Part shown: piece by piece, positions 1 to 63,223 of the stretch | Layout of the letters: each line of letters starts with the position of its first letter | How positions within the stretch are numbered: position 1 is the first letter of the stretch | Sequence record: SRR22947727_633 | Strand: one strand, 5' to 3' | Length of the DNA: 63,223 nt | Program-made: the position numbers and the translations under genes | The notes under the pieces: model-generated | Seen by the model: the letters and a program-made list of their open reading frames with translations, nothing else | Told to the model about the DNA's origin: nothing | Databases searched by the model: none

Positions 1-289
1 CAAGTGGACATTCAAACACTTCTTTTTTGAATTTAGTCACTAATGCGCCAGCCTTTATGTAGTCTTCATCTGTAAAGCTTGAGGCGTTGCCAGCTCCAGA
101 TTCAACAAGGACTTTGTGGTTATTTGCTATTAAAGCAGACACTGCGTCTGGGGTAAGGCAAACCCTTTTTTCAAAAGCAGGATCTTCCTTAGGTACCCCA
201 ATACTCAAGTCCTCTTTTTTACTGAGAATCTCTAATCTTTCTTCTTGTGTTTTGAGTTCTTCTATGCTAAAAGGTGAGGTTGGATTCAT
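1..289 (-). CDS. ald: Alanine dehydrogenase, N-terminal part (runs off the window start)
   Basis: Manual translation from ATG at 289: MNPTSPFSIEELKTQEERLEILSKKEDLSIGVPKEDPAFEKRVCLTPDAVSALIANNHKVLVESGAG; IGVPKE..E.RV.LTP and VESGAG motifs of the AlaDH/PNT N-domain. Not in the ORF track. Confidence 0.85.
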   Translation of the reverse strand, partial: MNPTSPFSIEELKTQEERLEILSKKEDLSIGVPKEDPAFEKRVCLTPDAVSALIANNHKVLVESGAGNASSFTDEDYIKAGALVTKFKKEVFECPL

Positions 290-290
290 C

Positions 291-704
291 TTAATGTATG
301 TATAATTGCCTTGTTGTAGGATCCAAGATACTTATTTCTAAAAAAGTAGCATTTGCAGGGAGCAAATTTTTAATTAACTCAGGCCATTCAATAAAAATCC
401 ATCCATCAAAATCAAGGTATTCTTCAATGCCAAAATCCAAAGCTTCGTCTAGGGTGTTGAGTCTGTACAAATCAAAATGATAGGCCAATGTTTTTCCAAA
501 AGCATCCGGATATTCATTGACAATACCAAAACTAGGACTTTGGCCACTATCAGATGCGTCTAGACTTTTTAAAATAGCTTTTATGAGTGTTGTTTTTCCT
601 GCACCCATTGGGGCGTCAAAACAAACGATTTTTGAGGGTAATTCTTTTACTAATACTTGAGAAAGATTTTCTAAATCTGACTCTTTATAGATAATATCTA
701 GCAT
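291..704 (-). CDS. tsaE: tRNA threonylcarbamoyladenosine biosynthesis ATPase TsaE
   Basis: MGAGKTT P-loop, SPSF and YHFDLYRL motifs, FIEWPE. Confidence 0.93.
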   Translation of the reverse strand: MLDIIYKESDLENLSQVLVKELPSKIVCFDAPMGAGKTTLIKAILKSLDASDSGQSPSFGIVNEYPDAFGKTLAYHFDLYRLNTLDEALDFGIEEYLDFDGWIFIEWPELIKNLLPANATFLEISILDPTTRQLYIH

Positions 705-864
705 TTAATCGAAAAATTGAGATCTAATGATGGATTTGAAAAATTGTAAGCCATATTGTTTAAAATTCAAATATAGGAACAGTTTTTTTAGTAATGTAAT
801 TTCTTTATTATGATCACCATAGCTTTATTGATTATTCAAACCATTAGCATCTTATACTGACGTC

Positions 865-2409
865 CTATTTGGGGGTTAAAACAACAAATGGGACAATCAT
901 TTCTTCCATGGAAATACCGCCGTGCTGGTAGGAATCCATGTATTTATCTGCGAATTTGTTAAACTCATTTGGATAAACAAAGAAAGATTTATTTTTAGCA
1001 AATAAATAGGTACTTGCCAAGCTACTTTTTGGAAGACCAACGCTTTCTGGAACATCTATCTGAAAGCTAGATTTAGAGTTGCTTTGAATTCTATGGCCGT
1101 TTTTATACCTCAAATTATCAGTATGGTCCCTGTTTCCGTTTAACACACTTGGATGGTCTACTTGTATGGCACCATGATCGGTGGTGATAATTAATTGAAT
1201 ATTATGCTCCAAAATAAGCTTTAAAATATCTTGTAAATAAGTATTTGAAAACCAATTCATAGTAGTATCTCTATACGCTTTGTTATTGTGGGTAATCTCG
1301 TTTATAATTGGGTGTGATATTTTGGCATGAGAAAGCTGGTCTATAAAGCCAATAACCGCAAAATTAAGGGTGTTTTTTGTAATTTTTTTAAAGTTTTTTA
1401 TATAATCAGAGGCTTGCTTGTTGCTATTGATTTTCGCATAAGAATGAGAAATATTTAAGCCTTTCCTTTCACAGTATTCTTTGAAAAATAAAGCCTCAAA
1501 TTCATTTTTCAACCCTTCCTCAGTATCTTCTTTCCATTGTTTGGGGTATTTATTTTTAATTTCAATAGGAAGTAAGCCAGCAAAAATAGCGTTTCTAGCA
1601 TATTGTGTCACTGTGGGTAAAATAGCTGTATAAAAGCCATCTTCTATGACATTAAATTGTGCTTCTAAGCTAGGTTTGATGGTTTGCCAATGATCTGCCC
1701 TTAGATTGTCTAGAACCAATACCAATGTTTTTTTTCCTTTGAGCAATGGAAAAATTTTCTTATCCAATAGTTCATGCGAAAAAATAGGGCCACCGTCATT
1801 TTGAATCCAAGATGTATAGGATCCTTCTACAAATTCAGAAAATTTCAAATTGGCATTTTGAAAATGGCCTTCGAGCATTTCTAAGAGTAATTTATTTTTG
1901 CTGTTTTCAAATTCTATCTGCCATTTTACAAGGGATTGATACAATTTATAAAAAGCTTCCATATTATTAGCCTCATAAATATCTGCTGATATTTTTAAAT
2001 GACTGCTTAGAAAATCGGATTGTTTCTTATCAGTTGTAATTTGTTTTTGCTCCAATATTTTCTTAACGGATACATATACTTGATTGGGAAGGACTGGCTT
2101 GACCAGAAAATCAACAACCTTATTGGATAAGGCCTCTTTTAAAGTGTATTCCTCTTGGTTGTTGGTGACCATAATTACTGGAATATTAATCCCCTTCTCT
2201 TCAATAGCAACTAGGGTCTCTAAACCAGATATACCAGGCATCTTTTCATCTAATAAAACAAGACTCACCTCATTTTCCTCTAGGTAAGCTAAGCCTTCTC
2301 TAGCATTGTTGCATCCAATGACATCGTAGCCTTTTTGATTTAAAAAAAGGAAGTGTGGTTTTAGAAAATCCACCTCATCATCTACCCATAAAATGCATTG
2401 TTTATTCAT
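865..2409 (-). CDS. porX: PorX-type response regulator (receiver plus PglZ/alkaline-phosphatase-like domain)
   Basis: ILWVDDE, LLDEKMPG and KP receiver motifs; DNLR, LPTVTQYARNAIF, TTDHG and YQHGG motifs; porX-tsaE synteny. Start placed at MNKQC (2409) rather than 2475 to avoid overlap with the divergent gene. Confidence 0.88.
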   Translation of the reverse strand: MNKQCILWVDDEVDFLKPHFLFLNQKGYDVIGCNNAREGLAYLEENEVSLVLLDEKMPGISGLETLVAIEEKGINIPVIMVTNNQEEYTLKEALSNKVVDFLVKPVLPNQVYVSVKKILEQKQITTDKKQSDFLSSHLKISADIYEANNMEAFYKLYQSLVKWQIEFENSKNKLLLEMLEGHFQNANLKFSEFVEGSYTSWIQNDGGPIFSHELLDKKIFPLLKGKKTLVLVLDNLRADHWQTIKPSLEAQFNVIEDGFYTAILPTVTQYARNAIFAGLLPIEIKNKYPKQWKEDTEEGLKNEFEALFFKEYCERKGLNISHSYAKINSNKQASDYIKNFKKITKNTLNFAVIGFIDQLSHAKISHPIINEITHNNKAYRDTTMNWFSNTYLQDILKLILEHNIQLIITTDHGAIQVDHPSVLNGNRDHTDNLRYKNGHRIQSNSKSSFQIDVPESVGLPKSSLASTYLFAKNKSFFVYPNEFNKFADKYMDSYQHGGISMEEMIVPFVVLTPK

Positions 2410-2417
2410 TAAGTGTG

Positions 2418-2425
2418 TATATTTG
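2418..2425 (+). promoter_or_regulatory. Bacteroidota -7 promoter element (TATATTTG) for the HD-domain gene
   Basis: Matches TAnnTTTG, ending 18 nt before the TTG at 2444. Confidence 0.55.
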
Positions 2426-2443
2426 TTTAAAACAATCTGGCTT

Positions 2444-3667
2444 TTGAAAACCAATTTAAAACAATACGTATTCAACGACCCAATTTACGGTTTTATCAGG
2501 ATTAATGATCCCCTAATTTTGGAACTTATTGAAACGCCTTATTTTCAAAGACTTAGAAGAATAGCTCAAGTAGGTTTGTCTTCTTTAGTGTACCCTGGCG
2601 CACACCACACAAGGTTTCATCATGCCTTAGGATGTGTACATCTAATGCAGCAATCTATCAGTGTGTTGCAATCTAAAGGAGTCGCAATAAGTGCTGCTGA
2701 ATCAAGGGCTTTGCAAATCGCTATTTTGTTACACGACATTGGTCATGGTCCTTTTTCTCATGCCATGGAGCACAGTATAATACCAAACATCAGTCATGAA
2801 ACCCTTTCCCTAAAGTTCATGCATATTTTAAATGATCAATTTAAAGGGGCTTTGTCTTTGGCCATTAGTATTTTTAGAGGGGAAAGCGAAAGATTGTTTT
2901 TTAATCAACTTGTTTCTAGTCAGTTAGATGTAGACAGACTTGACTATCTTAAAAGAGATAGCTTTTATACAGGTGTAGCTGAAGGAAATATTAATTCCGA
3001 ACGATTGATCAGTATGCTTAACGTGGTTGATCAGACACTTGTAATTGAAGAAAAAGGGCTATATTCTGTAGAAAAATACCTCATGGCAAGACGTTTTATG
3101 TACTGGCAAGTATACTTACATAAAACTGGTATTGCTGCTGAAGCCATTTTGATTAAGATTTTTGAAAGGGCAAAGGCCTTACTTAAACAAGGAGTACTAT
3201 TGCAAGCCAGCGATGCATTAATGTATTTTTTAAATCAGAGTGATGACATACAATTGTCGGAGCAAACTATGGAGCAATTTTCTAAACTAGACGACACTGA
3301 TATTTATGCAGCCATAAAAACTTGGAGCGATCATAATGATGTTGTTTTGTCCCATTTGTGTGTTATGATATTGAACAGGAGTTTATTAAAAATTAAAATT
3401 AAAGACACCCCCTTTTCTGAAACGAAAATAGCATCAAAAACAAAATTACTGGAGGCAGCAGGTTACAGTAAAGAGACATGGCCGTATTTTGTGTTCTCAG
3501 GAACCTTTTCTAATCTGGCTTATAACCCATTAAATACCCCTATTTATATGATAAAAAAATCAGGTAAAAAAGTCAATATAGCTACGCAATTGGCGCCTTC
3601 TTTTTTCGAAGCCTTGAGCCATAAGGTAGAGAAGTATTATATATGCTATCCTAAAAAAGGCTTTTAA
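2444..3667 (+). CDS. HD-domain metal-dependent phosphohydrolase (SAMHD1/dGTPase-like)
   Basis: [45 protein letters not shown]; probable TTG start at 2444. Confidence 0.88.
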
Positions 3668-3690
3668 GTATTATTTCTTACTTTTGCACT

Positions 3691-4704
3691 ATGAAATTTA
3701 CAGCGCGCCAAATTGCTACGATCCTAGAAGGTGAAGTAGAAGGCAATCCAGACGTGGAGGTTCAAACGGTCTCTAAAATAGAGGAGGGAGAAAAAGGAAG
3801 TTTGACCTTTTTATCTAACCAGAAATACACGCCTTATATATACAAAACAAATGCGTCAATCACTATAGTGAATGATAGCTTTGTTCCTGAAAAAGAGTTG
3901 AGGACTACATTGATTAGAGTTCCAGACGCCTATGCTGCTTTTTCTAAATTACTTTCTTATTATGACAGCATAAAGAAAACCAAATCAGGGATTGAGTCTC
4001 CAAGCTACATCAATGAGGCCGCTACATATGGTAATAACTTATACCTTGGTGCTTTTTCATATGTTGGCGCTCACACAAAAATAGGTGACAACGTGACCAT
4101 TCACCCCAATGTTTATATTGCAGAAAACGTTACTATTGGTAATGAGGTGACTATTTTTCCTGGAGCGAGAATATGTTCAGACACTGTGATTGGTAATTAC
4201 TGTGTCATTCATCCCAACGCAGTGATTGGTTCAGATGGCTTTGGTTTTGCGCCGCAAGAAGATGGTAGTTACAGCAAGATTCCACAAATTGGACATGTTA
4301 TTATAGAAGACCATGTAGATGTTGGCGCAGGTACAACAATAGACAGGGCCACAATAGGTGTAACTGTTATTAGAGAAGGGGTTAAATTAGACAATCAAAT
4401 TCAGATCGCACACAATGTAGAAGTGGGCGCACACACAGTCATTGCGGCACAGACGGGAATTGCAGGCTCCACTAAAATTGGAAAGCACTGCATGATTGGG
4501 GGACAAGTGGGTATTGTAGGACACATTACCATTGGTGATTATGTAAAAGTTCAAGCCCAATCAGGCGTTGGAAGAAATGTAAAATCCAAGGAAATCTTGC
4601 AAGGATCACCTGCATTTGGTTATCAAGATTTTAATAAATCTTATGTTCATTTTAAAAATTTGCCAAAAACCATTCATAAACTAGATACAAAAGATTATTT
4701 GTAA
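3691..4704 (+). CDS. lpxD: UDP-3-O-(3-hydroxyacyl)glucosamine N-acyltransferase
   Basis: Hexapeptide repeats, [17 protein letters not shown]; lies in the lpxD-lpxC/fabZ-lpxA cluster. Confidence 0.93.
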
Positions 4705-6104
4705 TGTTAGAAAAAACAGTTGCACAAACTACCATTGCCAAAGAAGTAAGTCTTACAGGGGTAGGGCTACACACAGGAGCAGAAGTGACCATGACTTTTA
4801 AACCAGCCATGGAAAACACAGGCTATAGGTTTAAAAGAGTAGATTTAGAGGAAACGCCAACAATTCAAGCAGAGGCACAATATGTTGTCAATACCCAAAG
4901 GGGTACAAATTTAGAAAAAAACGGAGTTAGTATTCAAACCTCAGAGCACGTTCTCGCTGCATTAGTAGGTTTGGAAATAGATAATGTACTCATAGAATTA
5001 AATGCAGCAGAACCTCCAATCATGGATGGTTCCTCAAAATTTTTCATTGCTGCTTTAGAAGAGGCAGGCATAAAAACCCTAGAGGCCCTTAGAGAAGAAT
5101 TTGTAGTCACAGAAGTAATTACTTTTATCGATGATAATTCAGGATCTGAAATTACCTTAATCCCTGCAGATCACTATCAAGTGACTGCTATGGTAGATTT
5201 TGGGACTAAAATTTTGGGCACTCAGAATGCTACATTAAATCATATTTCGGAATTTAAAAGCGAGATTTCAGAAGCGAGAACATTTAGCTTTCTTCACGAA
5301 TTAGAAACTTTATTAGACCACGGTTTAATCAAAGGAGGAGATTTAAATAATGCCATTGTTTATGTAGATAAAGAAATCTCATCAGAAACAATGGCTAAGC
5401 TTGAAAAAGCTTTTAATAAGTCTAAATTATCCGTGAAACCTAACGGAATTCTAGATAATCTTACTTTAAACCAGCCCAATGAGGCTGCAAGACATAAGTT
5501 GTTAGATGTGATTGGTGACTTGGCTTTAGCTGGCACGCGCATTAGAGGTAAGGTCATAGCAACAAAACCAGGGCATTTTGTCAACACCCAATTTGCAAAG
5601 AAACTCTGTGCGATGATTAAAACTGAAAAAAGGAATCAAATTCCTAAATACGATTTGAATGCTGCTCCATTAATGGACATTCACCAGATCATGGATATGT
5701 TGCCGCACAGACCACCATTCTTGCTTATAGACCGTATTATTGAGCTTTCAGACACCCATGTTGTTGGGATGAAAAATGTTACAATGAATGAAGATTTTTT
5801 TGTAGGACATTTCCCTGGAGCACCAGTAATGCCAGGTGTTTTACAGGTTGAAGCTATGGCGCAAACTGGTGGTGTTCTCGTGTTGAGTACGGTGCCAGAT
5901 CCAGAAAACTACCTCACATTATTTATGAAAATGGATAATGTAAAATTCAAACAAAAAGTAATTCCTGGAGATACATTAATTTTTCACTGTAGTCTCATCT
6001 CTCCAATAAGAAGGGGAATATGCCATATGCAAGCCTATGCTTATGCCAATAATAAATTGGTTTGTGAAGCAGAATTAATGGCTCAAATCGTTAAAAAGAA
6101 ATAA
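4704..6104 (+). CDS. lpxC/fabZ: Bifunctional LpxC deacetylase / FabZ dehydratase
   Basis: GVGLHTG, EHVL, PIMDGS, HKLLDVIGDL (LpxC); LPHRPPFLLID, GHFPGAPVMPGVL (FabZ). Confidence 0.96.
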   Translation: MLEKTVAQTTIAKEVSLTGVGLHTGAEVTMTFKPAMENTGYRFKRVDLEETPTIQAEAQYVVNTQRGTNLEKNGVSIQTSEHVLAALVGLEIDNVLIELNAAEPPIMDGSSKFFIAALEEAGIKTLEALREEFVVTEVITFIDDNSGSEITLIPADHYQVTAMVDFGTKILGTQNATLNHISEFKSEISEARTFSFLHELETLLDHGLIKGGDLNNAIVYVDKEISSETMAKLEKAFNKSKLSVKPNGILDNLTLNQPNEAARHKLLDVIGDLALAGTRIRGKVIATKPGHFVNTQFAKKLCAMIKTEKRNQIPKYDLNAAPLMDIHQIMDMLPHRPPFLLIDRIIELSDTHVVGMKNVTMNEDFFVGHFPGAPVMPGVLQVEAMAQTGGVLVLSTVPDPENYLTLFMKMDNVKFKQKVIPGDTLIFHCSLISPIRRGICHMQAYAYANNKLVCEAELMAQIVKKK

Positions 6105-6890
6105 ATGAACCAACCTTTAGCATACATACACCCAGGTGCAAAAATCGCCAAAAATGTAGTTGTAGAACCTTTCACAACCATACACAATAATGTTATTATT
6201 GGAGAGGGTACTTGGATAGGATCTAATGTCACTATTATGGAAGGTGCGCGCATAGGAAAAAATTGTAATATTTTTCCAGGAGCGGTGATCTCTGCGCCTC
6301 CTCAAGATTTAAAATACAATGGAGAGGAAACTACGGTAGAAATAGGAGATTTTACTACAATAAGAGAATGTGTTACTATTAACAAGGGAACTACGGATAG
6401 AATGAAAACCGTTATTGGTTCAAATTGTCTCATTATGGCCTATTGTCATATTGCCCATGATTGTTTGGTGGGCAATAACGCTATTTTTTCAAACAACTCT
6501 ACTTTAGCAGGACATGTCACTATTGGCGAAAACGTGGTTTTAGCAGGTCTAGTGGCAGTGCACCAGTTTGTGTCTATTGGTCAGCATGCTTTTGTAACAG
6601 GGGGCTCTTTGGTAAGGAAAGATGTTCCACCATTTGTTAAAGCGGCAAGAGAGCCACTTTCTTATGTAGGCATAAATTCTGTAGGTCTGAGAAGAAGGGG
6701 TTTTGATACAGATAAAATCAGAGAGATTCAGAATATTTATAGAATACTTTACCAAAGAAATTATAACAATACCCAAGCCGTTCAAATTTTAGAAGCAGAA
6801 ATGGAAGCAACCAATGAGCGCGATGAAATTCTTCAGTTTATCAGAGATTCTCAAAGAGGTATTATGAAAGGATATTTTAGTAATAATTAA
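6105..6890 (+). CDS. lpxA: UDP-N-acetylglucosamine O-acyltransferase
   Basis: PQDLKY, HIAHDC, LAGHV, VHQF, GINSVGLRRRGF. Confidence 0.96.
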   Translation: MNQPLAYIHPGAKIAKNVVVEPFTTIHNNVIIGEGTWIGSNVTIMEGARIGKNCNIFPGAVISAPPQDLKYNGEETTVEIGDFTTIRECVTINKGTTDRMKTVIGSNCLIMAYCHIAHDCLVGNNAIFSNNSTLAGHVTIGENVVLAGLVAVHQFVSIGQHAFVTGGSLVRKDVPPFVKAAREPLSYVGINSVGLRRRGFDTDKIREIQNIYRILYQRNYNNTQAVQILEAEMEATNERDEILQFIRDSQRGIMKGYFSNN

Positions 6891-6902
6891 GACAATATAA
6901 TT

Positions 6903-7469
6903 ATGGCATCTACATCAGATATAAGAAAAGGTTTGTGTATTAAATACAACAACGACATTTATAAAATCATTGAATTTTTACATGTTAAACCTGGAAAAGG
7001 CCCCGCCTTTGTTAGGACTAAACTTAAAAGTGTCAGTAATGGTAAAGTATTAGACAATACTTTTTCAGCAGGCCATAAAATTGAAGAAGTTAGGGTAGAG
7101 ACTAGGTCTTACCAATATCTTTATCCAGAGGGAGATACTTATCACTTCATGAATACAGAAGATTACAATCAAATTACCCTTCCTGAATCTTCTTTAGACG
7201 CTCCTGGGCTTTTAAAAGAAGGCACCGTTGTGACTATTTTATTTAATACAGAAGACAGCGCACCATTATCAGTAGATATGCCTGCTAGTATTGTTTTAGA
7301 AGTAACTTACACAGAACCAGGAGTAAAAGGAAATACGGCTACAAATGCCACTAAGCCAGCTACGGTTGAAACTGGCGCTCAAGTTAACGTCCCTCTTTTT
7401 ATTAACGAAGGGGATAAGATTAAGATAGATACCGAGAAAGGTGCCTATATGGAAAGAGTGAAAGAGTAG
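6903..7469 (+). CDS. efp: Elongation factor P
   Basis: HVKPGKGPAFVRTK; KPATVETGA..VPLFI. Confidence 0.97.
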   Translation: MASTSDIRKGLCIKYNNDIYKIIEFLHVKPGKGPAFVRTKLKSVSNGKVLDNTFSAGHKIEEVRVETRSYQYLYPEGDTYHFMNTEDYNQITLPESSLDAPGLLKEGTVVTILFNTEDSAPLSVDMPASIVLEVTYTEPGVKGNTATNATKPATVETGAQVNVPLFINEGDKIKIDTEKGAYMERVKE

Positions 7470-7473
7470 TCTA

Positions 7474-8415
7474 ATGAAATTTTCAACGACTCAAACGCTT
7501 CAAGATATTGCTACAATTCTCGGTGTCCCTTTTGTTGGAGATCCAATGTTTCCGGTTACAGGAATGAACGAAATTCATGTAGTGACCCCTGGAGATATTG
7601 TATTTGTAGACCATCCAAAGTACTATGAAAAAGCATTAAATTCGGCTGCAACCATCGTATTGATTAATAAGGAAGTGCCTTGTCCAGAAGGAAAAGCACT
7701 ACTCATTTCTAAAGATCCTTTCCGAGATTTCAATGTGCTGAGTAAGTACTTCAAGCCTTTTGTGCCTGCTCAAGTAAATATTGCTGTAACCGCTAAAATA
7801 GGAGAGCACACCCATATTCAGCCACAGGCCTTTATTGGGAATCATGTTACTATAGGAAAGCACTGTGTTATTCACCCTAATGTGGTTATTTATGACCATT
7901 GTAGCATTGGAGATTATGTGATCATTCATGCAGGAACGGTTGTTGGTGCAGACGCATTTTACTATAAAAATAGGGCAGAGGGTCATGACAAATTGATATC
8001 GACCGGAACGGTCAAAATTGAAAATCATGTAGAAATTGGGGCCCTTTGTACTATAGATAAAGGGGTTAGTGGAACAACAACTATTGGCGAAGGCACAAAA
8101 TTAGACAATCAAGTGCATATTGGCCACGATTCAGTGATTGGCAAACACTGTCTTATTGCCTCTCAAACAGGGGTTGCTGGTTGTGTCATTATTGAAGATA
8201 GTGTAACGCTATGGGGTCAGGTAGGTACCACTAGTGGAATCACAATTGGTGAAAAAGCAGTTGTATTGGGCCAAACTGGCGTGACTAAGTCCATCCCAGG
8301 TGGAAAGTCTTATTTTGGTACACCAGTACAGGAGTCTAGAGCGCAATTAAAACAATTAGCCCAATTAAAGCAATTGCCAAAATTGTTCCAAAATAAACAG
8401 AATAAAGCCCTTTAA
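7474..8415 (+). CDS. LpxD-like acyltransferase (second paralog)
   Basis: Hexapeptide repeats, LpxD N-domain, KLDNQVHIGHD. Confidence 0.85.
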   Translation: MKFSTTQTLQDIATILGVPFVGDPMFPVTGMNEIHVVTPGDIVFVDHPKYYEKALNSAATIVLINKEVPCPEGKALLISKDPFRDFNVLSKYFKPFVPAQVNIAVTAKIGEHTHIQPQAFIGNHVTIGKHCVIHPNVVIYDHCSIGDYVIIHAGTVVGADAFYYKNRAEGHDKLISTGTVKIENHVEIGALCTIDKGVSGTTTIGEGTKLDNQVHIGHDSVIGKHCLIASQTGVAGCVIIEDSVTLWGQVGTTSGITIGEKAVVLGQTGVTKSIPGGKSYFGTPVQESRAQLKQLAQLKQLPKLFQNKQNKAL

Positions 8416-8441
8416 ATTTTTAATTTCCCCACACAAAAGGC

Positions 8442-8449
8442 TATTTTTG
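8442..8449 (+). promoter_or_regulatory. Bacteroidota -7 promoter element (TATTTTTG) for sucD
   Basis: TAnnTTTG match shortly upstream of ATG 8472. Confidence 0.5.
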
Positions 8450-8471
8450 CCTTAAATTTTAAAATAGAGAT

Positions 8472-9344
8472 ATGAGTGTTTTAGTCAATAAAGATTCAAA
8501 GATTATAGTGCAGGGTTTCACTGGAGCAGAAGGTACTTTCCACGCGGAACAAATGATCGAATACGGAACGCAAGTTGTAGGAGGAGTTACTCCAGGTAAA
8601 GGGGGGCAAACCCACTTAGGAAAACCAGTTTTTAATACAGTTTCGGATGCTGTTGCACAAGTTGGCGCAGACACTTCTATTTTATTTGTACCACCAGCCT
8701 TTGCGGCCGATGCCATTATGGAAGCGGCAGATGCAGGAATAAAAGTAATTATTACGATTACTGAAGGTATCCCTGTCGCAGATATGGTGAAAGTAAATGA
8801 TTACATTAAAAATATGCCAACCAGATTAATTGGTCCTAACTGTCCAGGTGTCATTACACCAGGAGAAGCCAAAGTTGGTATTATGCCAGGTTTTGTTTTC
8901 AAAAAAGGGACTGTAGGTATTGTGTCTAAATCAGGAACCTTAACTTATGAAGCGGCTGATCAGGTAGTAAGGCAAGGATTGGGTATTACTACTGCTATTG
9001 GTATTGGTGGAGATCCTATCATTGGAACCACTACTAAAGAAGCTGTTGAATTATTAATCAATGATCCAGAAACTGAAGCAGTGGTTATGATTGGAGAAAT
9101 TGGCGGTCAATTAGAAGCAGATGCTGCTAAATGGTATAAGGAAAGTGGCAGCAAAAAACCAATCATTGGCTTTATAGCTGGTGAAACAGCCCCTGCTGGT
9201 AGAACAATGGGACACGCTGGTGCTATTGTAGGCGGATCAGATGACACCGCTCAAGCTAAAAAAGCCATTATGAGGGCTTCTGGTATTCACGTTGTAGATT
9301 CTCCTGCAGAAATTGGAAAGAAAGTAAAAGAAGTTTTAGGATAA
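8472..9344 (+). CDS. sucD: Succinate--CoA ligase alpha subunit
   Basis: VQGFTG, GPNCPG, SGTLTYE, GIGGDP, MGHAGA. Confidence 0.97.
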
Positions 9345-9360
9345 TATTTATTCTCCATAT

Positions 9361-9391
9361 AAAAAATCCCGCTTTTTGCGGGATTTTTTTT
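9361..9391 (+). terminator. Intrinsic terminator after sucD
   Basis: AAAAAATCCCGC-TTTTT-GCGGGATTTTTTTT hairpin with U-tract. Confidence 0.9.
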
Positions 9392-9444
9392 GGGCAAAGC
9401 TCATTACTTCTACTATATTTACCACAATATATTAATACATTAAC

Positions 9445-10191
9445 ATGAAATTATTAGAAAACAAAACAGCAATAATCACCGGTGCGAGTAGAGGTATTGG
9501 GATGGGAATTGCTAAAATATTTGCTTCTCATGGAGCCAATGTAGCTTTTACATACGCTTCTAGTGAAGCACCTGCACTAGCATTACAAGAAGAATTAACC
9601 CAATTAGGCGTTAAAGCAAAGGCTTACAAAAGCGACGCTTCTAAATTTGAGCAAGCAGAAGCCTTAGTAGCAGCAGTTATAGAAGACTTTGGCACAATAG
9701 ACATTCTAATCAACAATGCAGGTGTAACTAAAGATAATTTACTCATGCGTATGTCTGAAGAGGATTTTGATGCAGTCATAGAAATTAACTTAAAATCTGT
9801 GTTTAATATGACCAAAGCTGCCCAGCGAACGTTTTTAAAGCAACGCTCTGGTAGTATTATCAACATGAGTAGTGTGGTTGGTGTAAAAGGAAACGCAGGT
9901 CAATCTAATTACGCTGCGTCTAAAGCAGGTATGATTGGATTTACAAAATCCATCGCACTTGAATTGGGTTCTAGAAACATTCGTTGTAACGCTATTGCTC
10001 CAGGTTTTATTGAAACGGAAATGACGGATAAGTTAGATGAAAAAACAGTGCAATCATGGAGAGATGGCATTCCACTAAAACGTGGAGGAAGCCCAGAAGA
10101 CGTGGCCAATGCTTGTGTGTTTCTGGCTTCTGACTTGTCTGCTTATGTCACTGGACAGGTTTTAAATGTAGATGGAGGAATGCTAACCTAA
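9445..10191 (+). CDS. fabG: 3-oxoacyl-ACP reductase
   Basis: TGASRGIG, NNAG, NYAASK, PGFIETEMT. Confidence 0.94.
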   Translation: MKLLENKTAIITGASRGIGMGIAKIFASHGANVAFTYASSEAPALALQEELTQLGVKAKAYKSDASKFEQAEALVAAVIEDFGTIDILINNAGVTKDNLLMRMSEEDFDAVIEINLKSVFNMTKAAQRTFLKQRSGSIINMSSVVGVKGNAGQSNYAASKAGMIGFTKSIALELGSRNIRCNAIAPGFIETEMTDKLDEKTVQSWRDGIPLKRGGSPEDVANACVFLASDLSAYVTGQVLNVDGGMLT

Positions 10192-10230
10192 ACGTACATT
10201 TTTATTGTACCTTTATTAAAAATATAAATT

Positions 10231-11046
10231 ATGGACAAGTTACCTAAAGTGGCCATGCCACTTATTATTTTATTTATTGTACTCATTGTTTTCGTATCAA
10301 AATCCACCCTGACTATTGGTTCAGGAAAGGCAGGTGTTTTATATAAAACATTTGAAAATGGCGTAGTGACAGATCAGCCACCTTTAGGAGAAGGTTTTCA
10401 TATTATAGCCCCTTGGAATAAAGTGTTTATTTATGAAGTACGCCAACAAGAAGTATTTGAAAAAATGCAGGTACTTTCTTCTAATGGACTGGAGATTAAA
10501 TTAGATGCTTCAGCTTGGTTTGAGCCTAAGTATGAATTTTTGGGGAAATTACACCAAGAAAAAGGAGAAGCTTATGTACAAAGGGTTTTACTTCCTACGA
10601 TTAGATCTGCTGCACGTTCCGTTGTTGGAAGGTACACGCCAGAACAACTCTATTCTAGTAAGAGAGACGCTATTCAAGCAGAGATTTACGAAGAGACCAA
10701 AAAAATTGTAGATGGTCAGTATATTCAGCTAAACGAAGTACTAGTTAGAGATGTTACCTTACCAGCTACTATTAAGATAGCTATTGAAAGTAAGTTAAAA
10801 CAAGAGCAAGAGTCCTTAGAGTATGAGTTTAAATTGATCACAGCAGCAAAAGAGGCCGAGCGTCAGATTATTGAGGCACAAGGTAAAGCAGACGCTAACA
10901 GAATTTTAAGTGCTTCCCTTACAGACAAAATTTTGCAGGACAAAGGGATTGAAGCTACTATTAAATTATCTGAATCGCCAAATTCAAAAGTAATTGTCAT
11001 TGGTGGTGGAGACTCAGGAATGCCCATTATTCTTGGGAACAACTAA
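10231..11046 (+). CDS. SPFH/prohibitin family membrane protein
   Basis: N-terminal TM segment, EGFHIIAPW, RSVVGRY, AEAE-type coiled-coil tail. Confidence 0.88.
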   Translation: MDKLPKVAMPLIILFIVLIVFVSKSTLTIGSGKAGVLYKTFENGVVTDQPPLGEGFHIIAPWNKVFIYEVRQQEVFEKMQVLSSNGLEIKLDASAWFEPKYEFLGKLHQEKGEAYVQRVLLPTIRSAARSVVGRYTPEQLYSSKRDAIQAEIYEETKKIVDGQYIQLNEVLVRDVTLPATIKIAIESKLKQEQESLEYEFKLITAAKEAERQIIEAQGKADANRILSASLTDKILQDKGIEATIKLSESPNSKVIVIGGGDSGMPIILGNN

Positions 11047-11160
11047 GTGTGATTTCTCCTACTTGGCAGTTATATAGAGTGACTATTTCACAAGACTTTA
11101 AGTCTTTGTGCTATTTTTAAAATCTACTTAATTATCTGCTGTGTATTTAGAGGAATTTAT

Positions 11161-11168
11161 TACTTTTG
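11161..11168 (+). promoter_or_regulatory. Bacteroidota -7 promoter element (TACTTTTG) of the his operon
   Basis: TAnnTTTG ending 10 nt upstream of the leader ATG. Confidence 0.6.
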
Positions 11169-11178
11169 TACTTTAATT

Positions 11179-11232
11179 ATGACACAAACACATACACATC
11201 ATCATTTTATATACTGCGCTCAGGCGAGGTAA
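11179..11232 (+). CDS. hisL: his operon leader peptide MTQTHTHHHFIYCAQAR
   Basis: 17-codon ORF with 4 His (CAT) codons, three of them consecutive, directly upstream of a terminator and hisG. Confidence 0.85.
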   Translation: MTQTHTHHHFIYCAQAR

Positions 11233-11261
11233 TGATGTATTGTTGTTAAACAACCATATTG

Positions 11262-11298
11262 AAACCCGTTTGAGCAATCAAACGGGTTTTTATTTTTT
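11262..11298 (+). terminator. his attenuator terminator
   Basis: AAACCCGTTTGA-GCAA-TCAAACGGGTTT plus T-rich tail; its 5' arm can pair alternatively with GCTCAGGCGAGGT (11218-11230). Confidence 0.88.
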
Positions 11299-11310
11299 AT
11301 TTAAATAATT

Positions 11311-12171
11311 ATGAACAACAGACTTAAAATTGCGATTCAAAAGAGCGGCCGTTTACACGACGACTCTATTGATCTATTAAAGGCATGTGGGATTTCTATA
11401 GACAATGGTAAAGACCAGTTAAAAGCCATGGCCAGAAATTTTGATCTAGAAGTTTTTTACCTCAGAAATGGTGATATTCCTCAATACCTCAAAGACGGTG
11501 TAGTAGATATTGCTATTATTGGGGAGAATGTGCTCATAGAAAAAGGGGCTGGTATTGCCATTGCAGAGAAATTAGGCTTCTCTAAATGCAAAGTATCTAT
11601 GGCCATTCCTAAAGAAGTACCTTATAATGGTGTAAAGGATTTTGACGGCATTAAGATCGCTACTTCCTACCCTAACACCGTACAAGCTTATCTTAATAAA
11701 AACGGTATTAAAGCAGATATTCACCTGATTAATGGCTCTGTGGAGATTGCCCCTAATATTGGTTTAGCAGACGCAATATGTGACATTGTTTCAAGTGGCA
11801 GCACCTTGTTTAAAAACAACCTTAAGGAGGTAGACGTTATTTTGAAAAGTGAAGCTGTATTGGCTGTTTCACCTGAATTGCCAAGCGATTTAACACCAAT
11901 TTTAGAAAAATTGGTGTTTAGGATTAAAGCAGTTCTAAGAGCAAGAGAGTCAAAGTATGTTTTATTAAATGTACCCAATGAAAAATTGGAGGCAGTTTTA
12001 AATATACTTCCTGGAATGAAAAGCCCAACGGTTTTGCCTTTGGCAGAAGAGGGCTGGAGTTCCGTGCATACCGTTATTCAAAAAGATTCCTTCTGGGAGG
12101 TTATTGACCTTTTAAAATTAGCAGGAGCAGAAAGTATTTTAGTTTGTCCAATAGAAAAAATGGTCCTGTAA
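11311..12171 (+). CDS. hisG: ATP phosphoribosyltransferase (long form)
   Basis: IAIQKSGRL, IATSYP, GSVEIAP, DIVSSGSTL. Confidence 0.97.
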   Translation: MNNRLKIAIQKSGRLHDDSIDLLKACGISIDNGKDQLKAMARNFDLEVFYLRNGDIPQYLKDGVVDIAIIGENVLIEKGAGIAIAEKLGFSKCKVSMAIPKEVPYNGVKDFDGIKIATSYPNTVQAYLNKNGIKADIHLINGSVEIAPNIGLADAICDIVSSGSTLFKNNLKEVDVILKSEAVLAVSPELPSDLTPILEKLVFRIKAVLRARESKYVLLNVPNEKLEAVLNILPGMKSPTVLPLAEEGWSSVHTVIQKDSFWEVIDLLKLAGAESILVCPIEKMVL

Positions 12172-12173
12172 TT

Positions 12174-13466
12174 ATGAATGTGTATAAAAATCCCCCAAAG
12201 GAGCAATGGGTAGGTATTCTCAAGAGACCTACAGCAACTTATCAAGATATTGAACCTGTGGTCTCAGATGTTTTTGAGCAAGTTAAAGCCCATGGAGATC
12301 ACGCAATAGCGCAATACACTGAAAAATTTGACGCTGTATTACTAAGTGATTTTAAGGTGTCTGCTGCAGAAATAGCGGCTGCTAAAGCGCAATTAGCGCC
12401 TGAGTTACAACTAGCAATTATACAAGCGAAAGAGCAGATTACTGCTTTTCACCAAGCACAAATCACGCCAAAGGTATCTGTTGAAAACATTAAAGGGGTG
12501 CACTGCTGGCAGGAAAAAAGGCCTATTGAAAAAGTTGGTATTTATATACCAGGGGGATCTGCACCACTATTTTCTACCATATTAATGCTGGCTATACCTG
12601 CACAAATTGCCGGTTGCAAAGAGATTGTTTTGTGTACTCCTCCAAATAAATCAGGAGCGATTCACCCAGCCATATTATTTACAGCAGCCTTATGCGGGCT
12701 TACTAAATTATATAAAATTGGCGGTATTCAAGCGATTGCAGCCATGACTTTTGGCACACAGCAGGTGCCAAAAGTGTATAAAATTTTTGGTCCAGGAAAT
12801 CAATTTGTTACTGTAGCCAAACAATGGGCCACTAGATATGATGTTGCTATAGATATGCCGGCAGGTCCAAGTGAACTATTGGTCATGGCAGACCAAACGG
12901 CTAAAGCGTCTTATATAGCTTCAGATTTACTATCACAAGCAGAGCACGGAACCGACAGCCAGGTAATTTTTGTTACAACATACCCGCCTTTAATAGAAGC
13001 TGTAACGCTTGAATTAGAAAAGCAATGTGCCCTTTTGCCTAGACAAGATATTGCGAGTAAAGCCCTAGAGAACAGTAAGATGATTTTACTAGAAACCAAA
13101 GAAGCCGCGGTAACACTAATTAATCAATATGCACCTGAACACTATATTTTATGCGTGTCAGAAGAAGCTTTTTATTTAGATCATTTAACAGCTGCAGGTT
13201 CTGTTTTTATTGGAAACTATAGTCCTGAAAGTGCAGGTGACTATGCCTCAGGCACCAACCACACTTTACCTACAAACGGATACGCAAGACAATATAGTGG
13301 GGTTAATTTAGACGCCTTTCTAAACAGTATTAGCTTTCAGAAACTAAGTGCTCAAGGATTACAAGCGTTGGGCACTAGTATTGAACTTATGGCTGCTGCA
13401 GAAGGTTTAGATGCGCATAAAAATGCGGTAACTATTCGCTTAAATGATTTGAGAGATGGGAAGTAA
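12174..13466 (+). CDS. hisD: Histidinol dehydrogenase
   Basis: GIYIPGG, GPGNQFV, IDMPAGPSE, LSQAEH, GDYASGTNHTLPT; start moved to MNVYK at 12174. Confidence 0.96.
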   Translation: MNVYKNPPKEQWVGILKRPTATYQDIEPVVSDVFEQVKAHGDHAIAQYTEKFDAVLLSDFKVSAAEIAAAKAQLAPELQLAIIQAKEQITAFHQAQITPKVSVENIKGVHCWQEKRPIEKVGIYIPGGSAPLFSTILMLAIPAQIAGCKEIVLCTPPNKSGAIHPAILFTAALCGLTKLYKIGGIQAIAAMTFGTQQVPKVYKIFGPGNQFVTVAKQWATRYDVAIDMPAGPSELLVMADQTAKASYIASDLLSQAEHGTDSQVIFVTTYPPLIEAVTLELEKQCALLPRQDIASKALENSKMILLETKEAAVTLINQYAPEHYILCVSEEAFYLDHLTAAGSVFIGNYSPESAGDYASGTNHTLPTNGYARQYSGVNLDAFLNSISFQKLSAQGLQALGTSIELMAAAEGLDAHKNAVTIRLNDLRDGK

Positions 13467-14508
13467 CAACAAATTCAACCCTTTAAATCTTTGCAGAGAG
13501 AATGTGAAATTACTCGCTCCTTACACCTCTGCAAGGGATGAATACGTGTCTAATGGAAATAAGATGATATTTCTAGACGCTAATGAGAATCCAAATGAAA
13601 CAGGCGCAAACAGGTATCCAGACCCATTGCAAAGGTCACTTCGCACAGAAATAGCTATTTTAAAAAATGTAACTGAAAATCAATTGTTATTTGGTAATGG
13701 TAGTGATGAAGTACTGGATTTATTGTTTCGTGCGTTTTGTGAGCCAAATAAAGACGCTGTAATTACTTTTCCACCAACTTATGGCATGTATGGGGTTCTT
13801 GCGGCTATTAATAGTGTTCAGGTTCATGAAATACCACTGACCACCTCTTTTAACATAGACATAGAAGGGTATAGAAAAAAGCAGTATTCGAAGGCAAAAA
13901 TATTATTTATTTGCAGCCCTAACAATCCAAGCGGTAACCTTATGGATTCTATGCATGTAGAAGAGATTCTTCAGACTTTTGATGGTTTGGTTGTGGCAGA
14001 TGAGGCCTATATAGATTTTACAGAATCCCAAAGTTGGTCCAATAGACTTTTAGAATTCCCAAATCTTGTGGTGATACAAACACTTTCTAAGGCCTATGGC
14101 TTAGCAGGGATAAGACTGGGCATGCTCATGGCTTCAGATCAAATCATTAGCATTTTACAGAAAATAAAGCCGCCTTACAACGTCAATGAGCTCACCCAAT
14201 TGAAAGCGTTGGAGCGATTGGCTCAAAAAGAACGCATCCAAAAAGAGGTCCGTGAAATTATTGTTGAAAGGAAGCGTCTTGAAAATGCTTTAAAACTCAT
14301 GCCCTTTGTAAAAGAAATATTTCCCTCAGAGGCCAATTTTGTTTTGGTCCGAGTAGATCAGGCAGACCAAAGTTATGCCCAATTACTAGATCAGGGGATT
14401 GTGGTTAGAAATAGGTCCAAACAACTCCATTGTGAAAATACTTTAAGGTTTACCATAGGTACTCCAAATGAAAATAATACACTCATAGAAACCCTTAATA
14501 AATTGTGA
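13456..14508 (+). CDS. hisC: Histidinol-phosphate aminotransferase
   Basis: [38 protein letters not shown]. Confidence 0.96.
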
Positions 14509-15641
14509 TGAAAAAATTACTATTTATAGATAGAGACGGCACCCTAATCAAGGAACCTGCAGATTATCAAATAGACGCTTTTGAGAAATTAGTCTTTTAT
14601 CCATATGTTTTTCAATATCTAGCTAAGATTGCTAGAGAACTGGATTTTGAGCTTGTAATGGTGTCCAATCAAGATGGCTTGGGAACCGATTCATTTCCAG
14701 AAAATACCTTTTGGCCGGTTCAAAATTTTATAATAGACAGTTTTGAAAGGGAAGGCGTTGTGTTTTCTGAGGTCATTATAGACAAAACCTTTGCCAGTGA
14801 AAATGCACCTACCAGAAAGCCAGGTACGGCCTTACTTGCTGCTTACATGGATGGCTCTTATGATTTAGGTAATTCTTTTGTTATTGGTGACAGAATAACA
14901 GATGTGGCTTTGGCAAAAAACCTTGGAGCCAAAGCTATTTTTATGCGTCAGGAAGTGGGTCTTGGAGGAGAAGAACTCGCTGAGAGCCAGAAAGACTTAG
15001 AAGATTTTATTGTACTTGAAACAACAGAGTGGAGTAAGATATACAGTTTTTTAAGGGCAGGGGAACGCAAGGTTACGCTGGAAAGAAATACGCATGAAAC
15101 CCAAATATCTATTGGTATAGATCTTGACGGCAAAGGTGCTTCAAATATCCAAACAGGGATTCATTTCTTTGATCATATGTTAGACCAATTATCCAGACAC
15201 GGACTGATAGATTTAGATATTACAGTTAAAGGGGACTTGGCCGTAGACGAGCACCACACCATAGAAGACACCGCTATTGCGCTAGGAGAAGCTTTCCATA
15301 AGGCATTAGGAAACAAGCTTGGGGTTGAGCGATATGGTTTTTGCTTGCCTATGGATGACTGTCAAGCTCAAGTTTCTATAGATTTTGGTGGTAGAAACTG
15401 GTTGGTATGGGATGCTGAATTTAACCGAGAAATGATCGGTAAAATGCCTACAGAAATGTTTATGCATTTTTTCAAATCCTTTTCAGATGGTGCAAAAGCA
15501 AATTTGAATATTCAAGCGACTGGACAAAATGAACACCACAAGATAGAGGCTATTTTTAAAGCTTTTGCTAAGGCCATTAAAATGGCTATAAAAAGAGACC
15601 CCGACAAATTATTTTTACCATCTACTAAAGGCGTATTGTAA
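14505..15641 (+). CDS. hisB: Bifunctional histidinol-phosphatase / imidazoleglycerol-phosphate dehydratase
   Basis: [11 protein letters not shown] motif; DEHHTIED and NEHHKIEA motifs. Confidence 0.96.
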
Positions 15642-16222
15642 TGAATGTAGTGATTGTAGATTATGGCGCAGGGAATATTCAAAGTGTATTATTTGCCCTT
15701 GAAAGACAAGGGGTCAAGGCGGTGCTTTCCAATGAATTAGAAGTCATTGAAAAAGCCGACAAAGTAATTTTCCCAGGCGTAGGACATGCTGCGGCAGCCA
15801 TGGAAAAGTTACAAGCTAGCGGTATAGATATTTTACTTCCAAGATTGAAGCAACCACTGTTGGGTATATGCTTGGGCATGCAGCTTATGTGCAGCCATTC
15901 AGAAGAGGGCAATACCAATGGTTTAGGGATTTTTGATGTGGAAGTGATAGCATTTGAAAAGAATCTAAAGGTGCCTCATATAGGATGGAATAGTATTGAA
16001 CAACTGCAAGGACCTATTTTTAAGGGGATTGACAATGGGTCATATATTTATATGGTGCATTCTTATTACGCCGCTTTATCTAGTGAAACCATAGCGGTTT
16101 GTCATTATGATGTAGCATACAGTGCCGCTTTGGCCAAAGACAATTTTTTTGGTACACAGTTTCACCCTGAAAAAAGCAGTGTGATTGGAAATAAAATTTT
16201 AAAAAACTTTTTAGCCATTTAA
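15641..16222 (+). CDS. hisH: IGP synthase glutaminase subunit
   Basis: DYGAGN, GICLGMQ, QFHPEKS. Confidence 0.96.
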
Positions 16223-16223
16223 T

Positions 16224-16958
16224 ATGAGAATTATACCCGCTATAGATATTATTGATGGTCAGTGTGTGAGACTTTCAAAAGGAGATTATAGCACCGCAAA
16301 AATTTATTCTAACGATCCTTTAGAAATGGCTAAAGCCTTTCAAGACCACGGGGTAGAATACCTTCATTTGGTAGATCTTGATGGCGCTAAATCTCACGGT
16401 ATTGTCAATCATAAAGTATTGGAAAAAATAGCCACAAAAACAAATTTAAAAATTGATTTTGGTGGTGGACTAAAAACAGATCAAGACCTTAAAATTGCTT
16501 TTGAATCTGGAGCAAAACAAATTACTGGTGGAAGTATAGCTATTAAAGATCCAGCTACTTTTTTGTCTTGGATCGAAACCTATGGCGCCCATCGTATTAT
16601 ATTAGGCGCAGACGCTGCCAATGAAAAAATAGCCATCTCTGGATGGTTAGAAACCTCTTCAGAAGATTTAATCCCATATGTAAGTAATTTTATGGCAAGA
16701 GGTATTACTGATGTCATCTGTACAGACATTTCTAAAGACGGTATGTTGGCAGGTCCTTCTATTGCATTGTATGAGAAAATGATCAGTAGACTCAATGGAA
16801 TTAAACTTATTGCAAGTGGTGGTGTAGCGGAGCTTCAGGACCTGCATGATCTTAAAGCTGTTGGCTGTGACGCAGCCATTGTTGGAAAAGCCATTTATGA
16901 ATACAGGATTTCTTTAAAAGAAATAGAACAGTTCATTTTAAATACCTCCTCATGTTAA
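16224..16958 (+). CDS. hisA: ProFAR isomerase
   Basis: [29 protein letters not shown]. Confidence 0.96.
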
Positions 16959-17707
16959 CAAAGAGAATTATTCCTTGTTTGGATATTAAAGATGGACGCA
17001 CCGTAAAGGGTGTTAACTTTGTTTCACTCAGAGATGCAGGGGACCCAGTTGAATTGGCTGCCAAATATGCCGCTACTGGTGCAGATGAGCTGGTGTTTTT
17101 AGACATATCTGCTACAGAGCAGGGAAGAAAAACCATGGCAGATTTAGTGCTAAAAGTAGCTGCTACGGTAGACATTCCTTTTACTGTTGGGGGAGGAATA
17201 AGCAGTGTTGCAGATGTAGACATACTCCTTAAGAATGGGGCAGATAAAGTATCCATTAATTCGTCGGCCGTGAGGCGCCCAGAGCTTATTAAAGAATTAT
17301 CGCAAGCTTTTGGTGCGCAGTGTGTGGTAGTAGCCATAGATGCAAAAAAAATTGGGGGTCAATGGTTGGTTCATTTAGTGGGGGGTAAACAGGCTACCAA
17401 GCTAGATTTATTTGACTGGGCCAAGCAAATAGAACAACTCGGTGCTGGAGAAATTCTATTTACTTCTATGGACCATGATGGTACAAAAGGTGGTTTTGCG
17501 AATGAAGCCCTAGCAAAAATGGCGGAATGCGTAAATATTCCTATTATTGCCTCTGGAGGTGCTGGGAACATGGAAGATTTTTATAATGCCTTTACCTTCG
17601 GTAAAGCCGATGCCGCTTTAGCAGCCAGTATTTTTCATTACGGGGAAGTTGAAATCCCAGAATTAAAAGCATTTCTAAAAGATAAAAAGATACCAATTAG
17701 GTTATAA
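16952..17707 (+). CDS. hisF: IGP synthase cyclase subunit
   Basis: [32 protein letters not shown]. Confidence 0.97.
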
Positions 17708-17716
17708 AAGAATGTT

Positions 17717-18316
17717 ATGAAAGTAGATTTTTCAAAAAACACAGACGGTTTAGTTCCCGCGATTATACAAGATGCCACAACAAAAAATGTATTGATGTTG
17801 GGTTATATGAATGAATCTGCCTTGGTGCAAACCCAGCAATCAAATAAAGTCACCTTTTATAGTCGCACTAAAAAAAGACTATGGACTAAAGGAGAGGAGA
17901 GTGGGAATTTCTTGAATGTGGTAGATATTGTTTTAGATTGCGATAGTGATACCTTATTGATACAGGTAAATCCCCAGGGACCGACCTGTCATACTGGATC
18001 AGATACTTGTTGGAATAAAGAGAACAAGCCATCTTATGGATTTTTGTCCACTTTAGAAAATACCATTGTCACAAGAGTAGCTAATGGAAATTCAGAGGAT
18101 AGTTATGTAGCGAGTTTATTTGATAAAGGTATTCATAAAATTGCCCAAAAAGTAGGAGAGGAAGCTGTTGAAGTAGTGATTGAAGCTATGGATAATAATA
18201 AGCAATTATTTTTAGAAGAATCTGCTGATTTATTGTTTCATTACCTCATGCTGCTGCATGCAAAAGAGACTAGTCTAGATGAAGTTGTTCAACTTTTAGC
18301 CTCTAGACAGAAATGA
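17717..18316 (+). CDS. hisIE: Bifunctional PR-AMP cyclohydrolase / PR-ATP pyrophosphatase
   Basis: LWTKGEESG, DCDSDTLL, CHTG, QKVGEEAVE. Confidence 0.96.
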   Translation: MKVDFSKNTDGLVPAIIQDATTKNVLMLGYMNESALVQTQQSNKVTFYSRTKKRLWTKGEESGNFLNVVDIVLDCDSDTLLIQVNPQGPTCHTGSDTCWNKENKPSYGFLSTLENTIVTRVANGNSEDSYVASLFDKGIHKIAQKVGEEAVEVVIEAMDNNKQLFLEESADLLFHYLMLLHAKETSLDEVVQLLASRQK

Positions 18317-18382
18317 TCTTAAACGCTTTTTAATTCCTATCAAAAGCCTTTATAATATGTAGGATTTGTAGTATTTTTAGAT

Positions 18383-19537
18383 ATGACAAATCGCAATAAT
18401 AATGGATTCCGTTTTACGCCCTATAAAGCGCCCCATCTAACTCCTTTTGAGCGGCTTTTTGACATATTCAAAGAACTCATCACCCATACTTCTGGTGATT
18501 TTGATGAAGCCATTGATTGGCTCAGAGAGCTCGATAAAGAATATGAGCTCACTACGCCTGATTATTCTATTGATGATTTTATTGAGGAACTTAAATCTAA
18601 AGGTTATGTTCAAGAAGCCTTAGAACCCTCTGATCCAGATAATCCTGGAGAAAATGCAGATGAATCTGCTAAGAGGGTTGTCTCACTCACAGCCAAGATG
18701 GAAAGATTAATTAGACAACACGCTTTGGATCAAATATTTGGCACGCTTAAAAAAGCAGGTTCTGGAAATCATAAAACACCAAAAATTGGAATGGGCGAGG
18801 AGCCTTCTGGAGACCTGCGTGCCTTTCAATTTGGAGATCCTATGTCTAGTATAGATATTACGGAGAGTTTTAAAAACGCACAGATCAATAATGGGGTTGG
18901 TTCTTTTGAATTAAGAGAAGAAGACCTTGTGGTCAAAGAGTCCCATCATGCCGCTCAAATGAGTACTGTTTTAATGATTGATATTAGCCATAGCATGATA
19001 CTTTATGGTGAGGATAGGATTACTCCAGCCAAAAAAGTAGCCATGGCATTAGCGGAAATGATTACCACCCGCTATCCTAAAGATACTTTAGAAATTCTTG
19101 TATTTGGCAATGACGCTTGGCCTATTTCTGTGGCAGATTTACCCTATCTTAAAGTGGGGCCATTCCATACCAATACTGTTGCTGGATTGTCTTTAGCCAT
19201 GGATATGTTAAGGAGAAAGAGAAATACCAACAAACAAATATTTATGATTACAGACGGGAAACCGAGTTGCTTAAAACTCAAGGATGGTTCCTATTATAAA
19301 AACTCTGCTGGACTAGACCAACATATCGTAGACCAATGTTATAAAATGGCACGTCAAGCCCATAAAGTTAACATACCTATTACGACATTTATGATTGCAC
19401 AAGATCCGTATCTCATGCAGTTTATTCAAGAATTTACTGCAGCAAATAAAGGAAAAGCCTTTTACACAGGATTGAAAGGACTTGGAGGAATGATATTTGA
19501 AGACTACGAAAATAACAGAAAAAAAAGAATTCGATAA
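18383..19537 (+). CDS. von Willebrand factor A domain protein
   Basis: MIDAS motif DISHSM, TNT, MITDG. Confidence 0.85.
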   Translation: MTNRNNNGFRFTPYKAPHLTPFERLFDIFKELITHTSGDFDEAIDWLRELDKEYELTTPDYSIDDFIEELKSKGYVQEALEPSDPDNPGENADESAKRVVSLTAKMERLIRQHALDQIFGTLKKAGSGNHKTPKIGMGEEPSGDLRAFQFGDPMSSIDITESFKNAQINNGVGSFELREEDLVVKESHHAAQMSTVLMIDISHSMILYGEDRITPAKKVAMALAEMITTRYPKDTLEILVFGNDAWPISVADLPYLKVGPFHTNTVAGLSLAMDMLRRKRNTNKQIFMITDGKPSCLKLKDGSYYKNSAGLDQHIVDQCYKMARQAHKVNIPITTFMIAQDPYLMQFIQEFTAANKGKAFYTGLKGLGGMIFEDYENNRKKRIR

Positions 19538-20992
19538 ATGGAAGTAACGACTATAAAAACCTTAGGTGAATTAAAGCAATTTGGCTATGCTTCAAGATCT
19601 ATTAAAGTAGAACTTAGAGAGAACTTAATTGCGCATTTAAAAAATAAAACAACCCCTTTTACGGGTGTTATAGGCTATGAAAACACAGTGCTTCCAGAGT
19701 TAGAACGCGCTATTCTATCTATGCATAATATTAATTTATTAGGCCTAAGAGGACAAGCAAAAACAAGGATTGCTAGGGCTATGGTTAATTTATTAGATCC
19801 ATTTATTCCTGTAGTGAGTGGTTCTGAAATTAACGATGACCCACTGCAACCCATCTCAAAATTTGCTATAGATTTAATCGCAGAAATGGCCGACAAAACA
19901 CCCATTAGCTGGTTGGCTAGAGAAGAGCGTTTTTTCGAGAAATTAGCTACTCCGGATGTGAGTGTTTCCGATTTGATTGGGGATATAGACCCTATTAAAG
20001 CAGCCAACTTAAAATTGTCTTATGCAGATCCTAGGGTATTGCACTTTGGTATGATTCCAAGAGCAAACAGGTGTATTTTTGTCATTAACGAATTACCAGA
20101 TCTCCAGGCTAGAATTCAAGTTTCCCTGTTTAATATTTTACAAGAGGGAGATATTCAAATCAGGGGATTTAAATTGAGATTGCCCATAGACATACAATGT
20201 GTTTTTACAGCAAATCCTGAAGATTATACCAACAGAGGTAGTATAGTTACGCCATTAAAGGATAGAATTGGTTCTCAAATATTGACCCACTATCCTAAAG
20301 ATATTGAAACGGCTAAAAAAATTACAGCCCAAGAATCAAGACAGCAAATATTACCTATTAAAGTACCTGAGTTGGCTAGAGATTTATTGGAGCAAATTTC
20401 TTTTGAGGCCAGAGAAAGTGATTATATTGACGCAAAGAGTGGGGTAAGTGCCAGAATGAGCATTACTGCTTTTCAAAATTTAATGAGTACGGCAGAAAGA
20501 AGGCTTTTACTCTCAGATGAAGAAAGTACCACCATCAGACTATCTGACTTTACCGGTATTTATCCTGCCATTACCGGAAAAGTCGAATTGGTTTATGAAG
20601 GTGAACAAGAAGGGGCAGATTTTGTAGCCCAAAACTTGTTAGAATCTGCTATTAAAACTTTATTTGACGCCCGTTTTCCTAAAATTAAAAAATTAGAGAA
20701 GAAAGATGCTGAGGGACCATACGACCCACTTCTATTATGGTTCTTTGAATCTGAGGGGTTTGAATTATTAGAAGATTTTTCAGACAGTATGTACAGGGAT
20801 CAATTGGATCGAATAACGCCTTTAACAGCATTGTTAAAGGAATATGCTCCTGGAGTAGACAAAGAAACCAATTACTTTTTAAAAGAGTTGGTATTATGGG
20901 GATTGGTCGCTAACAATAAATTAAGTAAACACAGTTTTTCAAACGGAACTGAATTTAAAGACCTTTATGGGTCATACATTAACGGATTATAA
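19538..20992 (+). CDS. MoxR/Mg-chelatase-like AAA+ ATPase
   Basis: Variant Walker A GLRGQAKT, INELPDL, TANP, DRIG; abuts the VWA gene. Confidence 0.82.
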   Translation: MEVTTIKTLGELKQFGYASRSIKVELRENLIAHLKNKTTPFTGVIGYENTVLPELERAILSMHNINLLGLRGQAKTRIARAMVNLLDPFIPVVSGSEINDDPLQPISKFAIDLIAEMADKTPISWLAREERFFEKLATPDVSVSDLIGDIDPIKAANLKLSYADPRVLHFGMIPRANRCIFVINELPDLQARIQVSLFNILQEGDIQIRGFKLRLPIDIQCVFTANPEDYTNRGSIVTPLKDRIGSQILTHYPKDIETAKKITAQESRQQILPIKVPELARDLLEQISFEARESDYIDAKSGVSARMSITAFQNLMSTAERRLLLSDEESTTIRLSDFTGIYPAITGKVELVYEGEQEGADFVAQNLLESAIKTLFDARFPKIKKLEKKDAEGPYDPLLLWFFESEGFELLEDFSDSMYRDQLDRITPLTALLKEYAPGVDKETNYFLKELVLWGLVANNKLSKHSFSNGTEFKDLYGSYINGL

Positions 20993-21003
20993 TTTTAAAT
21001 GTC

Positions 21004-22329
21004 ATGAAAATAAACTTTTACTTCACCGCCCTTTTGTTGGTGCTTTTTCAAAAAGGAATGTCACAAAGTAAAGCTACAGATATTCAGACTTTTACATTGT
21101 CTAATGGCATGAAAATACTGGTCTTAGAAGACAACAGTATTCCTAATGCCAATATGTATTTATTTTGGAAAGTAGGGTCTAGAAATGAATATCCAGGTAT
21201 TACAGGATTGTCTCACTTCTTTGAGCATATGATGTTCAACGGATCTAAAAAATACGGGCCTAAGATGTTCGATAGAACTATGGAAGCGGCTGGAGGAAGT
21301 AATAATGCCTATACTACGGAAAATTTAACTGTTTACACCGACTGGTTTCCCATTAGTGCCTTAGAAACCATTTTTGACCTTGAAGCAGACCGAATAGGGC
21401 ATTTGGATTTAGATCCTAAGATGGTAGAAAGTGAAAGAGGGGTCGTTTTAAGTGAAAGAAGTACCGGTTTAGAAAATAGTAATTTTAGAAATATATCTGA
21501 ACAGGTAAAAGGGGCTGCTTTTTTAGCACACCCCTACAGATGGTCTGTAATTGGTTATGAGTCAGACATTAAAAATTGGTCCATCGAGGACCTTCAGACT
21601 TATTTTGATACTTATTACGCCCCGAACAATGCTGTAGTGGTGATTTCTGGAGATGTGACCTTAAAAGAGGTTAAACGACTTTCTAAGCAATATTTTGAAC
21701 CCATTCCCTCTGGTCCCAAAGCTAGGCCAATTCATACCATTGAACCAGAACAATTGGGTCAAAAGCGTGTAGTTGTTGAGAAACAGGTCAGCAGTCCAAA
21801 TATTATGTTGGCCTATCATGTACCAGAAACTAAGCATGAGGATTATTATGCTTTAGATGTCCTAAGCGCTATTCTTTCTGACGGTAATAGCAGTAGGTTA
21901 TACAGTCAATTAGTAGATCAGAAAACATTGGCCACCTCAGTTTTTTCCTATATGCCTGAAAGCATAGATCCAAACCTCTTTTATTTTTACGGTGTAGCAA
22001 GTCCAGGAACATCCCCTGAGATTTTAGAGGCTGAAATGGTACAAATCATTAGTGATATAGCTCAAAATGGCGTAAGTGAAAGGGAACTTCAAAAGGTTAA
22101 AAATCAAAAGTTAGTGGCTTTATATTCTAGCTTAGAAACCATTGACGGAAAGAGTAACACGTTGGGAACCTACGAAATGTATTTTGGAGATTATAAAAAA
22201 ATGTTCTCAGCACCCCAATCCTATGAACAATTAACTGTTGCAGATATTCAAAGGGTTGCTCAAAAATATTTCACAAAAAACAACAGCACAGTAGGTTACT
22301 TAATGTCTCCTGAAAACAACACAAAATAG
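21004..22329 (+). CDS. M16B zinc peptidase, catalytic subunit, with signal peptide
   Basis: Inverted zinc motif HFFEH, NAYT, ERGVVLSE. Confidence 0.9.
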   Translation: MKINFYFTALLLVLFQKGMSQSKATDIQTFTLSNGMKILVLEDNSIPNANMYLFWKVGSRNEYPGITGLSHFFEHMMFNGSKKYGPKMFDRTMEAAGGSNNAYTTENLTVYTDWFPISALETIFDLEADRIGHLDLDPKMVESERGVVLSERSTGLENSNFRNISEQVKGAAFLAHPYRWSVIGYESDIKNWSIEDLQTYFDTYYAPNNAVVVISGDVTLKEVKRLSKQYFEPIPSGPKARPIHTIEPEQLGQKRVVVEKQVSSPNIMLAYHVPETKHEDYYALDVLSAILSDGNSSRLYSQLVDQKTLATSVFSYMPESIDPNLFYFYGVASPGTSPEILEAEMVQIISDIAQNGVSERELQKVKNQKLVALYSSLETIDGKSNTLGTYEMYFGDYKKMFSAPQSYEQLTVADIQRVAQKYFTKNNSTVGYLMSPENNTK

Positions 22330-22334
22330 TACTT

Positions 22335-23732
22335 ATGAAATCACACACTAAAAAATGCTATCTATATCTAGCTATTTTAATTATTGGATCACAATTGCTA
22401 CACGCTCAAAGCAATTTTAAACTACCTGCTTATGAAAGCTTTCGTTTAGACAATGGACTTGAGATTTTTATGGTGGTTCAAAAAGAAGTTCCCTTGGTTC
22501 ATTTTAGGGCCGTAGTACCTGCTGGAACACGACGAGACACTAAAGATAAGGCTGGTTTGGCCGGTTTAACAGCAGACGCATTGTCTACAGGCACACAGTC
22601 TTTTGATAAAACGACCATTGAATCGCAATTAGACTTTTTAGGTGCTTCATATAATACAAGTGCAGGCTCTGAAGCCGCTGTTATTTCAAGTAGTTTTGTC
22701 AATAAAGACGCTTCCGTTGTTTTGCCAATTTTAACGGAAATGATTGTAAAACCAATATTTGATCTTCAAGAGTTTGAAAAATTACAAGAAAGGGCCATAG
22801 CAGGTGTAGACCAAATGAGAGAAAGTCCAAGAGGTGTTATTGGTAATTATTTTAATCAGATGGTTTATGGGGACCATCCATATGCTAATATATCCTCAGG
22901 GACCAAGAAAAGCCTTCAGCAAATAGGCATACAAGACCTTAAAAACTTTTATGCTCAAAATTATCAACCACAAGGAAGTGTTTTAGCTATAGTTGGGGAC
23001 TTTGATCCACTAGTCATGAAAATTCAATTATCTGACTTACTGTCTTCTTGGAAAAACAACACCATTTTAGCCCCTACAACACCTGAAATCAAAGCTTTAA
23101 ATAAAGCCAGTGTAGTGGTGGTGAATAAGGAAGATGCCAGGGAAACAACCATGTTGGTTGGAGGCATTGGTGTCCCTAGAAATGTGTCAGATTATATAGG
23201 TATACAAGTAATTAACACCATTTTAGGCGGTAGATTTACATCATGGTTAAACGACGAGTTAAGGGTTAATTCAGGACTAACTTATGGTGCCAGAAGTAGT
23301 TTTAGTACACTTAAGGATGGAGGAAGTTTTAGTATGAGTACATTTACAGCCAATGAAACTACGGAACAAACAATAGATTTACTCCTCAAAACATACCAAA
23401 AAATACACGATTTTGGTATAGATACTAAAACCCTTGAATCTGCAAAAAACTATGTAAAGGGGCAATTTCCACCGGATTATGAGACCAATGCTGCTATTGC
23501 TAGATTTTTTACTGATGCTACTGTGTATGAAATTCCAATGGATTATATAGATAAATTCACCGAAACAGTAAATTCATTAGATTCAAAAAAAGCGAAGCAA
23601 ATAATTGAAGATTACTTTCCTAAAGATAATTTACAAATGGTGTTTATTGGAAAGGCTTCCGAAATTACACCAATTGTGACTAAGTTTGGACCAGTAAAAG
23701 TACTCGAGATAACAGAAGACACTTATTATTAG
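22335..23732 (+). CDS. M16B peptidase, non-catalytic partner subunit
   Basis: M16-like sequence without HxxEH; LRVNSGLTYG motif. Confidence 0.85.
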   Translation: MKSHTKKCYLYLAILIIGSQLLHAQSNFKLPAYESFRLDNGLEIFMVVQKEVPLVHFRAVVPAGTRRDTKDKAGLAGLTADALSTGTQSFDKTTIESQLDFLGASYNTSAGSEAAVISSSFVNKDASVVLPILTEMIVKPIFDLQEFEKLQERAIAGVDQMRESPRGVIGNYFNQMVYGDHPYANISSGTKKSLQQIGIQDLKNFYAQNYQPQGSVLAIVGDFDPLVMKIQLSDLLSSWKNNTILAPTTPEIKALNKASVVVVNKEDARETTMLVGGIGVPRNVSDYIGIQVINTILGGRFTSWLNDELRVNSGLTYGARSSFSTLKDGGSFSMSTFTANETTEQTIDLLLKTYQKIHDFGIDTKTLESAKNYVKGQFPPDYETNAAIARFFTDATVYEIPMDYIDKFTETVNSLDSKKAKQIIEDYFPKDNLQMVFIGKASEITPIVTKFGPVKVLEITEDTYY

Positions 23733-23818
23733 CTAAATTAATGGGGTTTACTATTATTTAAGCTTTGGGTAGACGCTTATAATCTTGTATTTCTTATTTT
23801 TAAAGCATATTCATTGGA

Positions 23819-24625
23819 ATGCAAAAGAAGAAGTATTACTATTTAGTGAGGGTATCTTATTTGGGGTTTAGATACAGTGGTTGGCAAAAACAACCAGGGG
23901 TCAAAACCATTGAGAGTATGCTCACAAAAACAATTAGTTTTGTTTTAGGAGAAACGCGTTCCTTTAAAATATTAGGTGCAGGTAGAACAGATGCCAAAGT
24001 GTCTTCTATTCACGGAGCATTTGAATTATTTATTGAACATGAGCCGCTAAAAAACCTAGACGCGCTACTGGATTTATTTAACCTAAACCTTCCTGCAGAT
24101 ATTAGGGTAGAATCCATTACAGCTGTTGAGGAGAAATTTAACATCATTCACAGCGCAAAAGAAAAAACCTATTGCTATCTTTTTTCATTTGGATCCAAAG
24201 CACATCCTTTTTGTGCGCCCATTATGGCCAATTATCCGGAAGATTTAAATATTACGCTCATGCAAGAAGCGGCCAAATTATTTGAGGGCACACATGACTT
24301 TAAAAACTTTACAGCAAGAAAGGATAAAAAAAATTCCCAAACTATTAGGACGATTGCTTCTTGTGAGCTAAAAAAAAACAAAGCAATTAGTGCAAGTTTC
24401 TTTCCTGAAGACTCCTATGTGTTGGAAGTGAGGGGTAAAGGGTTTTTGAGATATCAAATTAGATTAATGATGGGTGCCCTGATATGTCTTGGAAGAAATG
24501 AAATAGACCTAGAGGGTATTAAGCGTTTGTTAAACAGTGATTTAGATGACTTTATTCCATATGTTGCTGCTGGCTCAGGACTACATCTCAAAGAATTATT
24601 ATTCGATCATTCTCTTATTATTTAA
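23819..24625 (+). CDS. truA: TruA-family tRNA pseudouridine synthase
   Basis: YSGWQKQ, GRTDAKV (catalytic Asp), GTHDF, GFLRYQIR; may be a paralog. Confidence 0.82.
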   Translation: MQKKKYYYLVRVSYLGFRYSGWQKQPGVKTIESMLTKTISFVLGETRSFKILGAGRTDAKVSSIHGAFELFIEHEPLKNLDALLDLFNLNLPADIRVESITAVEEKFNIIHSAKEKTYCYLFSFGSKAHPFCAPIMANYPEDLNITLMQEAAKLFEGTHDFKNFTARKDKKNSQTIRTIASCELKKNKAISASFFPEDSYVLEVRGKGFLRYQIRLMMGALICLGRNEIDLEGIKRLLNSDLDDFIPYVAAGSGLHLKELLFDHSLII

Positions 24626-24664
24626 AGTTTAATAGTACCTTTTTATAGATAAAAATAAACCACC

Positions 24665-25741
24665 ATGACTTTCCCATCTTTTCATAAAAAATCTAGGAGA
24701 TATTCGAAATTAGGCTTAGCCCCTGGTACCGTAAAATATATTGGAGACAAAAAAGAAGGCTCACATTCAGTAGCGCTCATTGAATTTGATCAAGACCATT
24801 GTAATTCAATTGAAGTGGACACTAGTTTGGCTGTTGGGGCTTTTTTTAAACAGGAATCTGAAACGCAATGGCTCAATATTGTTGGGCTTACAGATGAAGC
24901 CTTTATTAAAGCGCTGGGTAGTTCTTTAAGCCTTAATTTACTTAGCTTAGAAAGTATAGTAGACACACATCAAAGGCCTAAAATAGATGACTTTGATCAC
25001 TATTTATTTGGGGTATTTAAAATGGTCTATTTTGATGACCAAGCCTCTTTAAAATACGAACATTTGGCTATGGTCCTTTTGGAGGGTAAACTTATTACTT
25101 TTCAAGAGGTAGAGGAAGATGTTTTTAACGGTGTTAGAACAAGACTTTCTCAAGAAGGATCAAGAATAAGACAACGGGGAGCGGATTATTTATTTTTCGC
25201 TTTACTAGACGCCGTAGTAGATCATTACTTCATTGCTATAGAACAGTTAGGATTGAGATTGGATTCGCTAGAAGACATGGTATATCACAATTCAGAAGCT
25301 TCTCATGGACAAGAAATTCAGAAATTGAAAAAGGAAATACTCAAGCTCAGGCAGCATATATACCCTACAAAAGACCTGGTACAAAAGCTATTAAATTCAT
25401 CTCATCCTTTAATAAAAGAAGAAACTAAAGTATTCTTAAGAGACTTATCTGATCAATGTACAGAAATTAATGAAACCCTTCAACTGTATAGAGAAATGAG
25501 TACCAATCTCATGGACTTACACATGAGTACTATGGGAAACAAAATGAATGAAGTCATGAAAGTGCTGACCATAATGGCATCTATTTTTATTCCGCTAACT
25601 TTTATAGCTGGAATATATGGAATGAATTTTGACCATATGCCAGAACTTCATTGGAAGTATGGTTACACCATGGTGTGGATATTAATGGGCAGTTGCCTTA
25701 TAGGAATGCTCTTCTATTTTAAGAAAAAAAAATGGATGTAG
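24665..25741 (+). CDS. corA: Magnesium/cobalt transporter CorA
   Basis: GIYGMNF signature, MPEL, two C-terminal TM helices. Confidence 0.93.
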   Translation: MTFPSFHKKSRRYSKLGLAPGTVKYIGDKKEGSHSVALIEFDQDHCNSIEVDTSLAVGAFFKQESETQWLNIVGLTDEAFIKALGSSLSLNLLSLESIVDTHQRPKIDDFDHYLFGVFKMVYFDDQASLKYEHLAMVLLEGKLITFQEVEEDVFNGVRTRLSQEGSRIRQRGADYLFFALLDAVVDHYFIAIEQLGLRLDSLEDMVYHNSEASHGQEIQKLKKEILKLRQHIYPTKDLVQKLLNSSHPLIKEETKVFLRDLSDQCTEINETLQLYREMSTNLMDLHMSTMGNKMNEVMKVLTIMASIFIPLTFIAGIYGMNFDHMPELHWKYGYTMVWILMGSCLIGMLFYFKKKKWM

Positions 25742-25808
25742 TTTTACTACCTATAAATATTAAGTACCTGCTTGAAAGGACAGTAGATACAATTAAATAA
25801 TAAGCGTA

Positions 25809-26477
25809 ATGAAAATTTCAAAAGACAGCCTAGAATTCCTAAATAAATTAAGTGTAAATAACAATAGGGAATGGTTCGAAGCCCACAAAGAAACCTTTAA
25901 ATCGCATCAGCTGTCAGTTAAATCAGTGTTGGAGTTAATTAAAGATGGCTTGGGAGAAACAGATGATATTGAAAAACTGAAGCTGTTTAGAATTTATAGG
26001 GATGTTCGTTTTTCAAAGGACAAAACACCCTATAAAGACTACTTCTCAGCCTCTCTAACGCGTATGGGAAATTCTCTTAGAGGTGGCTATTACATTCATT
26101 TAAAACCTGGAGATGCTTTTTTAGCTGTTGGATTCTGGGATCCAAATAAAGAAGATTTATTTAGAATTAGAAAAGAAATTGAAACTGACGCCTCGGATTT
26201 TAAAGATTTTTTAAAGGCCCCATTGTTTAAAAAAACTTGGGGTAATTTCTCTGGAGAGACCCTTAAAACTGCCCCAAAAGGATTTTCAAAAGATCATCCA
26301 GAGATTAATTTACTCAGGAGAAAGAATTTTGTGTTTATTCATCCTATCCCTGATAGTGATATATGCTCAGAGGAGTTTGTTTCAAATACAGTTAAAGCAT
26401 TTCAAGTGTCAAGGCCTTTTTTAAATTTGATGAGTGATATACTTTCTACTGATCTAAATGGACAAGCTTTATTCTAG
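25809..26477 (+). CDS. DUF2461 family protein
   Basis: NNNREWF, FRIYRDVRFSKDKTPYK. Confidence 0.88.
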   Translation: MKISKDSLEFLNKLSVNNNREWFEAHKETFKSHQLSVKSVLELIKDGLGETDDIEKLKLFRIYRDVRFSKDKTPYKDYFSASLTRMGNSLRGGYYIHLKPGDAFLAVGFWDPNKEDLFRIRKEIETDASDFKDFLKAPLFKKTWGNFSGETLKTAPKGFSKDHPEINLLRRKNFVFIHPIPDSDICSEEFVSNTVKAFQVSRPFLNLMSDILSTDLNGQALF

Positions 26478-26540
26478 TGATTCAGAATAGACAAGTTTTA
26501 TTTTAGTGATTCAGAAATTGTAGTTACAAGTAGATTTTTA

Positions 26541-26939
26541 TTATGGAATTTCAAATAATTGTATTTGACTCTGATAACGCTGAATAAGCATTTGCATCAT
26601 TCTTTTATTTAAAGCAGCAGATTTACTTCTGTAAGAATGATACTCTTCTAGGGTAAATTGACCAATAATGATTCCTTTTAAGACATTGCGAAATTTAATG
26701 TCTTTTTGTAAAGCATTTTCAATATATAAAAGCCGCTTTTCCAATGACAAACTGTAAAAAGAATTCTTGTGCTTTAAAAAATAGTTTTTGAGCACTTGAA
26801 CAAACAAATCATTTTGAAATTTAAGTATAGGCCTCAGTACTTCATTTTGGAAATATGCTTCACTTGCTGGGTCATCAGTATTTTTAATATGGTCTAATGA
26901 AGGCCTAATAGACAACAATGATTTTGTCCTAGTTTCCAT
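26541..26939 (-). CDS. Conserved hypothetical protein of Flavobacteria type
   Basis: 132-aa ORF co-oriented with its neighbours; FQNEVLRPILK motif. Confidence 0.7.
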   Translation of the reverse strand: METRTKSLLSIRPSLDHIKNTDDPASEAYFQNEVLRPILKFQNDLFVQVLKNYFLKHKNSFYSLSLEKRLLYIENALQKDIKFRNVLKGIIIGQFTLEEYHSYRSKSAALNKRMMQMLIQRYQSQIQLFEIP

Positions 26940-26960
26940 AAATTTGCAGGTATTTAAATT

Positions 26961-28244
26961 TTAAGATTTTAACTTTAGACTAACTGCTTGAACTTCATCT
27001 AATACCCTGAGTAAATTCTCTCCCCAAAGTTTATTGATTTGTTCTTGGGAATACCCTCTTTTAACAAGTGCTGCGGTTACATTTTTAGTCTCTGAAGCAT
27101 CCGACCATCCTGCTATACCACCACCACCATCAAAATCTGAACTAATCCCAACATGATCAATACCAATGAGATTAACCAGGTAATCGATATGATTTACAAA
27201 ATCTAAAACAGATACGGCCTCAGGAGCATTTGGGTCATTGGCTAGTGTTTCTTTTCCCAACGACACTATTTTAGGGTAAACTTCCATGAAAGTAGCTCTT
27301 TCACTATCAGAAAGGGAAGAAAACTGATTTCTCTCATACCACAAAACCCCCATTTCTTTGGCTATATTTTGATAGACTTCTTTTGCGTATTCATTACTAG
27401 CTTCATGTTTTTCTGTATTTAAATAAGAAGAAAATGCCACAGTTTGAACTACACCTCCATTTTCTTTTAATAACAGCAATTGTTCGTCGTCTAAATTTCT
27501 TGAGTGATCGCACAAAGCACGAGCAGAGGAATGGGAAGCTATTATGGGTGCTTTAGATAAGGATATCATTTGCATCATAGCTTCTTTAGATGGATGAGAT
27601 ATATCTATCATAATTCCAAGTCTATTCATTTCAGCAACTGCTTCTTTTCCAAAGTCACTCAAACCATTGTGCAACCATACTGCATCCTTTTCACCTGTAT
27701 TAGAATCAGAGAATTGGCTGTGACCATTGTGAGACAATGAGATGTATCTAGCGCCTAGGTTGTAATAGGTTTCAAAATTACCTATGTCCATACCTATTGG
27801 ATAAGCATTTTCCACTCCAATCATGGCTACTTTTTTTCCAGAATTAATCAGTGATCTTACTTCTGCTGCTGTTGTAGCTAACCCAATTTTTTCTGGAGCT
27901 ATTTCTTCCGTAAGTTTATGAATAGCGGAAAATTTATCTAAAGCATTTGTTTTTGCCTTTTCATAACCCGCTTCAGTTAATTCTCCTTGACCTGTGTAAA
28001 CTATCAACCAACTTACGTCTAAACCACCCTCATTCATCTTAGGTAGATTAACTTGGGTATCTAATCTTTGGGTATAATTAATACTGTCTGTAAAATTAGC
28101 GGTATTAATATCGTTGTGGGTGTCTATGGTAATTGCTTCAGAATGTATTCTGTCAATTTTAGCTTCAAGGCTTTCTGTCTCTTTTGGTGCTTGATTACAA
28201 GAATTAAAAGCAAGTAGTCCTAAAATATAAAGGGTGGGTTTCAT
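26961..28244 (-). CDS. Membrane dipeptidase (M19), probable lipoprotein
   Basis: DTHND, DISH, ASHSS, RNLDDE, SDFDGGG; lipobox-like FNSC. Confidence 0.9.
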   Translation of the reverse strand: MKPTLYILGLLAFNSCNQAPKETESLEAKIDRIHSEAITIDTHNDINTANFTDSINYTQRLDTQVNLPKMNEGGLDVSWLIVYTGQGELTEAGYEKAKTNALDKFSAIHKLTEEIAPEKIGLATTAAEVRSLINSGKKVAMIGVENAYPIGMDIGNFETYYNLGARYISLSHNGHSQFSDSNTGEKDAVWLHNGLSDFGKEAVAEMNRLGIMIDISHPSKEAMMQMISLSKAPIIASHSSARALCDHSRNLDDEQLLLLKENGGVVQTVAFSSYLNTEKHEASNEYAKEVYQNIAKEMGVLWYERNQFSSLSDSERATFMEVYPKIVSLGKETLANDPNAPEAVSVLDFVNHIDYLVNLIGIDHVGISSDFDGGGGIAGWSDASETKNVTAALVKRGYSQEQINKLWGENLLRVLDEVQAVSLKLKS

Positions 28245-28261
28245 AAATGGCAGTTTTTTAA

Positions 28262-29125
28262 TTATCCAAGATAGGTTTTTAATAATTTATTTTTTGAACT
28301 ATGCCTTAATTTCCTGATTGCTTTTTCTCTAATTTGCCTGACTCTTTCTCTAGTTAAATCAAAAGTGAGTCCTATTTCAGCTAGTGTCATAGGGGGCTGT
28401 TCACCTATACCGTAAAAAAGTTTAATTACGTCTGCTTCTCTTGGAGATAAGGTATCTAAGGCCCTGGTTATTTCAGTATGTAAAGAACTTTGAATGAGTG
28501 CCTGGTCTGGTCTGGGAGAATCTCCGTAATCCAAGACGTCGTATAGACTAGCATTTTCTCCATCAATAAGAGGTGCGTCCATAGAGACATGCCTCCCTGA
28601 ATTTTTGAGTGATTGTTTTACATCACTCACCGTCATTTCAAGTTCTTTGGCAATTTCCTCTGGAGAAGGAGGACGCTGATGGGCTTGTTCTAAATAGGAA
28701 AAAGCTTTATTAATTTTATTGATAGATCCAATTTTATTAAGTGGCAACCGTACAATTCTTGCCTGTTCTGCTAGTGCTTGTAAAATGGCTTGTCTAATCC
28801 ACCAAACAGCATAAGAGATAAATTTAAAACCCCTTGTTTCGTCGAAACGTTTTGCTGCTTTGACTAATCCAACATTGCCTTCATTAATTAAATCTGGTAA
28901 GGTGAGGCCTTGGTTTTGATATTGTTTCGCTACAGAAACAACAAACCTGAGGTTTGCCGTGGTAAGTCTTTCTAGCGCAACGGCATCTCCAGCTTTAATT
29001 CTCTGTGCCAATTCAACTTCTTCCTGTGCATTAATCAAGTCTATTTTACTGATATCTTGTAAGTACTTATCTAAGGATTTTGATTCTCTATTGGTAACCT
29101 GTTTTACTATTTTAAGCTGCCTCAT
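28262..29125 (-). CDS. Sigma-70 factor, Bacteroidota RpoD/SigA family
   Basis: [38 protein letters not shown]; lacks region 1.1. Confidence 0.93.
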
Positions 29126-29308
29126 CTATGCGTTTTTCTTTTGGGAATTTTATTAACCTTCATATTACGAATTTTAATAGATTTCACCAAAATTCAACGC
29201 TTGTATCGGGTGTGTTTTAAGAAAACTTTAAGTTTTTCTAAAGCATATTTCATAAAAGATTACAGGATCTAAGCAATCATTTGTATTTTTAATTTTTGAA
29301 TAGACCTC

Positions 29309-29815
29309 ATGAGCAAAAAATTACTTCAGAAGCACTTAGTTGAATTACAAAAGGAACATTTAGAAATAATGGTCTTAGATCTCTATGACAAATTCCCAGA
29401 AGTTAAAACCTATTTTAATTTTGTCTTTAACCCTAATGAAAACAAATTACTAGAGCAGGCCAGGATCAAAGTGGCTAATGAATTTTTTTCTTTAAAAAGG
29501 AAAAGACCAAAAGCGAGGAGATCTGTTGCTCAGAAGTACATAAAACATTTTAAAACGCTTGGCATGTCTCCAGAGTTAATTGCTGAATTTATGTGGTATA
29601 ACATTGGCCTAATGCACACATTTTGTGAGGAAAAGCCCCAGCGTTTGCCTTTTTTTAAAAGCTTTTGTAATTTTTATAAAGAGGCGCTTCAGTTTGCTAG
29701 TTATCATCAAATAATACCCCTATATAAAACACAAATTTTGGCTGTTTATACAGCCAGTAAAGATTGGGAAAACGCGTATGATTTTGAAATGAGTTTGCAA
29801 ACCATTGAAGACTAA
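29309..29815 (+). CDS. Hypothetical protein (DUF6155-like)
   Basis: 168-aa ORF; LYDKFPEVKTY and KARRSVAQK motifs. Confidence 0.6.
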   Translation: MSKKLLQKHLVELQKEHLEIMVLDLYDKFPEVKTYFNFVFNPNENKLLEQARIKVANEFFSLKRKRPKARRSVAQKYIKHFKTLGMSPELIAEFMWYNIGLMHTFCEEKPQRLPFFKSFCNFYKEALQFASYHQIIPLYKTQILAVYTASKDWENAYDFEMSLQTIED

Positions 29816-29849
29816 AAATATCTTTTAAAAAACACATATAAATTATCCT

Positions 29850-30776
29850 ATGGCGCTATTACTCATTAGACAAGATGGAAAAACACCTCAATGGTTAAAT
29901 GCTTTTAAATTTCAAGACACTAAAATTGAATTTTACGACTTTAATGAACCACATCCTAAAGAAAAAATTACGATGGCATTGGTGTGGAAACAGCCCCATG
30001 GATTACTTGGTCAATATGAAAATTTAAAATGTGTTGCTTCTATGGGCGCTGGAGTAGATTTTATCTTTGAAGACCCTTCTTTTCATAATGGCTTGTTAAT
30101 GACTAGGGTAGTGGATCCTTTGTTGATTACTGACATGGAAGAGTTTGTTATGTCGCAGATTTACGCTCATATGAAAGGTTTGTATCAGTATCAGATCCAA
30201 CAATCAAAATCACATTGGCAGCAAAACCCATACCTTAGGAAGAAAGATATCACTGTAGGAATAATGGGTATGGGTGTTTTGGGATCAGCCACAGCTAAAG
30301 CATTAGTAACTCAGGGTTTTAATGTTTTTGGCTGGTCTAACTCAAAAAAGCAAATAGAAGGAATAACAACCTATGAGAAAGAAGATTTAGATTTGTTTTT
30401 GCAGCAAACCAATGTTTTGGTATGTTTATTACCACTGACACCTGAAACAAATGGTATTTTAGATCTTTCTCTTTTTTCTAAATTACCCAAAAGTGCCTTC
30501 ATTATTCATGTAGCTAGAGGGCCACATTTGGTGCGGGAGGATTTAATTCAAAGTATTGATCAAGGTCATTTAAGCGGTGCCGCAATAGATGTTTTCCCCA
30601 TAGAGCCTTTAGAAGAAAACGACCCATTGTGGGTACATCCAAATATCTATATTACGCCGCATTGCGCAAGTATTTCAAGTCCAGAATCTGTAGTGGCTCA
30701 AATAATAGTTAATTATAACAGACTAATGAGTAACCAACCGCTTTTAAATCAGGTAGATACTGCAAAGGGATATTAA
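29850..30776 (+). CDS. D-2-hydroxyacid dehydrogenase, GhrA-like
   Basis: GAGVD, GIMGMGVLG, LPLTPET, ARG, DVF..EPL, TPH. Confidence 0.88.
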   Translation: MALLLIRQDGKTPQWLNAFKFQDTKIEFYDFNEPHPKEKITMALVWKQPHGLLGQYENLKCVASMGAGVDFIFEDPSFHNGLLMTRVVDPLLITDMEEFVMSQIYAHMKGLYQYQIQQSKSHWQQNPYLRKKDITVGIMGMGVLGSATAKALVTQGFNVFGWSNSKKQIEGITTYEKEDLDLFLQQTNVLVCLLPLTPETNGILDLSLFSKLPKSAFIIHVARGPHLVREDLIQSIDQGHLSGAAIDVFPIEPLEENDPLWVHPNIYITPHCASISSPESVVAQIIVNYNRLMSNQPLLNQVDTAKGY

Positions 30777-30894
30777 TTTAATCTTTTTGCTTGATTCCTT
30801 ATGCATAGCGGTAAAAATCTGTTAATTTTGTACGTTTCATTTTTTAGAGAGTTGCTAAAAAATAATTTTACAAAACCATAAAAAATACTCCTAT

Positions 30895-32406
30895 TTGACT
30901 GTTTTAACGAAATTTTCTGAGAAAACACTTTACGATTACCAACAAAATGATTTAGATACTATTTTTGACTATCTAGACAGTGCCCCTACGGACACAAACT
31001 TGTTGTATCAATTACCTACAGGAGGTGGTAAAACGGTTGTTTTTTCTGAGATTGCAAAAAGATACATTGCCACTAAAGGCAAAAAAGTAGTTGTGCTTAC
31101 CCACAGAATTGAGTTGAGTACCCAAACATCTAAAATGTTAGAGGGTTTTGGAGTACACAACAAAATTATTAACTCCGACGTAAAATCTCTTGAGGATCAA
31201 GAAGACTTCAGTTGTTTTGTTGCTATGGTGGAAACACTAAACAACAGATTACAGGAGGAGAAAGTAAGCTTAGATAATATTGGATTGGTTATTATAGATG
31301 AAGCCCATTATAATTCATTTAGAAAACTGATGAAGTTTTTTAAACACGCTGTAATATTAGGAGTTACTGCCACCCCGCTCAGTTCAAATATTAAGCTACC
31401 AATGAAAGACCACTACAAAAAACTCATTGTAGGAGAGTCTATCACTTCACTAATTGATAAAAAGTTTTTAGCACAGGCACATCTGTACAACAAAAATGTA
31501 AGTTTAAAAACATTGAAATTAGGTATTAATGGAGATTACACCGTAAAATCTTCCGATGCTTTTTACGGAAATCATTCCATGTTGTCTCAACTTCTAGAGG
31601 CCTATGAAGAAATTGCCCTAGGGTCCAAAACCCTCATTTTCAATAATGGTATAAACACTTCTAAATACGTATATGAAACTTTTAAGAAAGCTGGGCACGA
31701 CATTAGACACTTAGATAATAAGAATAGTGCCGCAGAGCGAAAGGAAATATTAGAGTGGTTTTCCCAAACACCCAATGCCATTTTAACTTCAGTGAGTATT
31801 CTAACAACTGGATTTGATGAACCTAGTGTGGAAACAATTATTTTAAATAGGGCCACAAGATCATTGACCTTATATTTTCAAATGATTGGTAGAGGATCAA
31901 GAATATTAGACCATAAAGCCCATTTCAATGTCATAGATATGGGGAACAACATTGCTAGATTTGGACCATGGAATGCCCCAATTGATTGGCAGGAAATTTT
32001 TCACTTTCCAGATTTTTATCTTGAAAATATTAAAAATGACGAGGACATTGAAAGAGAATTTGTCTATGAGATGCCTTTTGCTCTAAAACAAAAATTTAAA
32101 AAATCTAGCGTGCTTCATTTTGATGTGAAAGCAGTATATAAAGATATTTTTGCACAGGGTTTAAAATCTAAAGAGGTATTAGACCGAAGTATTTCTCAAC
32201 ATGCTCAAATTTGTTTTGAAAACAGCGAAGATGTGTTTGACGCTCGCATGTTAGCTAAATTACTCAAAGAGGAAATTGCCTACAGGATTAGATTGTATTC
32301 TTATTGTATCATGAACAATACCAAAAACTATAAAGAGTGGCTGGAAGAAGACTATGAGAGAAAATTAAGGCTTAAATTATCTCAGATGTTTGCTAAAAAG
32401 ATGTAA
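30895..32406 (+). CDS. DEAH-box superfamily 2 helicase
   Basis: LPTGGGKT, DEAH, TATP, TTGFD, QMIGRGSR; start (TTG) uncertain. Confidence 0.9.
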   Translation: MTVLTKFSEKTLYDYQQNDLDTIFDYLDSAPTDTNLLYQLPTGGGKTVVFSEIAKRYIATKGKKVVVLTHRIELSTQTSKMLEGFGVHNKIINSDVKSLEDQEDFSCFVAMVETLNNRLQEEKVSLDNIGLVIIDEAHYNSFRKLMKFFKHAVILGVTATPLSSNIKLPMKDHYKKLIVGESITSLIDKKFLAQAHLYNKNVSLKTLKLGINGDYTVKSSDAFYGNHSMLSQLLEAYEEIALGSKTLIFNNGINTSKYVYETFKKAGHDIRHLDNKNSAAERKEILEWFSQTPNAILTSVSILTTGFDEPSVETIILNRATRSLTLYFQMIGRGSRILDHKAHFNVIDMGNNIARFGPWNAPIDWQEIFHFPDFYLENIKNDEDIEREFVYEMPFALKQKFKKSSVLHFDVKAVYKDIFAQGLKSKEVLDRSISQHAQICFENSEDVFDARMLAKLLKEEIAYRIRLYSYCIMNNTKNYKEWLEEDYERKLRLKLSQMFAKKM

Positions 32407-32517
32407 GCTTCAAACGCATTTAGGACCCTGGAACTTCTTGAAAGCAACCTGACCTCATTTCTCTAAAAATGCTATAGTTTCATTTCCCTAAAATGCCATA
32501 ATTTCATTTCTTTACAT

Positions 32518-33798
32518 ATGAACAAAAAACTTCTCTGTATTAGCACCAATTGGCCTGAAGCCAATGCTACAGCTGCAGGAGTTCGTATGCATGAGTTGTT
32601 AGCTATTTTCATGTCTCATGGTTTTAAGACTACCTTTTTAGCTACTAGTAACCACTTAGAAGGACAACTAGCCTTAAAAGAAAAAGGTATTATTACCCAA
32701 CAAATTCTTGTGAATGACGCTTCCTTTGATCTATTATTAAAGGAAATTGAGCCAGATGTTGTGCTTTTTGACAGATTTATTTCAGAAGAGCAGTTTGGCT
32801 GGCGGGTGCGCGATATATTACCCAATGCCGTTACGATATTAGATACAGAAGACTTACATTGTTTAAGAACACTAAGGGAGGAACAAACCATATCTTATAT
32901 TAATGAGCATAAAGACGCACCTTACGCTTTATTTCATCATCCAACAGATTTAGTCCATTTAAATTCAAAAGGGCAGACCAAAAGAGAATTGTCCAGTATA
33001 CTTAGGTGTGATCTAAATTTGGTGGTTTCTTCATTTGAAATGACTGTGCTAGTAGATCATTTTAAAGTCCCTCCTCATTTGTGTTTATTATTGCCCATCA
33101 CATATCAGAAACAACACTTATTAGCCCATAGGGCAAGTAGGGATTACAAAGAAAGATCAGGCTATTTTTTTATTGGCAACGGACTTCATAAGCCCAATAT
33201 AGATGCTATTAAATGTTTGTATTTCAGCATATGGCCACTAATTAAAAAGCAGCACAAATTGGCAGAGATTTATATCTATGGTGCCTATTTACCCCAACAA
33301 ATCAAGGAACTTCATAAGCCTAACATTGGGTTTCATATTATTGGCGCTGTAAAAGATGTAAAAGCACCATTTAACAAACACAAGATTAACCTAGTTCCAT
33401 TGAGATTTGGTGCAGGAATTAAAGGGAAGATATTGGAAGGATTTGTTTATGGCTGTCCCCATATTACAACAGCTATAGGAAAAGAAGGAATGGATTACAC
33501 CATGAATTGGCCTGGTAAAGTAGCCAATGAATCCTTAGAATTCGCACAAAAAGCAGTATCATTATATCATGATGAATTTAACTGGCAAATACTTAAAAGC
33601 GAAGGATATAAATTCATAGACCAATTTTTTGAACGCAGTATTCATGAAATTAAATACTTAGATAGCCTCTCTAAAACACTAAATAATTTAGCAGACAACA
33701 GGGTTAAAAATTTCATGGGAAGTCTATTAAAAGAACAACAATTCCAAGCGTCAAAATATATGTCTTTATGGATCACAGAAAAAAACAAGAATACGTAA
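32518..33798 (+). CDS. Glycosyltransferase (GT4-like)
   Basis: WPE...AAG.R, DTEDLH, PLRFGAGIKGK. Confidence 0.8.
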   Translation: MNKKLLCISTNWPEANATAAGVRMHELLAIFMSHGFKTTFLATSNHLEGQLALKEKGIITQQILVNDASFDLLLKEIEPDVVLFDRFISEEQFGWRVRDILPNAVTILDTEDLHCLRTLREEQTISYINEHKDAPYALFHHPTDLVHLNSKGQTKRELSSILRCDLNLVVSSFEMTVLVDHFKVPPHLCLLLPITYQKQHLLAHRASRDYKERSGYFFIGNGLHKPNIDAIKCLYFSIWPLIKKQHKLAEIYIYGAYLPQQIKELHKPNIGFHIIGAVKDVKAPFNKHKINLVPLRFGAGIKGKILEGFVYGCPHITTAIGKEGMDYTMNWPGKVANESLEFAQKAVSLYHDEFNWQILKSEGYKFIDQFFERSIHEIKYLDSLSKTLNNLADNRVKNFMGSLLKEQQFQASKYMSLWITEKNKNT

Positions 33799-33816
33799 CT
33801 TGCTAAAAAAATAGTC

Positions 33817-34659
33817 ATGGAAAATATCGTTTGGAAAGAAGTGAAGAAATACGAGGACATTACCTATAAAAAATCTAATGGCGTCGCTAGAATAGCTTTT
33901 AATAGACCAGAGGTAAGAAATGCCTTTAGACCTAAAACAACTTCAGAATTATACGACGCATTTTATGACGCACATGAAGACCCTTCCATTGGTGTAGTAT
34001 TACTCAGTGGTGAAGGACCTTCTCCTAAGGACGGTGTTTTTTCTTTCTGTAGTGGAGGAGACCAAAGGGCAAGAGGTCACAAAGGATATGTAGGAGAAGA
34101 TGGCAACCACCGCCTAAATATTCTAGAGGTACAAAGATTGATACGCTTTATGCCAAAGGTAGTCATTGCGGTTGTTCCAGGATGGGCTGTAGGAGGAGGC
34201 CACAGCCTTCACGTAGTATGTGACTTAACACTAGCCAGTAAAGAACATGCCATATTTAAACAAACGGACGCAGACGTTACCAGTTTTGACGGCGGCTATG
34301 GATCTGCTTATTTGGCTAAAATGGTAGGACAGAAAAAAGCCAGAGAAATTTTCTTTTTAGGAAGGAAATATACCGCACAAGAAGCCTTTGATATGGGAAT
34401 GGTTAACGCTGTAATCCCTCATGACAGGCTTGAATCAACAGCATATGAATGGGCCCAAGAGATACTTGCAAAATCTCCAACGAGTATTAAGATGTTAAAA
34501 TTCGCCATGAACCTCACAGACGACGGCATGGTAGGACAACAAGTATTCGCAGGAGAAGCCACTAGATTAGCCTATATGACAGATGAAGCTAAAGAAGGCA
34601 GAAATGCCTTTTTAGAAAAGAGACCACCAAATTTTGACAAAGACAGTTACATTGCATAA
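33817..34659 (+). CDS. menB: 1,4-dihydroxy-2-naphthoyl-CoA synthase
   Basis: NRPEVRNAFRP, FCSGGDQ, GGGHSLH, SFDGGYG. Confidence 0.97.
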   Translation: MENIVWKEVKKYEDITYKKSNGVARIAFNRPEVRNAFRPKTTSELYDAFYDAHEDPSIGVVLLSGEGPSPKDGVFSFCSGGDQRARGHKGYVGEDGNHRLNILEVQRLIRFMPKVVIAVVPGWAVGGGHSLHVVCDLTLASKEHAIFKQTDADVTSFDGGYGSAYLAKMVGQKKAREIFFLGRKYTAQEAFDMGMVNAVIPHDRLESTAYEWAQEILAKSPTSIKMLKFAMNLTDDGMVGQQVFAGEATRLAYMTDEAKEGRNAFLEKRPPNFDKDSYIA

Positions 34660-36000
34660 CTATTCTACAGCAGCTACAACCGCTGCAATAAAATCATTGG
34701 CCCTGTAATCTGGACGCTCTCCCAGACCAGTCCTCACGATCACCAAGTCTTTAGAAGGAATTACGTAAACATGTTGTCCATCGTGTCCATTGGCACTGTA
34801 GAGGTCTTTAGGGGCATCTTTTAAGTGACCGTCTGCATTGAGCCAAAAATGCGCTCCATATGCTCCATTAGAGGATTTAGTGGGAGAGCTAATATAATTC
34901 ACCCAACGGTCACTAAATATTCTCGACCCATCCCAAATTCCGTTTTGTAGGTACAATAAACCAAACCTAGCCCAATCTCTAGTACTGGCCCATCCATAAG
35001 AGGAGCCTACAAAAGTCTGTACCATATCTGTTTCAATCACCATAGAATGCATCCCAATTTTATCGATTAATTGCGCGTAAGGGAAATCTAAATATTGCTG
35101 GGCATCTGAACTAAATGATTTAAGGTATTTAGATAAAATATTTGTGGTTCCAGAAGAATAAGACCAAATTTCTCCTGGCATTGCAATACTGGGTCTGTCA
35201 ATAGCTACCTGTGCCATGTCTGCCTCGTTAAACAACATATTGGTCACATCTGAAATCACTGAATAATCTTCTTCAAAAGCCAATCCACTTTGCATTCTCA
35301 ATAAATCATCAATGGTAATATGAGCCCTTTCATCCTTGGCCCAATCTTCAAAAGCCACACGATCACTCACGCTTAATTTACCCTGATATTCTAGGATTCC
35401 GTAAATTGTTGCTATAACACTTTTGGTCATAGACCAGCCAAGAACGGGGGTATCTGGACCAAATCCATCTATGTATTTCTCTCCAATAAGCTGCCCCTTG
35501 TAGAGTATGAGCGCAGACCTTGATTTTTGTAAGTGGTTGTCTTTAAAAACTAAATCCAAGGCATTCTGAATGGCAGAATAATCAACAGTAGGCAACACAG
35601 TATCTAGTGGCGCTAAATGCCCTATTGGGTAAGGCTTTTCAATGGGTGTTAGATTTCTTCTGGGTATTAGAAAATGATCTAAATCCAGAGCAGAAACCCC
35701 TTTAGGTAAAAGAATAGCCCCTAAGCCTTCTTTGTAAATGGCTTCGCGTTTTTGAAAACCAAAAACCCGCGCCGATGCCTTTTTCATTGGATAGTCCAAC
35801 TCATTTGTAGCCAATTTGATATTGGGGATATTATTGTCATTCGCCTCAATGTAGCTTTTAGAATGGCCCGCTATAAAAGCCGAACTCGCTACATATTTTG
35901 AACTATAGCCGGATATTAATGTTAATTTGGGGTAATTAAAACCAATGGCTATAACAATCAATAAAAATAAAATTCCAGAAATTCTTTTAAACCATTTCAT
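34660..36000 (-). CDS. Serine hydrolase (beta-lactamase/class C-like family)
   Basis: SxxK (SMTK), LLRMQSG, YSS, YGAHFW. Confidence 0.88.
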   Translation of the reverse strand: MKWFKRISGILFLLIVIAIGFNYPKLTLISGYSSKYVASSAFIAGHSKSYIEANDNNIPNIKLATNELDYPMKKASARVFGFQKREAIYKEGLGAILLPKGVSALDLDHFLIPRRNLTPIEKPYPIGHLAPLDTVLPTVDYSAIQNALDLVFKDNHLQKSRSALILYKGQLIGEKYIDGFGPDTPVLGWSMTKSVIATIYGILEYQGKLSVSDRVAFEDWAKDERAHITIDDLLRMQSGLAFEEDYSVISDVTNMLFNEADMAQVAIDRPSIAMPGEIWSYSSGTTNILSKYLKSFSSDAQQYLDFPYAQLIDKIGMHSMVIETDMVQTFVGSSYGWASTRDWARFGLLYLQNGIWDGSRIFSDRWVNYISSPTKSSNGAYGAHFWLNADGHLKDAPKDLYSANGHDGQHVYVIPSKDLVIVRTGLGERPDYRANDFIAAVVAAVE

Positions 36001-36042
36001 CTCAGTAGCGTTAATTGCCCTAAAATAGTGAAATAGCTTAGA

Positions 36043-36453
36043 TTAATCTCTTTTTATCCAAATTTTATCAGGACCTATGGTGCAAGTTGCTAAGTACTCA
36101 AAGCGGCATTGAGTTGGAGGGATTAGAGACAAAAAGTCACTGCCCTGTTTGTCTAAATAAAGGAAGTAAGTTTCTCCTATAATGGGTTCAAAACTAAATT
36201 TTGAACTGTAAATTCTCTTATTAAAATCATAAGATTCCATCATTTGAGCATATTGCTCTTTTAAAGCATTAAACTGGGCTTTAAACTCATGATTGACTGT
36301 TTGCACTTGGGTGTTTTTCCAGCTACTTACGTCTGGTGCAGTAATCTGTGGGGCGCCAACACCAGTAGCATAAGGCAAAATATGGGCGTTATATTGCTGT
36401 TTGTCCTTGTCATAAACAACAGCATCTGGTTTTTTAGATTCTTTCATAGCCAT
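36043..36453 (-). CDS. DUF2452-like protein
   Basis: LPYAT.VGAP, FEPIIGETYFLY. Confidence 0.7.
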   Translation of the reverse strand: MAMKESKKPDAVVYDKDKQQYNAHILPYATGVGAPQITAPDVSSWKNTQVQTVNHEFKAQFNALKEQYAQMMESYDFNKRIYSSKFSFEPIIGETYFLYLDKQGSDFLSLIPPTQCRFEYLATCTIGPDKIWIKRD

Positions 36454-36557
36454 GCAAAATTACAATAAGTCAAGTCAAATATAAAGTCTAAAGGGAATAT
36501 TCAATTAGATCTTATATAATATCAAATATTTGTAGCTTTATAACAAAATGAACCCGT

Positions 36558-37220
36558 ATGCGATTACTCATAAGTTTTATTGGATTACTTTTTTTAAATT
36601 CTTGTGCCATTTCAGTTCCCATTGTAGACAAACCCATAGTATTTAAACAAAAGCGCGTAAAGCTTACCCAAGATTACCTTGAGAATAGGTATGGTATGAG
36701 CCAGGATAATATTCTGATAAAGCCCCAAATGATTGTGGTGCACTGGACTGCTATTCCAACACTTGAAAAATCATTTGAAGCATTTTACAATGAGTCACTC
36801 CCCAATTGGAGGCCTGAACTAGTGAATCAAAGCGCTTTAAACGTATCTGCTCAATTTCTAGTAGATCAAGATGGCACAATCTATAGACTCATGCCAGAAA
36901 ACCATATGGCCAGACATGTAATAGGTTTAAATCATGCAGCTATAGGTATTGAAAATGTAGGAGGCACTAAAGAAACGCCCTTGACAAAAGCCCAATTAAA
37001 ATCTAATATAAAATTGATTAAATACTTGAAGACAAAGCATTCAATCAATTACCTTATAGGTCATTACGAATATACATTATTTGAAAACCATTCGCTCTGG
37101 AAGGAAGTGGATTCAGGCTATAGAACAGAAAAAACCGATCCAGGAATAGCATTTATGGCAAAAATTAGACGGGCTACCTCAAAATTAAAGTTTAAGGCCA
37201 ATCCCTCTCTAATTCCGTAA
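36558..37220 (+). CDS. N-acetylmuramoyl-L-alanine amidase (Amidase_2), probable lipoprotein
   Basis: VVHWT, ARHV, IGIEN, GHYE, TDPG; lipobox LNSC. Confidence 0.85.
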   Translation: MRLLISFIGLLFLNSCAISVPIVDKPIVFKQKRVKLTQDYLENRYGMSQDNILIKPQMIVVHWTAIPTLEKSFEAFYNESLPNWRPELVNQSALNVSAQFLVDQDGTIYRLMPENHMARHVIGLNHAAIGIENVGGTKETPLTKAQLKSNIKLIKYLKTKHSINYLIGHYEYTLFENHSLWKEVDSGYRTEKTDPGIAFMAKIRRATSKLKFKANPSLIP

Positions 37221-37272
37221 TTTTAATTAAATCTATTTGATTTTTTTTAAAACAGTCCTAAAATATCTTTTT

Positions 37273-38742
37273 ATGAAATTACGCCTCAAAACAGCCTTAT
37301 TATTCTCAATTACCTTACTTATAAATGCAACGCCAGGAATGGCTCAAGACAAATTGGTCAATGATTTAGTGTCCCAGTATGAAAGCTATAAAGAGCCATC
37401 ATTAAATAAAAGAAGGATAAAACACGAAGACCTTCAGCCACTCATTGATCGGTACAAAAATCAAGCGGGCATAACAGTCACTAAAGTAGGGGAGTCCATA
37501 GAGGGAAGAAGCTTGTCTTTATTGAGTTTAGGTAGCGGAAATACAGATGTTTTTCTATGGTCGCAAATGCATGGAGACGAACCTACAGCCACTCAAGCTA
37601 TTTTTGATATATTAAATTATTTTTCATCAGGGCAAAAAAATAGCGTCCAAAAATTGCTTTTAAAGAAATTGAGGTTTCATTTTTTGCCCATGCTTAATCC
37701 AGATGGTGCTGAGGTTTTTACCAGAAGGAATACCTTGGGAATAGACATAAACAGAGATGCTTTAGACTTGGCATCGCCTGAAGGGCGTACTTTGAAAAGC
37801 GTTCGAGATAGTTTAGAAGCAGATTTTGGATTTAACTTACACGATCAGAGCAAGTATTACAACGCAGAGAGGACGGATAAGCCAGCGACCTTGTCTTATT
37901 TAGCCCCTGCATATAATTATGAAAAAGATATTAATGAAGTGAGGGGAAATGCCATGAAAGTAATTGTACTAATGAATGAATTGGTACAGGGTTTTGCGCC
38001 TGGACAGGTGGGACGCTATAATGATGATTTTGAACCTAGGGCATTTGGAGATAATATTCAAAAATGGGGTACTTCTACTATTTTAATTGAATCTGGCGGA
38101 TTTTTAAACGATGCTGAAAAACAAGAAATCAGAAAATTAAATTACGTATCTATACTGGCAGCTCTTTATAGTATTGCTACAAAATCATTTGAAAAAATTG
38201 ACCTGGCAGCCTATGAAAAAATACCGCAAAACGATCGAAAATTGTTTGATCTTAAAATTGAAGACGTACAATATGAATTGTTGGGAAATACTTACACCCT
38301 AGATATTGGTGTTCATTATTTGGAGGTAGACAATGCCTCTCATTCTGAGTATTTCACTAAAGCACAAATCATGGACTTAGGGGACTTATCCACCTATTAT
38401 GGCTATGAAACAATGCGTGCCAAAGGATATAAAATTATACCTGGAAAAATATACACCCCAAAGAAAGGAGAGCAACCAACTAAAGAAAAGGCTTATAGTC
38501 TGCTTAAAAAAGGCTACGTGTATTGGCTAGGACCATTAGCTATGGGAGACAATGGATTTAATTTTCCTATGCAAGTGGTGAGTAATAAATTTGTGTTACC
38601 TGACTTTAGGCTATACGTAGGACTAAACCCAAGTTTTTTACTTTCAAAAGATGGGGTCATTAGTCATGCTGTGGTAAATGGTTATCTCATTGATTTACAA
38701 AAGGAGTCAAGCGCTTTTAGAAATGCTATTTTCTTGAGGTAG
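37273..38742 (+). CDS. M14 zinc carboxypeptidase
   Basis: HGDE, LNPDG, DINRD, NLHDQ, IES; start likely MKLRLK at 37273. Confidence 0.88.
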   Translation: MKLRLKTALLFSITLLINATPGMAQDKLVNDLVSQYESYKEPSLNKRRIKHEDLQPLIDRYKNQAGITVTKVGESIEGRSLSLLSLGSGNTDVFLWSQMHGDEPTATQAIFDILNYFSSGQKNSVQKLLLKKLRFHFLPMLNPDGAEVFTRRNTLGIDINRDALDLASPEGRTLKSVRDSLEADFGFNLHDQSKYYNAERTDKPATLSYLAPAYNYEKDINEVRGNAMKVIVLMNELVQGFAPGQVGRYNDDFEPRAFGDNIQKWGTSTILIESGGFLNDAEKQEIRKLNYVSILAALYSIATKSFEKIDLAAYEKIPQNDRKLFDLKIEDVQYELLGNTYTLDIGVHYLEVDNASHSEYFTKAQIMDLGDLSTYYGYETMRAKGYKIIPGKIYTPKKGEQPTKEKAYSLLKKGYVYWLGPLAMGDNGFNFPMQVVSNKFVLPDFRLYVGLNPSFLLSKDGVISHAVVNGYLIDLQKESSAFRNAIFLR

Positions 38743-38844
38743 GGGATATTATTATTCATTTTTACATAAAATATGACAGAACTGACGTATATTTGCTGAC
38801 TATTGAACCTTTATTCATTTGGTTCTTAAAACTTATCAATCGAA

Positions 38845-39303
38845 ATGGCGAGAGCGCAAGAAACCTTTAACAAAAAAGAGAAAGAGAAGAAACGTCTAAA
38901 AAAACGTGACGACAAACAAAAGAAGAAATTGGAACGCAAAGCCAATGCTGAAAAACCAAATAGTTTAGAAGACATGTTGGTTTATGTAGATGAGAATGGT
39001 CACTTTACAGACACCCCTCCAGATCCAAGTTTAAAAGTTAAGGTAGACGCAGAGAGTATTGTTATTGGAATTCCTAAAAAAGAAGATAGGGATGAAGAAG
39101 AAGAGGATCCATTAAGAACTGGAAAAGTCTCTTTCTTTGACGCATCAAAAGGCTTTGGATTCATTATAGATGCTGTTTCTCAAGAAAAGCACTTTGTTCA
39201 TGTAAGTGGTTTAATTGATGAAATTATGGAAAATGATAAAGTTAGCTTTGAATTAGAGCGTGGTCAAAAAGGAATGAACGCAGTTAAAGTTACAAAGCAA
39301 TAG
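38845..39303 (+). CDS. Cold-shock domain protein with Lys-rich N-terminal extension
   Basis: KGFGFI and HFVHVS RNP motifs; TATATTTG promoter element at 38788-38795. Confidence 0.9.
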   Translation: MARAQETFNKKEKEKKRLKKRDDKQKKKLERKANAEKPNSLEDMLVYVDENGHFTDTPPDPSLKVKVDAESIVIGIPKKEDRDEEEEDPLRTGKVSFFDASKGFGFIIDAVSQEKHFVHVSGLIDEIMENDKVSFELERGQKGMNAVKVTKQ

Positions 39304-39358
39304 TTTTAAATATCTTACTAAAATACTTTCTTTAATTAATAAGATTTTGTTTGAACAT

Positions 39359-39395
39359 AAAAAAGTCCTGTAAATTATTTTTACAGGACTTTTTT
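39359..39395. terminator. Bidirectional intrinsic terminator between convergent genes
   Basis: AAAAAAGTCCTGTAAA-TTATT-TTTACAGGACTTTTTT. Confidence 0.88.
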
Positions 39396-39413
39396 GTGTT
39401 TTATTGGGGTTAA

Positions 39414-40964
39414 TTACATACCTCCTTTTCTATTGGGAGATCTGGTAGAAGGCCATTTCATTTGTTTTCCGGTTCTTTTACTCACCGGCAATACTATCTT
39501 TTCTCTAGAAGTCTTTTCGTTGTCTTCAGACGCCATATAAGCCAATACAGCTGTTAGAATGGCATTGTTTCTAAGGTCATCAAAAACAATCTTGTCATAA
39601 GTGTCTCTATTGGTGTGCCATGTGTAATTCCAATAAGACCAGCTCAGGGAGCTCAAGCTAAATGCTGGGGCACCAGCTGCAACAAAGGAAGCATAATCTG
39701 AACCTCCCCCCCCTGGAGTACCGGGAAAATTAGTCTCTATGTGTTGGGTAATATCTTGTGGAACTTCATGAAGCCATCTGCCTATATAATCATAAGCATG
39801 AAGAAAACCTTGCCCAGAAATATTAACAACCCTTCCGGTGCCATTGTCTTGGTTAAAAACTGCTTGAACCTGTGAAACTATTTCTGGGTGGTCTTCAACA
39901 AAGGCCCTTGATCCATTTAAGCCTTGTTCTTCACTGCCCCAGTGACCTACTAAAATGGTTCTTTTTGGATTTGGCACAATTTTTTTAAGAATTCTCATCG
40001 CTTCCATCATGACTAAAGTACCTGTTCCATTGTCAGTTGCACCTGTACCTCCATCCCATGAATCAAAATGTGCAGATAGAATGACATATTCCTCTGGTTT
40101 TTCTGACCCTCTAATTTCTGCAATTGTATTAAACGTTGGTACTTCTCCTAGATCTTTTGATTGTGCTACAATATTCAAAACTGGGTTTTCTCCTCTAAGA
40201 GCCAGCCTATATACCATAGAATAGTCCTCTAATTCCAAATCTACCGTGGGAATTTTTTTTGTTCTGGCACTAAATATTTTGCTCACGCCAAAACCTTTGG
40301 ACCAATAGGAGCTTACAATTCCCGCAGCTCCTGCATTTTCTAGGGCTTCAATGATGCTTCTTGAGGTGAAACCAGTGTTTTTCATGTTTTCTCTCCAAGC
40401 GTTATTAGCCGCTTCTCTTTCAGATTTCATTTTTTCAATCGAAGCCTCTGTAGCAAACTCTTCCCAATTATAATCAGGCCTTCCAGTGGTCTCTAAGGGA
40501 GAAATCATGACCAATTTACCTTTAACCAATGGCAACCAATTTTGAAATTCTTCAGGACTAGACACTGTAGGCAAAACAATTACTGCAGCAGTAACCCCTT
40601 TCTTTGAAGTAGATGGATTCCATGCAAGTTGTGTTCCCTTTAAACTTTGAATTCGAGGAGACAACATATCTATGTGTGTAATGCCCCTTTCCCAACCCCT
40701 CCAGGTTCCATAGGATTCGTTTCTAGCAGAAACACCCCATTGGCTGTATTTATCTACCGCCCAATCGTGGGCTTGTTTCATTTGAGGGGTGCCCACAAGC
40801 CTTGGACCAATACCATCCATGAGTTCTTGTCCAAGAATTTCTAACTGAGAATTTTCATTGGCTTCAGATACTATTTGTTCTATAACAGATTGGTCCTGTG
40901 CCCAGCCACTAAAAATAAAGCAAATGGCTATAATAGCGAAGTTTATAAATTGTTTTTTCATCAT
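39414..40964 (-). CDS. M28 peptidase (carboxypeptidase Q-like), secreted
   Basis: GPRL.G, AHFDSWD, ATDNGTG, SEEQGL.GS, SDY, WHT..DT. Confidence 0.9.
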   Translation of the reverse strand: MMKKQFINFAIIAICFIFSGWAQDQSVIEQIVSEANENSQLEILGQELMDGIGPRLVGTPQMKQAHDWAVDKYSQWGVSARNESYGTWRGWERGITHIDMLSPRIQSLKGTQLAWNPSTSKKGVTAAVIVLPTVSSPEEFQNWLPLVKGKLVMISPLETTGRPDYNWEEFATEASIEKMKSEREAANNAWRENMKNTGFTSRSIIEALENAGAAGIVSSYWSKGFGVSKIFSARTKKIPTVDLELEDYSMVYRLALRGENPVLNIVAQSKDLGEVPTFNTIAEIRGSEKPEEYVILSAHFDSWDGGTGATDNGTGTLVMMEAMRILKKIVPNPKRTILVGHWGSEEQGLNGSRAFVEDHPEIVSQVQAVFNQDNGTGRVVNISGQGFLHAYDYIGRWLHEVPQDITQHIETNFPGTPGGGGSDYASFVAAGAPAFSLSSLSWSYWNYTWHTNRDTYDKIVFDDLRNNAILTAVLAYMASEDNEKTSREKIVLPVSKRTGKQMKWPSTRSPNRKGGM

Positions 40965-41064
40965 TACTTTAGGTTTGTTTATTGACTAAATATAACAAAT
41001 AATGGAAGAAAAAAATTAAGACCTATCAAGTTCATTTCATTAAAGGAAATAAAAGCCCATACCA

Positions 41065-42471
41065 TTAGGGTTCTAAGGAAGGAATCACTAAGCCCATAGC
41101 ATTAAATAATACGGCCTTGTTAGTCAAATACTTATTAAAAGTGGTGTTTAATTTAATTTTAGACTCTATGAGTTTTTGCTCCCTACTGATAACAACAAAA
41201 AGGGAACTTTCACCTGCATTAAATTTCTGCTGTTCACCGATTAATAATTTACTGTAATTGGTTACTAATCCGGTAGAAAGATCCAGTTGCTCCACAAGCG
41301 CTCTTTGCGCTTGAACACTTTGGGATACCTTATTTTGAATTCGCACACTTTCAAAATTAAAATCTAATTGTGCATCTGAAAGTTTTAATGCGGTTATTTT
41401 TAAATCGCCTCTTTCTTTCCTTAAAAATAAGGGCAATTGCACCTTAACTCCAGCCTTGTATTGTTCTGTATTTAGTGGTGTTATTTGGTCCAAATTACTT
41501 TGTAATACATTGAAGTTTGCAGTTAAATCTGGGAATAAACTAGCCCTTTTTAAGGAACGGTCTATTTTTAAGGTACCCACTTTAGCTTCTAGGATATTTA
41601 ATTTTGGGTGTGTGGCTAAATAAAAATTATCTAATCCTCCATTTTCTATACCTAAAAATGCATCTATCTCAAGATCAGATACACTTATAGGAATGGAGTT
41701 TTCAGATATTTCTAAGGGTATATTGTCTTCTCCCCATAAATAATTAGAAGCTTCTAATCGGGCTTTCACTAAATTAACTTCTGATTCAGACAATGATAAA
41801 ATACGTTGCTGAACATTGGTGAACGACTCTACTGTGTCTATCATAGCAATATCACCACTTAGTGCGCGTTGTCTAACACCCTCGTATCGCTTAGCTGCAT
41901 TGTTTCTGAACTGAACATTTACTTGGTAATTGTCATATGCCAATAACCAATTAAAATAAGCTAAAGAAGCCTCAGTGACCAGCTCGTTGATCAATAAATC
42001 TCTTTCTGCTTGTGTTTGATTGATTATAATAGCCGCTTTTTTTAAAGTGGCCATACGTTTGTTAATCCATAAGCCTTCAGAAGCATCTAAACTGATTCCC
42101 GCAGAATACAATCCGTCAGTAGGTAGTTTATCTTCTGGATTTAAAAACACGCCGTCATTGACCGAATAATCTCCTTTTAGTGAAAGACCAAACCAAGTGG
42201 GTATAGAAATACTACCTCCTGATTGGTTATAATACAATTGGTCATTGTACTTTTTTTGTTGGTTTTCAAAAGTAAGTTTAGGATCAAATGCGCCCCTTGC
42301 CATTTGTTGATTGGCTTGGCCAAATTGTGCCCTGTTATAGGCTTGAGTTAATAAAGGATGGTTGTCAGTGACATATTCTAAATATTTAATATAACTCAGC
42401 GAAGGGGTATCTTGGCTATATATAGAAGACAGACCAAAAACAATAAATAGATAGGTTAAAAACGTATTCAT
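41065..42471 (-). CDS. TolC-family outer membrane efflux protein
   Basis: Helical efflux-protein pattern, F..GESSLF; last gene of the ABC-HlyD operon; start likely MNTFL at 42471. Confidence 0.85.
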   Translation of the reverse strand: MNTFLTYLFIVFGLSSIYSQDTPSLSYIKYLEYVTDNHPLLTQAYNRAQFGQANQQMARGAFDPKLTFENQQKKYNDQLYYNQSGGSISIPTWFGLSLKGDYSVNDGVFLNPEDKLPTDGLYSAGISLDASEGLWINKRMATLKKAAIIINQTQAERDLLINELVTEASLAYFNWLLAYDNYQVNVQFRNNAAKRYEGVRQRALSGDIAMIDTVESFTNVQQRILSLSESEVNLVKARLEASNYLWGEDNIPLEISENSIPISVSDLEIDAFLGIENGGLDNFYLATHPKLNILEAKVGTLKIDRSLKRASLFPDLTANFNVLQSNLDQITPLNTEQYKAGVKVQLPLFLRKERGDLKITALKLSDAQLDFNFESVRIQNKVSQSVQAQRALVEQLDLSTGLVTNYSKLLIGEQQKFNAGESSLFVVISREQKLIESKIKLNTTFNKYLTNKAVLFNAMGLVIPSLEP

Positions 42472-42478
42472 TAATTTA

Positions 42479-43825
42479 TTATTTTTCTTTATTTGGAACA
42501 TAGTTAGGATTGTAATAGTTAGGAGGGAAACCGTTCAGTTGTCTCCATAATTCAAACCAAATAGGCACATCTTCTAACAAGGCAAATGTTCTGGCTCCTG
42601 AACCTACTCTTATGGCTGTTGGCCAATCGTGGTCATCTGGATCTGGCGCCAATAAAACCCTGTATTTTCCATTGTCACTAATGAAAGTTTCTATAGCCAC
42701 AACCTTAGCACCATAGGTACCATAAGAAACATTAGGCCAACCACTGAATACAATAGCGGGCCAACCGTCAAATTGAATCCTTACTTTTTCATCAATATGG
42801 AGTAGGGGTAAGTCAATGGGATTTACAAAAGTTTCTACGGCCAGCTCATAATCTGCAGGCATAATACCTAAAAGTTTTTCCCCTTCTTTAAAAGTCTCTC
42901 CAATACCTCCTTTAATTGTTTTATTAATATATCCGTTTTGAGGTGCTGTAATGTACATTAAATCACTTCTCCTACTGTAATTGCTATAGGTATTAGACAG
43001 CTTACTGCCTTTTTCTTTGGCATTATAGAAATTGGATTGGGCAGTAAATAACTCGCTCTGGGCTTTGGATATTTTATCTATATAAGATGTTTCTACCTCT
43101 AATCGCTCAAGGGCTACATTCAAAGCCAGATTTTTACTGTTCTCAAAATCATTTTCTTGAGCTATCTCATTGGCCTGGGCCTCTTGTAATTTCAATTTTT
43201 TATCTTCAACTTCTCTTACCGCTTTAAGATCTAAAACTTCTAAGTCTCTAACCCTTTCAAACTGGCTTAAAGCAATTTCAGTGTTTGTTTTTGCAGCAAC
43301 CAATTTAATACTGTCATTAGATACTTTAAATGCCGCTTGCAATATCTTGTTTTCTAATTGAGAACGTTTTAAAAGCAGTTCTTGCTCTAAGGCCTTAATC
43401 TGATTATCAAGGGCTATTTGTTTGTTGGAATAAGCCACAGAAGATCCTTGGTTAGCATCTATCTGTTCTTGTGTTCTAGATAGTAACTCTGGGTCAAAAT
43501 ACTCACTTTTAACCTCAGAAATTTTTAAAATGGTATCTCCTTTTTTAACATAGTCTCCCTCTTGTACGAACCATTTTTCAATTCTACCGGGTATCTGAGA
43601 TTGAAGTGTTTGTGGTCTTTGAGAAGGCATTAGGGTGGTTAAAAATCCATTTCCTGTAATATTTTGTGTCCAGGGGAGGAATAAAATAATTAATCCAATT
43701 AGCGCGAAAACCAGTAAAAACCGATTGAAATATTTGTAGTAAGATTTATTTAAAACATGCTTTCCTGAAATAAAATTCTTCAAAGGTACTTCATTATTAA
43801 TGCTGTTATTAGATATATTTAACAT
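42479..43825 (-). CDS. HlyD-family membrane fusion protein
   Basis: TM anchor plus LPWTQ, lipoyl half-motifs (VQEGDYVKKGD; ITAPQNG), long coiled coil. Confidence 0.9.
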   Translation of the reverse strand: MLNISNNSINNEVPLKNFISGKHVLNKSYYKYFNRFLLVFALIGLIILFLPWTQNITGNGFLTTLMPSQRPQTLQSQIPGRIEKWFVQEGDYVKKGDTILKISEVKSEYFDPELLSRTQEQIDANQGSSVAYSNKQIALDNQIKALEQELLLKRSQLENKILQAAFKVSNDSIKLVAAKTNTEIALSQFERVRDLEVLDLKAVREVEDKKLKLQEAQANEIAQENDFENSKNLALNVALERLEVETSYIDKISKAQSELFTAQSNFYNAKEKGSKLSNTYSNYSRRSDLMYITAPQNGYINKTIKGGIGETFKEGEKLLGIMPADYELAVETFVNPIDLPLLHIDEKVRIQFDGWPAIVFSGWPNVSYGTYGAKVVAIETFISDNGKYRVLLAPDPDDHDWPTAIRVGSGARTFALLEDVPIWFELWRQLNGFPPNYYNPNYVPNKEK

Positions 43826-43829
43826 CTGC

Positions 43830-45488
43830 TTATTGAATTTTACCGTTATCTAAATTTACAATAGTATTACAGGAAGATTCCCACTGTTTGTTTGCACTCA
43901 CAACAATTAAGGACCAATTATGTATTGGATCTGTAATATAAGTGATAATATTGGCAGCCTCTTCCATAGAAAATTGATCTAAAGGATCTTCCAAAATAAG
44001 GAGTTTAGGGTTCTTAATAATCGCCCTTGCTAAAATGATTTTTTTGGCAACAGTATAGGCAATTTGTTTGCCTTCAGGTTTTAGATAAGTGTCTAAACCG
44101 TTTGGCTGGTCCTTTAAAAACTCTTTAAGGCCTATTTCATTGAAAACCGCTCTAATTCTTTGGTCAGTAACCTCTAAATTATTAAAACTTACATTTTCTC
44201 TAATGGTGCCTTCAAAAGGGGTTTCCTCTGAAAGTGAAAGTCCTAAAAGTGCTCTATAACTATTGAGATGCAAACTAGACAGTGCTGCATCATTTATAAA
44301 TATTCTTCCAGAGGTAGGATCTATAATGCCCGCTAATAATCTTAATAAACTAGATTTACCTGAACCACTTTCTCCACGTACAAGTATCCTACATTGATTA
44401 GAGATTTCTAAATTTATATCTGAAAGGATTGGTGTATCTCTATCCGGCACACTATAAAACACTTTGCTTAAAATTAAATTAAAAGAGGTTTCAGCAGAAA
44501 TAGTATCGCCTTTTTGTGACTCAAGTTCTTTATCTACTACCTGACCTAACTTTTCTAAAGAGGTCAGCACATCATAAAATGACTCTAGCCCTAATATTAA
44601 TTTTTCTACGGAGGAGATCACTAAAATGATAATAATCTCAGCAGCTACAAATTGTCCAATATTCATTTCTTGATTTAATACCAAAGCCCCACCAATGAGC
44701 AATAAACCAGCCGTAACAAGCACCTTAAAACCAATCATTTGGATGAACTGAAGCACCAAAACTTTAAAATGCTTTTCCCTTGCATTAAGATAGTCTTTAA
44801 CCAAATGATCATTCTTGTCTAAAGCCAATTGGGTTTTACCGGATAATTTAAAGCTGACAATAGATCTAGCCACTTCTTGAATCCAGTGAGCAACCCTATA
44901 CTTGTGTTTGGATTCTTCTAAACTACTTTCAAGACCTTTAACTGCAGTATACTTAAAAACAGTATAAATTAATGCCAATAACATAAATCCAAAAACTATA
45001 AAGAAAGGATGGTAGAAAGAGAGTAATATTAAGGCAAATAAAATCTGTAAGAGTGCAGCAGGTGCATCTATTAATATTTTTGACAAGCCTTTTTGTATGG
45101 TGAGTGTGTCAAAAAATCTATTGGCCAGTTCTGGTGGATAGTAGGCCCTTAAAGCTTCCATTTTGATTTTAGGAAACCTGTAGCTTAATTCAAATGAAGC
45201 TCTGGTGAAAATTTTTTGCTGTAGACTCTCAATAATCCTTAATTGCATAAGTTGCAATGCGCCATTAAAAGCAACACCAAGAGTAACCAAAATCACCAAA
45301 ACTACCCAAGAAGTACTTATTTGAGCTCCTTGAATTAAATTGATGATTGCTTGGATCCCCAAAGGCAATGTTAGCGTCATAAAACCTGAAAAAATAGCAT
45401 AATATGTAATTTGAAGGATGTCTTTTTTCTCTAAACTCAATAGGCCAACAAAACGTTTCCATGGGTTAAGTAATTTATTAGGATCCAT
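43830..45488 (-). CDS. ABC exporter (TMD-NBD fusion), type I secretion-like
   Basis: Multi-TM domain, Walker A GESGSGKS; degenerate signature and Walker B. Confidence 0.88.
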   Translation of the reverse strand: MDPNKLLNPWKRFVGLLSLEKKDILQITYYAIFSGFMTLTLPLGIQAIINLIQGAQISTSWVVLVILVTLGVAFNGALQLMQLRIIESLQQKIFTRASFELSYRFPKIKMEALRAYYPPELANRFFDTLTIQKGLSKILIDAPAALLQILFALILLSFYHPFFIVFGFMLLALIYTVFKYTAVKGLESSLEESKHKYRVAHWIQEVARSIVSFKLSGKTQLALDKNDHLVKDYLNAREKHFKVLVLQFIQMIGFKVLVTAGLLLIGGALVLNQEMNIGQFVAAEIIIILVISSVEKLILGLESFYDVLTSLEKLGQVVDKELESQKGDTISAETSFNLILSKVFYSVPDRDTPILSDINLEISNQCRILVRGESGSGKSSLLRLLAGIIDPTSGRIFINDAALSSLHLNSYRALLGLSLSEETPFEGTIRENVSFNNLEVTDQRIRAVFNEIGLKEFLKDQPNGLDTYLKPEGKQIAYTVAKKIILARAIIKNPKLLILEDPLDQFSMEEAANIITYITDPIHNWSLIVVSANKQWESSCNTIVNLDNGKIQ

Positions 45489-46159
45489 TAGTATAGGGTT
45501 TTATAAATTAAATTTATATAGTAGTTACAAGGCTCATTTATATCTGAGCAGTCAGTTAATGATGGAAAATGATCTTTATAATAATATTGCTGTAATACAC
45601 CAGCTAAGATTGTATTGGCCAGACTTGCTGAAAAGTTGTAAGATGGATTAGCTACTTTTATAAATCCTTGTAAACGACTGTGAACTCTTTTATAGGCAAC
45701 AAATAAGCCTTGCTTATTCTCTTGATCTACAGACTTGGTTAAAAATGATTTTGAAAACTCACTAATCATTATTTTATGTATCAACACTAAATTAATAGGG
45801 GTATTACTAGAGTCGTTATCTACTTTTCTTGTAAGCACGGTTACTGCTTGAATTATTTTTTCCTTTGGATCAGTAATAGAATGGGTCTCCATCACTAGAT
45901 TATATTCAACCCAAGCCCAATACCATGAAGATAGATATAACAAAAACTTGTGCTTATTTTCAAAATAACGGTAAATAGAGCTTTCATTTGAGCCAATATG
46001 AGTCCCAAGCTTTTTAAAAGTAAAGCCATCAAAACCCATTTCATGAATGAGTTCCATTCCTTGAGTGATAATATTTTTACCTAAAACAGAGGTCTCGGGA
46101 TCTTTTATGAATACCCCTTCAGGAATAGTAATCTTAAAAGTAGATAAGAGTTGATCCAT
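45488..46159 (-). CDS. TetR/AcrR family regulator
   Basis: GFDGFTFKKLG...SIYRYFENK helix-turn-helix. Confidence 0.9.
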   Translation of the reverse strand: MDQLLSTFKITIPEGVFIKDPETSVLGKNIITQGMELIHEMGFDGFTFKKLGTHIGSNESSIYRYFENKHKFLLYLSSWYWAWVEYNLVMETHSITDPKEKIIQAVTVLTRKVDNDSSNTPINLVLIHKIMISEFSKSFLTKSVDQENKQGLFVAYKRVHSRLQGFIKVANPSYNFSASLANTILAGVLQQYYYKDHFPSLTDCSDINEPCNYYINLIYKTLY

Positions 46160-46172
46160 TGTATTTTTTTTA

Positions 46173-46195
46173 CAAATATAATAGTAATACTCTTA
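46173..46195 (-). promoter_or_regulatory. tetR promoter -7 element with overlapping imperfect palindrome (candidate operator)
   Basis: Reverse complement of 46173-46180 is TATATTTG; TAATAGTA-A-TACTCTTA at 46179-46195. Confidence 0.5.
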
Positions 46196-46368
46196 ATTTT
46201 GATAATTTAACTATTATTTAAGAAAGCGTTAATCTAAATAAATTTAATGTGTAAAATGCTGTAATACAGAAAGATAATAAAACACATAATAAATATTTAT
46301 GTTTTTTATTAAATAATTAAATAAAAACTTATGTTTAATCTGGCCTAAATTTGAAATAAAAAAATGCT

Positions 46369-47136
46369 ATGAAAAAGTTTTTATTATTTGTATTGGTAGC
46401 TAGTTTTACTAGCTGTGCTGTTATTCGGCCGGGAGAGGCTGGAGTGAAGCAGCGTTTTGGAAATTTCCAAGCTGGTGTTAAGACAGACGGTATTGTTTTT
46501 TTCAATCCAATTACCTCAAAGATTGTAAAAGAATCTATTCAAACCAATAATTTAGAAATGTTTTTAAATCTGCCTAGCAAAGAGGGGTTAAGCGTAGATT
46601 CTGAAATTTCTATTTTATACAGACTAGAGACAGAAAAAGTACCAGAAGTTTTACAAACACTAGGTCCTAATTACAAAACTATTATTACTAGTGTATTTAG
46701 ATCCGCATCTGCAGATGTTTGTTCTCAGTTCTTTGCAAAAGACATGCACTCTGGAAAGCGGGCAGATATAGAAGAAGCTATAAAATTAAAAATGGCCAAT
46801 AACCTCATTGAAAAAGGAATTTTAATAGAAGCAGTTCTAATGAAGAGTATTCAATTGCCAAGGGGCCTATCTTCTTCTATAGAGCAGAAACTTCAGGCTG
46901 AGCAAGACGCTATGCGAATGGTTTTCGTACTGGACCAAGCCAGGTTAGAGGCAGAGCGAAAAATCATTGAGTCTACTGGAGAAAGAGATGCTCAAAAAAT
47001 ACTATCAGAAGGTTTAACAGAAGAAATCATCAAAATTAGAAGTATAGAAGCGTTTATGAAACTTTCTAACTCTGTAAATTCAAAGGTGATTATCACTGAT
47101 GGAAAAGCACCCTTTTTAATTGGAACTAAAGAGTAG
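46369..47136 (+). CDS. SPFH/prohibitin family lipoprotein
   Basis: Lipobox FTSC, PGEAGV, LPSKEGL, AEQ coiled coil; TAAATTTG at 46346-46353. Confidence 0.85.
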   Translation: MKKFLLFVLVASFTSCAVIRPGEAGVKQRFGNFQAGVKTDGIVFFNPITSKIVKESIQTNNLEMFLNLPSKEGLSVDSEISILYRLETEKVPEVLQTLGPNYKTIITSVFRSASADVCSQFFAKDMHSGKRADIEEAIKLKMANNLIEKGILIEAVLMKSIQLPRGLSSSIEQKLQAEQDAMRMVFVLDQARLEAERKIIESTGERDAQKILSEGLTEEIIKIRSIEAFMKLSNSVNSKVIITDGKAPFLIGTKE

Positions 47137-47216
47137 TAATCTATTTGAGATTACATAACGCTGTAGCGCTTGTTTAAAAGGAAAAGAAAAACAGTTAGTT
47201 GTTGTTTTATTTTGAG

Positions 47217-47249
47217 AAAGGTGTCCGAGAAATTGGACATCTTTTTTTT
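47217..47249 (+). terminator. Intrinsic terminator
   Basis: AAAGGTGTCCGA-GAAA-TTGGACATCTTT plus T-run. Confidence 0.8.
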
Positions 47250-47302
47250 ATGATCAAAAATACAATTCCTCCAAATAGACTATTTTCGTAAAAAGTAACA
47301 TT

Positions 47303-48295
47303 ATGATCAGTTTGAACTTAAATGAGGTTTCCCAGCTAATTCACGCGACTAATGACATTCAATCTGAAGTAGTGATTTCTGGAGTGAATGATTTGGCTAA
47401 TGCCACTGTAAATCAAATTACTTTTATTGGCAGTGCTAAATACAAACGATTTATAGAAACAACTAAAGCGGCAGCTGTAGTGGTGAGTCATGGCATAGAA
47501 ATCACAAACCCAAGCATACCCTTATTGTATGTAAAAAATGCAGATTTAGCTATGGCACAACTATTAGAAGCTTTTTCTCCAAAGCAGGGGCCTGAATTTG
47601 AAACAAATATTCACCCAACAGCCAGTATTCATCATTCTGTAGTATTGGGAGAAGGGGTAAAGGTAGGTGCTTTTGTTTATATAGGTCCAGGCGTATCTGT
47701 AGGAAAAGGAACTCAGATATACGCGAATGTAAGTGTATTTGACAACAGTAAAATAGGAGAGAATTGCACCATTTGGTCTGGGACAGTTATTAGAGAAAAT
47801 AGCCAAATTGGACACCACTGTATTTTTCATAATAATGTGAGTATAGGTGCCGATGGTTTTGGTTACAGACCAGCGCCGGATGGTAGTGGTCTCATTAAAA
47901 TCCCACACATTGGCAATGTGGTCATAGGCAATCATGTAGAAATTGGTGCAAATTCATGTGTAGATAAGGCCAAATTTAATAGCACCATACTTGGAGATGG
48001 ATGCAAAATAGACAACCTAGTACAAATAGCCCACAACTGTGTATTGGGAAGGTCCTGTATTATGGCAGGTAGTTCTGGATTAGCTGGTTCAGTAACCCTT
48101 GGAGACGGTGTTATTATAGGCGGTAGTGCCTCTATTAAAGACCATGTAACCATTGGTAGTGGTGCTACTGTGGGCGCAGGTTCTGGTGTTATTGCAGACG
48201 TGCCTCCAAAAGGTTCTGTTTTAGGCTATCCTGCTACTGAATCTAGAGAAATGCTCAAACAATGGGTGGCTTTAAAAAGACTTGCCAAACAGTAA
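47303..48295 (+). CDS. LpxD-family acyltransferase (third paralog)
   Basis: GADGFGYRP, KIDNLVQIAHN, hexapeptide repeats. Confidence 0.88.
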   Translation: MISLNLNEVSQLIHATNDIQSEVVISGVNDLANATVNQITFIGSAKYKRFIETTKAAAVVVSHGIEITNPSIPLLYVKNADLAMAQLLEAFSPKQGPEFETNIHPTASIHHSVVLGEGVKVGAFVYIGPGVSVGKGTQIYANVSVFDNSKIGENCTIWSGTVIRENSQIGHHCIFHNNVSIGADGFGYRPAPDGSGLIKIPHIGNVVIGNHVEIGANSCVDKAKFNSTILGDGCKIDNLVQIAHNCVLGRSCIMAGSSGLAGSVTLGDGVIIGGSASIKDHVTIGSGATVGAGSGVIADVPPKGSVLGYPATESREMLKQWVALKRLAKQ

Positions 48296-48362
48296 AAAGA
48301 GTAGCGTCCAATTAAAATAATAGGCGTTTCTTTGCCACCTAATATGATCATAAATTAGCCTA

Positions 48363-49301
48363 ATGGACCAGACTTCTAAAAACCCAGTACTCGTTATACT
48401 TGCTTTTATTGCTATATATGTAATCTGGGGGTCTACTTATTTACTCAATAAAATTGCGGTCACTGAACTAGACCCATTTATGTTAGCGGCCATTCGCTTT
48501 ATAGTATCTGGTTGTCTTATATTTATTATTGCAATAATCTCAGGTAGGTCTATAGCAATCACAAAAAAACAGGCTGTTAATACGGCCATTGCTGGGTTTT
48601 TATTTTTGAGCTTTGGAAATGGGGTAGTGGTATGGGCATTGAGATACGTAGACACAAGTTTTGCCGCTTTAGAAATTTCCTCACAACCCTTAATTGTACT
48701 TTTACTAATGAGAATATTCCAGGGGAAAAAAATTTCTCCAATGTCTCTGCTTGGTGTGTTTTTGGGATTTATAGGAATATATCTTTTGGTCAGCCAGAAA
48801 AGTATTTTAAACCAAGAAAATTCCGTTCTTGGAATGGTAATGATTTTCTTTTGTATGGTCAGTTGGGCCAGCGCAAGCTTATTTGTGGGTAAAGCAGACC
48901 TCCCAAAAAACTTTTTAGTCAACACAGGTTACCAAATGATTTTTGGTGGTACCATATTAGCTTTAGCGAGTATTGCGATTGGAGAACAATGGAGCAACCC
49001 CATAAATTGGTCCGTAAAGGTGCAGTGGTCTATTGTACTATTAGTGATTTTTGGAAGTATTATAGCCTTTACCTCGTTTAACTATTTACTCAAGGTTGTT
49101 TCTCCTGAAAAAGTAGCTACCAATACCTATGTAAATCCAATTATTGCGCTACTTATGGGGTGGTATTTTTTAAATGAGCAGATTACGCAACAATCCATTA
49201 TTGCTTCAGCGGTTCTTTTAACAGGAGTGTTTTTTGTAAACACAAAAAAACAGTTGGTCTTATTTAATCGTTTCAGGACTAAAAAGAATCCGCTTAAATA
49301 A
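48363..49301 (+). CDS. EamA/DMT family transporter
   Basis: IYVIWGSTY, YVNPIIA, about 10 TM segments. Confidence 0.9.
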   Translation: MDQTSKNPVLVILAFIAIYVIWGSTYLLNKIAVTELDPFMLAAIRFIVSGCLIFIIAIISGRSIAITKKQAVNTAIAGFLFLSFGNGVVVWALRYVDTSFAALEISSQPLIVLLLMRIFQGKKISPMSLLGVFLGFIGIYLLVSQKSILNQENSVLGMVMIFFCMVSWASASLFVGKADLPKNFLVNTGYQMIFGGTILALASIAIGEQWSNPINWSVKVQWSIVLLVIFGSIIAFTSFNYLLKVVSPEKVATNTYVNPIIALLMGWYFLNEQITQQSIIASAVLLTGVFFVNTKKQLVLFNRFRTKKNPLK

Positions 49302-49349
49302 AAATAGGGGAGTACCAATAAAGACTCGTATCTTTGTACAAATTCTACT

Positions 49350-50717
49350 ATGGACGCGCCTTTAACCACCTCATTTGAGGAATTTAATCTAAATACCCCC
49401 TTAAAAAATAACCTATCAGAGGTTGGTTATGAAGTACCGACCCCCATACAAGGAGCCACTTATGCCTCAGTCTTGTCAGGTCAAGATGTACTGGGATTAG
49501 CACAAACTGGAACAGGTAAAACCTTGGCGTACTTACTACCTATTTTAAACGACCTTAAATTTGCAAAAGAAAAGACAGTTCGCGCCTTAGTGATTGTGCC
49601 AACAAGAGAATTGGTTTCTCAAGTTGTTGAGGAAGCGGAGAAAATCTGTCAGAATACCTTTATTCGTGTTTGTGGGGTACACGGGGGTAATTCCATGAAA
49701 AAAGACCGGGATGCTTTGGCGCAAAGCGCCGACATCATTGTAGCAACTCCAGGAAGGTTGTACGATTTATTTTTAGCTAGAGTCATAAAATATGCTGCCA
49801 TAAAGAAAGTGGTCATAGATGAAGTAGACGTTATGTTGGACCTTGGATTTAGGTTTCAACTCACCAACATTTTTGACCTTTTGCCTAAAAAAAGGCAACA
49901 TATTATGTTTTCTGCCACCATGACGGATGAAATTGAAAGCCTTATTTCAGACTTTTTCATTGCGCCAAAAAGGATTTATATTGCTATGAGTGGTACACCA
50001 CTCAAAAATATAGCACAAACTGCCTATGCAGTCCCTAATTATTATACAAAAGTCAATCTATTACAACATCTTTTGGAACAAGAGGAAACCTTTAAAAAGG
50101 TATTGGTTTTTGTATCTAATAAAAAAATATCTGACCGAATTTACGAACAACTAGAACCTGTTTTTGAGAAGAATATAGGGATTGTTCATGCCAATAAAAC
50201 ACAAAACCACAGGAATAGGGTCCTGAGTGCGTTTGACGCAGGAAGGATCCGTATTGTAATTGCTACAGATTTAGTCGCTAGAGGTTTAGATATAGATCAA
50301 ATATCCCATGTAATAAATTTCGATACGCCCAAATATCCTGAAAACTATATGCACAGGATTGGAAGAACGGGTAGAGCTAACGCAGATGGAAATTCCATAT
50401 TGCTACACAATCCAGAAGAGTTGGCATATAAGGAAGCCATTGAGACGCTCATGCAAATTGCTGTACCTGACGTTGAATTTCCCAAAGAAGTGCCTGTTTC
50501 TATTCAATTAGCTCCTGAAGAACAACCCCATACATTTGAACCAGATTCAGATAAATTACAAGGAAGAGATCCGTCTTTAGGATCCGGTTTCCATGAAAAG
50601 TCAGAGAAGAACAAACAAGAAAATCAAGGAGGTTCATACAAACGTATCATAGCTAAGAAATACAAAAAGCCAAAGACTCGCGGCGATAAGAATTACAACA
50701 AAGGGAAAAGAAAGTAG
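49350..50717 (+). CDS. DEAD-box RNA helicase
   Basis: Q motif TPIQ, AQTGTGKT, PTREL, DEVD, SAT, ARGLD, HRIGRTGR; TATCTTTG at 49329-49336. Confidence 0.93.
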   Translation: MDAPLTTSFEEFNLNTPLKNNLSEVGYEVPTPIQGATYASVLSGQDVLGLAQTGTGKTLAYLLPILNDLKFAKEKTVRALVIVPTRELVSQVVEEAEKICQNTFIRVCGVHGGNSMKKDRDALAQSADIIVATPGRLYDLFLARVIKYAAIKKVVIDEVDVMLDLGFRFQLTNIFDLLPKKRQHIMFSATMTDEIESLISDFFIAPKRIYIAMSGTPLKNIAQTAYAVPNYYTKVNLLQHLLEQEETFKKVLVFVSNKKISDRIYEQLEPVFEKNIGIVHANKTQNHRNRVLSAFDAGRIRIVIATDLVARGLDIDQISHVINFDTPKYPENYMHRIGRTGRANADGNSILLHNPEELAYKEAIETLMQIAVPDVEFPKEVPVSIQLAPEEQPHTFEPDSDKLQGRDPSLGSGFHEKSEKNKQENQGGSYKRIIAKKYKKPKTRGDKNYNKGKRK

Positions 50718-50783
50718 TTTTTTGTGTTATAATTTCTTTGGTATCAATCATTGAACTAGTAAAGTGTTTGAATACAAATGTAT

Positions 50784-50814
50784 TTGTTCTATAATGTTCC
50801 GCGTTATGTAACTT
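50784..50814 (+). other. Degenerate dif-like XerC/XerD site with 9-bp spacer (left island boundary)
   Basis: TTGTTCTATAA-TGTTCCGCG-TTATGTAACTT; arms match the site at 57759 at 10/11 and 9/11 positions. Confidence 0.7.
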
Positions 50815-50952
50815 GAGCTTTGATTAAAAGCGAAAAGTTTCTACTAATTTTCTCTGGTTTTTTTCTTTCTAAAAATTTTCATTTCAAAAGGTAATGGAAC
50901 ACTTTTTACGCGAGCCGACCCTAGGAGGGGAGTTTAATGTGTGTGGAATGGT

Positions 50953-52182
50953 TCAACTAGCTTTTGTATACTTAATAGATATGGTACCATTCACTAATCT
51001 ATTCTCATTATCAATACCACTAAAAACGCCATCTTGAATTAATTTTTCATTTTTTAGATAGAATGTTTTAAAATAGACATTTACCCTTTCTAATGCTATG
51101 ATTCCTGAAAAAGTAAATCTAAAATTTATAACTGTCCCTTTATTTATAAGTTCCATTCTATCTTTTTCTATATATACATTTTCGGTTAAAGTAATTATCT
51201 TATAATTTGAAGACAAAACTTTGAATTTGATCACTTCAGTATAATTATCTTCTAAATTAAAACTGAGTTCATAGGTTCCAGGTATTTTTGAATAAATGGA
51301 TGAAAACGGACTTTTATCAGATAATTCTAAATAATGTTTAGGGACTTTACGATTATTAATAATTCGTTTATTTCTAATTTCTAAAGCAATATATGGGGGA
51401 ATATTGAAGTTTTTTGACTTTTCTTCCATAATCTGTCTTGATTCACATTTTTCAAGAATAGATCGTCCAGCAACCGTATTAGAATAAACATCAAAGTTAC
51501 TATAGGTGCCTACCAAAAAGTTAATATTTGATGGTTCTTGATGTCCTATGTAATATATTTCACTTGAGCCATTAATGTATCTACCACTAGATAGTGTTTT
51601 GGTTCTAATATAAATGGTGTCTCCTTGTCTTACAATAGTACCATGACTATAATGTTCTTTTAAAGTACGATCTTCTTGAGGATACATGAATACATGCTGA
51701 ATTTTAGTCCAGTTATTAGAAATAATCGTTTGCCCTTTTAGAAGAATGTCTTCCTCGCCAAAATAATAGTTCAAATAATAATAGGTGGTATTAGCTGAAT
51801 CTTTATTCAGTAATGCCAGTTGTTTCTTAATTTCATCTTTAGATAATTTATAATCGTCTAAAAACTTTTCAAAATTTTCATAACCTATATATAATAGAAT
51901 AATAGATTTATAGTATTCATTTAATTTGATGGTGGCTTTCCCTTTTTCTAATTCCCTCGATTTATCATAAAGATATTTACCATTAATAACCTCAGTACCA
52001 ATAGTTTCAAAATCCTTTTTTAAACTAGGTTTGTTTTCATCAAAAGCCCCATACCCATATAATTGAAAGGTTTTAGGTAGTTTAGATAACTGATGCTTTT
52101 TAGTAAATTTTGCATGTACTGCTTCTAAAACAATTTTGAAATATTCTGAAGTTAACACGAGGGCACCTGATTTTACTGGCAT
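50953..52182 (-). CDS. Hypothetical protein; candidate regulator (helical N-domain plus two tandem beta-rich domains)
   Basis: 409-aa soluble-looking ORF divergent from the TonB receptor; internal repeat VGTYSNFD..TVAGRSIL versus DGVFSGID..LVNGTISI. Confidence 0.6.
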   Translation of the reverse strand: MPVKSGALVLTSEYFKIVLEAVHAKFTKKHQLSKLPKTFQLYGYGAFDENKPSLKKDFETIGTEVINGKYLYDKSRELEKGKATIKLNEYYKSIILLYIGYENFEKFLDDYKLSKDEIKKQLALLNKDSANTTYYYLNYYFGEEDILLKGQTIISNNWTKIQHVFMYPQEDRTLKEHYSHGTIVRQGDTIYIRTKTLSSGRYINGSSEIYYIGHQEPSNINFLVGTYSNFDVYSNTVAGRSILEKCESRQIMEEKSKNFNIPPYIALEIRNKRIINNRKVPKHYLELSDKSPFSSIYSKIPGTYELSFNLEDNYTEVIKFKVLSSNYKIITLTENVYIEKDRMELINKGTVINFRFTFSGIIALERVNVYFKTFYLKNEKLIQDGVFSGIDNENRLVNGTISIKYTKAS

Positions 52183-52207
52183 ATAAAATTCCTGAAATTT
52201 TTATAAA

Positions 52208-52231
52208 ATTATTAAAAATATTTTTAATAAT
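52208..52231. promoter_or_regulatory. Perfect 24-bp palindrome in the divergent intergenic region (candidate operator)
   Basis: ATTATTAAAAATATTTTTAATAAT is self-complementary, but entirely A/T. Confidence 0.35.
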
Positions 52232-52295
52232 AAAAATGAATAAGAATTAATATCTAGCTGATTACTTTAGAACAACTAATTAATTCTTCCATATC

Positions 52296-54632
52296 ATGAA
52301 AACAAACATTTTATGTGTACTACTGCTAGCGACATCTATTGCATTTGCACAAAATAACATAACGGGAAAAGTAACTGACACCTTTGGTGAACCATTACCA
52401 GGTGCGAATGTTTTAGAACAAGGCACAACTAACGGAGCTATTGCCGATTACAATGGAAATTATACAATTACGGTTACTTCAGAAACTGCCGTTTTAGAAT
52501 TCTCATACTTAGGTTTTGAAAAACAAGAGGTTACAGCTAGTAGCAGCATCATTGATATTCAGTTAACGGAATCTTCTGAAGCATTAGATGGGTTAACCGT
52601 ACAGGGTTTTGCAGGTGTTATTGGTAAATCGCGTAAGCGAACTGCTTCCATTCAAACCACACCAGAATCTGTTACAGCATTGAATGCAGAGGGCATCGAA
52701 AGTGCTGGGGTAACTGATATTAACTCGTTTTCAACTTTGGTACCTAATTTAAAATTCAATTCCGCACAAGCAGTTGGTCTTAACTTTATAACCGTCAGGG
52801 GTATACCTCAGGTTAGGGGTGGAGATGCACCTTTAGCGTTTGTTATTGATGGTGTTACCATTCCTGACCCAAGTTTATTAAGTCAAGGCTTATTTGATTT
52901 AGCCTTAGTGGAAGTGGTTAAAGGACCACAAGGTGCCTTATACGGTAAAAATGCTATTGGTGGTGCCATCAACATTTATACGAAAGAGCCCACAAATAAA
53001 ATGACTAATCGTATTATGCTTGGTGCAGGTAATGGTGGTAATTTACAAGCACAATTTGTGTCTTCTGGTGCCATTTCAAAAGACAAAGTTTTCTATCGTT
53101 TCTCTACGCAATACAAAAATTTTGATGGGTTGTTAACCAATGAATTCCTAGACCAAAAAGTTGATTTCTCTAAAGAGTTTAGTGTTAGAGGCCAAATTAA
53201 AGCCAGGGTATCTGATAATTTCACGGTAGCAGCAACCATTCAGCATTTTAATATAGATGGTGGCGCAACCTATTACTCGGTTAATCCGACGGGTACTGAT
53301 GGCGAATTTACAGGAGGTATTTTAGACCCGAATCCGAAGGATGGAAATAATGTAATTTTTGCGAATGTCTTGGGAAGATCCGACATGAAAAACAATTACG
53401 GAAACTTTAAGATGGATTACAATCTAAAGGGTGCAACCCTTCAAAGTATTACCTCCTTCAATAAAGTCGGCCGATCAACAAATGGTGATTTAGATTTTTT
53501 AGAGCTTGATGGCTTAACGCAAGCAGAAGAAATTAGTACAAATACCTTTAATCAAGAAATACGAATCAATAATACGAATACAGATACAAAATTCGATTGG
53601 AGTGCAGGTGGTTTTTATCAGAATATCAAAAGAGATGTATTGCAAAACGGAACAACTGGAGTTGACTTTGGTGGACCATTTGATTTTGATACTTCAGATT
53701 TTGTAAATGAAACAAAAACCATAGCCCTGTTTGGTTTTGGAGACTATAAAATAACAGATAAGTTTACGGTTTCTGCAGGTTTTAGATATGACATCGACAA
53801 CTTTACACAAGACGATGCATTATTTGTTACGAATTCAGAAAGAGATAATAGCGAGTTTCAACCCAAAGTTTCATTGTCGTATCAAGTATCAAAAGATGTA
53901 TTGTTTTACGCCAACTATGGTAGAGGCTATAGAAACGGAGGCTTTAATGCAGATGCTACTGATTTGTTTAATAGAACTTTTGATGATGAAACATCAGACA
54001 ATTATGAGCTAGGTTTTAAAACAACATCTTGGAACGATCGTTTCATTTTTAATGGTTCAATCTTTAGTTCTAACTTAACCAATCAGCAACAATACATTTT
54101 AGACTTAAACACTTTTATTGCAGGTATTTATAATTATGATGAAACCAAAGTGTTTGGTTTTGAATTAGAGTCTCGTGCTAGGTTAACTAACTATTTAGAC
54201 GTTTTTGCAAATTTCGGATTATCTGACGCAGAAATAATTAATGGAGGGGCTAGTGGTATTACTGATTATTCTATTTATGACGGACAAAAGGTGCCTTTTG
54301 TTCCTGTGAGTAGTTTTGCCGTTGGTTTAGAATCATCATTTAACATTAATGACAATCTAAAGTTTAATGGGTTTTTAAATCTTGATACTACAGGAAAAAC
54401 ATATTGGCATGAAACCAATACAGATGCAAATACAACAGCAGCATATTCGTTACTTGACGCACGCATTGGTTTATCTTATAAAAACTGGAAGCTTGATATT
54501 TGGGGTAAAAACCTTACCGACACGCAATACTACAGAGAATTTTCGCCAGGAGAATTTGTGGGCAGTCCTGATGACGTAGCTTGGAGAGGTCAACCCGTAT
54601 CTGTTGGCACAGCACTAACTGTAAAATTCTAA
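52296..54632 (+). CDS. TonB-dependent receptor (non-SusC type)
   Basis: Signal peptide, N-terminal GEPLPGANV..GT domain, plug motif VEVVKGPQGALYGKNAIGGAINI, NLTD..Y, C-terminal Phe. Confidence 0.93.
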   Translation: MKTNILCVLLLATSIAFAQNNITGKVTDTFGEPLPGANVLEQGTTNGAIADYNGNYTITVTSETAVLEFSYLGFEKQEVTASSSIIDIQLTESSEALDGLTVQGFAGVIGKSRKRTASIQTTPESVTALNAEGIESAGVTDINSFSTLVPNLKFNSAQAVGLNFITVRGIPQVRGGDAPLAFVIDGVTIPDPSLLSQGLFDLALVEVVKGPQGALYGKNAIGGAINIYTKEPTNKMTNRIMLGAGNGGNLQAQFVSSGAISKDKVFYRFSTQYKNFDGLLTNEFLDQKVDFSKEFSVRGQIKARVSDNFTVAATIQHFNIDGGATYYSVNPTGTDGEFTGGILDPNPKDGNNVIFANVLGRSDMKNNYGNFKMDYNLKGATLQSITSFNKVGRSTNGDLDFLELDGLTQAEEISTNTFNQEIRINNTNTDTKFDWSAGGFYQNIKRDVLQNGTTGVDFGGPFDFDTSDFVNETKTIALFGFGDYKITDKFTVSAGFRYDIDNFTQDDALFVTNSERDNSEFQPKVSLSYQVSKDVLFYANYGRGYRNGGFNADATDLFNRTFDDETSDNYELGFKTTSWNDRFIFNGSIFSSNLTNQQQYILDLNTFIAGIYNYDETKVFGFELESRARLTNYLDVFANFGLSDAEIINGGASGITDYSIYDGQKVPFVPVSSFAVGLESSFNINDNLKFNGFLNLDTTGKTYWHETNTDANTTAAYSLLDARIGLSYKNWKLDIWGKNLTDTQYYREFSPGEFVGSPDDVAWRGQPVSVGTALTVKF

Positions 54633-54667
54633 ACACTTTCATTAACTATAGTTTAATTAGTTTAAAT

Positions 54668-54696
54668 GGGAGGGAAATTAAACCTTCCCTCTTTTT
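54668..54696 (+). terminator. Hairpin with short T-run between receptor and enzyme genes (partial terminator or stabiliser)
   Basis: GGGAGGGAA-ATTAAACC-TTCCCTCTT-TTT. Confidence 0.5.
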
Positions 54697-54707
54697 ATGT
54701 ATTCCAA

Positions 54708-55748
54708 ATGCCAACAGACAAACAATTAATTACAACGCGCTTTTCTAAAATATTAATTGAAACCATGTTTCAAGTAAAACCTGGTGAAACGGTAGCCATT
54801 ACTGCAGATTCTGAATCTAATCGAAACGTTATAGATGCTATAGCCGCAGCAACCACAGTTGCTGGAGGAATACCTTTAGTTATGCGAATACCAAAAGCTG
54901 CCCAAAGCGGGCAGGCTGGCATGAAAGAATGGCCAGCAGAAGCATTAACTGCAGCACTTTGTAAGGTAGATGTATGGATTGACGCACAATCAACAGTATT
55001 ACTATATTCTGATATTTGGGAAACCGCTTTTAAAGAAAATAATAAATTAAGATATCTAATCATAGCAGATTCTAGTATCGAATCTTTAGATAGAATGTTT
55101 ACCGGTTTTGATATCCAATTACTTAAATCTCTTTTAAGTAAAGTTAGAGATATGGCAATGGCTTGTAAAAAAGTTCATATTACGAGTACTAATGGTACCG
55201 ATGTGTCTTATGATATAGACCTTAATTATGCATTTGATATTGATGATGGCGATTATTCTATGCCAAAATTCGGAACGGCTCCAGGGTTTATAAATATAGT
55301 TCCTAAATTAGGCAGTATGAATGGGACTATCGCTTTTGATATATTGGAAGGAGCTCCAAGAGATGGCCAAATACAATTCACCATGAAAAATGGTTCAATT
55401 ATAGATGTAAATGGAGAAAATGGAGTAGAAGATTTTAAATCATATTTGGCATCATTTGATGATGAAAATATGTATAAAATATCTCATAATATGTTTGGCT
55501 TAAATCCAGGAATAAAAGCCATAACAGGCGAACTTTGTGAAGACGAACGTATTTGGGGTGGAGTAGACTTTGGGTTTGGTCACACTAGTGCAATGGATAT
55601 GCCACCTTATGGTCAAGAAGCAAAATCGCATTTTGATGGTGTGGTTACTAACGTTTCTATATATTTAGACTACATTCAAATTTTTGACAATGGTGTCGTA
55701 TGCCATCCTGATTTAATACCCTTGGTCAATAACTTATTAACTAATTAA
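54708..55748 (+). CDS. M29/aminopeptidase-T-fold metalloenzyme, NicX-like
   Basis: VKPGETVAITAD, ITSTNGTD, NGTIAFD, ISHNMFGLNP, EDERIWG, SHFDG; start likely MPTDKQ at 54708. Confidence 0.72.
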   Translation: MPTDKQLITTRFSKILIETMFQVKPGETVAITADSESNRNVIDAIAAATTVAGGIPLVMRIPKAAQSGQAGMKEWPAEALTAALCKVDVWIDAQSTVLLYSDIWETAFKENNKLRYLIIADSSIESLDRMFTGFDIQLLKSLLSKVRDMAMACKKVHITSTNGTDVSYDIDLNYAFDIDDGDYSMPKFGTAPGFINIVPKLGSMNGTIAFDILEGAPRDGQIQFTMKNGSIIDVNGENGVEDFKSYLASFDDENMYKISHNMFGLNPGIKAITGELCEDERIWGGVDFGFGHTSAMDMPPYGQEAKSHFDGVVTNVSIYLDYIQIFDNGVVCHPDLIPLVNNLLTN

Positions 55749-55749
55749 A

Positions 55750-57015
55750 ATGGCAGAAGACCAAAATCAATACACGACCACAAAAGTGCAACCAAATGAC
55801 TTTGTGTCTGGTTGGGTTGTTGGTTTCATTATTGCGAGTACAGGATTATCAGTTTCTACATTATTTTTAGGTTCAGAAATTGCACTCAATCTAGGTCTTA
55901 AGCAAGCGCTTATAGCATTTGGTATTTCCACATTTGTTTTGACTTTAATGTGTATGGCAACCACATTAATTGGTAATCGATCTCGGTTATCAACGTACAT
56001 GATTCTACATTTTAGTTTTGGAGAATATGGAGCTAAAATTGTCAATTTTATTTTCGGTGTTACATTAATTGGTTGGTTTGCTGTAGCCATAGAGTTATTA
56101 GCAATTGCCATATATGATACTTCAATAAGTACTTTCAATATCATTGTATCAAAGGAGCTTATCATCATTGTAACAAGTCTGTTTATAACCGTTACAACAG
56201 TTTACGGCTTACGCAGTATTGAAAAGCTTGCCAATATCTCTATTCCAATTTTAACGGCGTTTTTAGGGTATGTCTTTTATCTATGTGTAGCAGATTTAGA
56301 GAGTCTATCGCAACTTTTCGACTATGTTCCAAAAGAAAATTCAATGACACTTTTTGAAGCAACGTCTATTTTAATAGGTGCTGCAGTTTTATTTCCTGTA
56401 TTAATGGCAGATTTTTCTAGATTTATAAAAACAGATAAACAAAGTTTATTTTCAGTATTGGGTTTAACTATAGGTACACCTTTAGCCTATATTCTAAGTG
56501 CTGTACCAGCTATTCAAACGGGTGAAGTTGATATTATTAAAATAATGCAGCAGTACAATTTGGTAATTCCTGCGTTTATATTATTGTTTATAGCGACTTG
56601 GAGTACCAATGCCACCAATCTATATTCCGCCAGCTTAACATTTTCAACAATTAACAAAAACTGGACTTTTAAAAAGGTTGCTATAGTTGCGAGTATATTT
56701 GGTACAATATTAGCCTTGTTAGGTTTTGCTACCTATCTATTTGATTTTCTAGAATTCCTTGGAATATTAGCACCATCAATTTCTTCAATATATTTCATTC
56801 ATTTCTTTTGGATTAAAAAACAGAAATATAATCTAGAAGATATAAACAAATGGGAATCTTCAGCTTTAATTAGTTGGGTGTTGAGTTCCGTAATTTGCCT
56901 ATTTACATATTTAGAAGTTTTTCAATTAACTAGAGCCTATTTTATAGATTCGTTTTTGTTGGGAGGGCTTATTTATTTGATACTAGAAAGAAAAAATATC
57001 TTGAATAAAAATTAG
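55750..57015 (+). CDS. NCS1-family (cytosine/purine permease-like) transporter
   Basis: About 12 TM segments, FG..GAK, IGWFAV, ADFSRF, TNATNLYSA. Confidence 0.88.
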   Translation: MAEDQNQYTTTKVQPNDFVSGWVVGFIIASTGLSVSTLFLGSEIALNLGLKQALIAFGISTFVLTLMCMATTLIGNRSRLSTYMILHFSFGEYGAKIVNFIFGVTLIGWFAVAIELLAIAIYDTSISTFNIIVSKELIIIVTSLFITVTTVYGLRSIEKLANISIPILTAFLGYVFYLCVADLESLSQLFDYVPKENSMTLFEATSILIGAAVLFPVLMADFSRFIKTDKQSLFSVLGLTIGTPLAYILSAVPAIQTGEVDIIKIMQQYNLVIPAFILLFIATWSTNATNLYSASLTFSTINKNWTFKKVAIVASIFGTILALLGFATYLFDFLEFLGILAPSISSIYFIHFFWIKKQKYNLEDINKWESSALISWVLSSVICLFTYLEVFQLTRAYFIDSFLLGGLIYLILERKNILNKN

Positions 57016-57031
57016 GTTTAAGCTAGATTTT

Positions 57032-57250
57032 GGCCTAAGAGAATTTTAGCTAAACAATAGGAGAGGGGAGCGGCCATATTCTAGAGGGCTGGTAATTAAG
57101 TTTATTAACCACCTTAATATTTGAAAGAGTTCGAGGCAGTCTTAAGAGTTAGAATGCTTTCTAGAATATAGCGACCGAGCCGTACATTGTTTCTAAAATT
57201 ATCTGTAAGCCTTGATTTTTTTGTTTCTTTTTTTATCAAGAAAAAAAGAT
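57032..57250 (-). ncRNA. Structured RNA-like element: 5' H-type pseudoknot plus long hairpin (resembles the Flavo-1 motif, unverified)
   Basis: Minus strand UCUUUUUUU-CUUGAU-AAAAAAAGA-(9 nt)-AUCAAG, then nested stems GGCUUA/UAGGCC, AAUUUUAG/CUAAAAUU, AAACAAUG/UAUUGUUU, GCUAUAUUCUAGA/UCUAGAAUAUGGC. Confidence 0.55.
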
Positions 57251-57286
57251 AAATAAAAACCTTACTGGTTACAATGTTGAAATCCT

Positions 57287-57297
57287 ATTTTACATAA
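57287..57297 (-). repeat. Isolated XerD-arm half-site (inverted)
   Basis: ATTTTACATAA, the exact reverse complement of the dif right arm; no recognisable partner arm. Confidence 0.55.
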
Positions 57298-57484
57298 TGT
57301 TAGGGACACATTAAAAAAAAACTTCAAACAAGACGAGAGGTTAGCAAGGGCTAAGAAATTATCTCGCAGAGTAATTTTTAGCTGTTGCGGCACGCTGACG
57401 AGAATGCTGTAGAAAAAAATCTTGCACACATTTTCTCGAATACACGAATTTTAAATGAATCTAAAAGGCTAGCTTTTAAATGGC

Positions 57485-57571
57485 GTTGGCAAGCGATGGC
57501 AAATTGTGTTTAAATTTAAAATGCGTTTTTCAGCATTTTATAATTTAAAAAGCAATCGAGCGCTTGGTAGC
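57485..57571. repeat. Long imperfect inverted repeat abutting an inverted dif-like site
   Basis: CAAGCG/CGCTTG, ATTG/CAAT, TTTAAATT/AATTTAAA and TAAAATGC/GCATTTTA nested around a GTTTTTCA loop. Confidence 0.7.
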
Positions 57572-57575
57572 GGCT

Positions 57576-57604
57576 ATTTTACATAACGGCTAATTATAGA
57601 TACA
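57576..57604 (-). other. Inverted dif-like site with 7-bp spacer
   Basis: Minus strand TGTATCTATAA-TTAGCCG-TTATGTAAAAT. Confidence 0.72.
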
Positions 57605-57693
57605 AATGTTTTATAAACTCTGCGAAGCAAACCGCTTAATAGTTTAATGACCCAAGTTCCAATTATTCTTATGAAATACAATGCTTCTGGGAT

Positions 57694-57722
57694 ATTTTAC
57701 ATAATACTACATTATAGCTATC
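57694..57722 (-). other. Inverted dif-like site with 7-bp spacer
   Basis: Minus strand GATAGCTATAA-TGTAGTA-TTATGTAAAAT. Confidence 0.72.
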
Positions 57723-57758
57723 AAATGGACTTCTCTCATAAAATACCAATGATAACAT

Positions 57759-57786
57759 TTGTACTATAATTTATATTATGTAAAAT
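57759..57786 (+). other. dif: Probable chromosomal dif site (XerC/XerD recombination site)
   Basis: TTGTACTATAA-TTTATA-TTATGTAAAAT: 11-6-11 geometry; right arm matches the E. coli XerD arm TTATGTTAAAT at 10/11 and the spacer matches TGTATA at 5/6; intergenic. Confidence 0.8.
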
Positions 57787-57831
57787 AGAAGCAGTCAATA
57801 ATAATTAATTTACGAACCCTTACACCTATGA

Positions 57832-58293
57832 CTAAACTAAAATCATAATAAAAGTCAATACAATTCCTGCAACAGTATAATAAATGGCTTTTTTAAAAAC
57901 ATCTGTCTGTGGGAGAAACATCCAATAGGCAGAAAAAACAAAGAAAAGTAAAGAGATACCAAAAAAAACATTTAGAAAATATAAAGGTGTAGATGATGTG
58001 GCTTTATGCATTTTTTCAAGCGCTCCTAATATTTTTGGTGGTTGCATTTGTGTATAAGACAAACCACCTGTTTCACTATTATATTCAACGTTAGAGGCAC
58101 CTTTTATATTAGGTAGATTCTCTAAACCTTTTTCTATGGTTTTTTCTACTACTATAGGTTTCTTGAAATAATCTTTATCTCTAAAAGTTAATGTGATTCC
58201 TGAAAGCGCATAAACAAACATAATACCAGCCAGAAAAAAACCTAAATAGCGGTGAATGACCCTGACTTTGTTACTTAAATTCCTGTTATTCAT
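57832..58293 (-). CDS. PepSY-associated TM domain membrane protein
   Basis: R.IHRYLG.F, SGITL, L..MHK, three hydrophobic segments. Confidence 0.75.
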   Translation of the reverse strand: MNNRNLSNKVRVIHRYLGFFLAGIMFVYALSGITLTFRDKDYFKKPIVVEKTIEKGLENLPNIKGASNVEYNSETGGLSYTQMQPPKILGALEKMHKATSSTPLYFLNVFFGISLLFFVFSAYWMFLPQTDVFKKAIYYTVAGIVLTFIMILV

Positions 58294-58477
58294 TTATTCT
58301 TAAAATTTGTATTTATTATGGTATAAAATTAATCATGAACCCTCTTAAAACCAAAAATTACTTTAAAGTATTCAATGGTCTATTCATCATTTACAAGATT
58401 GATGTTAACTATCGTAAGACCCTTAATTAGTGGGAAAGTTTAATAAGCCTACTTAGATCTTTTTAAAAAAAACAAAT

Positions 58478-60454
58478 TTAAAAGTTTATTAATTCTAGGA
58501 GGGCTTTTTCAAATCTTTTTCTTGGTAGATATTCATTCTCTAAGGATTTTGCAAAAGGAATAGGGGTGTTTAAACTTGCGACTCTTTTGATTGGAGCGTC
58601 CAAATACTCAAATAATTCCTCTTGAACACTTGCTGCTATATCACTTGAAATACCACCAAACAAAGAATCTTCTTGAAGAATGATTAGCCTAGAAGTTTTT
58701 TTTACAGAGCCATAAATAGTCTCCCAATCCAATGGCATTAAGGTTCTTAAGTCTATAAGATCTACGCTTAGTTTAGGATGCTTTTCAAGGGTCTCTAGTG
58801 CCCAGTGTACCCCAGCACCATAAGTTATAATTGTAGCCTCTGTACCTTCTTTAACCAAAGCAGCTTTACCTATTGGAAGGTTGTAATACCCATTTGGAAC
58901 GGATTGAGAGATTGATCGATACAGTGCTTTATGTTCAAAGAAAAGTACTGGATTTGGATCTTCAATTGCGGTAATTAATAGGCCTTTAGCATCATAGGGA
59001 AAAGCAGGGTAAACGACTTTTAAACCAGGGGTTTTAGTAAACCATGCCTCATTGGTTTGTGAATGAAAAGGACCAGCCCCTACCCCTGCACCACAAGGCA
59101 TTCTAATGACAACATCTGCTTTTTCTCCCCACCTAAAATGGTTTTTTGCCAGATAATTAACAACGGGATTGAATCCTGAACTTACAAAATCTGCAAATTG
59201 CATTTCAACAATGGCTTTAAAACCACCAATTGACAATCCCATGGCTGTTTCTACAATTCCAGATTCACAAATTGGGGTATTTCTCACACGTTCACTGCCA
59301 AATAAATCTACAAAACCCTCTGTCACTTTGAATGCACCTCCATATAGCGCAATATCCTGGCCCATGATAATCGTGTTTTTCATAGAAGACATGACTTCTT
59401 TTAGGCCCTCTTGAACGGCGTCAATAAATCTAATATAACTTGTATTAACACCACTTTTTACTGCTTTAAAATTAAATGGGCTATAGACATCTTCAATAAA
59501 TGATTTTTCCTCATAGGCTATGGGCTCTTCCTTAAAAGCGAAGTCTAAACCCTCTTGAATGTCTGTTTTTATCTCTTTTTTGAAAGATTTAAGCATCCCA
59601 TCATTCAAAATATTTTTTGAGAATAGATAATTTTCAAAGTTTGTTATAGGGTCTTTTTCTTCCCACGCACTAATTAATTCTTTTGGGACATATTTTGTGC
59701 CGCTGGCCTCTTCATGCCCACGTCTTCTAAAAGTTATAAATTCAATGAGAACAGGTCTAGGATTTTTTCTAACACTTGCGGCTATTTCACTTATTTTTTG
59801 ATAAACTTCTACTATGTTGTTTCCGTCAATTTGGTGGGCTTCCATGCCATATCCAAGCCCTTTGTCTACAATTGCTTTACAACGGTATTGTTCGCTAGTG
59901 GGCGTAGACAATCCGTAACCATTATTTTCAATACAAAACAATACTGGTAAATCCCAAACTGATGCAATATTCAGTGCTTCGTGAAAATCTCCCTCACTGG
60001 TGGCACCTTCACCAGAAAAAACAGCAGTAACTTCGTTATTATGCTTCAATTTGGAAGCTAGCGCAATGCCATCGGCCACACCAAGTTGTGGCCCTAAATG
60101 AGAAATCATTCCAATAATTTTACTTTCTTGACAGCCAAAATGAAAGCTCCTATCCCTACCTTTAGTAAAGCCAGATTTTTTTCCTTGCCACTGAGCAAAT
60201 AACCTGCTTAGCGGTATATTTCTACTGGTAAAAACACCTAGATTTCTATGCATGGGTAATATATATTCCTCTGTATTGAGGGCTAAAGTCACTCCTACGG
60301 ATATGGCTTCTTGACCAATACCACTAAACCACTTTGATATTTTACCCTGCCTGAGTAGCACAAGCATTTTTTCTTCTATCATTCTCGGCTTTAATAGTGC
60401 CTTGTATAATGTTATCAGTTGTTGGTCTGATAGTCCTTTTGTACGGTATGTCAT
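58478..60454 (-). CDS. 2-oxoacid (probably branched-chain) dehydrogenase E1, fused alpha/beta
   Basis: GQEA, TPP motif GEGATSEG..ENNGYG, RGHEE, NTPICE, EMQFADF, HSQ, DLRTL.PLD. Confidence 0.92.
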   Translation of the reverse strand: MTYRTKGLSDQQLITLYKALLKPRMIEEKMLVLLRQGKISKWFSGIGQEAISVGVTLALNTEEYILPMHRNLGVFTSRNIPLSRLFAQWQGKKSGFTKGRDRSFHFGCQESKIIGMISHLGPQLGVADGIALASKLKHNNEVTAVFSGEGATSEGDFHEALNIASVWDLPVLFCIENNGYGLSTPTSEQYRCKAIVDKGLGYGMEAHQIDGNNIVEVYQKISEIAASVRKNPRPVLIEFITFRRRGHEEASGTKYVPKELISAWEEKDPITNFENYLFSKNILNDGMLKSFKKEIKTDIQEGLDFAFKEEPIAYEEKSFIEDVYSPFNFKAVKSGVNTSYIRFIDAVQEGLKEVMSSMKNTIIMGQDIALYGGAFKVTEGFVDLFGSERVRNTPICESGIVETAMGLSIGGFKAIVEMQFADFVSSGFNPVVNYLAKNHFRWGEKADVVIRMPCGAGVGAGPFHSQTNEAWFTKTPGLKVVYPAFPYDAKGLLITAIEDPNPVLFFEHKALYRSISQSVPNGYYNLPIGKAALVKEGTEATIITYGAGVHWALETLEKHPKLSVDLIDLRTLMPLDWETIYGSVKKTSRLIILQEDSLFGGISSDIAASVQEELFEYLDAPIKRVASLNTPIPFAKSLENEYLPRKRFEKALLELINF

Positions 60455-60553
60455 TGGAGTAATCTAACTAGTTATAAATGTACACAAACTTTCAAATTTT
60501 ACCCAATTAGGTGTGGCTTAGATTTATTAACTTTGTTTTATAAATACTTTATT

Positions 60554-61501
60554 ATGAGCGCCATTCCAAGTGTAGATTTAAAAGACTTTGTCTCTGGAGA
60601 TCAGATTCGCAAGCAAAAATTTATAAACGAAATAGGATCAGCCTTTGAAAACATTGGTTTTGTAGCCTTGAAAAGTCATTTCTTATCAGATGAATTGGTG
60701 GCCAAATTATACCAAGAAATTAAACTTTTTTTTGAGCTTCCTCAAAATATAAAAGACCAATATGAGGTTCCTGGACTTGCGGGTCAAAGAGGCTACACCT
60801 CTTTTGGTAAAGAGCATGCTAAAGGAAAAAAAGAAGGCGATTTAAAGGAATTTTGGCATTTTGGACAATATGAAGACGCTCCTAAGGGGTCTGGAGACCA
60901 TTACCCTGATAATATTCATGTCAAAGAATTGCCTCACTTTAATGAAATTGGCAAAGAGGTTTATATAGCTTTAGAAAAAACAGCCCAGGAGGTACTTAAA
61001 GCACTTGCATTGCATATTGGCTTAGAGGAGCATTATTTTGAACAATACGCTACTGCTGGAAATTCGATACTGAGGCCCATACACTACCCTCCTATTACAT
61101 CTGAACCAAAAAATGCAGTACGTGCAGCAGCACACGGAGACATTAATCTCATAACACTTTTGATGGGGGCTCATGGCCGTGGATTGCAAGTTAAAAATCA
61201 TCATGGACAATGGGTAGACGCCATTGCAAATGAGGACGAATTAATGATAAACGTGGGAGATATGCTCTCTAGGTTAACCAACAATCAGCTTAAATCTACC
61301 ATACACCAAGTCATTAATCCCCCCAAGGAACTCTGGGGAACCTCAAGATATTCAATTCCATTTTTCATGCATCCGGTCTCTTCAATGCCTTTAAATTGTC
61401 TTGAAAATTGTATTTCAAAAGAACACCCAAAAAGATTTGAAGATATTTCAGCTGGCGCTTATCTAGAAGAGAGATTAATTGAATTAGGTTTAAAGAAATA
61501 A
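60554..61501 (+). CDS. 2OG-Fe(II) oxygenase, isopenicillin N synthase family
   Basis: AHGDIN (HxD), STIHQV, RYSIPFF; start likely MSAIP at 60554, supported by TAACTTTG at 60528-60535. Confidence 0.9.
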   Translation: MSAIPSVDLKDFVSGDQIRKQKFINEIGSAFENIGFVALKSHFLSDELVAKLYQEIKLFFELPQNIKDQYEVPGLAGQRGYTSFGKEHAKGKKEGDLKEFWHFGQYEDAPKGSGDHYPDNIHVKELPHFNEIGKEVYIALEKTAQEVLKALALHIGLEEHYFEQYATAGNSILRPIHYPPITSEPKNAVRAAAHGDINLITLLMGAHGRGLQVKNHHGQWVDAIANEDELMINVGDMLSRLTNNQLKSTIHQVINPPKELWGTSRYSIPFFMHPVSSMPLNCLENCISKEHPKRFEDISAGAYLEERLIELGLKK

Positions 61502-61833
61502 TGGATTTGCAAGACCAATTAAAAAATCTTTTCCCTGATCATGAAGCGTCTGAGGTTTCAACAGACAGTTTAAAGCCAAAGGGTGATGTTCCCCTGCAAC
61601 AAGAACCTTTGGTGTGTAAGTACGAAAAAAGAAAGGGAAAAGCCACAACCCTAATCGAAGGGTTCATGGGTACTGAGGCAGAATTTAAAATTTTGGCAAA
61701 AAAATTAAAAAAAGAATTGAATGTTGGAGGGAGCGTTAAAAACGGAAGCTTAATCATGCAGGGTGATTTCAGAGACAAAATCATGCAACTACTTGTTAGT
61801 ATGGGTTTTAAAGTAAAACGAGTAGGAGGTTAA
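61501..61833 (+). CDS. SUI1/YciH translation initiation factor
   Basis: KRKGK..T.I.G, LKKEL.VGGS.K, QGDFRD. Confidence 0.9.
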   Translation: MDLQDQLKNLFPDHEASEVSTDSLKPKGDVPLQQEPLVCKYEKRKGKATTLIEGFMGTEAEFKILAKKLKKELNVGGSVKNGSLIMQGDFRDKIMQLLVSMGFKVKRVGG

Positions 61834-61895
61834 TTGACTCAAATACTTTTTTTATTAGTAGGAAAAGTATAAATTTATTAACCAATCCAATTCAT

Positions 61896-62828
61896 ATGAC
61901 ACCAGCCCTTCATATCACGAATGGAGATTCTTTCTCCAATTTCTTTAAGGACCTTCCTATCAATGGCACTGTTGTTACTTGGAGAGAAATGCTCTGTGAG
62001 GGTAGAACACTTCACACCGTAGGTACTGAAGATTTCTGGAAAGAACGATTTGATTTTCTTCACAAAAATTACAATATATCTAAAAGAACTTTTATTGACT
62101 ATACCCTTAAAGAGTATAGGAAATTGTGTAATCAAAAACGCCAAGAACAAATTGTTTTGTGGTTTGAATCAGATTTGTTTTGTCAAATAAATATGTTAGG
62201 TGTGTTGAGTTGGCTTAAAACACATAGAAAATATGCGGAAGTTTCTGTAGTTTCAAATTCATTAAGTCTAAATGCTGTTTCTTCAAAAGGATTTTGTGAA
62301 ATGCCATTAAATGAGTTGCTAGGTCTTTATGAAAATAGAACTCTATTAAATCAAGACGATATTGAATTTGCTGACTATGCCTGGCAATTGTACTGCAGCG
62401 ACAATCCCGTTAGAATTGCCCAATTGTCGAATTATGAATCGTTTAATTTTCCTTTTCTAAAGCAGGCATTTAAACTTCATTTATCTCGTTTTCCATCCCT
62501 TAAAAATGGGTTAAATATTCCGGAAATAAATGTGCTTAATACAGCGCATACAACTTCATTGGACAATGAAAAGGCCCTTATAGATACCCTGTTAAAAAAC
62601 CAAGGAAATTTTGGCTTTGGTGACACTCAATATTATAAAATACTAGAAAGCCTTAAACCCTTGTTTACCTCTTTAAAACCCGTCAAACTCAAAAGGAATA
62701 CCCCTAAAATACTAAATGGAGAGCACAATTATTACAGTAAAATTAAACAAGATGGGCTCTATTTAGGAGGCGCTTTAAAGTATGCGTATCTTTACGATAA
62801 AGAACACAACAGCTTTTTTAAACTATAG
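61896..62828 (+). CDS. DUF1835-like protein
   Basis: LHITNGD, WREMLCEG, LWFE.DLFCQIN, GFGD.Q. Confidence 0.75.
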   Translation: MTPALHITNGDSFSNFFKDLPINGTVVTWREMLCEGRTLHTVGTEDFWKERFDFLHKNYNISKRTFIDYTLKEYRKLCNQKRQEQIVLWFESDLFCQINMLGVLSWLKTHRKYAEVSVVSNSLSLNAVSSKGFCEMPLNELLGLYENRTLLNQDDIEFADYAWQLYCSDNPVRIAQLSNYESFNFPFLKQAFKLHLSRFPSLKNGLNIPEINVLNTAHTTSLDNEKALIDTLLKNQGNFGFGDTQYYKILESLKPLFTSLKPVKLKRNTPKILNGEHNYYSKIKQDGLYLGGALKYAYLYDKEHNSFFKL

Positions 62829-62829
62829 T

Positions 62830-63223
62830 ATGTCCTTAGCCTCTTCTGAGTTAATACTAAATGCAGATCAAAGTATTTATCATTTGCATTTGAAACCCAA
62901 TGAAATATCTAACAATATTATCACTGTTGGTGACCCTGATCGCGTGGCTGTAGTTTCCGCTCATTTTGATTCTATTGAGCTTAAGAAACAAAAAAGAGAG
63001 TTTGTAACTCATACAGGTACCTATAAAAACAAAAGAATCAGTGTGATCTCAACAGGTATTGGAACGGACAATATTGATATAGTACTCAATGAATTAGATG
63101 CCTTAGTAAATATCGATTTTTCCCATAGAGTGTTAAAAGAAAAATTCACACAGTTAAATATTTTTAGATTAGGAACCTCTGGAGCCATCCAAGCCAACAT
63201 TCCAGTAGACAGTATTTTAATTT
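62830..63223 (+). CDS. Nucleoside (uridine-type) phosphorylase, partial (runs off the window end)
   Basis: Manual translation: MSLASSELILNADQSIYHLHLKP..ITVGDPDRV..KREFVTHTG..STGIGTDNIDIVLNELDAL..RLGTSG. Confidence 0.88.
   Translation, partial: MSLASSELILNADQSIYHLHLKPNEISNNIITVGDPDRVAVVSAHFDSIELKKQKREFVTHTGTYKNKRISVISTGIGTDNIDIVLNELDALVNIDFSHRVLKEKFTQLNIFRLGTSGAIQANIPVDSILI

Follow-up and report, generated by a model that had tools for sequence, protein, structure and literature searches.

The window, as we call the whole 63,223-nucleotide stretch of record SRR22947727_633 analysed here, carries a block of about 7 kb of nutrient-uptake genes placed exactly inside the chromosomal dif, the dimer-resolution site. 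The insertion spans 50795–57769 and is bounded at the XerC-arm/spacer junction. In our judgement it is probably a single member of a widespread cassette family, mobile but without any protein encoded by the cassette itself, whose units insert at dif by an exchange on the XerC side. If this reading is true, the platform for these cassettes is the essential chromosomal dif together with the housekeeping XerCD recombinase.

The features of the unit are collected in Table 1. A sequence check found the three Xer-type sites described in the first-pass annotation (the left site, inverted site 2 and the 11-6-11 dif) exactly where it had placed them. It had overlooked a second inverted site with a 7-bp spacer (site 1) and a lone inverted XerD arm, the latter forming with the XerD arm of dif an inverted repeat (I25) of 14 nt at 100% identity. 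The set of sites is beyond chance, because the window contains the pattern CTATAA-N6-9-TTATGTAA four times where 0.01 would be expected, and none of 100 shuffles reaches four. TTATGTAAAAT has four exact copies in the 63-kb window, all of them within 57287–57786. The cumulative GC skew of the window peaks at 54–58 kb, and in two complete genomes (G022 and G062) the skew switches from + to − at the homologous site, as at a replication terminus. The spacer and outer arm of the left site together form the signature of the family, which recurs in relatives of other genera. In relatives, inverted site 2 has a spacer of 5, 7 or 8 bp. The 36-nt linker is identical to that preceding the homologous cassette in Polaribacter sp. 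Hel1_85.

Table 1. Features of the inserted unit and its boundaries, in positions of the window
Feature	Position	Strand	Sequence or evidence
Left site	50784–50814	+	TTGTTCTATAA / 9-bp spacer TGTTCCGCG / TTATGTAACTT
Chromosomal XerC arm at the left junction	50784–50794	+	TTGTTCTATAA; matches the single dif of G001 and 8/9 same-genus loci
Element-derived 9-bp spacer and degenerate XerD-like arm	50795–50814	+	TGTTCCGCG, TTATGTAACTT
Left-end module LE, conserved non-coding	50815–50952	+	alignment A1, 10 members
Cargo gene 1, 409-aa hypothetical	50953–52182	−	Pfam, NCBIfam: no family
Cargo gene 2, TonB-dependent outer-membrane receptor	52296–54632	+	Pfam Plug, TonB_dep_Rec_b-barrel, CarbopepD_reg_2
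Cargo gene 3, 360-aa hypothetical	54666–55748	+	Pfam, NCBIfam: no family
Cargo gene 4, NCS1-family permease	55750–57015	+	Pfam Transp_cyt_pur
Right-end module R1, long imperfect hairpin (7 helices), then AT-rich hairpin	57030–57262	+ (fold)	alignment A4, 34 members
Lone inverted XerD arm, start of module R2	57287–57297	−	exact-copy scan; inverted repeat I25
Right-end module R2, conserved non-coding, small hairpins	57300–57575	+	alignment A2
Inverted dif-like site 1	57576–57604	−	reverse complement TGTATCTATAA / TTAGCCG (7-bp spacer) / TTATGTAAAAT
Inverted dif-like site 2	57694–57722	−	reverse complement GATAGCTATAA / TGTAGTA (7-bp spacer) / TTATGTAAAAT
36-nt linker between inverted site 2 and dif	57723–57758	+	sequence differs among cassettes
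Regenerated 11-6-11 dif	57759–57786	+	TTGTACTATAA / TTTATA / TTATGTAAAAT
Element-derived XerC arm, now within the regenerated dif	57759–57769	+	TTGTACTATAA, the family consensus arm; differs from genus-typical TTGTTCTATAA
Chromosomal dif spacer and XerD arm	57770–57786	+	TTTATA, TTATGTAAAAT; identical to the G001 empty site

The empty site in close relatives is one 28-bp dif with the helicase and PepSY genes on either side, as had been predicted. It is read directly in G001, whose flanks are 99% identical to those of the window and enclose TTGTTCTATAA-TTTATA-TTATGTAAAAT. The two flanks also lie 85–141 bp apart in G013, G005, G004 and G011, so that 5 of 17 same-genus genomes have them adjacent. 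In a sixth genome, G014, other cargo accompanies the cassette ends, which are on two separate contigs. The second expectation was borne out as well: other genomes have different cargo whose breakpoints fall at these sites. Eight of nine same-genus loci have a single dif with XerC arm TTGTTCTATAA. In the window this genus-typical arm is retained at the left junction, whereas the present dif has the family-consensus arm TTGTACTATAA; therefore the window gained the unit and the relatives did not lose it. The sequences compared establish that the unit was inserted into what had been one dif, that the exchange took place inside CTATAAT, where XerC arm and spacer meet, and that a canonical dif was regenerated on the XerD side. 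This polarity is the one expected of the XerC-side exchange proposed earlier. The regenerated dif gives additional units a place to stack, and relatives do have such arrays.

The four ORFs between the boundaries include no recombinase or phage protein, in agreement with the earlier description of four cargo genes without an integrase or phage gene. The first has Atlas matches solely to hypothetical clusters from Bacteroidota. The receptor matches a TonB-siderophore subfamily of NCBIfam under its cut-off, and the permease resembles cytosine or hydroxymethylpyrimidine permeases, its NCBIfam matches to cytosine permease and CytX both being under cut-off. Judged by these predicted products, the cargo is a nutrient-uptake module made up of the receptor, the permease and two proteins of unknown function.

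The first-pass annotation was right about the insertion at dif and mistaken in taking the block for bare cargo captured by the host, since the cassette has its own conserved non-coding backbone of ~0.9 kb. The recurring ends, ~160 bp on the left and ~740–760 bp on the right, show 70–90% identity across units and genera. LE contains a small hairpin, a T-rich stretch and a terminal motif, TAGGAGGGGAG...AATGTGTGTGGAATGG; the cargo begins immediately after it, and BLAST homology to relatives ends at 50950–50953. The structured non-coding DNA noticed at first reading is confirmed for R1, whose consensus fold has 33 pairs with 98.3% of cells paired and compensatory changes at 7 pairs. In this fold 33 cells are changed on both sides, compared with 8.1 ± 2.2 after shuffling (0 of 500 shuffles reach 33) and 0–4 in slid controls. 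G-T wobbles are tolerated on the + strand of R1, in 30 of 34 members at one pair. No conserved backbone ORF was found among 18 stop-to-stop frames of at least 25 aa, the best being open in 4 of 10 relatives. As the alignments demonstrate, the backbone is conserved across genera and the cargo is not. The non-coding ends, overlooked before, are the element itself and not filler.

At least 120 metagenome contigs matched the signature site in pattern scans, as did at least 120 genome stretches, which come from 39 named genera. Other genera, too, have these ends in tandem, in arrays terminating at dif, and such arrays with many cargoes are present at dif in many marine Flavobacteria. This large array-forming family bears out the suggestion of an integron-like route for non-phage cargo in Flavobacteria; no description of it was found in the literature searched. 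Each unit runs from a 9-bp-spacer dif-like site through ~140 bp of conserved left end and the variable cargo to ~740–760 bp of structured right end, which contains two inverted dif-like sites and terminates in the XerC arm. Cargo differs per unit (restriction-modification, toxins, redox, transport genes), and all-against-all BLASTP found no protein common to the units. The 102 cargo ORFs from 33 complete units, 80 of them co-oriented, match 86 Pfam families, with none of the 25 commonest listed in more than three ORFs. No recombinase or phage gene was found in the units of the family, and six host Xer queries matched only 2 of 2129 frames (139 sources), both outside units. The host enzymes, an XerD equivalog and a paralog, are present in four of five genomes searched, the fifth being 64% complete.

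Two observations speak for mobility. The third of four arrayed units in Polaribacter sp. Hel1_85 holds the cargo of the window at 78% identity over 6.2 kb, and the dif flanks of that array have no BLASTN match to those of the window. In one marine metagenome the flanks have a depth of ~200–290 and the unit ~23, and other sequences adjoin the same boundaries there. Truncated and chimeric units exist, and the arrays also contain another class of dif-linked element, one with adjacent inverted sites. Some observations count against our reading. Variants with a single inverted site have joints of 57597–57599 to 57755–57765, and among the joints listed for contigs of four runs there was no whole-unit joint or circle junction. 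G032 has the same four cargo genes, free of recognisable backbone, ~28 kb past the last array module; this copy may reflect capture, decay or a native locus.

How would such a unit enter dif? We propose that host XerC would make a single strand exchange, as in the XerC-first pathway, and that replication would then resolve the junction. The left site would be protected from re-excision by its 9-bp spacer and degenerate outer XerD arm; this spacer is, to our knowledge, longer than that of any known Xer substrate, which counts against the proposal. An active attP formed by folding of the + strand is the version we favour, though it is unproven and we give it somewhat less than an even chance. 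Inverted site 1 would pair, around a 9/7-nt bubble, with the direct site (an XerC arm, 9 nt and an XerD arm), and the fold would act like CTXphi attP(+) or integron attC. Because the + strand templates the lagging strand in the array, such folding might also free units as single-stranded circles, with no need of an element-encoded replication protein. No unit encodes an ssDNA-generating function, which counts against this explanation. XerC-first integration, the CTXphi hairpin and arrays in which a new dif arises on one side have been described (PMC9226527, PMC3442271).

We regard a double-stranded route like that of cer as rather unlikely. Here a double-stranded circle would use the 9-bp-spacer site as attP with no need of a hairpin, the conserved 0.5 kb on the XerC side (R2-R3 and the inverted sites) would be accessory DNA assembling the synapse, and XerC would make a Holliday junction for replication to resolve. 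The junction polarity suits any XerC-first exchange, and plasmid resolution sites such as cer, with a centre longer than 6 bp and accessory sequences beside the XerC arm, use this pathway. Moreover, directly repeated, near-identical 9-bp-spacer sites flank the array units and could excise a double-stranded circle. One of 82 whole metagenome contigs is 2248 nt long, and its ends overlap by 46 nt; it contains the signature site and a ParD/ParE pair, though it could equally be a collapsed tandem repeat. However, this route leaves two conserved inverted sites, each with both arms, without a role, and does not explain complementarity extending past the XerC arm; a site 2 spacer of 5, 7 or 8 bp would also disturb a duplex XerCD site, and a bubble tolerates this variation better. 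The cer site is discussed in PMC9226527.

The pairing proposed at first, which we consider improbable, was between the direct site and inverted site 2 across a 36-nt loop, stabilised by TGT:ACA beside the XerC arm. A short construct (57680–57769 joined to 50795–50830) does fold so, at −11.7 kcal/mol, and own-partner duplexes with site 2 beat 200 of 200 partner shuffles in 17 junctions. But only 6 of 11 XerC-arm bases pair, and adding site 1 shifts the minimum-energy fold of the reconstituted junction of the window to that site, the best predicted partner of the direct site. The duplex with site 1 is the better one in 16 of 17 distinct natural junctions (mean −17.6 versus −11.7 kcal/mol). The TGT:ACA pairing, though present in the window, is kept in just 7 of 17 distinct internal junctions of relatives. 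In favour of the fold with site 1, own site-1 partners also beat 200 of 200 shuffles (17 junctions), and in 37 junctions the arm-plus-flank score of own partners is 10.81 against 9.80 ± 0.21 (maximum 10.47) after shuffling, tests that use related sequences and can be inflated by shared ancestry. Protein binding, too, constrains most of the positions that pair. All three XerC arms have changed in concert in one cassette, the terminal unit of Hel1_85, and not in two others (L137 and L074).

It is similarly improbable that the units are satellites of an unseen helper, with a backbone of cis signals only (rolling-circle or transfer origin, packaging signal, attP) and a filamentous phage or conjugative element giving nickase and vehicle, as CTXphi does for RS1 and TLC. 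The ~0.7 kb of conserved, + strand-structured DNA beyond the Xer sites exceeds the needs of an attP, and the second element class in the same arrays points the same way. Tandem arrays suit rolling-circle release, which from a chromosome requires them. Against this, 2.9 million viral contigs contained no match to the signature site, the families listed for the 102 ORFs (the 25 commonest of 86 Pfam and 60 PHROG families) include none for replication, relaxase, coat or assembly functions, and no candidate helper was found. Least likely of all is cassette exchange by RecA-dependent swaps between backbone modules or dif flanks after transformation or transduction, the Xer-type sites recording an old founding event. 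For this reading, the backbone identity offers ample homology, cargo always swaps for cargo between the same two module edges, and truncated and chimeric units are known. Against it, a complete unit is what separates the window from its 99% relative, and both ends of this unit fall inside 7 bp at the position of XerC cleavage; the arm is swapped exactly as site-specific exchange predicts, and the empty site has no backbone homology to recombine.

Among known systems, the cassettes resemble IMEXs of the CTXphi type (with the RS1 and TLC arrays at dif1 of Vibrio cholerae) in lying at dif without their own integrase, in the XerC-side exchange, after which one end is a hybrid non-dif site and the opposite end a new dif, and in inverted dif-like sites with centres above 6 bp that can fold into a forked hairpin; in both, elements stack in arrays because of the new dif at one end. 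In contrast, the cassettes have no phage genes, replication initiator or any protein in the conserved part, two inverted sites rather than one, arbitrary chromosomal-type cargo, Bacteroidota hosts and a putative single-stranded form. With integron gene cassettes (attC single-strand folds in arrays beside attI) they share unrelated, mostly co-oriented cargo including defence and toxin-antitoxin genes, units without a mobility gene, an imperfect palindromic recombination site in each unit and a recombinase of the tyrosine-recombinase lineage of Xer. Here, however, chromosomal dif and XerCD would take the place of a dedicated integrase gene, attI and Pc platform, the conserved part is ~0.9 kb per unit against 60–140 bp for attC, and units are often multi-gene, in both orientations. 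The pdif (dif) modules of Acinetobacter are likewise recombinase-free gene modules between XerC/XerD-type sites, with adaptive or resistance cargo and presumed mobilisation by host XerCD, but they lie on plasmids (recently reported on chromosomes too) and not at the terminus dif, have 6-bp-spacer sites in alternating inverted order and lack a conserved non-coding backbone. Plasmid cer and psi share the XerC-first, FtsK-independent exchange, a core with degenerate arms and accessory DNA on the XerC side, which in those plasmid sites binds PepA, ArgR or ArcA; they resolve plasmid multimers and do not integrate cargo into dif. The gonococcal genetic island of Neisseria and Legionella LME-1 are also non-phage DNA at dif. 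Unlike the cassettes they are large and single-copy, bring along many genes, for secretion or plasmid functions, and do not form a modular family with variable cargo. According to PMC9226527, their flanking site has a deviant outer XerD arm thought to protect against FtsK-driven excision.

The sequences show that the unit at 50795–57769 is an insertion into dif, and they also show the exchange point, the regeneration of dif, the stacking of units into arrays, the gene-free backbone and the variable cargo. The three sites described by the first-pass annotation were all found at their positions on re-reading the sequence, but that inventory had overlooked a second inverted site and a lone inverted XerD arm. 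The pattern CTATAA-N6-9-TTATGTAA occurs four times in the window against 0.01 expected, and four occurrences were reached in none of 100 shuffles, so chance does not explain the sites. Exact copies of TTATGTAAAAT number four in the 63 kb, all within 57287–57786. The boundary sites of the unit are direct repeats in orientation, and inverted sites 1 and 2 are diverged direct repeats of one another (repeat family D2). The XerC arm of the element differs from that of the genus at one position; its XerD-like arm is matched at 9 of 11 positions and follows a centre of 9 rather than 6 bp. The outer XerD arm of the left site is altered, with ACTT where dif has AAAT.

Recombination sites and open reading frames of the unit in the window
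Feature	Position	Strand	Composition or context
Left site	50784–50814		TTGTTCTATAA / TGTTCCGCG / TTATGTAACTT (XerC arm / 9-bp centre / XerD-like arm)
Lone inverted XerD arm	57287–57297		Start of R2
Inverted site 1	57576–57604		7-bp centre
Inverted site 2	57694–57722		7-bp centre
Right 11-6-11 site (dif)	57759–57786		TTGTACTATAA / TTTATA / TTATGTAAAAT; 36 nt beyond inverted site 2
ORF, 409-aa hypothetical		−	Within the unit
ORF, TonB-dependent receptor			Within the unit
ORF, 360-aa hypothetical			Within the unit
ORF, NCS1-type permease			Within the unit

The nearest genome, G001, has flanks 99% identical to those of the window. Window segments 49350–50795 and 57756–58300 fall on a single G001 contig, where they overlap by 15 bp, and the empty site consists of a single TTGTTCTATAA-TTTATA-TTATGTAAAAT between the DEAD-box helicase gene and the PepSY_TM gene. 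The 61 genomes searched include 17 of the same genus. In five of these (G001, G013, G005, G004 and G011) the flanks lie 85–141 bp apart, and in G014 the ends of a cassette with cargo unlike the window's are present at the dif locus, on two contigs. Eight of nine same-genus loci show one dif bearing the arm TTGTTCTATAA; in the ninth, L021, none was found. Relatives thus present both the empty single dif and the different cargo between conserved ends at dif by which the first-pass annotation had proposed to check its reading of capture at dif. The left junction of the window retains the genus-typical XerC arm TTGTTCTATAA, and the present dif bears TTGTACTATAA, the consensus XerC arm of the element family; by this polarity the window acquired the unit, rather than its relatives having lost it. 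The polarity also sets the exchange point within the shared CTATAAT at the boundary of the XerC arm and the spacer. In sequence, dif has been regenerated at the right end of the unit, where a canonical 11-6-11 site carries the chromosomal spacer and XerD arm. The junctions match the outcome expected of an exchange on the XerC side, such as PMC9226527 and PMC3442271 describe for the XerC-first integration of integrative mobile elements exploiting Xer (IMEXs).

In the DNA search of 61 genomes G032 was the sole other genome with a match to the cargo (68%), and the ends, 50785–50952 and 57030–57790, matched many genera at 70–90%, often several times per contig. By this comparison, the non-coding ends are the element itself. 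In the regions compared a unit begins with the XerC arm, the spacer TGTWCYGCG, the arm TTATGTWACTT and a conserved left end of ~140 bp closing in a near-invariant motif; cargo follows, then R1, then R2 opening with the lone inverted XerD arm, and finally R3 with the two inverted sites and an XerC arm. R3 is followed by the 9-bp spacer of another unit or by the spacer and XerD arm of the chromosomal dif. Three tandem units are found in G024, two or more in both G032 and G022, and further arrays in the cultured Polaribacter sp. Hel1_85 and Maribacter sp. X9. Nine arrays were seen together with their terminal dif, and every unit in them is on the XerC side of that dif. A 25-nt signature of the left site was found in at least 120 genome stretches, with one genome taken per species, and in at least 120 metagenome contigs; the record titles of the matches listed name at least 39 Flavobacteriaceae genera, and a diverged but recognisable left end is present, among the same matches, in Owenweeksia, a Cyclobacteriaceae MAG and Roseivirga. 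The relatives and the genome scan (L032–L167) together hold 132 signature sites, 44 of which have an inverted site within 520 nt upstream and are hence internal array junctions. A rule that internal junctions always have a long linker and terminal ones a short linker was ruled out by internal junctions of the short form (36–60 nt).

Several variants were observed alongside these units. A variant signature site at G032:C20 6028–6058 and at ~5240 of locus L152, with the spacer TGTCGCGCA or TGTCTTGCG and the arm TTATGACACTT, falls outside the pattern scans, and the counts given here therefore understate the size of the family. Another class of dif-linked element, in which an inverted site with a 9-bp centre abuts a direct site with a 5-bp centre and an XerC arm follows ~70 nt later, occurs within arrays of the present family (L040 2950–3130, − strand; L042 5460–5660 and 10100–10200, − strand; L054), the two copies in L042 being 4.5 kb apart beside dif. 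In Hel1_85 (L077 ~470–520 and ~7270–7310), GC-rich hairpins of ~27–35 bp are inserted in the XerD-like arm of one left site and in R2 of that unit, and have the look of miniature repeats whose insertion disabled the sites. Metagenome contigs in runs X10 and X18 join window positions 57597–57599 to 57755–57765 and carry one hybrid inverted site rather than two, as if sites 1 and 2 had recombined, and one inverted site may be enough.

The earlier description of four cargo genes with no integrase or phage gene holds: the window unit has four ORFs, none of which belongs to a recombinase, phage or replication family. All-against-all BLASTP of the ORFs of 15 regions revealed no protein common to different units. 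In the 35 units complete within an 8-kb chunk the cargo spans 250–6825 bp, and the 33 of these with more than 1 kb of cargo encode 102 ORFs of at least 90 aa, 80 of them co-oriented with the unit. These ORFs fall into 86 Pfam families, none present in more than three ORFs among the 25 commonest that were listed, and include C5 methylases, NgoPII endonuclease, STAND NTPases, AraC regulators, SnoaL, aldehyde and homoserine dehydrogenases and an alginate-export porin. PADLOC and PHROGs added methyltransferases, capP and an abortive-infection protein, and no structural, replicative or phage family was present among the families listed for the 102 ORFs by PADLOC, PHROGs and Pfam. Single units scanned carry a type I restriction-modification system with an AAA ATPase, a TetR/old-yellow-enzyme/redoxin set, a HATPase and UvrD-like pair, a Colicin_D-domain protein, or ParD/ParE.

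A recombinase encoded by the backbone was ruled out by searching with six host Xer queries, which matched 2 of 2129 frames in 139 sources, both outside units; the same queries found no tyrosine recombinase next to the arrays at the family loci. A small backbone protein was likewise ruled out, with 0 of 18 frames of at least 25 aa open in most relatives (best, 4 of 10). Some units have a second cargo slot between R1 and R2 (L033 9037–9492; L189 11956–12704, equivalent to G067:C1 577,956–578,707), holding small ORFs of 150 aa or of 139 and 109 aa, one with a weak match to LMW phosphatase. Mini-units with ParD/ParE as their only recognisable cargo occur at L152 4440–5240 and in L281, a whole metagenome contig of 2248 nt; in one of them the left end is cut down to the site, a small hairpin and the terminal motif. 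Toxin-antitoxin cassettes stabilise large chromosomal integrons, and the mini-units recall, by analogy, such cassettes.

Polaribacter sp. Hel1_85 carries a four-unit array of ~26 kb ending at its dif, and its unit 3 holds the four genes of the window with their order unchanged (78% identity over 6.2 kb); BLASTN found no match between the flanks of that array and those of the window. The 36-nt linker at the right end of the window unit, variable in the family, is identical to the one immediately upstream of Hel1_85 unit 3, and these are the sequences that a circular intermediate would link. The four genes are also found in G032:C20 35,739–41,803 (L037 3746–9772), at 68% identity and in the same order. 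There they lack a recognisable backbone and lie ~28 kb past the genome's last array module, and they may represent a native source locus or an old, decayed unit. At least six studies of marine and aquatic metagenomes contain the window unit. Contig depths, which are sums over related strains, are ~200–290 for the flanks and ~23 for the unit in run X10, and ~85–100 and ~50–60, respectively, in X1; contigs with other sequence break at 50785, 50831, 57755–57759 and 57790. These depth differences show heterogeneity at the locus, not excision. Neither a joint across the whole unit nor a circle junction was present among the metagenome contig matches listed, and contigs drop rare forms. One of 82 whole contigs, L281, has a terminal overlap of 46 nt together with the signature site; a collapsed tandem repeat could explain the overlap as well as a circle could, and the contig serves as a lead only.

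In many genera the 30–35-bp dif core is present as a single copy in each genome. Within the window, cumulative GC skew reaches its maximum at 54–58 kb, and the 10-kb skew switches from + to − at the homologous site in both complete chromosomes examined, the switch being sharp in G062 (+0.115 to −0.117) and noisier in G022. Assigning the terminus by a dif opposite dnaA was ruled out: in five complete Flavobacteriaceae genomes (G062:C1, G063:C1, G064:C1, G065:C1 and G066:C1) dnaA is not opposite but lies 0.13–1.1 Mb from the dif array (3–28% of the genome), and in G062 it is 135 kb from the sharp skew switch, so that dnaA is no origin marker in these genomes. The assignment of the terminus therefore rests on skew. 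An XerD equivalog and a second Xer-like paralog were found in four of the five genomes searched, the fifth being only 64% complete.

R1 (57030–57262) folds into a predicted rod of seven helices, with 98.3% of cells paired across 34 members. Compensatory changes occur at 7 of 33 pairs, in 33 cells, against 8.1 ± 2.2 in shuffles (none of 500 reached 33) and 0–4 in controls with slid partners. G-T wobbles are conserved in 30 of 34 members at one pair and 8 of 34 at another, which identifies the + strand as the folded strand of R1. The fold is consistent with a 3′ UTR or terminator serving cargo genes that mostly share the orientation of the unit, and also with a DNA signal on the + strand; Rfam 15 gave no match at E ≤ 1 on either strand of 49000–59000. 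RNA-library contigs cover parts of the cargo region with 0 mismatches (57031–57249 in X18; 51620–57067 in X14), and a 3408-nt contig of a related unit stops inside the AT-rich hairpin closing R1. That stop hints weakly at a transcript end in R1; such contigs can prove neither transcription nor an RNA end.

In the minimum-energy DNA fold of the rebuilt circular junction, the direct site (XerC arm, 9-nt centre and XerD-like arm) pairs with inverted site 1, past the XerC arm, in 16 bp with one bulge and a 9/7-nt bubble. The hairpin drawn in the first-pass annotation, with inverted site 2 as partner, is chosen only in a construct lacking site 1; otherwise site 1 pairs. Over 17 distinct natural internal junctions the mean duplex energy is −17.6 kcal/mol with site 1 versus −11.7 with site 2, site 1 is the better partner in 16, and for both sites the own partners exceed all 200 partner shuffles. 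An arm-plus-flank score over 37 junctions is 10.81 for own partners against 9.80 ± 0.21 in shuffles (maximum, 10.47). These comparisons are no more than suggestive of partner-specific pairing, since the junctions are related and the shuffles leave this relatedness in. The centre of site 2 varies among 5, 7 and 8 bp, which suits a bubble better than a duplex site.

We propose that host XerC would carry out one strand exchange between the element site and dif, after which replication would resolve the junction. Protection from FtsK-driven excision is proposed for the gonococcal island in PMC9226527, and by analogy the left site may owe such protection to its 9-bp centre and its changed outer XerD arm. 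As the active site we favour, though it is unproven, a predicted fold of the + strand in which the direct site pairs with site 1. With such a folded site, the observed left junction requires the + strand to be the strand exchanged, and left of the terminus the + strand serves as template for lagging-strand synthesis, the setting proposed for the folding of integron attC sites. It is conceivable, and put forward tentatively, that marine Bacteroidota possess a second, independent 'integron', in which the recombinase is the housekeeping XerCD, the platform is dif, and the cassettes bring a long folded single-strand site and structured cis elements but no gene; folds on the lagging-strand template would release single-stranded circles that re-enter at dif, turning the terminus into a common pool from which dozens of genera could exchange genes for defence, toxin-antitoxin systems and nutrient uptake.

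A double-stranded, cer-like attP, with R2–R3 as accessory DNA, is compatible with the junctions but gives no role to the inverted sites, and we regard it as rather doubtful. That the units are helper-dependent satellites would account for the extra conserved DNA; neither a helper nor a viral match was found, the signature site having 0 matches in the viral collection, which makes this explanation improbable. Pure homologous exchange of cassettes is very improbable, because the empty site has no backbone homology and the junctions of the window cannot arise in that way.

To our knowledge, the elements that exploit Xer comprise phages, satellites and large islands that bring their own genes, and the gene-free Acinetobacter modules are on plasmids. 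Mostly open-access literature yielded no account of Xer-dependent or dif elements in Flavobacteriaceae or Bacteroidota, and work on dif islands, cassettes and arrays only for Vibrio, Acinetobacter, Neisseria and Legionella. The present family, spread through much of the marine Flavobacteriaceae and reaching Cytophagales, has no protein-coding backbone and brings to the chromosomal dif a cargo of restriction-modification systems, toxins and toxin-antitoxin pairs, along with redox enzymes and transporters. If host XerCD moves the units, a housekeeping enzyme is also the engine of an integron-like cassette system, the terminus is a predictable place for strain-level accessory genes in abundant ocean bacteria, and the conserved ends are a simple sequence handle for such cargo in metagenomes. 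The arrays of Polaribacter sp. Hel1_85 and Maribacter sp. X9 offer a cultured test bed for asking whether folded single strands are a general Xer substrate beyond Vibrio phages.

At the level of sequence, the unit has the attributes of an IMEX: a position at the terminus dif, no recombinase of its own, a dif-like attP and a regenerated dif. Its inverted Xer sites are present and conserved, and their predicted fold, of weak partner specificity, may correspond to the attP(+) that CTXphi-type IMEXs form in single-stranded DNA. Those elements have a filamentous-phage genome with a rolling-circle initiator that yields ssDNA; no phage or replication family was found in the window cargo or among the listed families of the 102 ORFs, and the viral contigs gave 0 hits. 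The dif modules of Acinetobacter have pdif sites with 6-bp spacers in inverted orientation on plasmids, whereas the present units have direct-repeat boundaries, a 9-bp left centre, a chromosomal terminus location and a conserved backbone. In contrast to integrons, the family has no intI, attI or promoter platform by its arrays, which end at dif. Its units, like integron cassettes, form arrays with unrelated cargo and may, as predicted here, end in a folded recombination site, and there is a real chance that it is an Xer-driven analogue of the integron.

Follow-up and report, generated by a model that had tools for sequence, protein, structure and literature searches.

Features of the dif region

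The window analyzed here is a stretch of 63,223 bases, and the features found next to its dif site are listed in Table 1. The dif sequence is a canonical 11-6-11 site, TTGTACTATAA-TTTATA-TTATGTAAAAT, at 57759-57786 and lies at the peak of cumulative GC skew. The initial annotation had reported three inverted copies of an 11-mer in front of dif, two of them with TTATAG after 7 bp, and this description was correct. Exact copies of ATTTTACATAA were present on the + strand at 57287 (S1), 57576 (S2) and 57694 (S3), and TTATAG followed 7 bp beyond the S2 copy (spacer CGGCTAA as read on the + strand) and the S3 copy (TACTACA); the S1 copy had no TTATAG core after 7 bp. A fourth copy (57776-57786, - strand) makes up the XerD arm of dif itself, and beyond these four the exact 11-mer was absent from the whole 63,223 bases. 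When one mismatch was allowed there were 13 matches in the window compared with 7.35 expected, a number reached in 3 of 100 shuffles, so only the cluster of exact copies is noteworthy. In the nearest genome, G001 (1.5 Mb), ATTTTACATAA was found three times, as was its reversed control, and at this rate four copies within 500 bp are far above chance.

The XerD arms of S2 and S3 match that of dif at each of 11 positions. Their XerC arms are in register at the inner 6 nt only, the outer XerC-arm sequence being retained with a shift of 1-2 nt.

Table 1. Coordinates and properties of features within and bordering the cassette at dif
Feature	Position	Strand	Description
attL (left junction)	50784..50814	+	chromosomal XerC arm TTGTTCTATAA, then 9-nt centre TGTTCCGCG and degenerate XerD-like arm TTATGTAACTT
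Left-end module, ~165 bp, conserved non-coding	50795..50960	+	hairpin beside arm; conserved GGAACAC...GTGTG stem
Cargo ORF, 409 aa	50953..52182	-	no Pfam or NCBIfam match
TonB-dependent outer-membrane receptor (cargo)	52296..54632	+	Pfam TonB_dep_Rec_b-barrel (1.8e-38), Plug, CarbopepD_reg_2
Cargo ORF, 360 aa	54666..55748	+	Pfam, weak sub-threshold matches only; NCBIfam, none
NCS1-family permease, cytosine permease-like (cargo)	55750..57015	+	Pfam Transp_cyt_pur (7.9e-17)
Block A of right-end module	57026..57262	+	conserved folded element, then T run and A/T hairpin
S1, lone inverted XerD arm without XerC core	57287..57297	-	in variable linker between blocks A and B
Block B of right-end module, conserved non-coding	57373..57560	+	alignment A3, 25 copies
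S2, inverted dif-like site	57576..57603	-	XerD arm 11/11; spacer 7 nt; TTATAG; outer arm shifted 1 nt
S3, inverted dif-like site	57694..57721	-	XerD arm 11/11; spacer 7 nt; TTATAG; outer arm with two 1-nt bulges
Hairpin loop, S3 to direct site	57722..57758		centre variable; ends CAAATG and CATTTG conserved, pairing
dif (attR)	57759..57786	+	cassette-type XerC arm TTGTACTATAA, chromosomal centre TTTATA, XerD arm TTATGTAAAAT

Insertion of a single cassette in chromosomal dif

The G001 genome matched 50000-50795 and 57756-58000 as one unbroken stretch with a 15-base overlap at dif, which identifies 50795-57769 (6,975 bp) as extra DNA in the window. The site in G001 is a plain dif, TTGTTCTATAA-TTTATA-TTATGTAAAAT, with a DEAD-box helicase gene on one side and a PepSY-like gene on the other, and G001 and five close relatives have this sequence (or a version ending in AAAAC) at the same place. 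The region 50795-57769 is one 6,975-bp insertion in chromosomal dif. A complete 11-6-11 dif is kept at one end of the insertion, and a dif-like hybrid in direct repeat (50784-50814), where the homology to G001 stops, is present at the other. Junctions of this hybrid type recurred at 22 more places in the fetched loci. The window has a single left junction and a single cassette rather than a stack.

A polymorphism at position 5 of the XerC arm (T or A) is distributed over the two ends as predicted if the crossover took place where the XerC arm meets the centre. The chromosomal XerC arm is now found in the left junction and the cassette XerC arm in dif, where the variant TTGTACTATAA is the type seen in cassettes of other genera. 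On the basis of this T/A difference the crossover was assigned to the border of the XerC arm and the centre, and this is where XerC cuts in known systems.

The initial annotation had predicted a locus that varies between related strains, and variation was found. In five of six close relatives, whose helicase is 93-100% identical to that of the window, dif is without an insertion, and the sixth contains another cassette. Metagenome runs were used as contigs throughout, a form in which rare excision products are invisible; in one contig of run X18 position 50780 is joined to 57756, and several different sequences adjoin 57756-57760 in contigs. Depth in run X10 was 224 and 162 over the flanks and 23.5 over the cassette interior. 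The same run contained a low-depth joint of 57598 to 57765, with a shorter side of 25 letters, which is too weak for use. The suggestion of a cassette hotspot at dif also stands. The serial integration that had been proposed was seen in other genomes; it did not occur in the window.

Cassette architecture and cargo

A recurrent order of elements was read from 20 fetched stretches of 18 genomes. It consists of an XerC arm, TGTWCYGCG, TTATGTAACTT, the left module of about 165 bp, cargo, block A, block B, S2, S3 (with a spacer of 7 or 5 nt) and a direct XerC arm, which is followed either by the 9-nt centre of the next cassette or by chromosomal TTTATA-TTATGTAAAAT. Twenty complete cassettes in 14 genomes, ranging in size from 0.9 to 11.9 kb, had this same order. 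Tandem cassettes were present at dif in other genomes, and their junctions are direct repeats with the 9-nt centre. In the left-end module, for which no Rfam match was obtained, an alignment of 23 copies (A4) contained a change of the pair 112-156 from CG to UA in 7 copies.

The cassette in the window has four ORFs without an integrase domain or a replication or transfer gene, and two of the four belong to no family. Its cargo consists of uptake genes which are unrelated to the cargo of other cassettes. The TonB-dependent receptor matched an NCBIfam siderophore-receptor subfamily and the NCS1 permease the NCBIfam cytosine permease (1.5e-52), each under the cut-off of that model. In all, the 20 cassettes contained 108 cargo ORFs of at least 80 aa, which formed just three small similarity clusters, and 92 of the 108 read toward the module. 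Pfam was searched with 105 of these ORFs together and with the other three, from the window, separately. Matches included type I and type IIG restriction-modification, ParDE toxin-antitoxin, copper-resistance and polyamine genes, as well as the defence genes CBASS-like SMODS/ThiF-JAB and prokaryotic STING. No integrase, tyrosine or serine recombinase, Rep or relaxase was found among the 108 ORFs of the 20 cassettes, and the sole recombination enzyme in the scanned cargo was an IS3-type transposase pair belonging to an insertion sequence in one locus (L028). XerD above the curated cut-off and a second paralogue (251-255 bits) were found in four of five related genomes, and none in G001, which is 64% complete.

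The right-end module and its inverted sites

The right-end module is non-coding, about 760 bp long, and comprises block A, an optional S1, block B, S2 and S3, finishing with the direct XerC arm. A query of 57016-57830, which covers the module, dif and flank, gave matches in 174 of 201 family genomes, with each genus represented by one genome; in many of the 174 the match was confined to dif. The module was matched over its full length at 70-82% identity in six genera, with partial matches at 66-92%, and often two or more copies lay a few kb apart. When ten genera were aligned, the XerD arms of S2 and S3 were invariant, TTATAG was nearly so and the spacers were largely kept. The DNA between S2 and S3 was conserved in the same ten genera, and the stretch from S3 to the direct XerC arm was variable, with little conservation of the loop centre in alignments A1 and A5. 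S3 and the direct site are inverted and 13-217 nt apart (28 distinct copies), with about 30 bp between them in most.

The strict motif ATTTTACATAA-N7-TTATAG was counted in the 201 family genomes and gave 96 matches in 50 of them compared with 1 for the reversed control. Among the matches listed, most were neighbouring pairs or groups on the same strand, so that the motif is clustered and not spread, as the initial annotation had anticipated. That note had further taken the two spacers for unrelated, and here the outcome was the reverse. In many genera they fall into two constrained classes, YGNCWAA for S2 and TAnnRMA or 5 nt for S3.

S2 and S3 occurred together and in register in most full-length copies of the module (10 genera; 20 fetched loci), which does not bear out the claim that each arm marks a separate insertion, and none of the 20 loci was a relative with genes between successive sites (S1, S2 and S3). 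In one copy (L027) the left half of S2 was joined to the right flank of S3, which hints that the two sites may recombine with each other. S1 was considered as a chance match, and this was ruled out as a like arm with 0-1 mismatch recurred in 7 of 20 other distinct linkers, lying 24-33 nt into the linker in six. Judged from its sequence, S1 is a facultative lone XerD arm. The folded attachment site proposed below does not account for the presence of two inverted sites in addition to S1.

Block A was predicted to fold. Across 26 copies and 36 pairs, 97.7% of cells were paired compared with 93.2% in shuffles, a value reached by none of 500, and there were 50 double-change cells compared with 16; controls in which the structure was slid gave 46-63%. 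The G.U pairs of block A are conserved on the + strand. The fold of block B is weaker (22 pairs, with compensatory change in 7; 25 copies). Rfam searches with permissive E-values over 55500-59000 and 50600-51100 and with gathering scores over the whole window gave nothing credible. A scan of 50600-58400 for promoter and terminator consensus sequences gave counts like those of shuffles, none within the module.

Range and host-matched arms

At class level module DNA was detected in 4 of 301 genomes, in each case as matches of about 50 nt to the A/T hairpin stretch only. The junction core ATAA-TGTWCYGCG-TTATGT gave seven matches outside the family, in 6 of 401 class genomes belonging to three other families, and its control gave none. 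An Ekhidna MAG contained the full layout with arms TTATGTTAA.. and an XerC core TATATAA that resemble the dif of that host, and with the spacers CGTCTAA, TATCA and TGTACTGCG, which are the same as in Flavobacteriaceae. Across families, therefore, the arms track the host dif and the spacers are unchanged, the reverse of the fixed arms and variable spacers that the initial annotation had described. That the arms track the host and the centres stay with the element argues for functional Xer sites, and the claim that the sites are of Xer type is supported by sequence.

The module and the left end were compared with 50,697 phage records, and this gave one 31-nt dif-like match in a Microviridae record and marginal low-complexity matches. 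The cassette junction pattern had no match in IMG/VR. The S-site motif was found at 25 loci in IMG/VR, about 10-12 of which share one common conserved context. ORFs were listed for two loci (L056 and L058), and in both a 333-aa ORF contains the motif; in L056, which was scanned, this ORF matches an exonuclease family and has UvsX-like and DnaB-like genes as neighbours. The IMG/VR matches were considered as attachment sites and are taken here for a coding coincidence. The element in the window belongs to a widespread and apparently undescribed cassette family of marine Flavobacteriaceae; full-text literature searches did not return a description of these cassettes.

Predicted folding of S3 with the direct site

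The initial annotation had described a forked hairpin between the last 11-mer copy and dif, and the stem of this structure is real. The two 14-nt arms are 100% complementary, and 57683-57792 folded as DNA gave -17.6 kcal/mol (z = -5.83), which was equalled by none of 200 shuffles. The outer GCTTCT/AGAAGC pairing of the fork involves chromosomal flank, which differs between genera, and so is not conserved. The 14-nt XerC side of the direct site, CATTTGTACTATAA, can pair with the flank of S3 if two 1-base bulges are allowed, and with that of S2 if one is allowed. Variants changed on both sides of the stem were observed (CAATT/AATTG, TACAG/CTGTA and TTATGA/TCATAA). True partners of S3 flank and direct arm gave -8.43 kcal/mol compared with -6.54 kcal/mol for permuted partners, and none of 2000 permutations reached the true value.

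In 20 distinct short-loop copies 93.9% of cells were paired compared with 30-53% in slid controls, and the XerD arms mismatched at one position in 5 of the 20. Two-sided pair changes numbered 7 compared with 1.7 in shuffles (reached by 0 of 500), where the structure was taken from the window itself, each of the seven compensatory cells represents one sequence, and kin are not independent. Complementarity of S3 and the direct site is partly expected without folding, since the same proteins would bind both. The direct site has a 9-nt centre and S3 one of 7 or 5 nt, and a hairpin made with the 9-nt site of the cassette itself was weak at two array junctions (z = -1.06 and +0.75); the stem with the 9-nt site in one further locus (L044) was -4.5 kcal/mol. 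With RNA parameters, folding energies favoured the - strand for 20 of the 23 dif-type copies, and with DNA parameters the strands did not differ (p = 0.25), so that the strand indicated varies with the parameter set. The conserved G.U pairs of block A, unlike this result for RNA parameters, point to the + strand.

Proposed explanation and alternatives

From their sequence, the inverted sites very probably belong to an Xer-dependent cassette module, and S2 and S3 are likely to bind XerC and XerD. The inverted XerD arms are built-in parts of one cassette and not what is left of three, and we propose that they may form a CTX-like folded attachment site used by the host Xer system, an interpretation to which we give about an even chance. 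By analogy, the mechanism of a folded partner itself is plausible at a little below that level. Host XerC and XerD would insert the cassette, as they do for IMEXs (integrative mobile elements exploiting Xer). With its 9-nt centre and poor XerD arm the direct site of the cassette would be unfit alone; S3 would serve as its inverted partner and S2 as a second copy of that partner, in the way that attP2 relates to attP1. In a single-stranded state S3 and the direct site would fold to a stem with an XerC arm, a partly unpaired centre and an XerD arm, and XerC would then swap one strand with dif, after which replication would finish the integration. In tandem arrays foldable junctions would bracket each cassette, and exit and reshuffling could be possible.

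The same sites might instead act as double-stranded accessory XerD/XerC sites which do not fold and which set direction and stability, either by loading extra recombinase or by stopping FtsK from the side of the cassette, comparable to cer/psi or to the way in which the dif of the gonococcal island is discriminated. This is a possible explanation, though an unlikely one in our judgement. It would account for XerD arms that are perfect at 11 of 11 positions next to XerC arms in register at only the inner 6 nt, for the recurrence of the lone S1 arm in 7 of 20 linkers and for arms that track the host dif. All three XerD arms also face the incoming left replichore, and S1-S3 are positioned to the XerC side of the core, where the accessory DNA of cer and psi is also located. 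It gives the conserved spacers no role, however, and the compensatory changes between the flank of S3 and the direct arm speak against it; the outer XerC-arm sequence is kept with a shift of 1-2 nt, which bulged pairing fits better than protein contact.

Another explanation is that the complementarity serves an RNA, in which a transcript running from cargo to module folds as a terminator, insulator or small RNA and the copies of the XerD arm are maintained solely by pairing with dif in the transcript. The covarying fold of block A with its + strand G.U pairs and the T run after it is what such a transcript would contain, and the 92 of 108 cargo ORFs directed at the module agree with this. Contigs from RNA libraries cover 56678-57171 and 57413-57650, which is weak evidence as DNA is possible in such libraries, and in which gaps in cassette cover and contig stops carry no verdict on transcription. 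We consider the RNA explanation improbable. The 3' half of the stem varies with its neighbour (dif or the next cassette) and S2 and S3 are still dif-like, the arms track the host dif in other families, no terminator-like site was called in the module and no Rfam family matched. Least probable by far is the interpretation first placed on these arms, in which every one of the inverted arms is a trace left by its own integration event after the inserted body had gone. The locus is indeed an insertion hotspot with tandem cassettes in other genomes, and the S2/S3 hybrid in L027 suggests sites that may recombine. Against this, S2 and S3 keep their register, spacers and intervening DNA in most full-length copies, true serial insertions are marked by direct junctions having a 9-nt centre and not by inverted arms, and the window has only one left junction.

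Returning to the folded attachment site, we read the feature, by analogy, as an IMEX with a CTX-like attachment region which may have been reduced to cargo and a non-coding backbone. No helper or gene for making single strands was found in the cassettes and the module was absent from the 50,697 phage records; a helper in trans may supply the single-stranded form. A more speculative extension, which we regard as rather doubtful, is that Bacteroidota possess an integron-like cassette system run on housekeeping Xer, with cassettes captured and stacked at dif and released single-stranded. Such cassettes would comprise nothing but cargo and about 1 kb of structured non-coding backbone. Each junction, folded for the release, would then consist of an inverted site paired with a direct site, and block A, block B and the left module would signal to a helper responsible for replication, transfer or packaging of the cassette.

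If the proposal is true, a major group of marine bacteria has in its chromosomal dif a place where multi-gene cassettes without a recombinase of their own are captured and exchanged, and the captured cargo includes restriction-modification, CBASS/STING-type, toxin-antitoxin, metal-resistance and nutrient-uptake genes. Exploitation of Xer, known for proteobacterial phages and plasmids, would extend to Bacteroidota and to cassettes made of genes only, and the folded site would be a second natural folded Xer substrate next to that of CTX phage. It would also account for strain-level variation in gene content at the replication terminus in seawater metagenomes. The conservation of the sites opens the hypothesis to direct testing.

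Comparison with known systems

The closest comparison is with CTX phage of Vibrio cholerae and CTX-type IMEXs. The excerpts of PMC4246890 used here describe an attP1 with a 12-bp centre and an attP2 with a 5-7-bp centre, inverted and 90 bp apart, neither of which is usable alone and which pair in the single-stranded genome to give the substrate; specificity is set by the bases adjoining the XerC arm. As in CTX, the cassette lacks its own recombinase, lies at dif and regenerates a usable dif on one side, crosses over on the XerC side and forms tandem arrays at dif. It also resembles CTX, as far as those excerpts describe it (PMC4246890), in having two inverted dif-like sites some tens of bp apart, one with an over-long centre and the other with a centre of 5-7 bp. 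The cassette differs in its 9-nt centre (12 bp in the same excerpts) and in having a second inverted partner as well as a lone XerD arm. It contains no phage genes or Rep, and a circular single-stranded form made through rolling-circle Rep is not supported by the 108 ORFs. Instead, a conserved non-coding backbone of about 1 kb accompanies cargo that is different in each copy, and the host phylum is Bacteroidota.

Elements at dif that lack an integrase also include the IMEXs of VGJ and TLC type and the gonococcal genetic island, which have dif at one end and a dif-like hybrid at the other. In the portions of PMC6744903 and PMC9226527 considered, those elements have just one attP and encode replication or activation functions themselves (XafT in TLC); genes of this kind were not found here.

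The initial annotation had likened the region to pdif modules and attC arrays, and each likeness was partial. Acinetobacter pdif modules are similar in that unrelated cargo is bounded by XerC/XerD-type sites of opposite orientation. They are plasmid-borne with paired sites and 6-nt spacers and, in the partial descriptions drawn on here, have no long conserved non-coding module, whereas the present cassettes are chromosomal, at dif and the skew turning point, with 9-nt and 7-nt spacers and in directional arrays. Integron cassettes and attC sites share with them promiscuous arrays that lack mobility genes, a possible single-strand substrate and, at the end of each cassette, an imperfect inverted repeat whose bulges are conserved. 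In contrast to integrons, no IntI, other integrase or attI was found in the fetched cassette loci, the sites are dif-like, and the cassettes, at 3.5-12 kb, carry several genes along with regulators of their own.

Temperate ssDNA phages of Bacteroidota, namely phiCjT23-like prophages and Bacteroidales microvirus proviruses, have the same host group and target and, in the excerpts considered, a size of 6-8.4 kb. Those excerpts give them Rep and capsid genes, which the cassettes do not encode, and the cassettes share no detectable DNA with deposited phages. In Flavobacterium, temperate ssDNA phages are flanked by dif according to the excerpted part of PMC9719478, and in Bacteroidales some microvirus proviruses have an extra dif-like site near one end (PMC3091885, likewise in excerpt). 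Dif-flanked ssDNA phages and proviruses in this phylum, as described in those excerpts, provide a precedent for the use of Xer by single-stranded elements.

Possible recombination between the inverted sites

In the locus L027 one copy of the module, the conserved non-coding right end of the cassette, carried a single inverted dif-like site. This lone site was composed of the left half of S2 and the right flank of S3, and the intervening 118 bp were absent. Judged by its sequence, the fused site is as would be expected for recombination between S2 and S3.

One low-depth metagenome contig in run X10 jumped from window position 57598, in the XerC core of S2, to 57765, in that of dif, skipping 166 bases. 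Since the shorter side of this junction comprised only 25 letters, the contig may originate from a relative whose module is shorter.

Folded elements at both cassette ends

Block A of the module contained a conserved folded element (Table) with a GGCC...GGCC-like closing helix and an inner helix in which CATATTTTAGGGG pairs with TTTCCTAAAATATAG. These helices were followed by a T run and an A/T hairpin, the latter showing compensatory variants. Block A matched no Rfam family. At the opposite end of the cassette, a hairpin in the left-end module overlapped the XerD-like arm and occurred in compensated alternative forms (GAGCTTTGGTTAAAAGC.. versus TTGCTTGGGTAAAGCAA..). The left-end module also had a conserved GGAACAC...GTGTG stem, with CG replaced by UA in 7 of the 23 aligned copies.

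Table. Positions of structured elements, variant module and sites outside the window
Feature	Sequence	Position	Size	Strand
Left-end module, structured parts	window	50804-50840 and 50900-50960		
Block A, conserved folded element	window	57026-57262	~195 nt	
Module copy with one inverted site	L027	near 15132-15366		-
S-type site regions	G170 (L033)	about 0.74, 1.09 and 3.59-3.62 Mb		
Ekhidna sp. MAG cassette	L077	14600-20500	~5.8 kb	

Cargo

Anti-phage systems were abundant in the cassette cargo (L026, L030, L037, L045, L036 and other loci). These included type I restriction-modification with an AAA_15 ATPase, Eco57I-type enzymes, SMODS with ThiF/JAB, HNH-STAND, ParDE and a prokaryotic STING paired with a LexA-like regulator. 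Cargo ORFs were mostly directed towards the module (92 of 108).

Possible secondary sites and other hosts

The 4.1-Mb complete genome G170 contained 13 S-type sites across three distinct chromosomal regions, and one array (L033) terminated at a dif-like site with a different centre, TGTACTATAA-TTGTTC-TTATGTCAAAT. It is therefore possible that secondary sites serve the cassettes as well. The Ekhidna sp. MAG cassette, from another order of Bacteroidota, had the same layout, with spacers unchanged and arms adapted to the dif of that host. A Microviridae genome obtained from a Ciona sample (GenBank MH572525.1) contained a 31-nt stretch (4492-4522) with 93.5% identity to the window dif; this stretch may be where a microvirus of Flavobacteriaceae attaches to the host chromosome.
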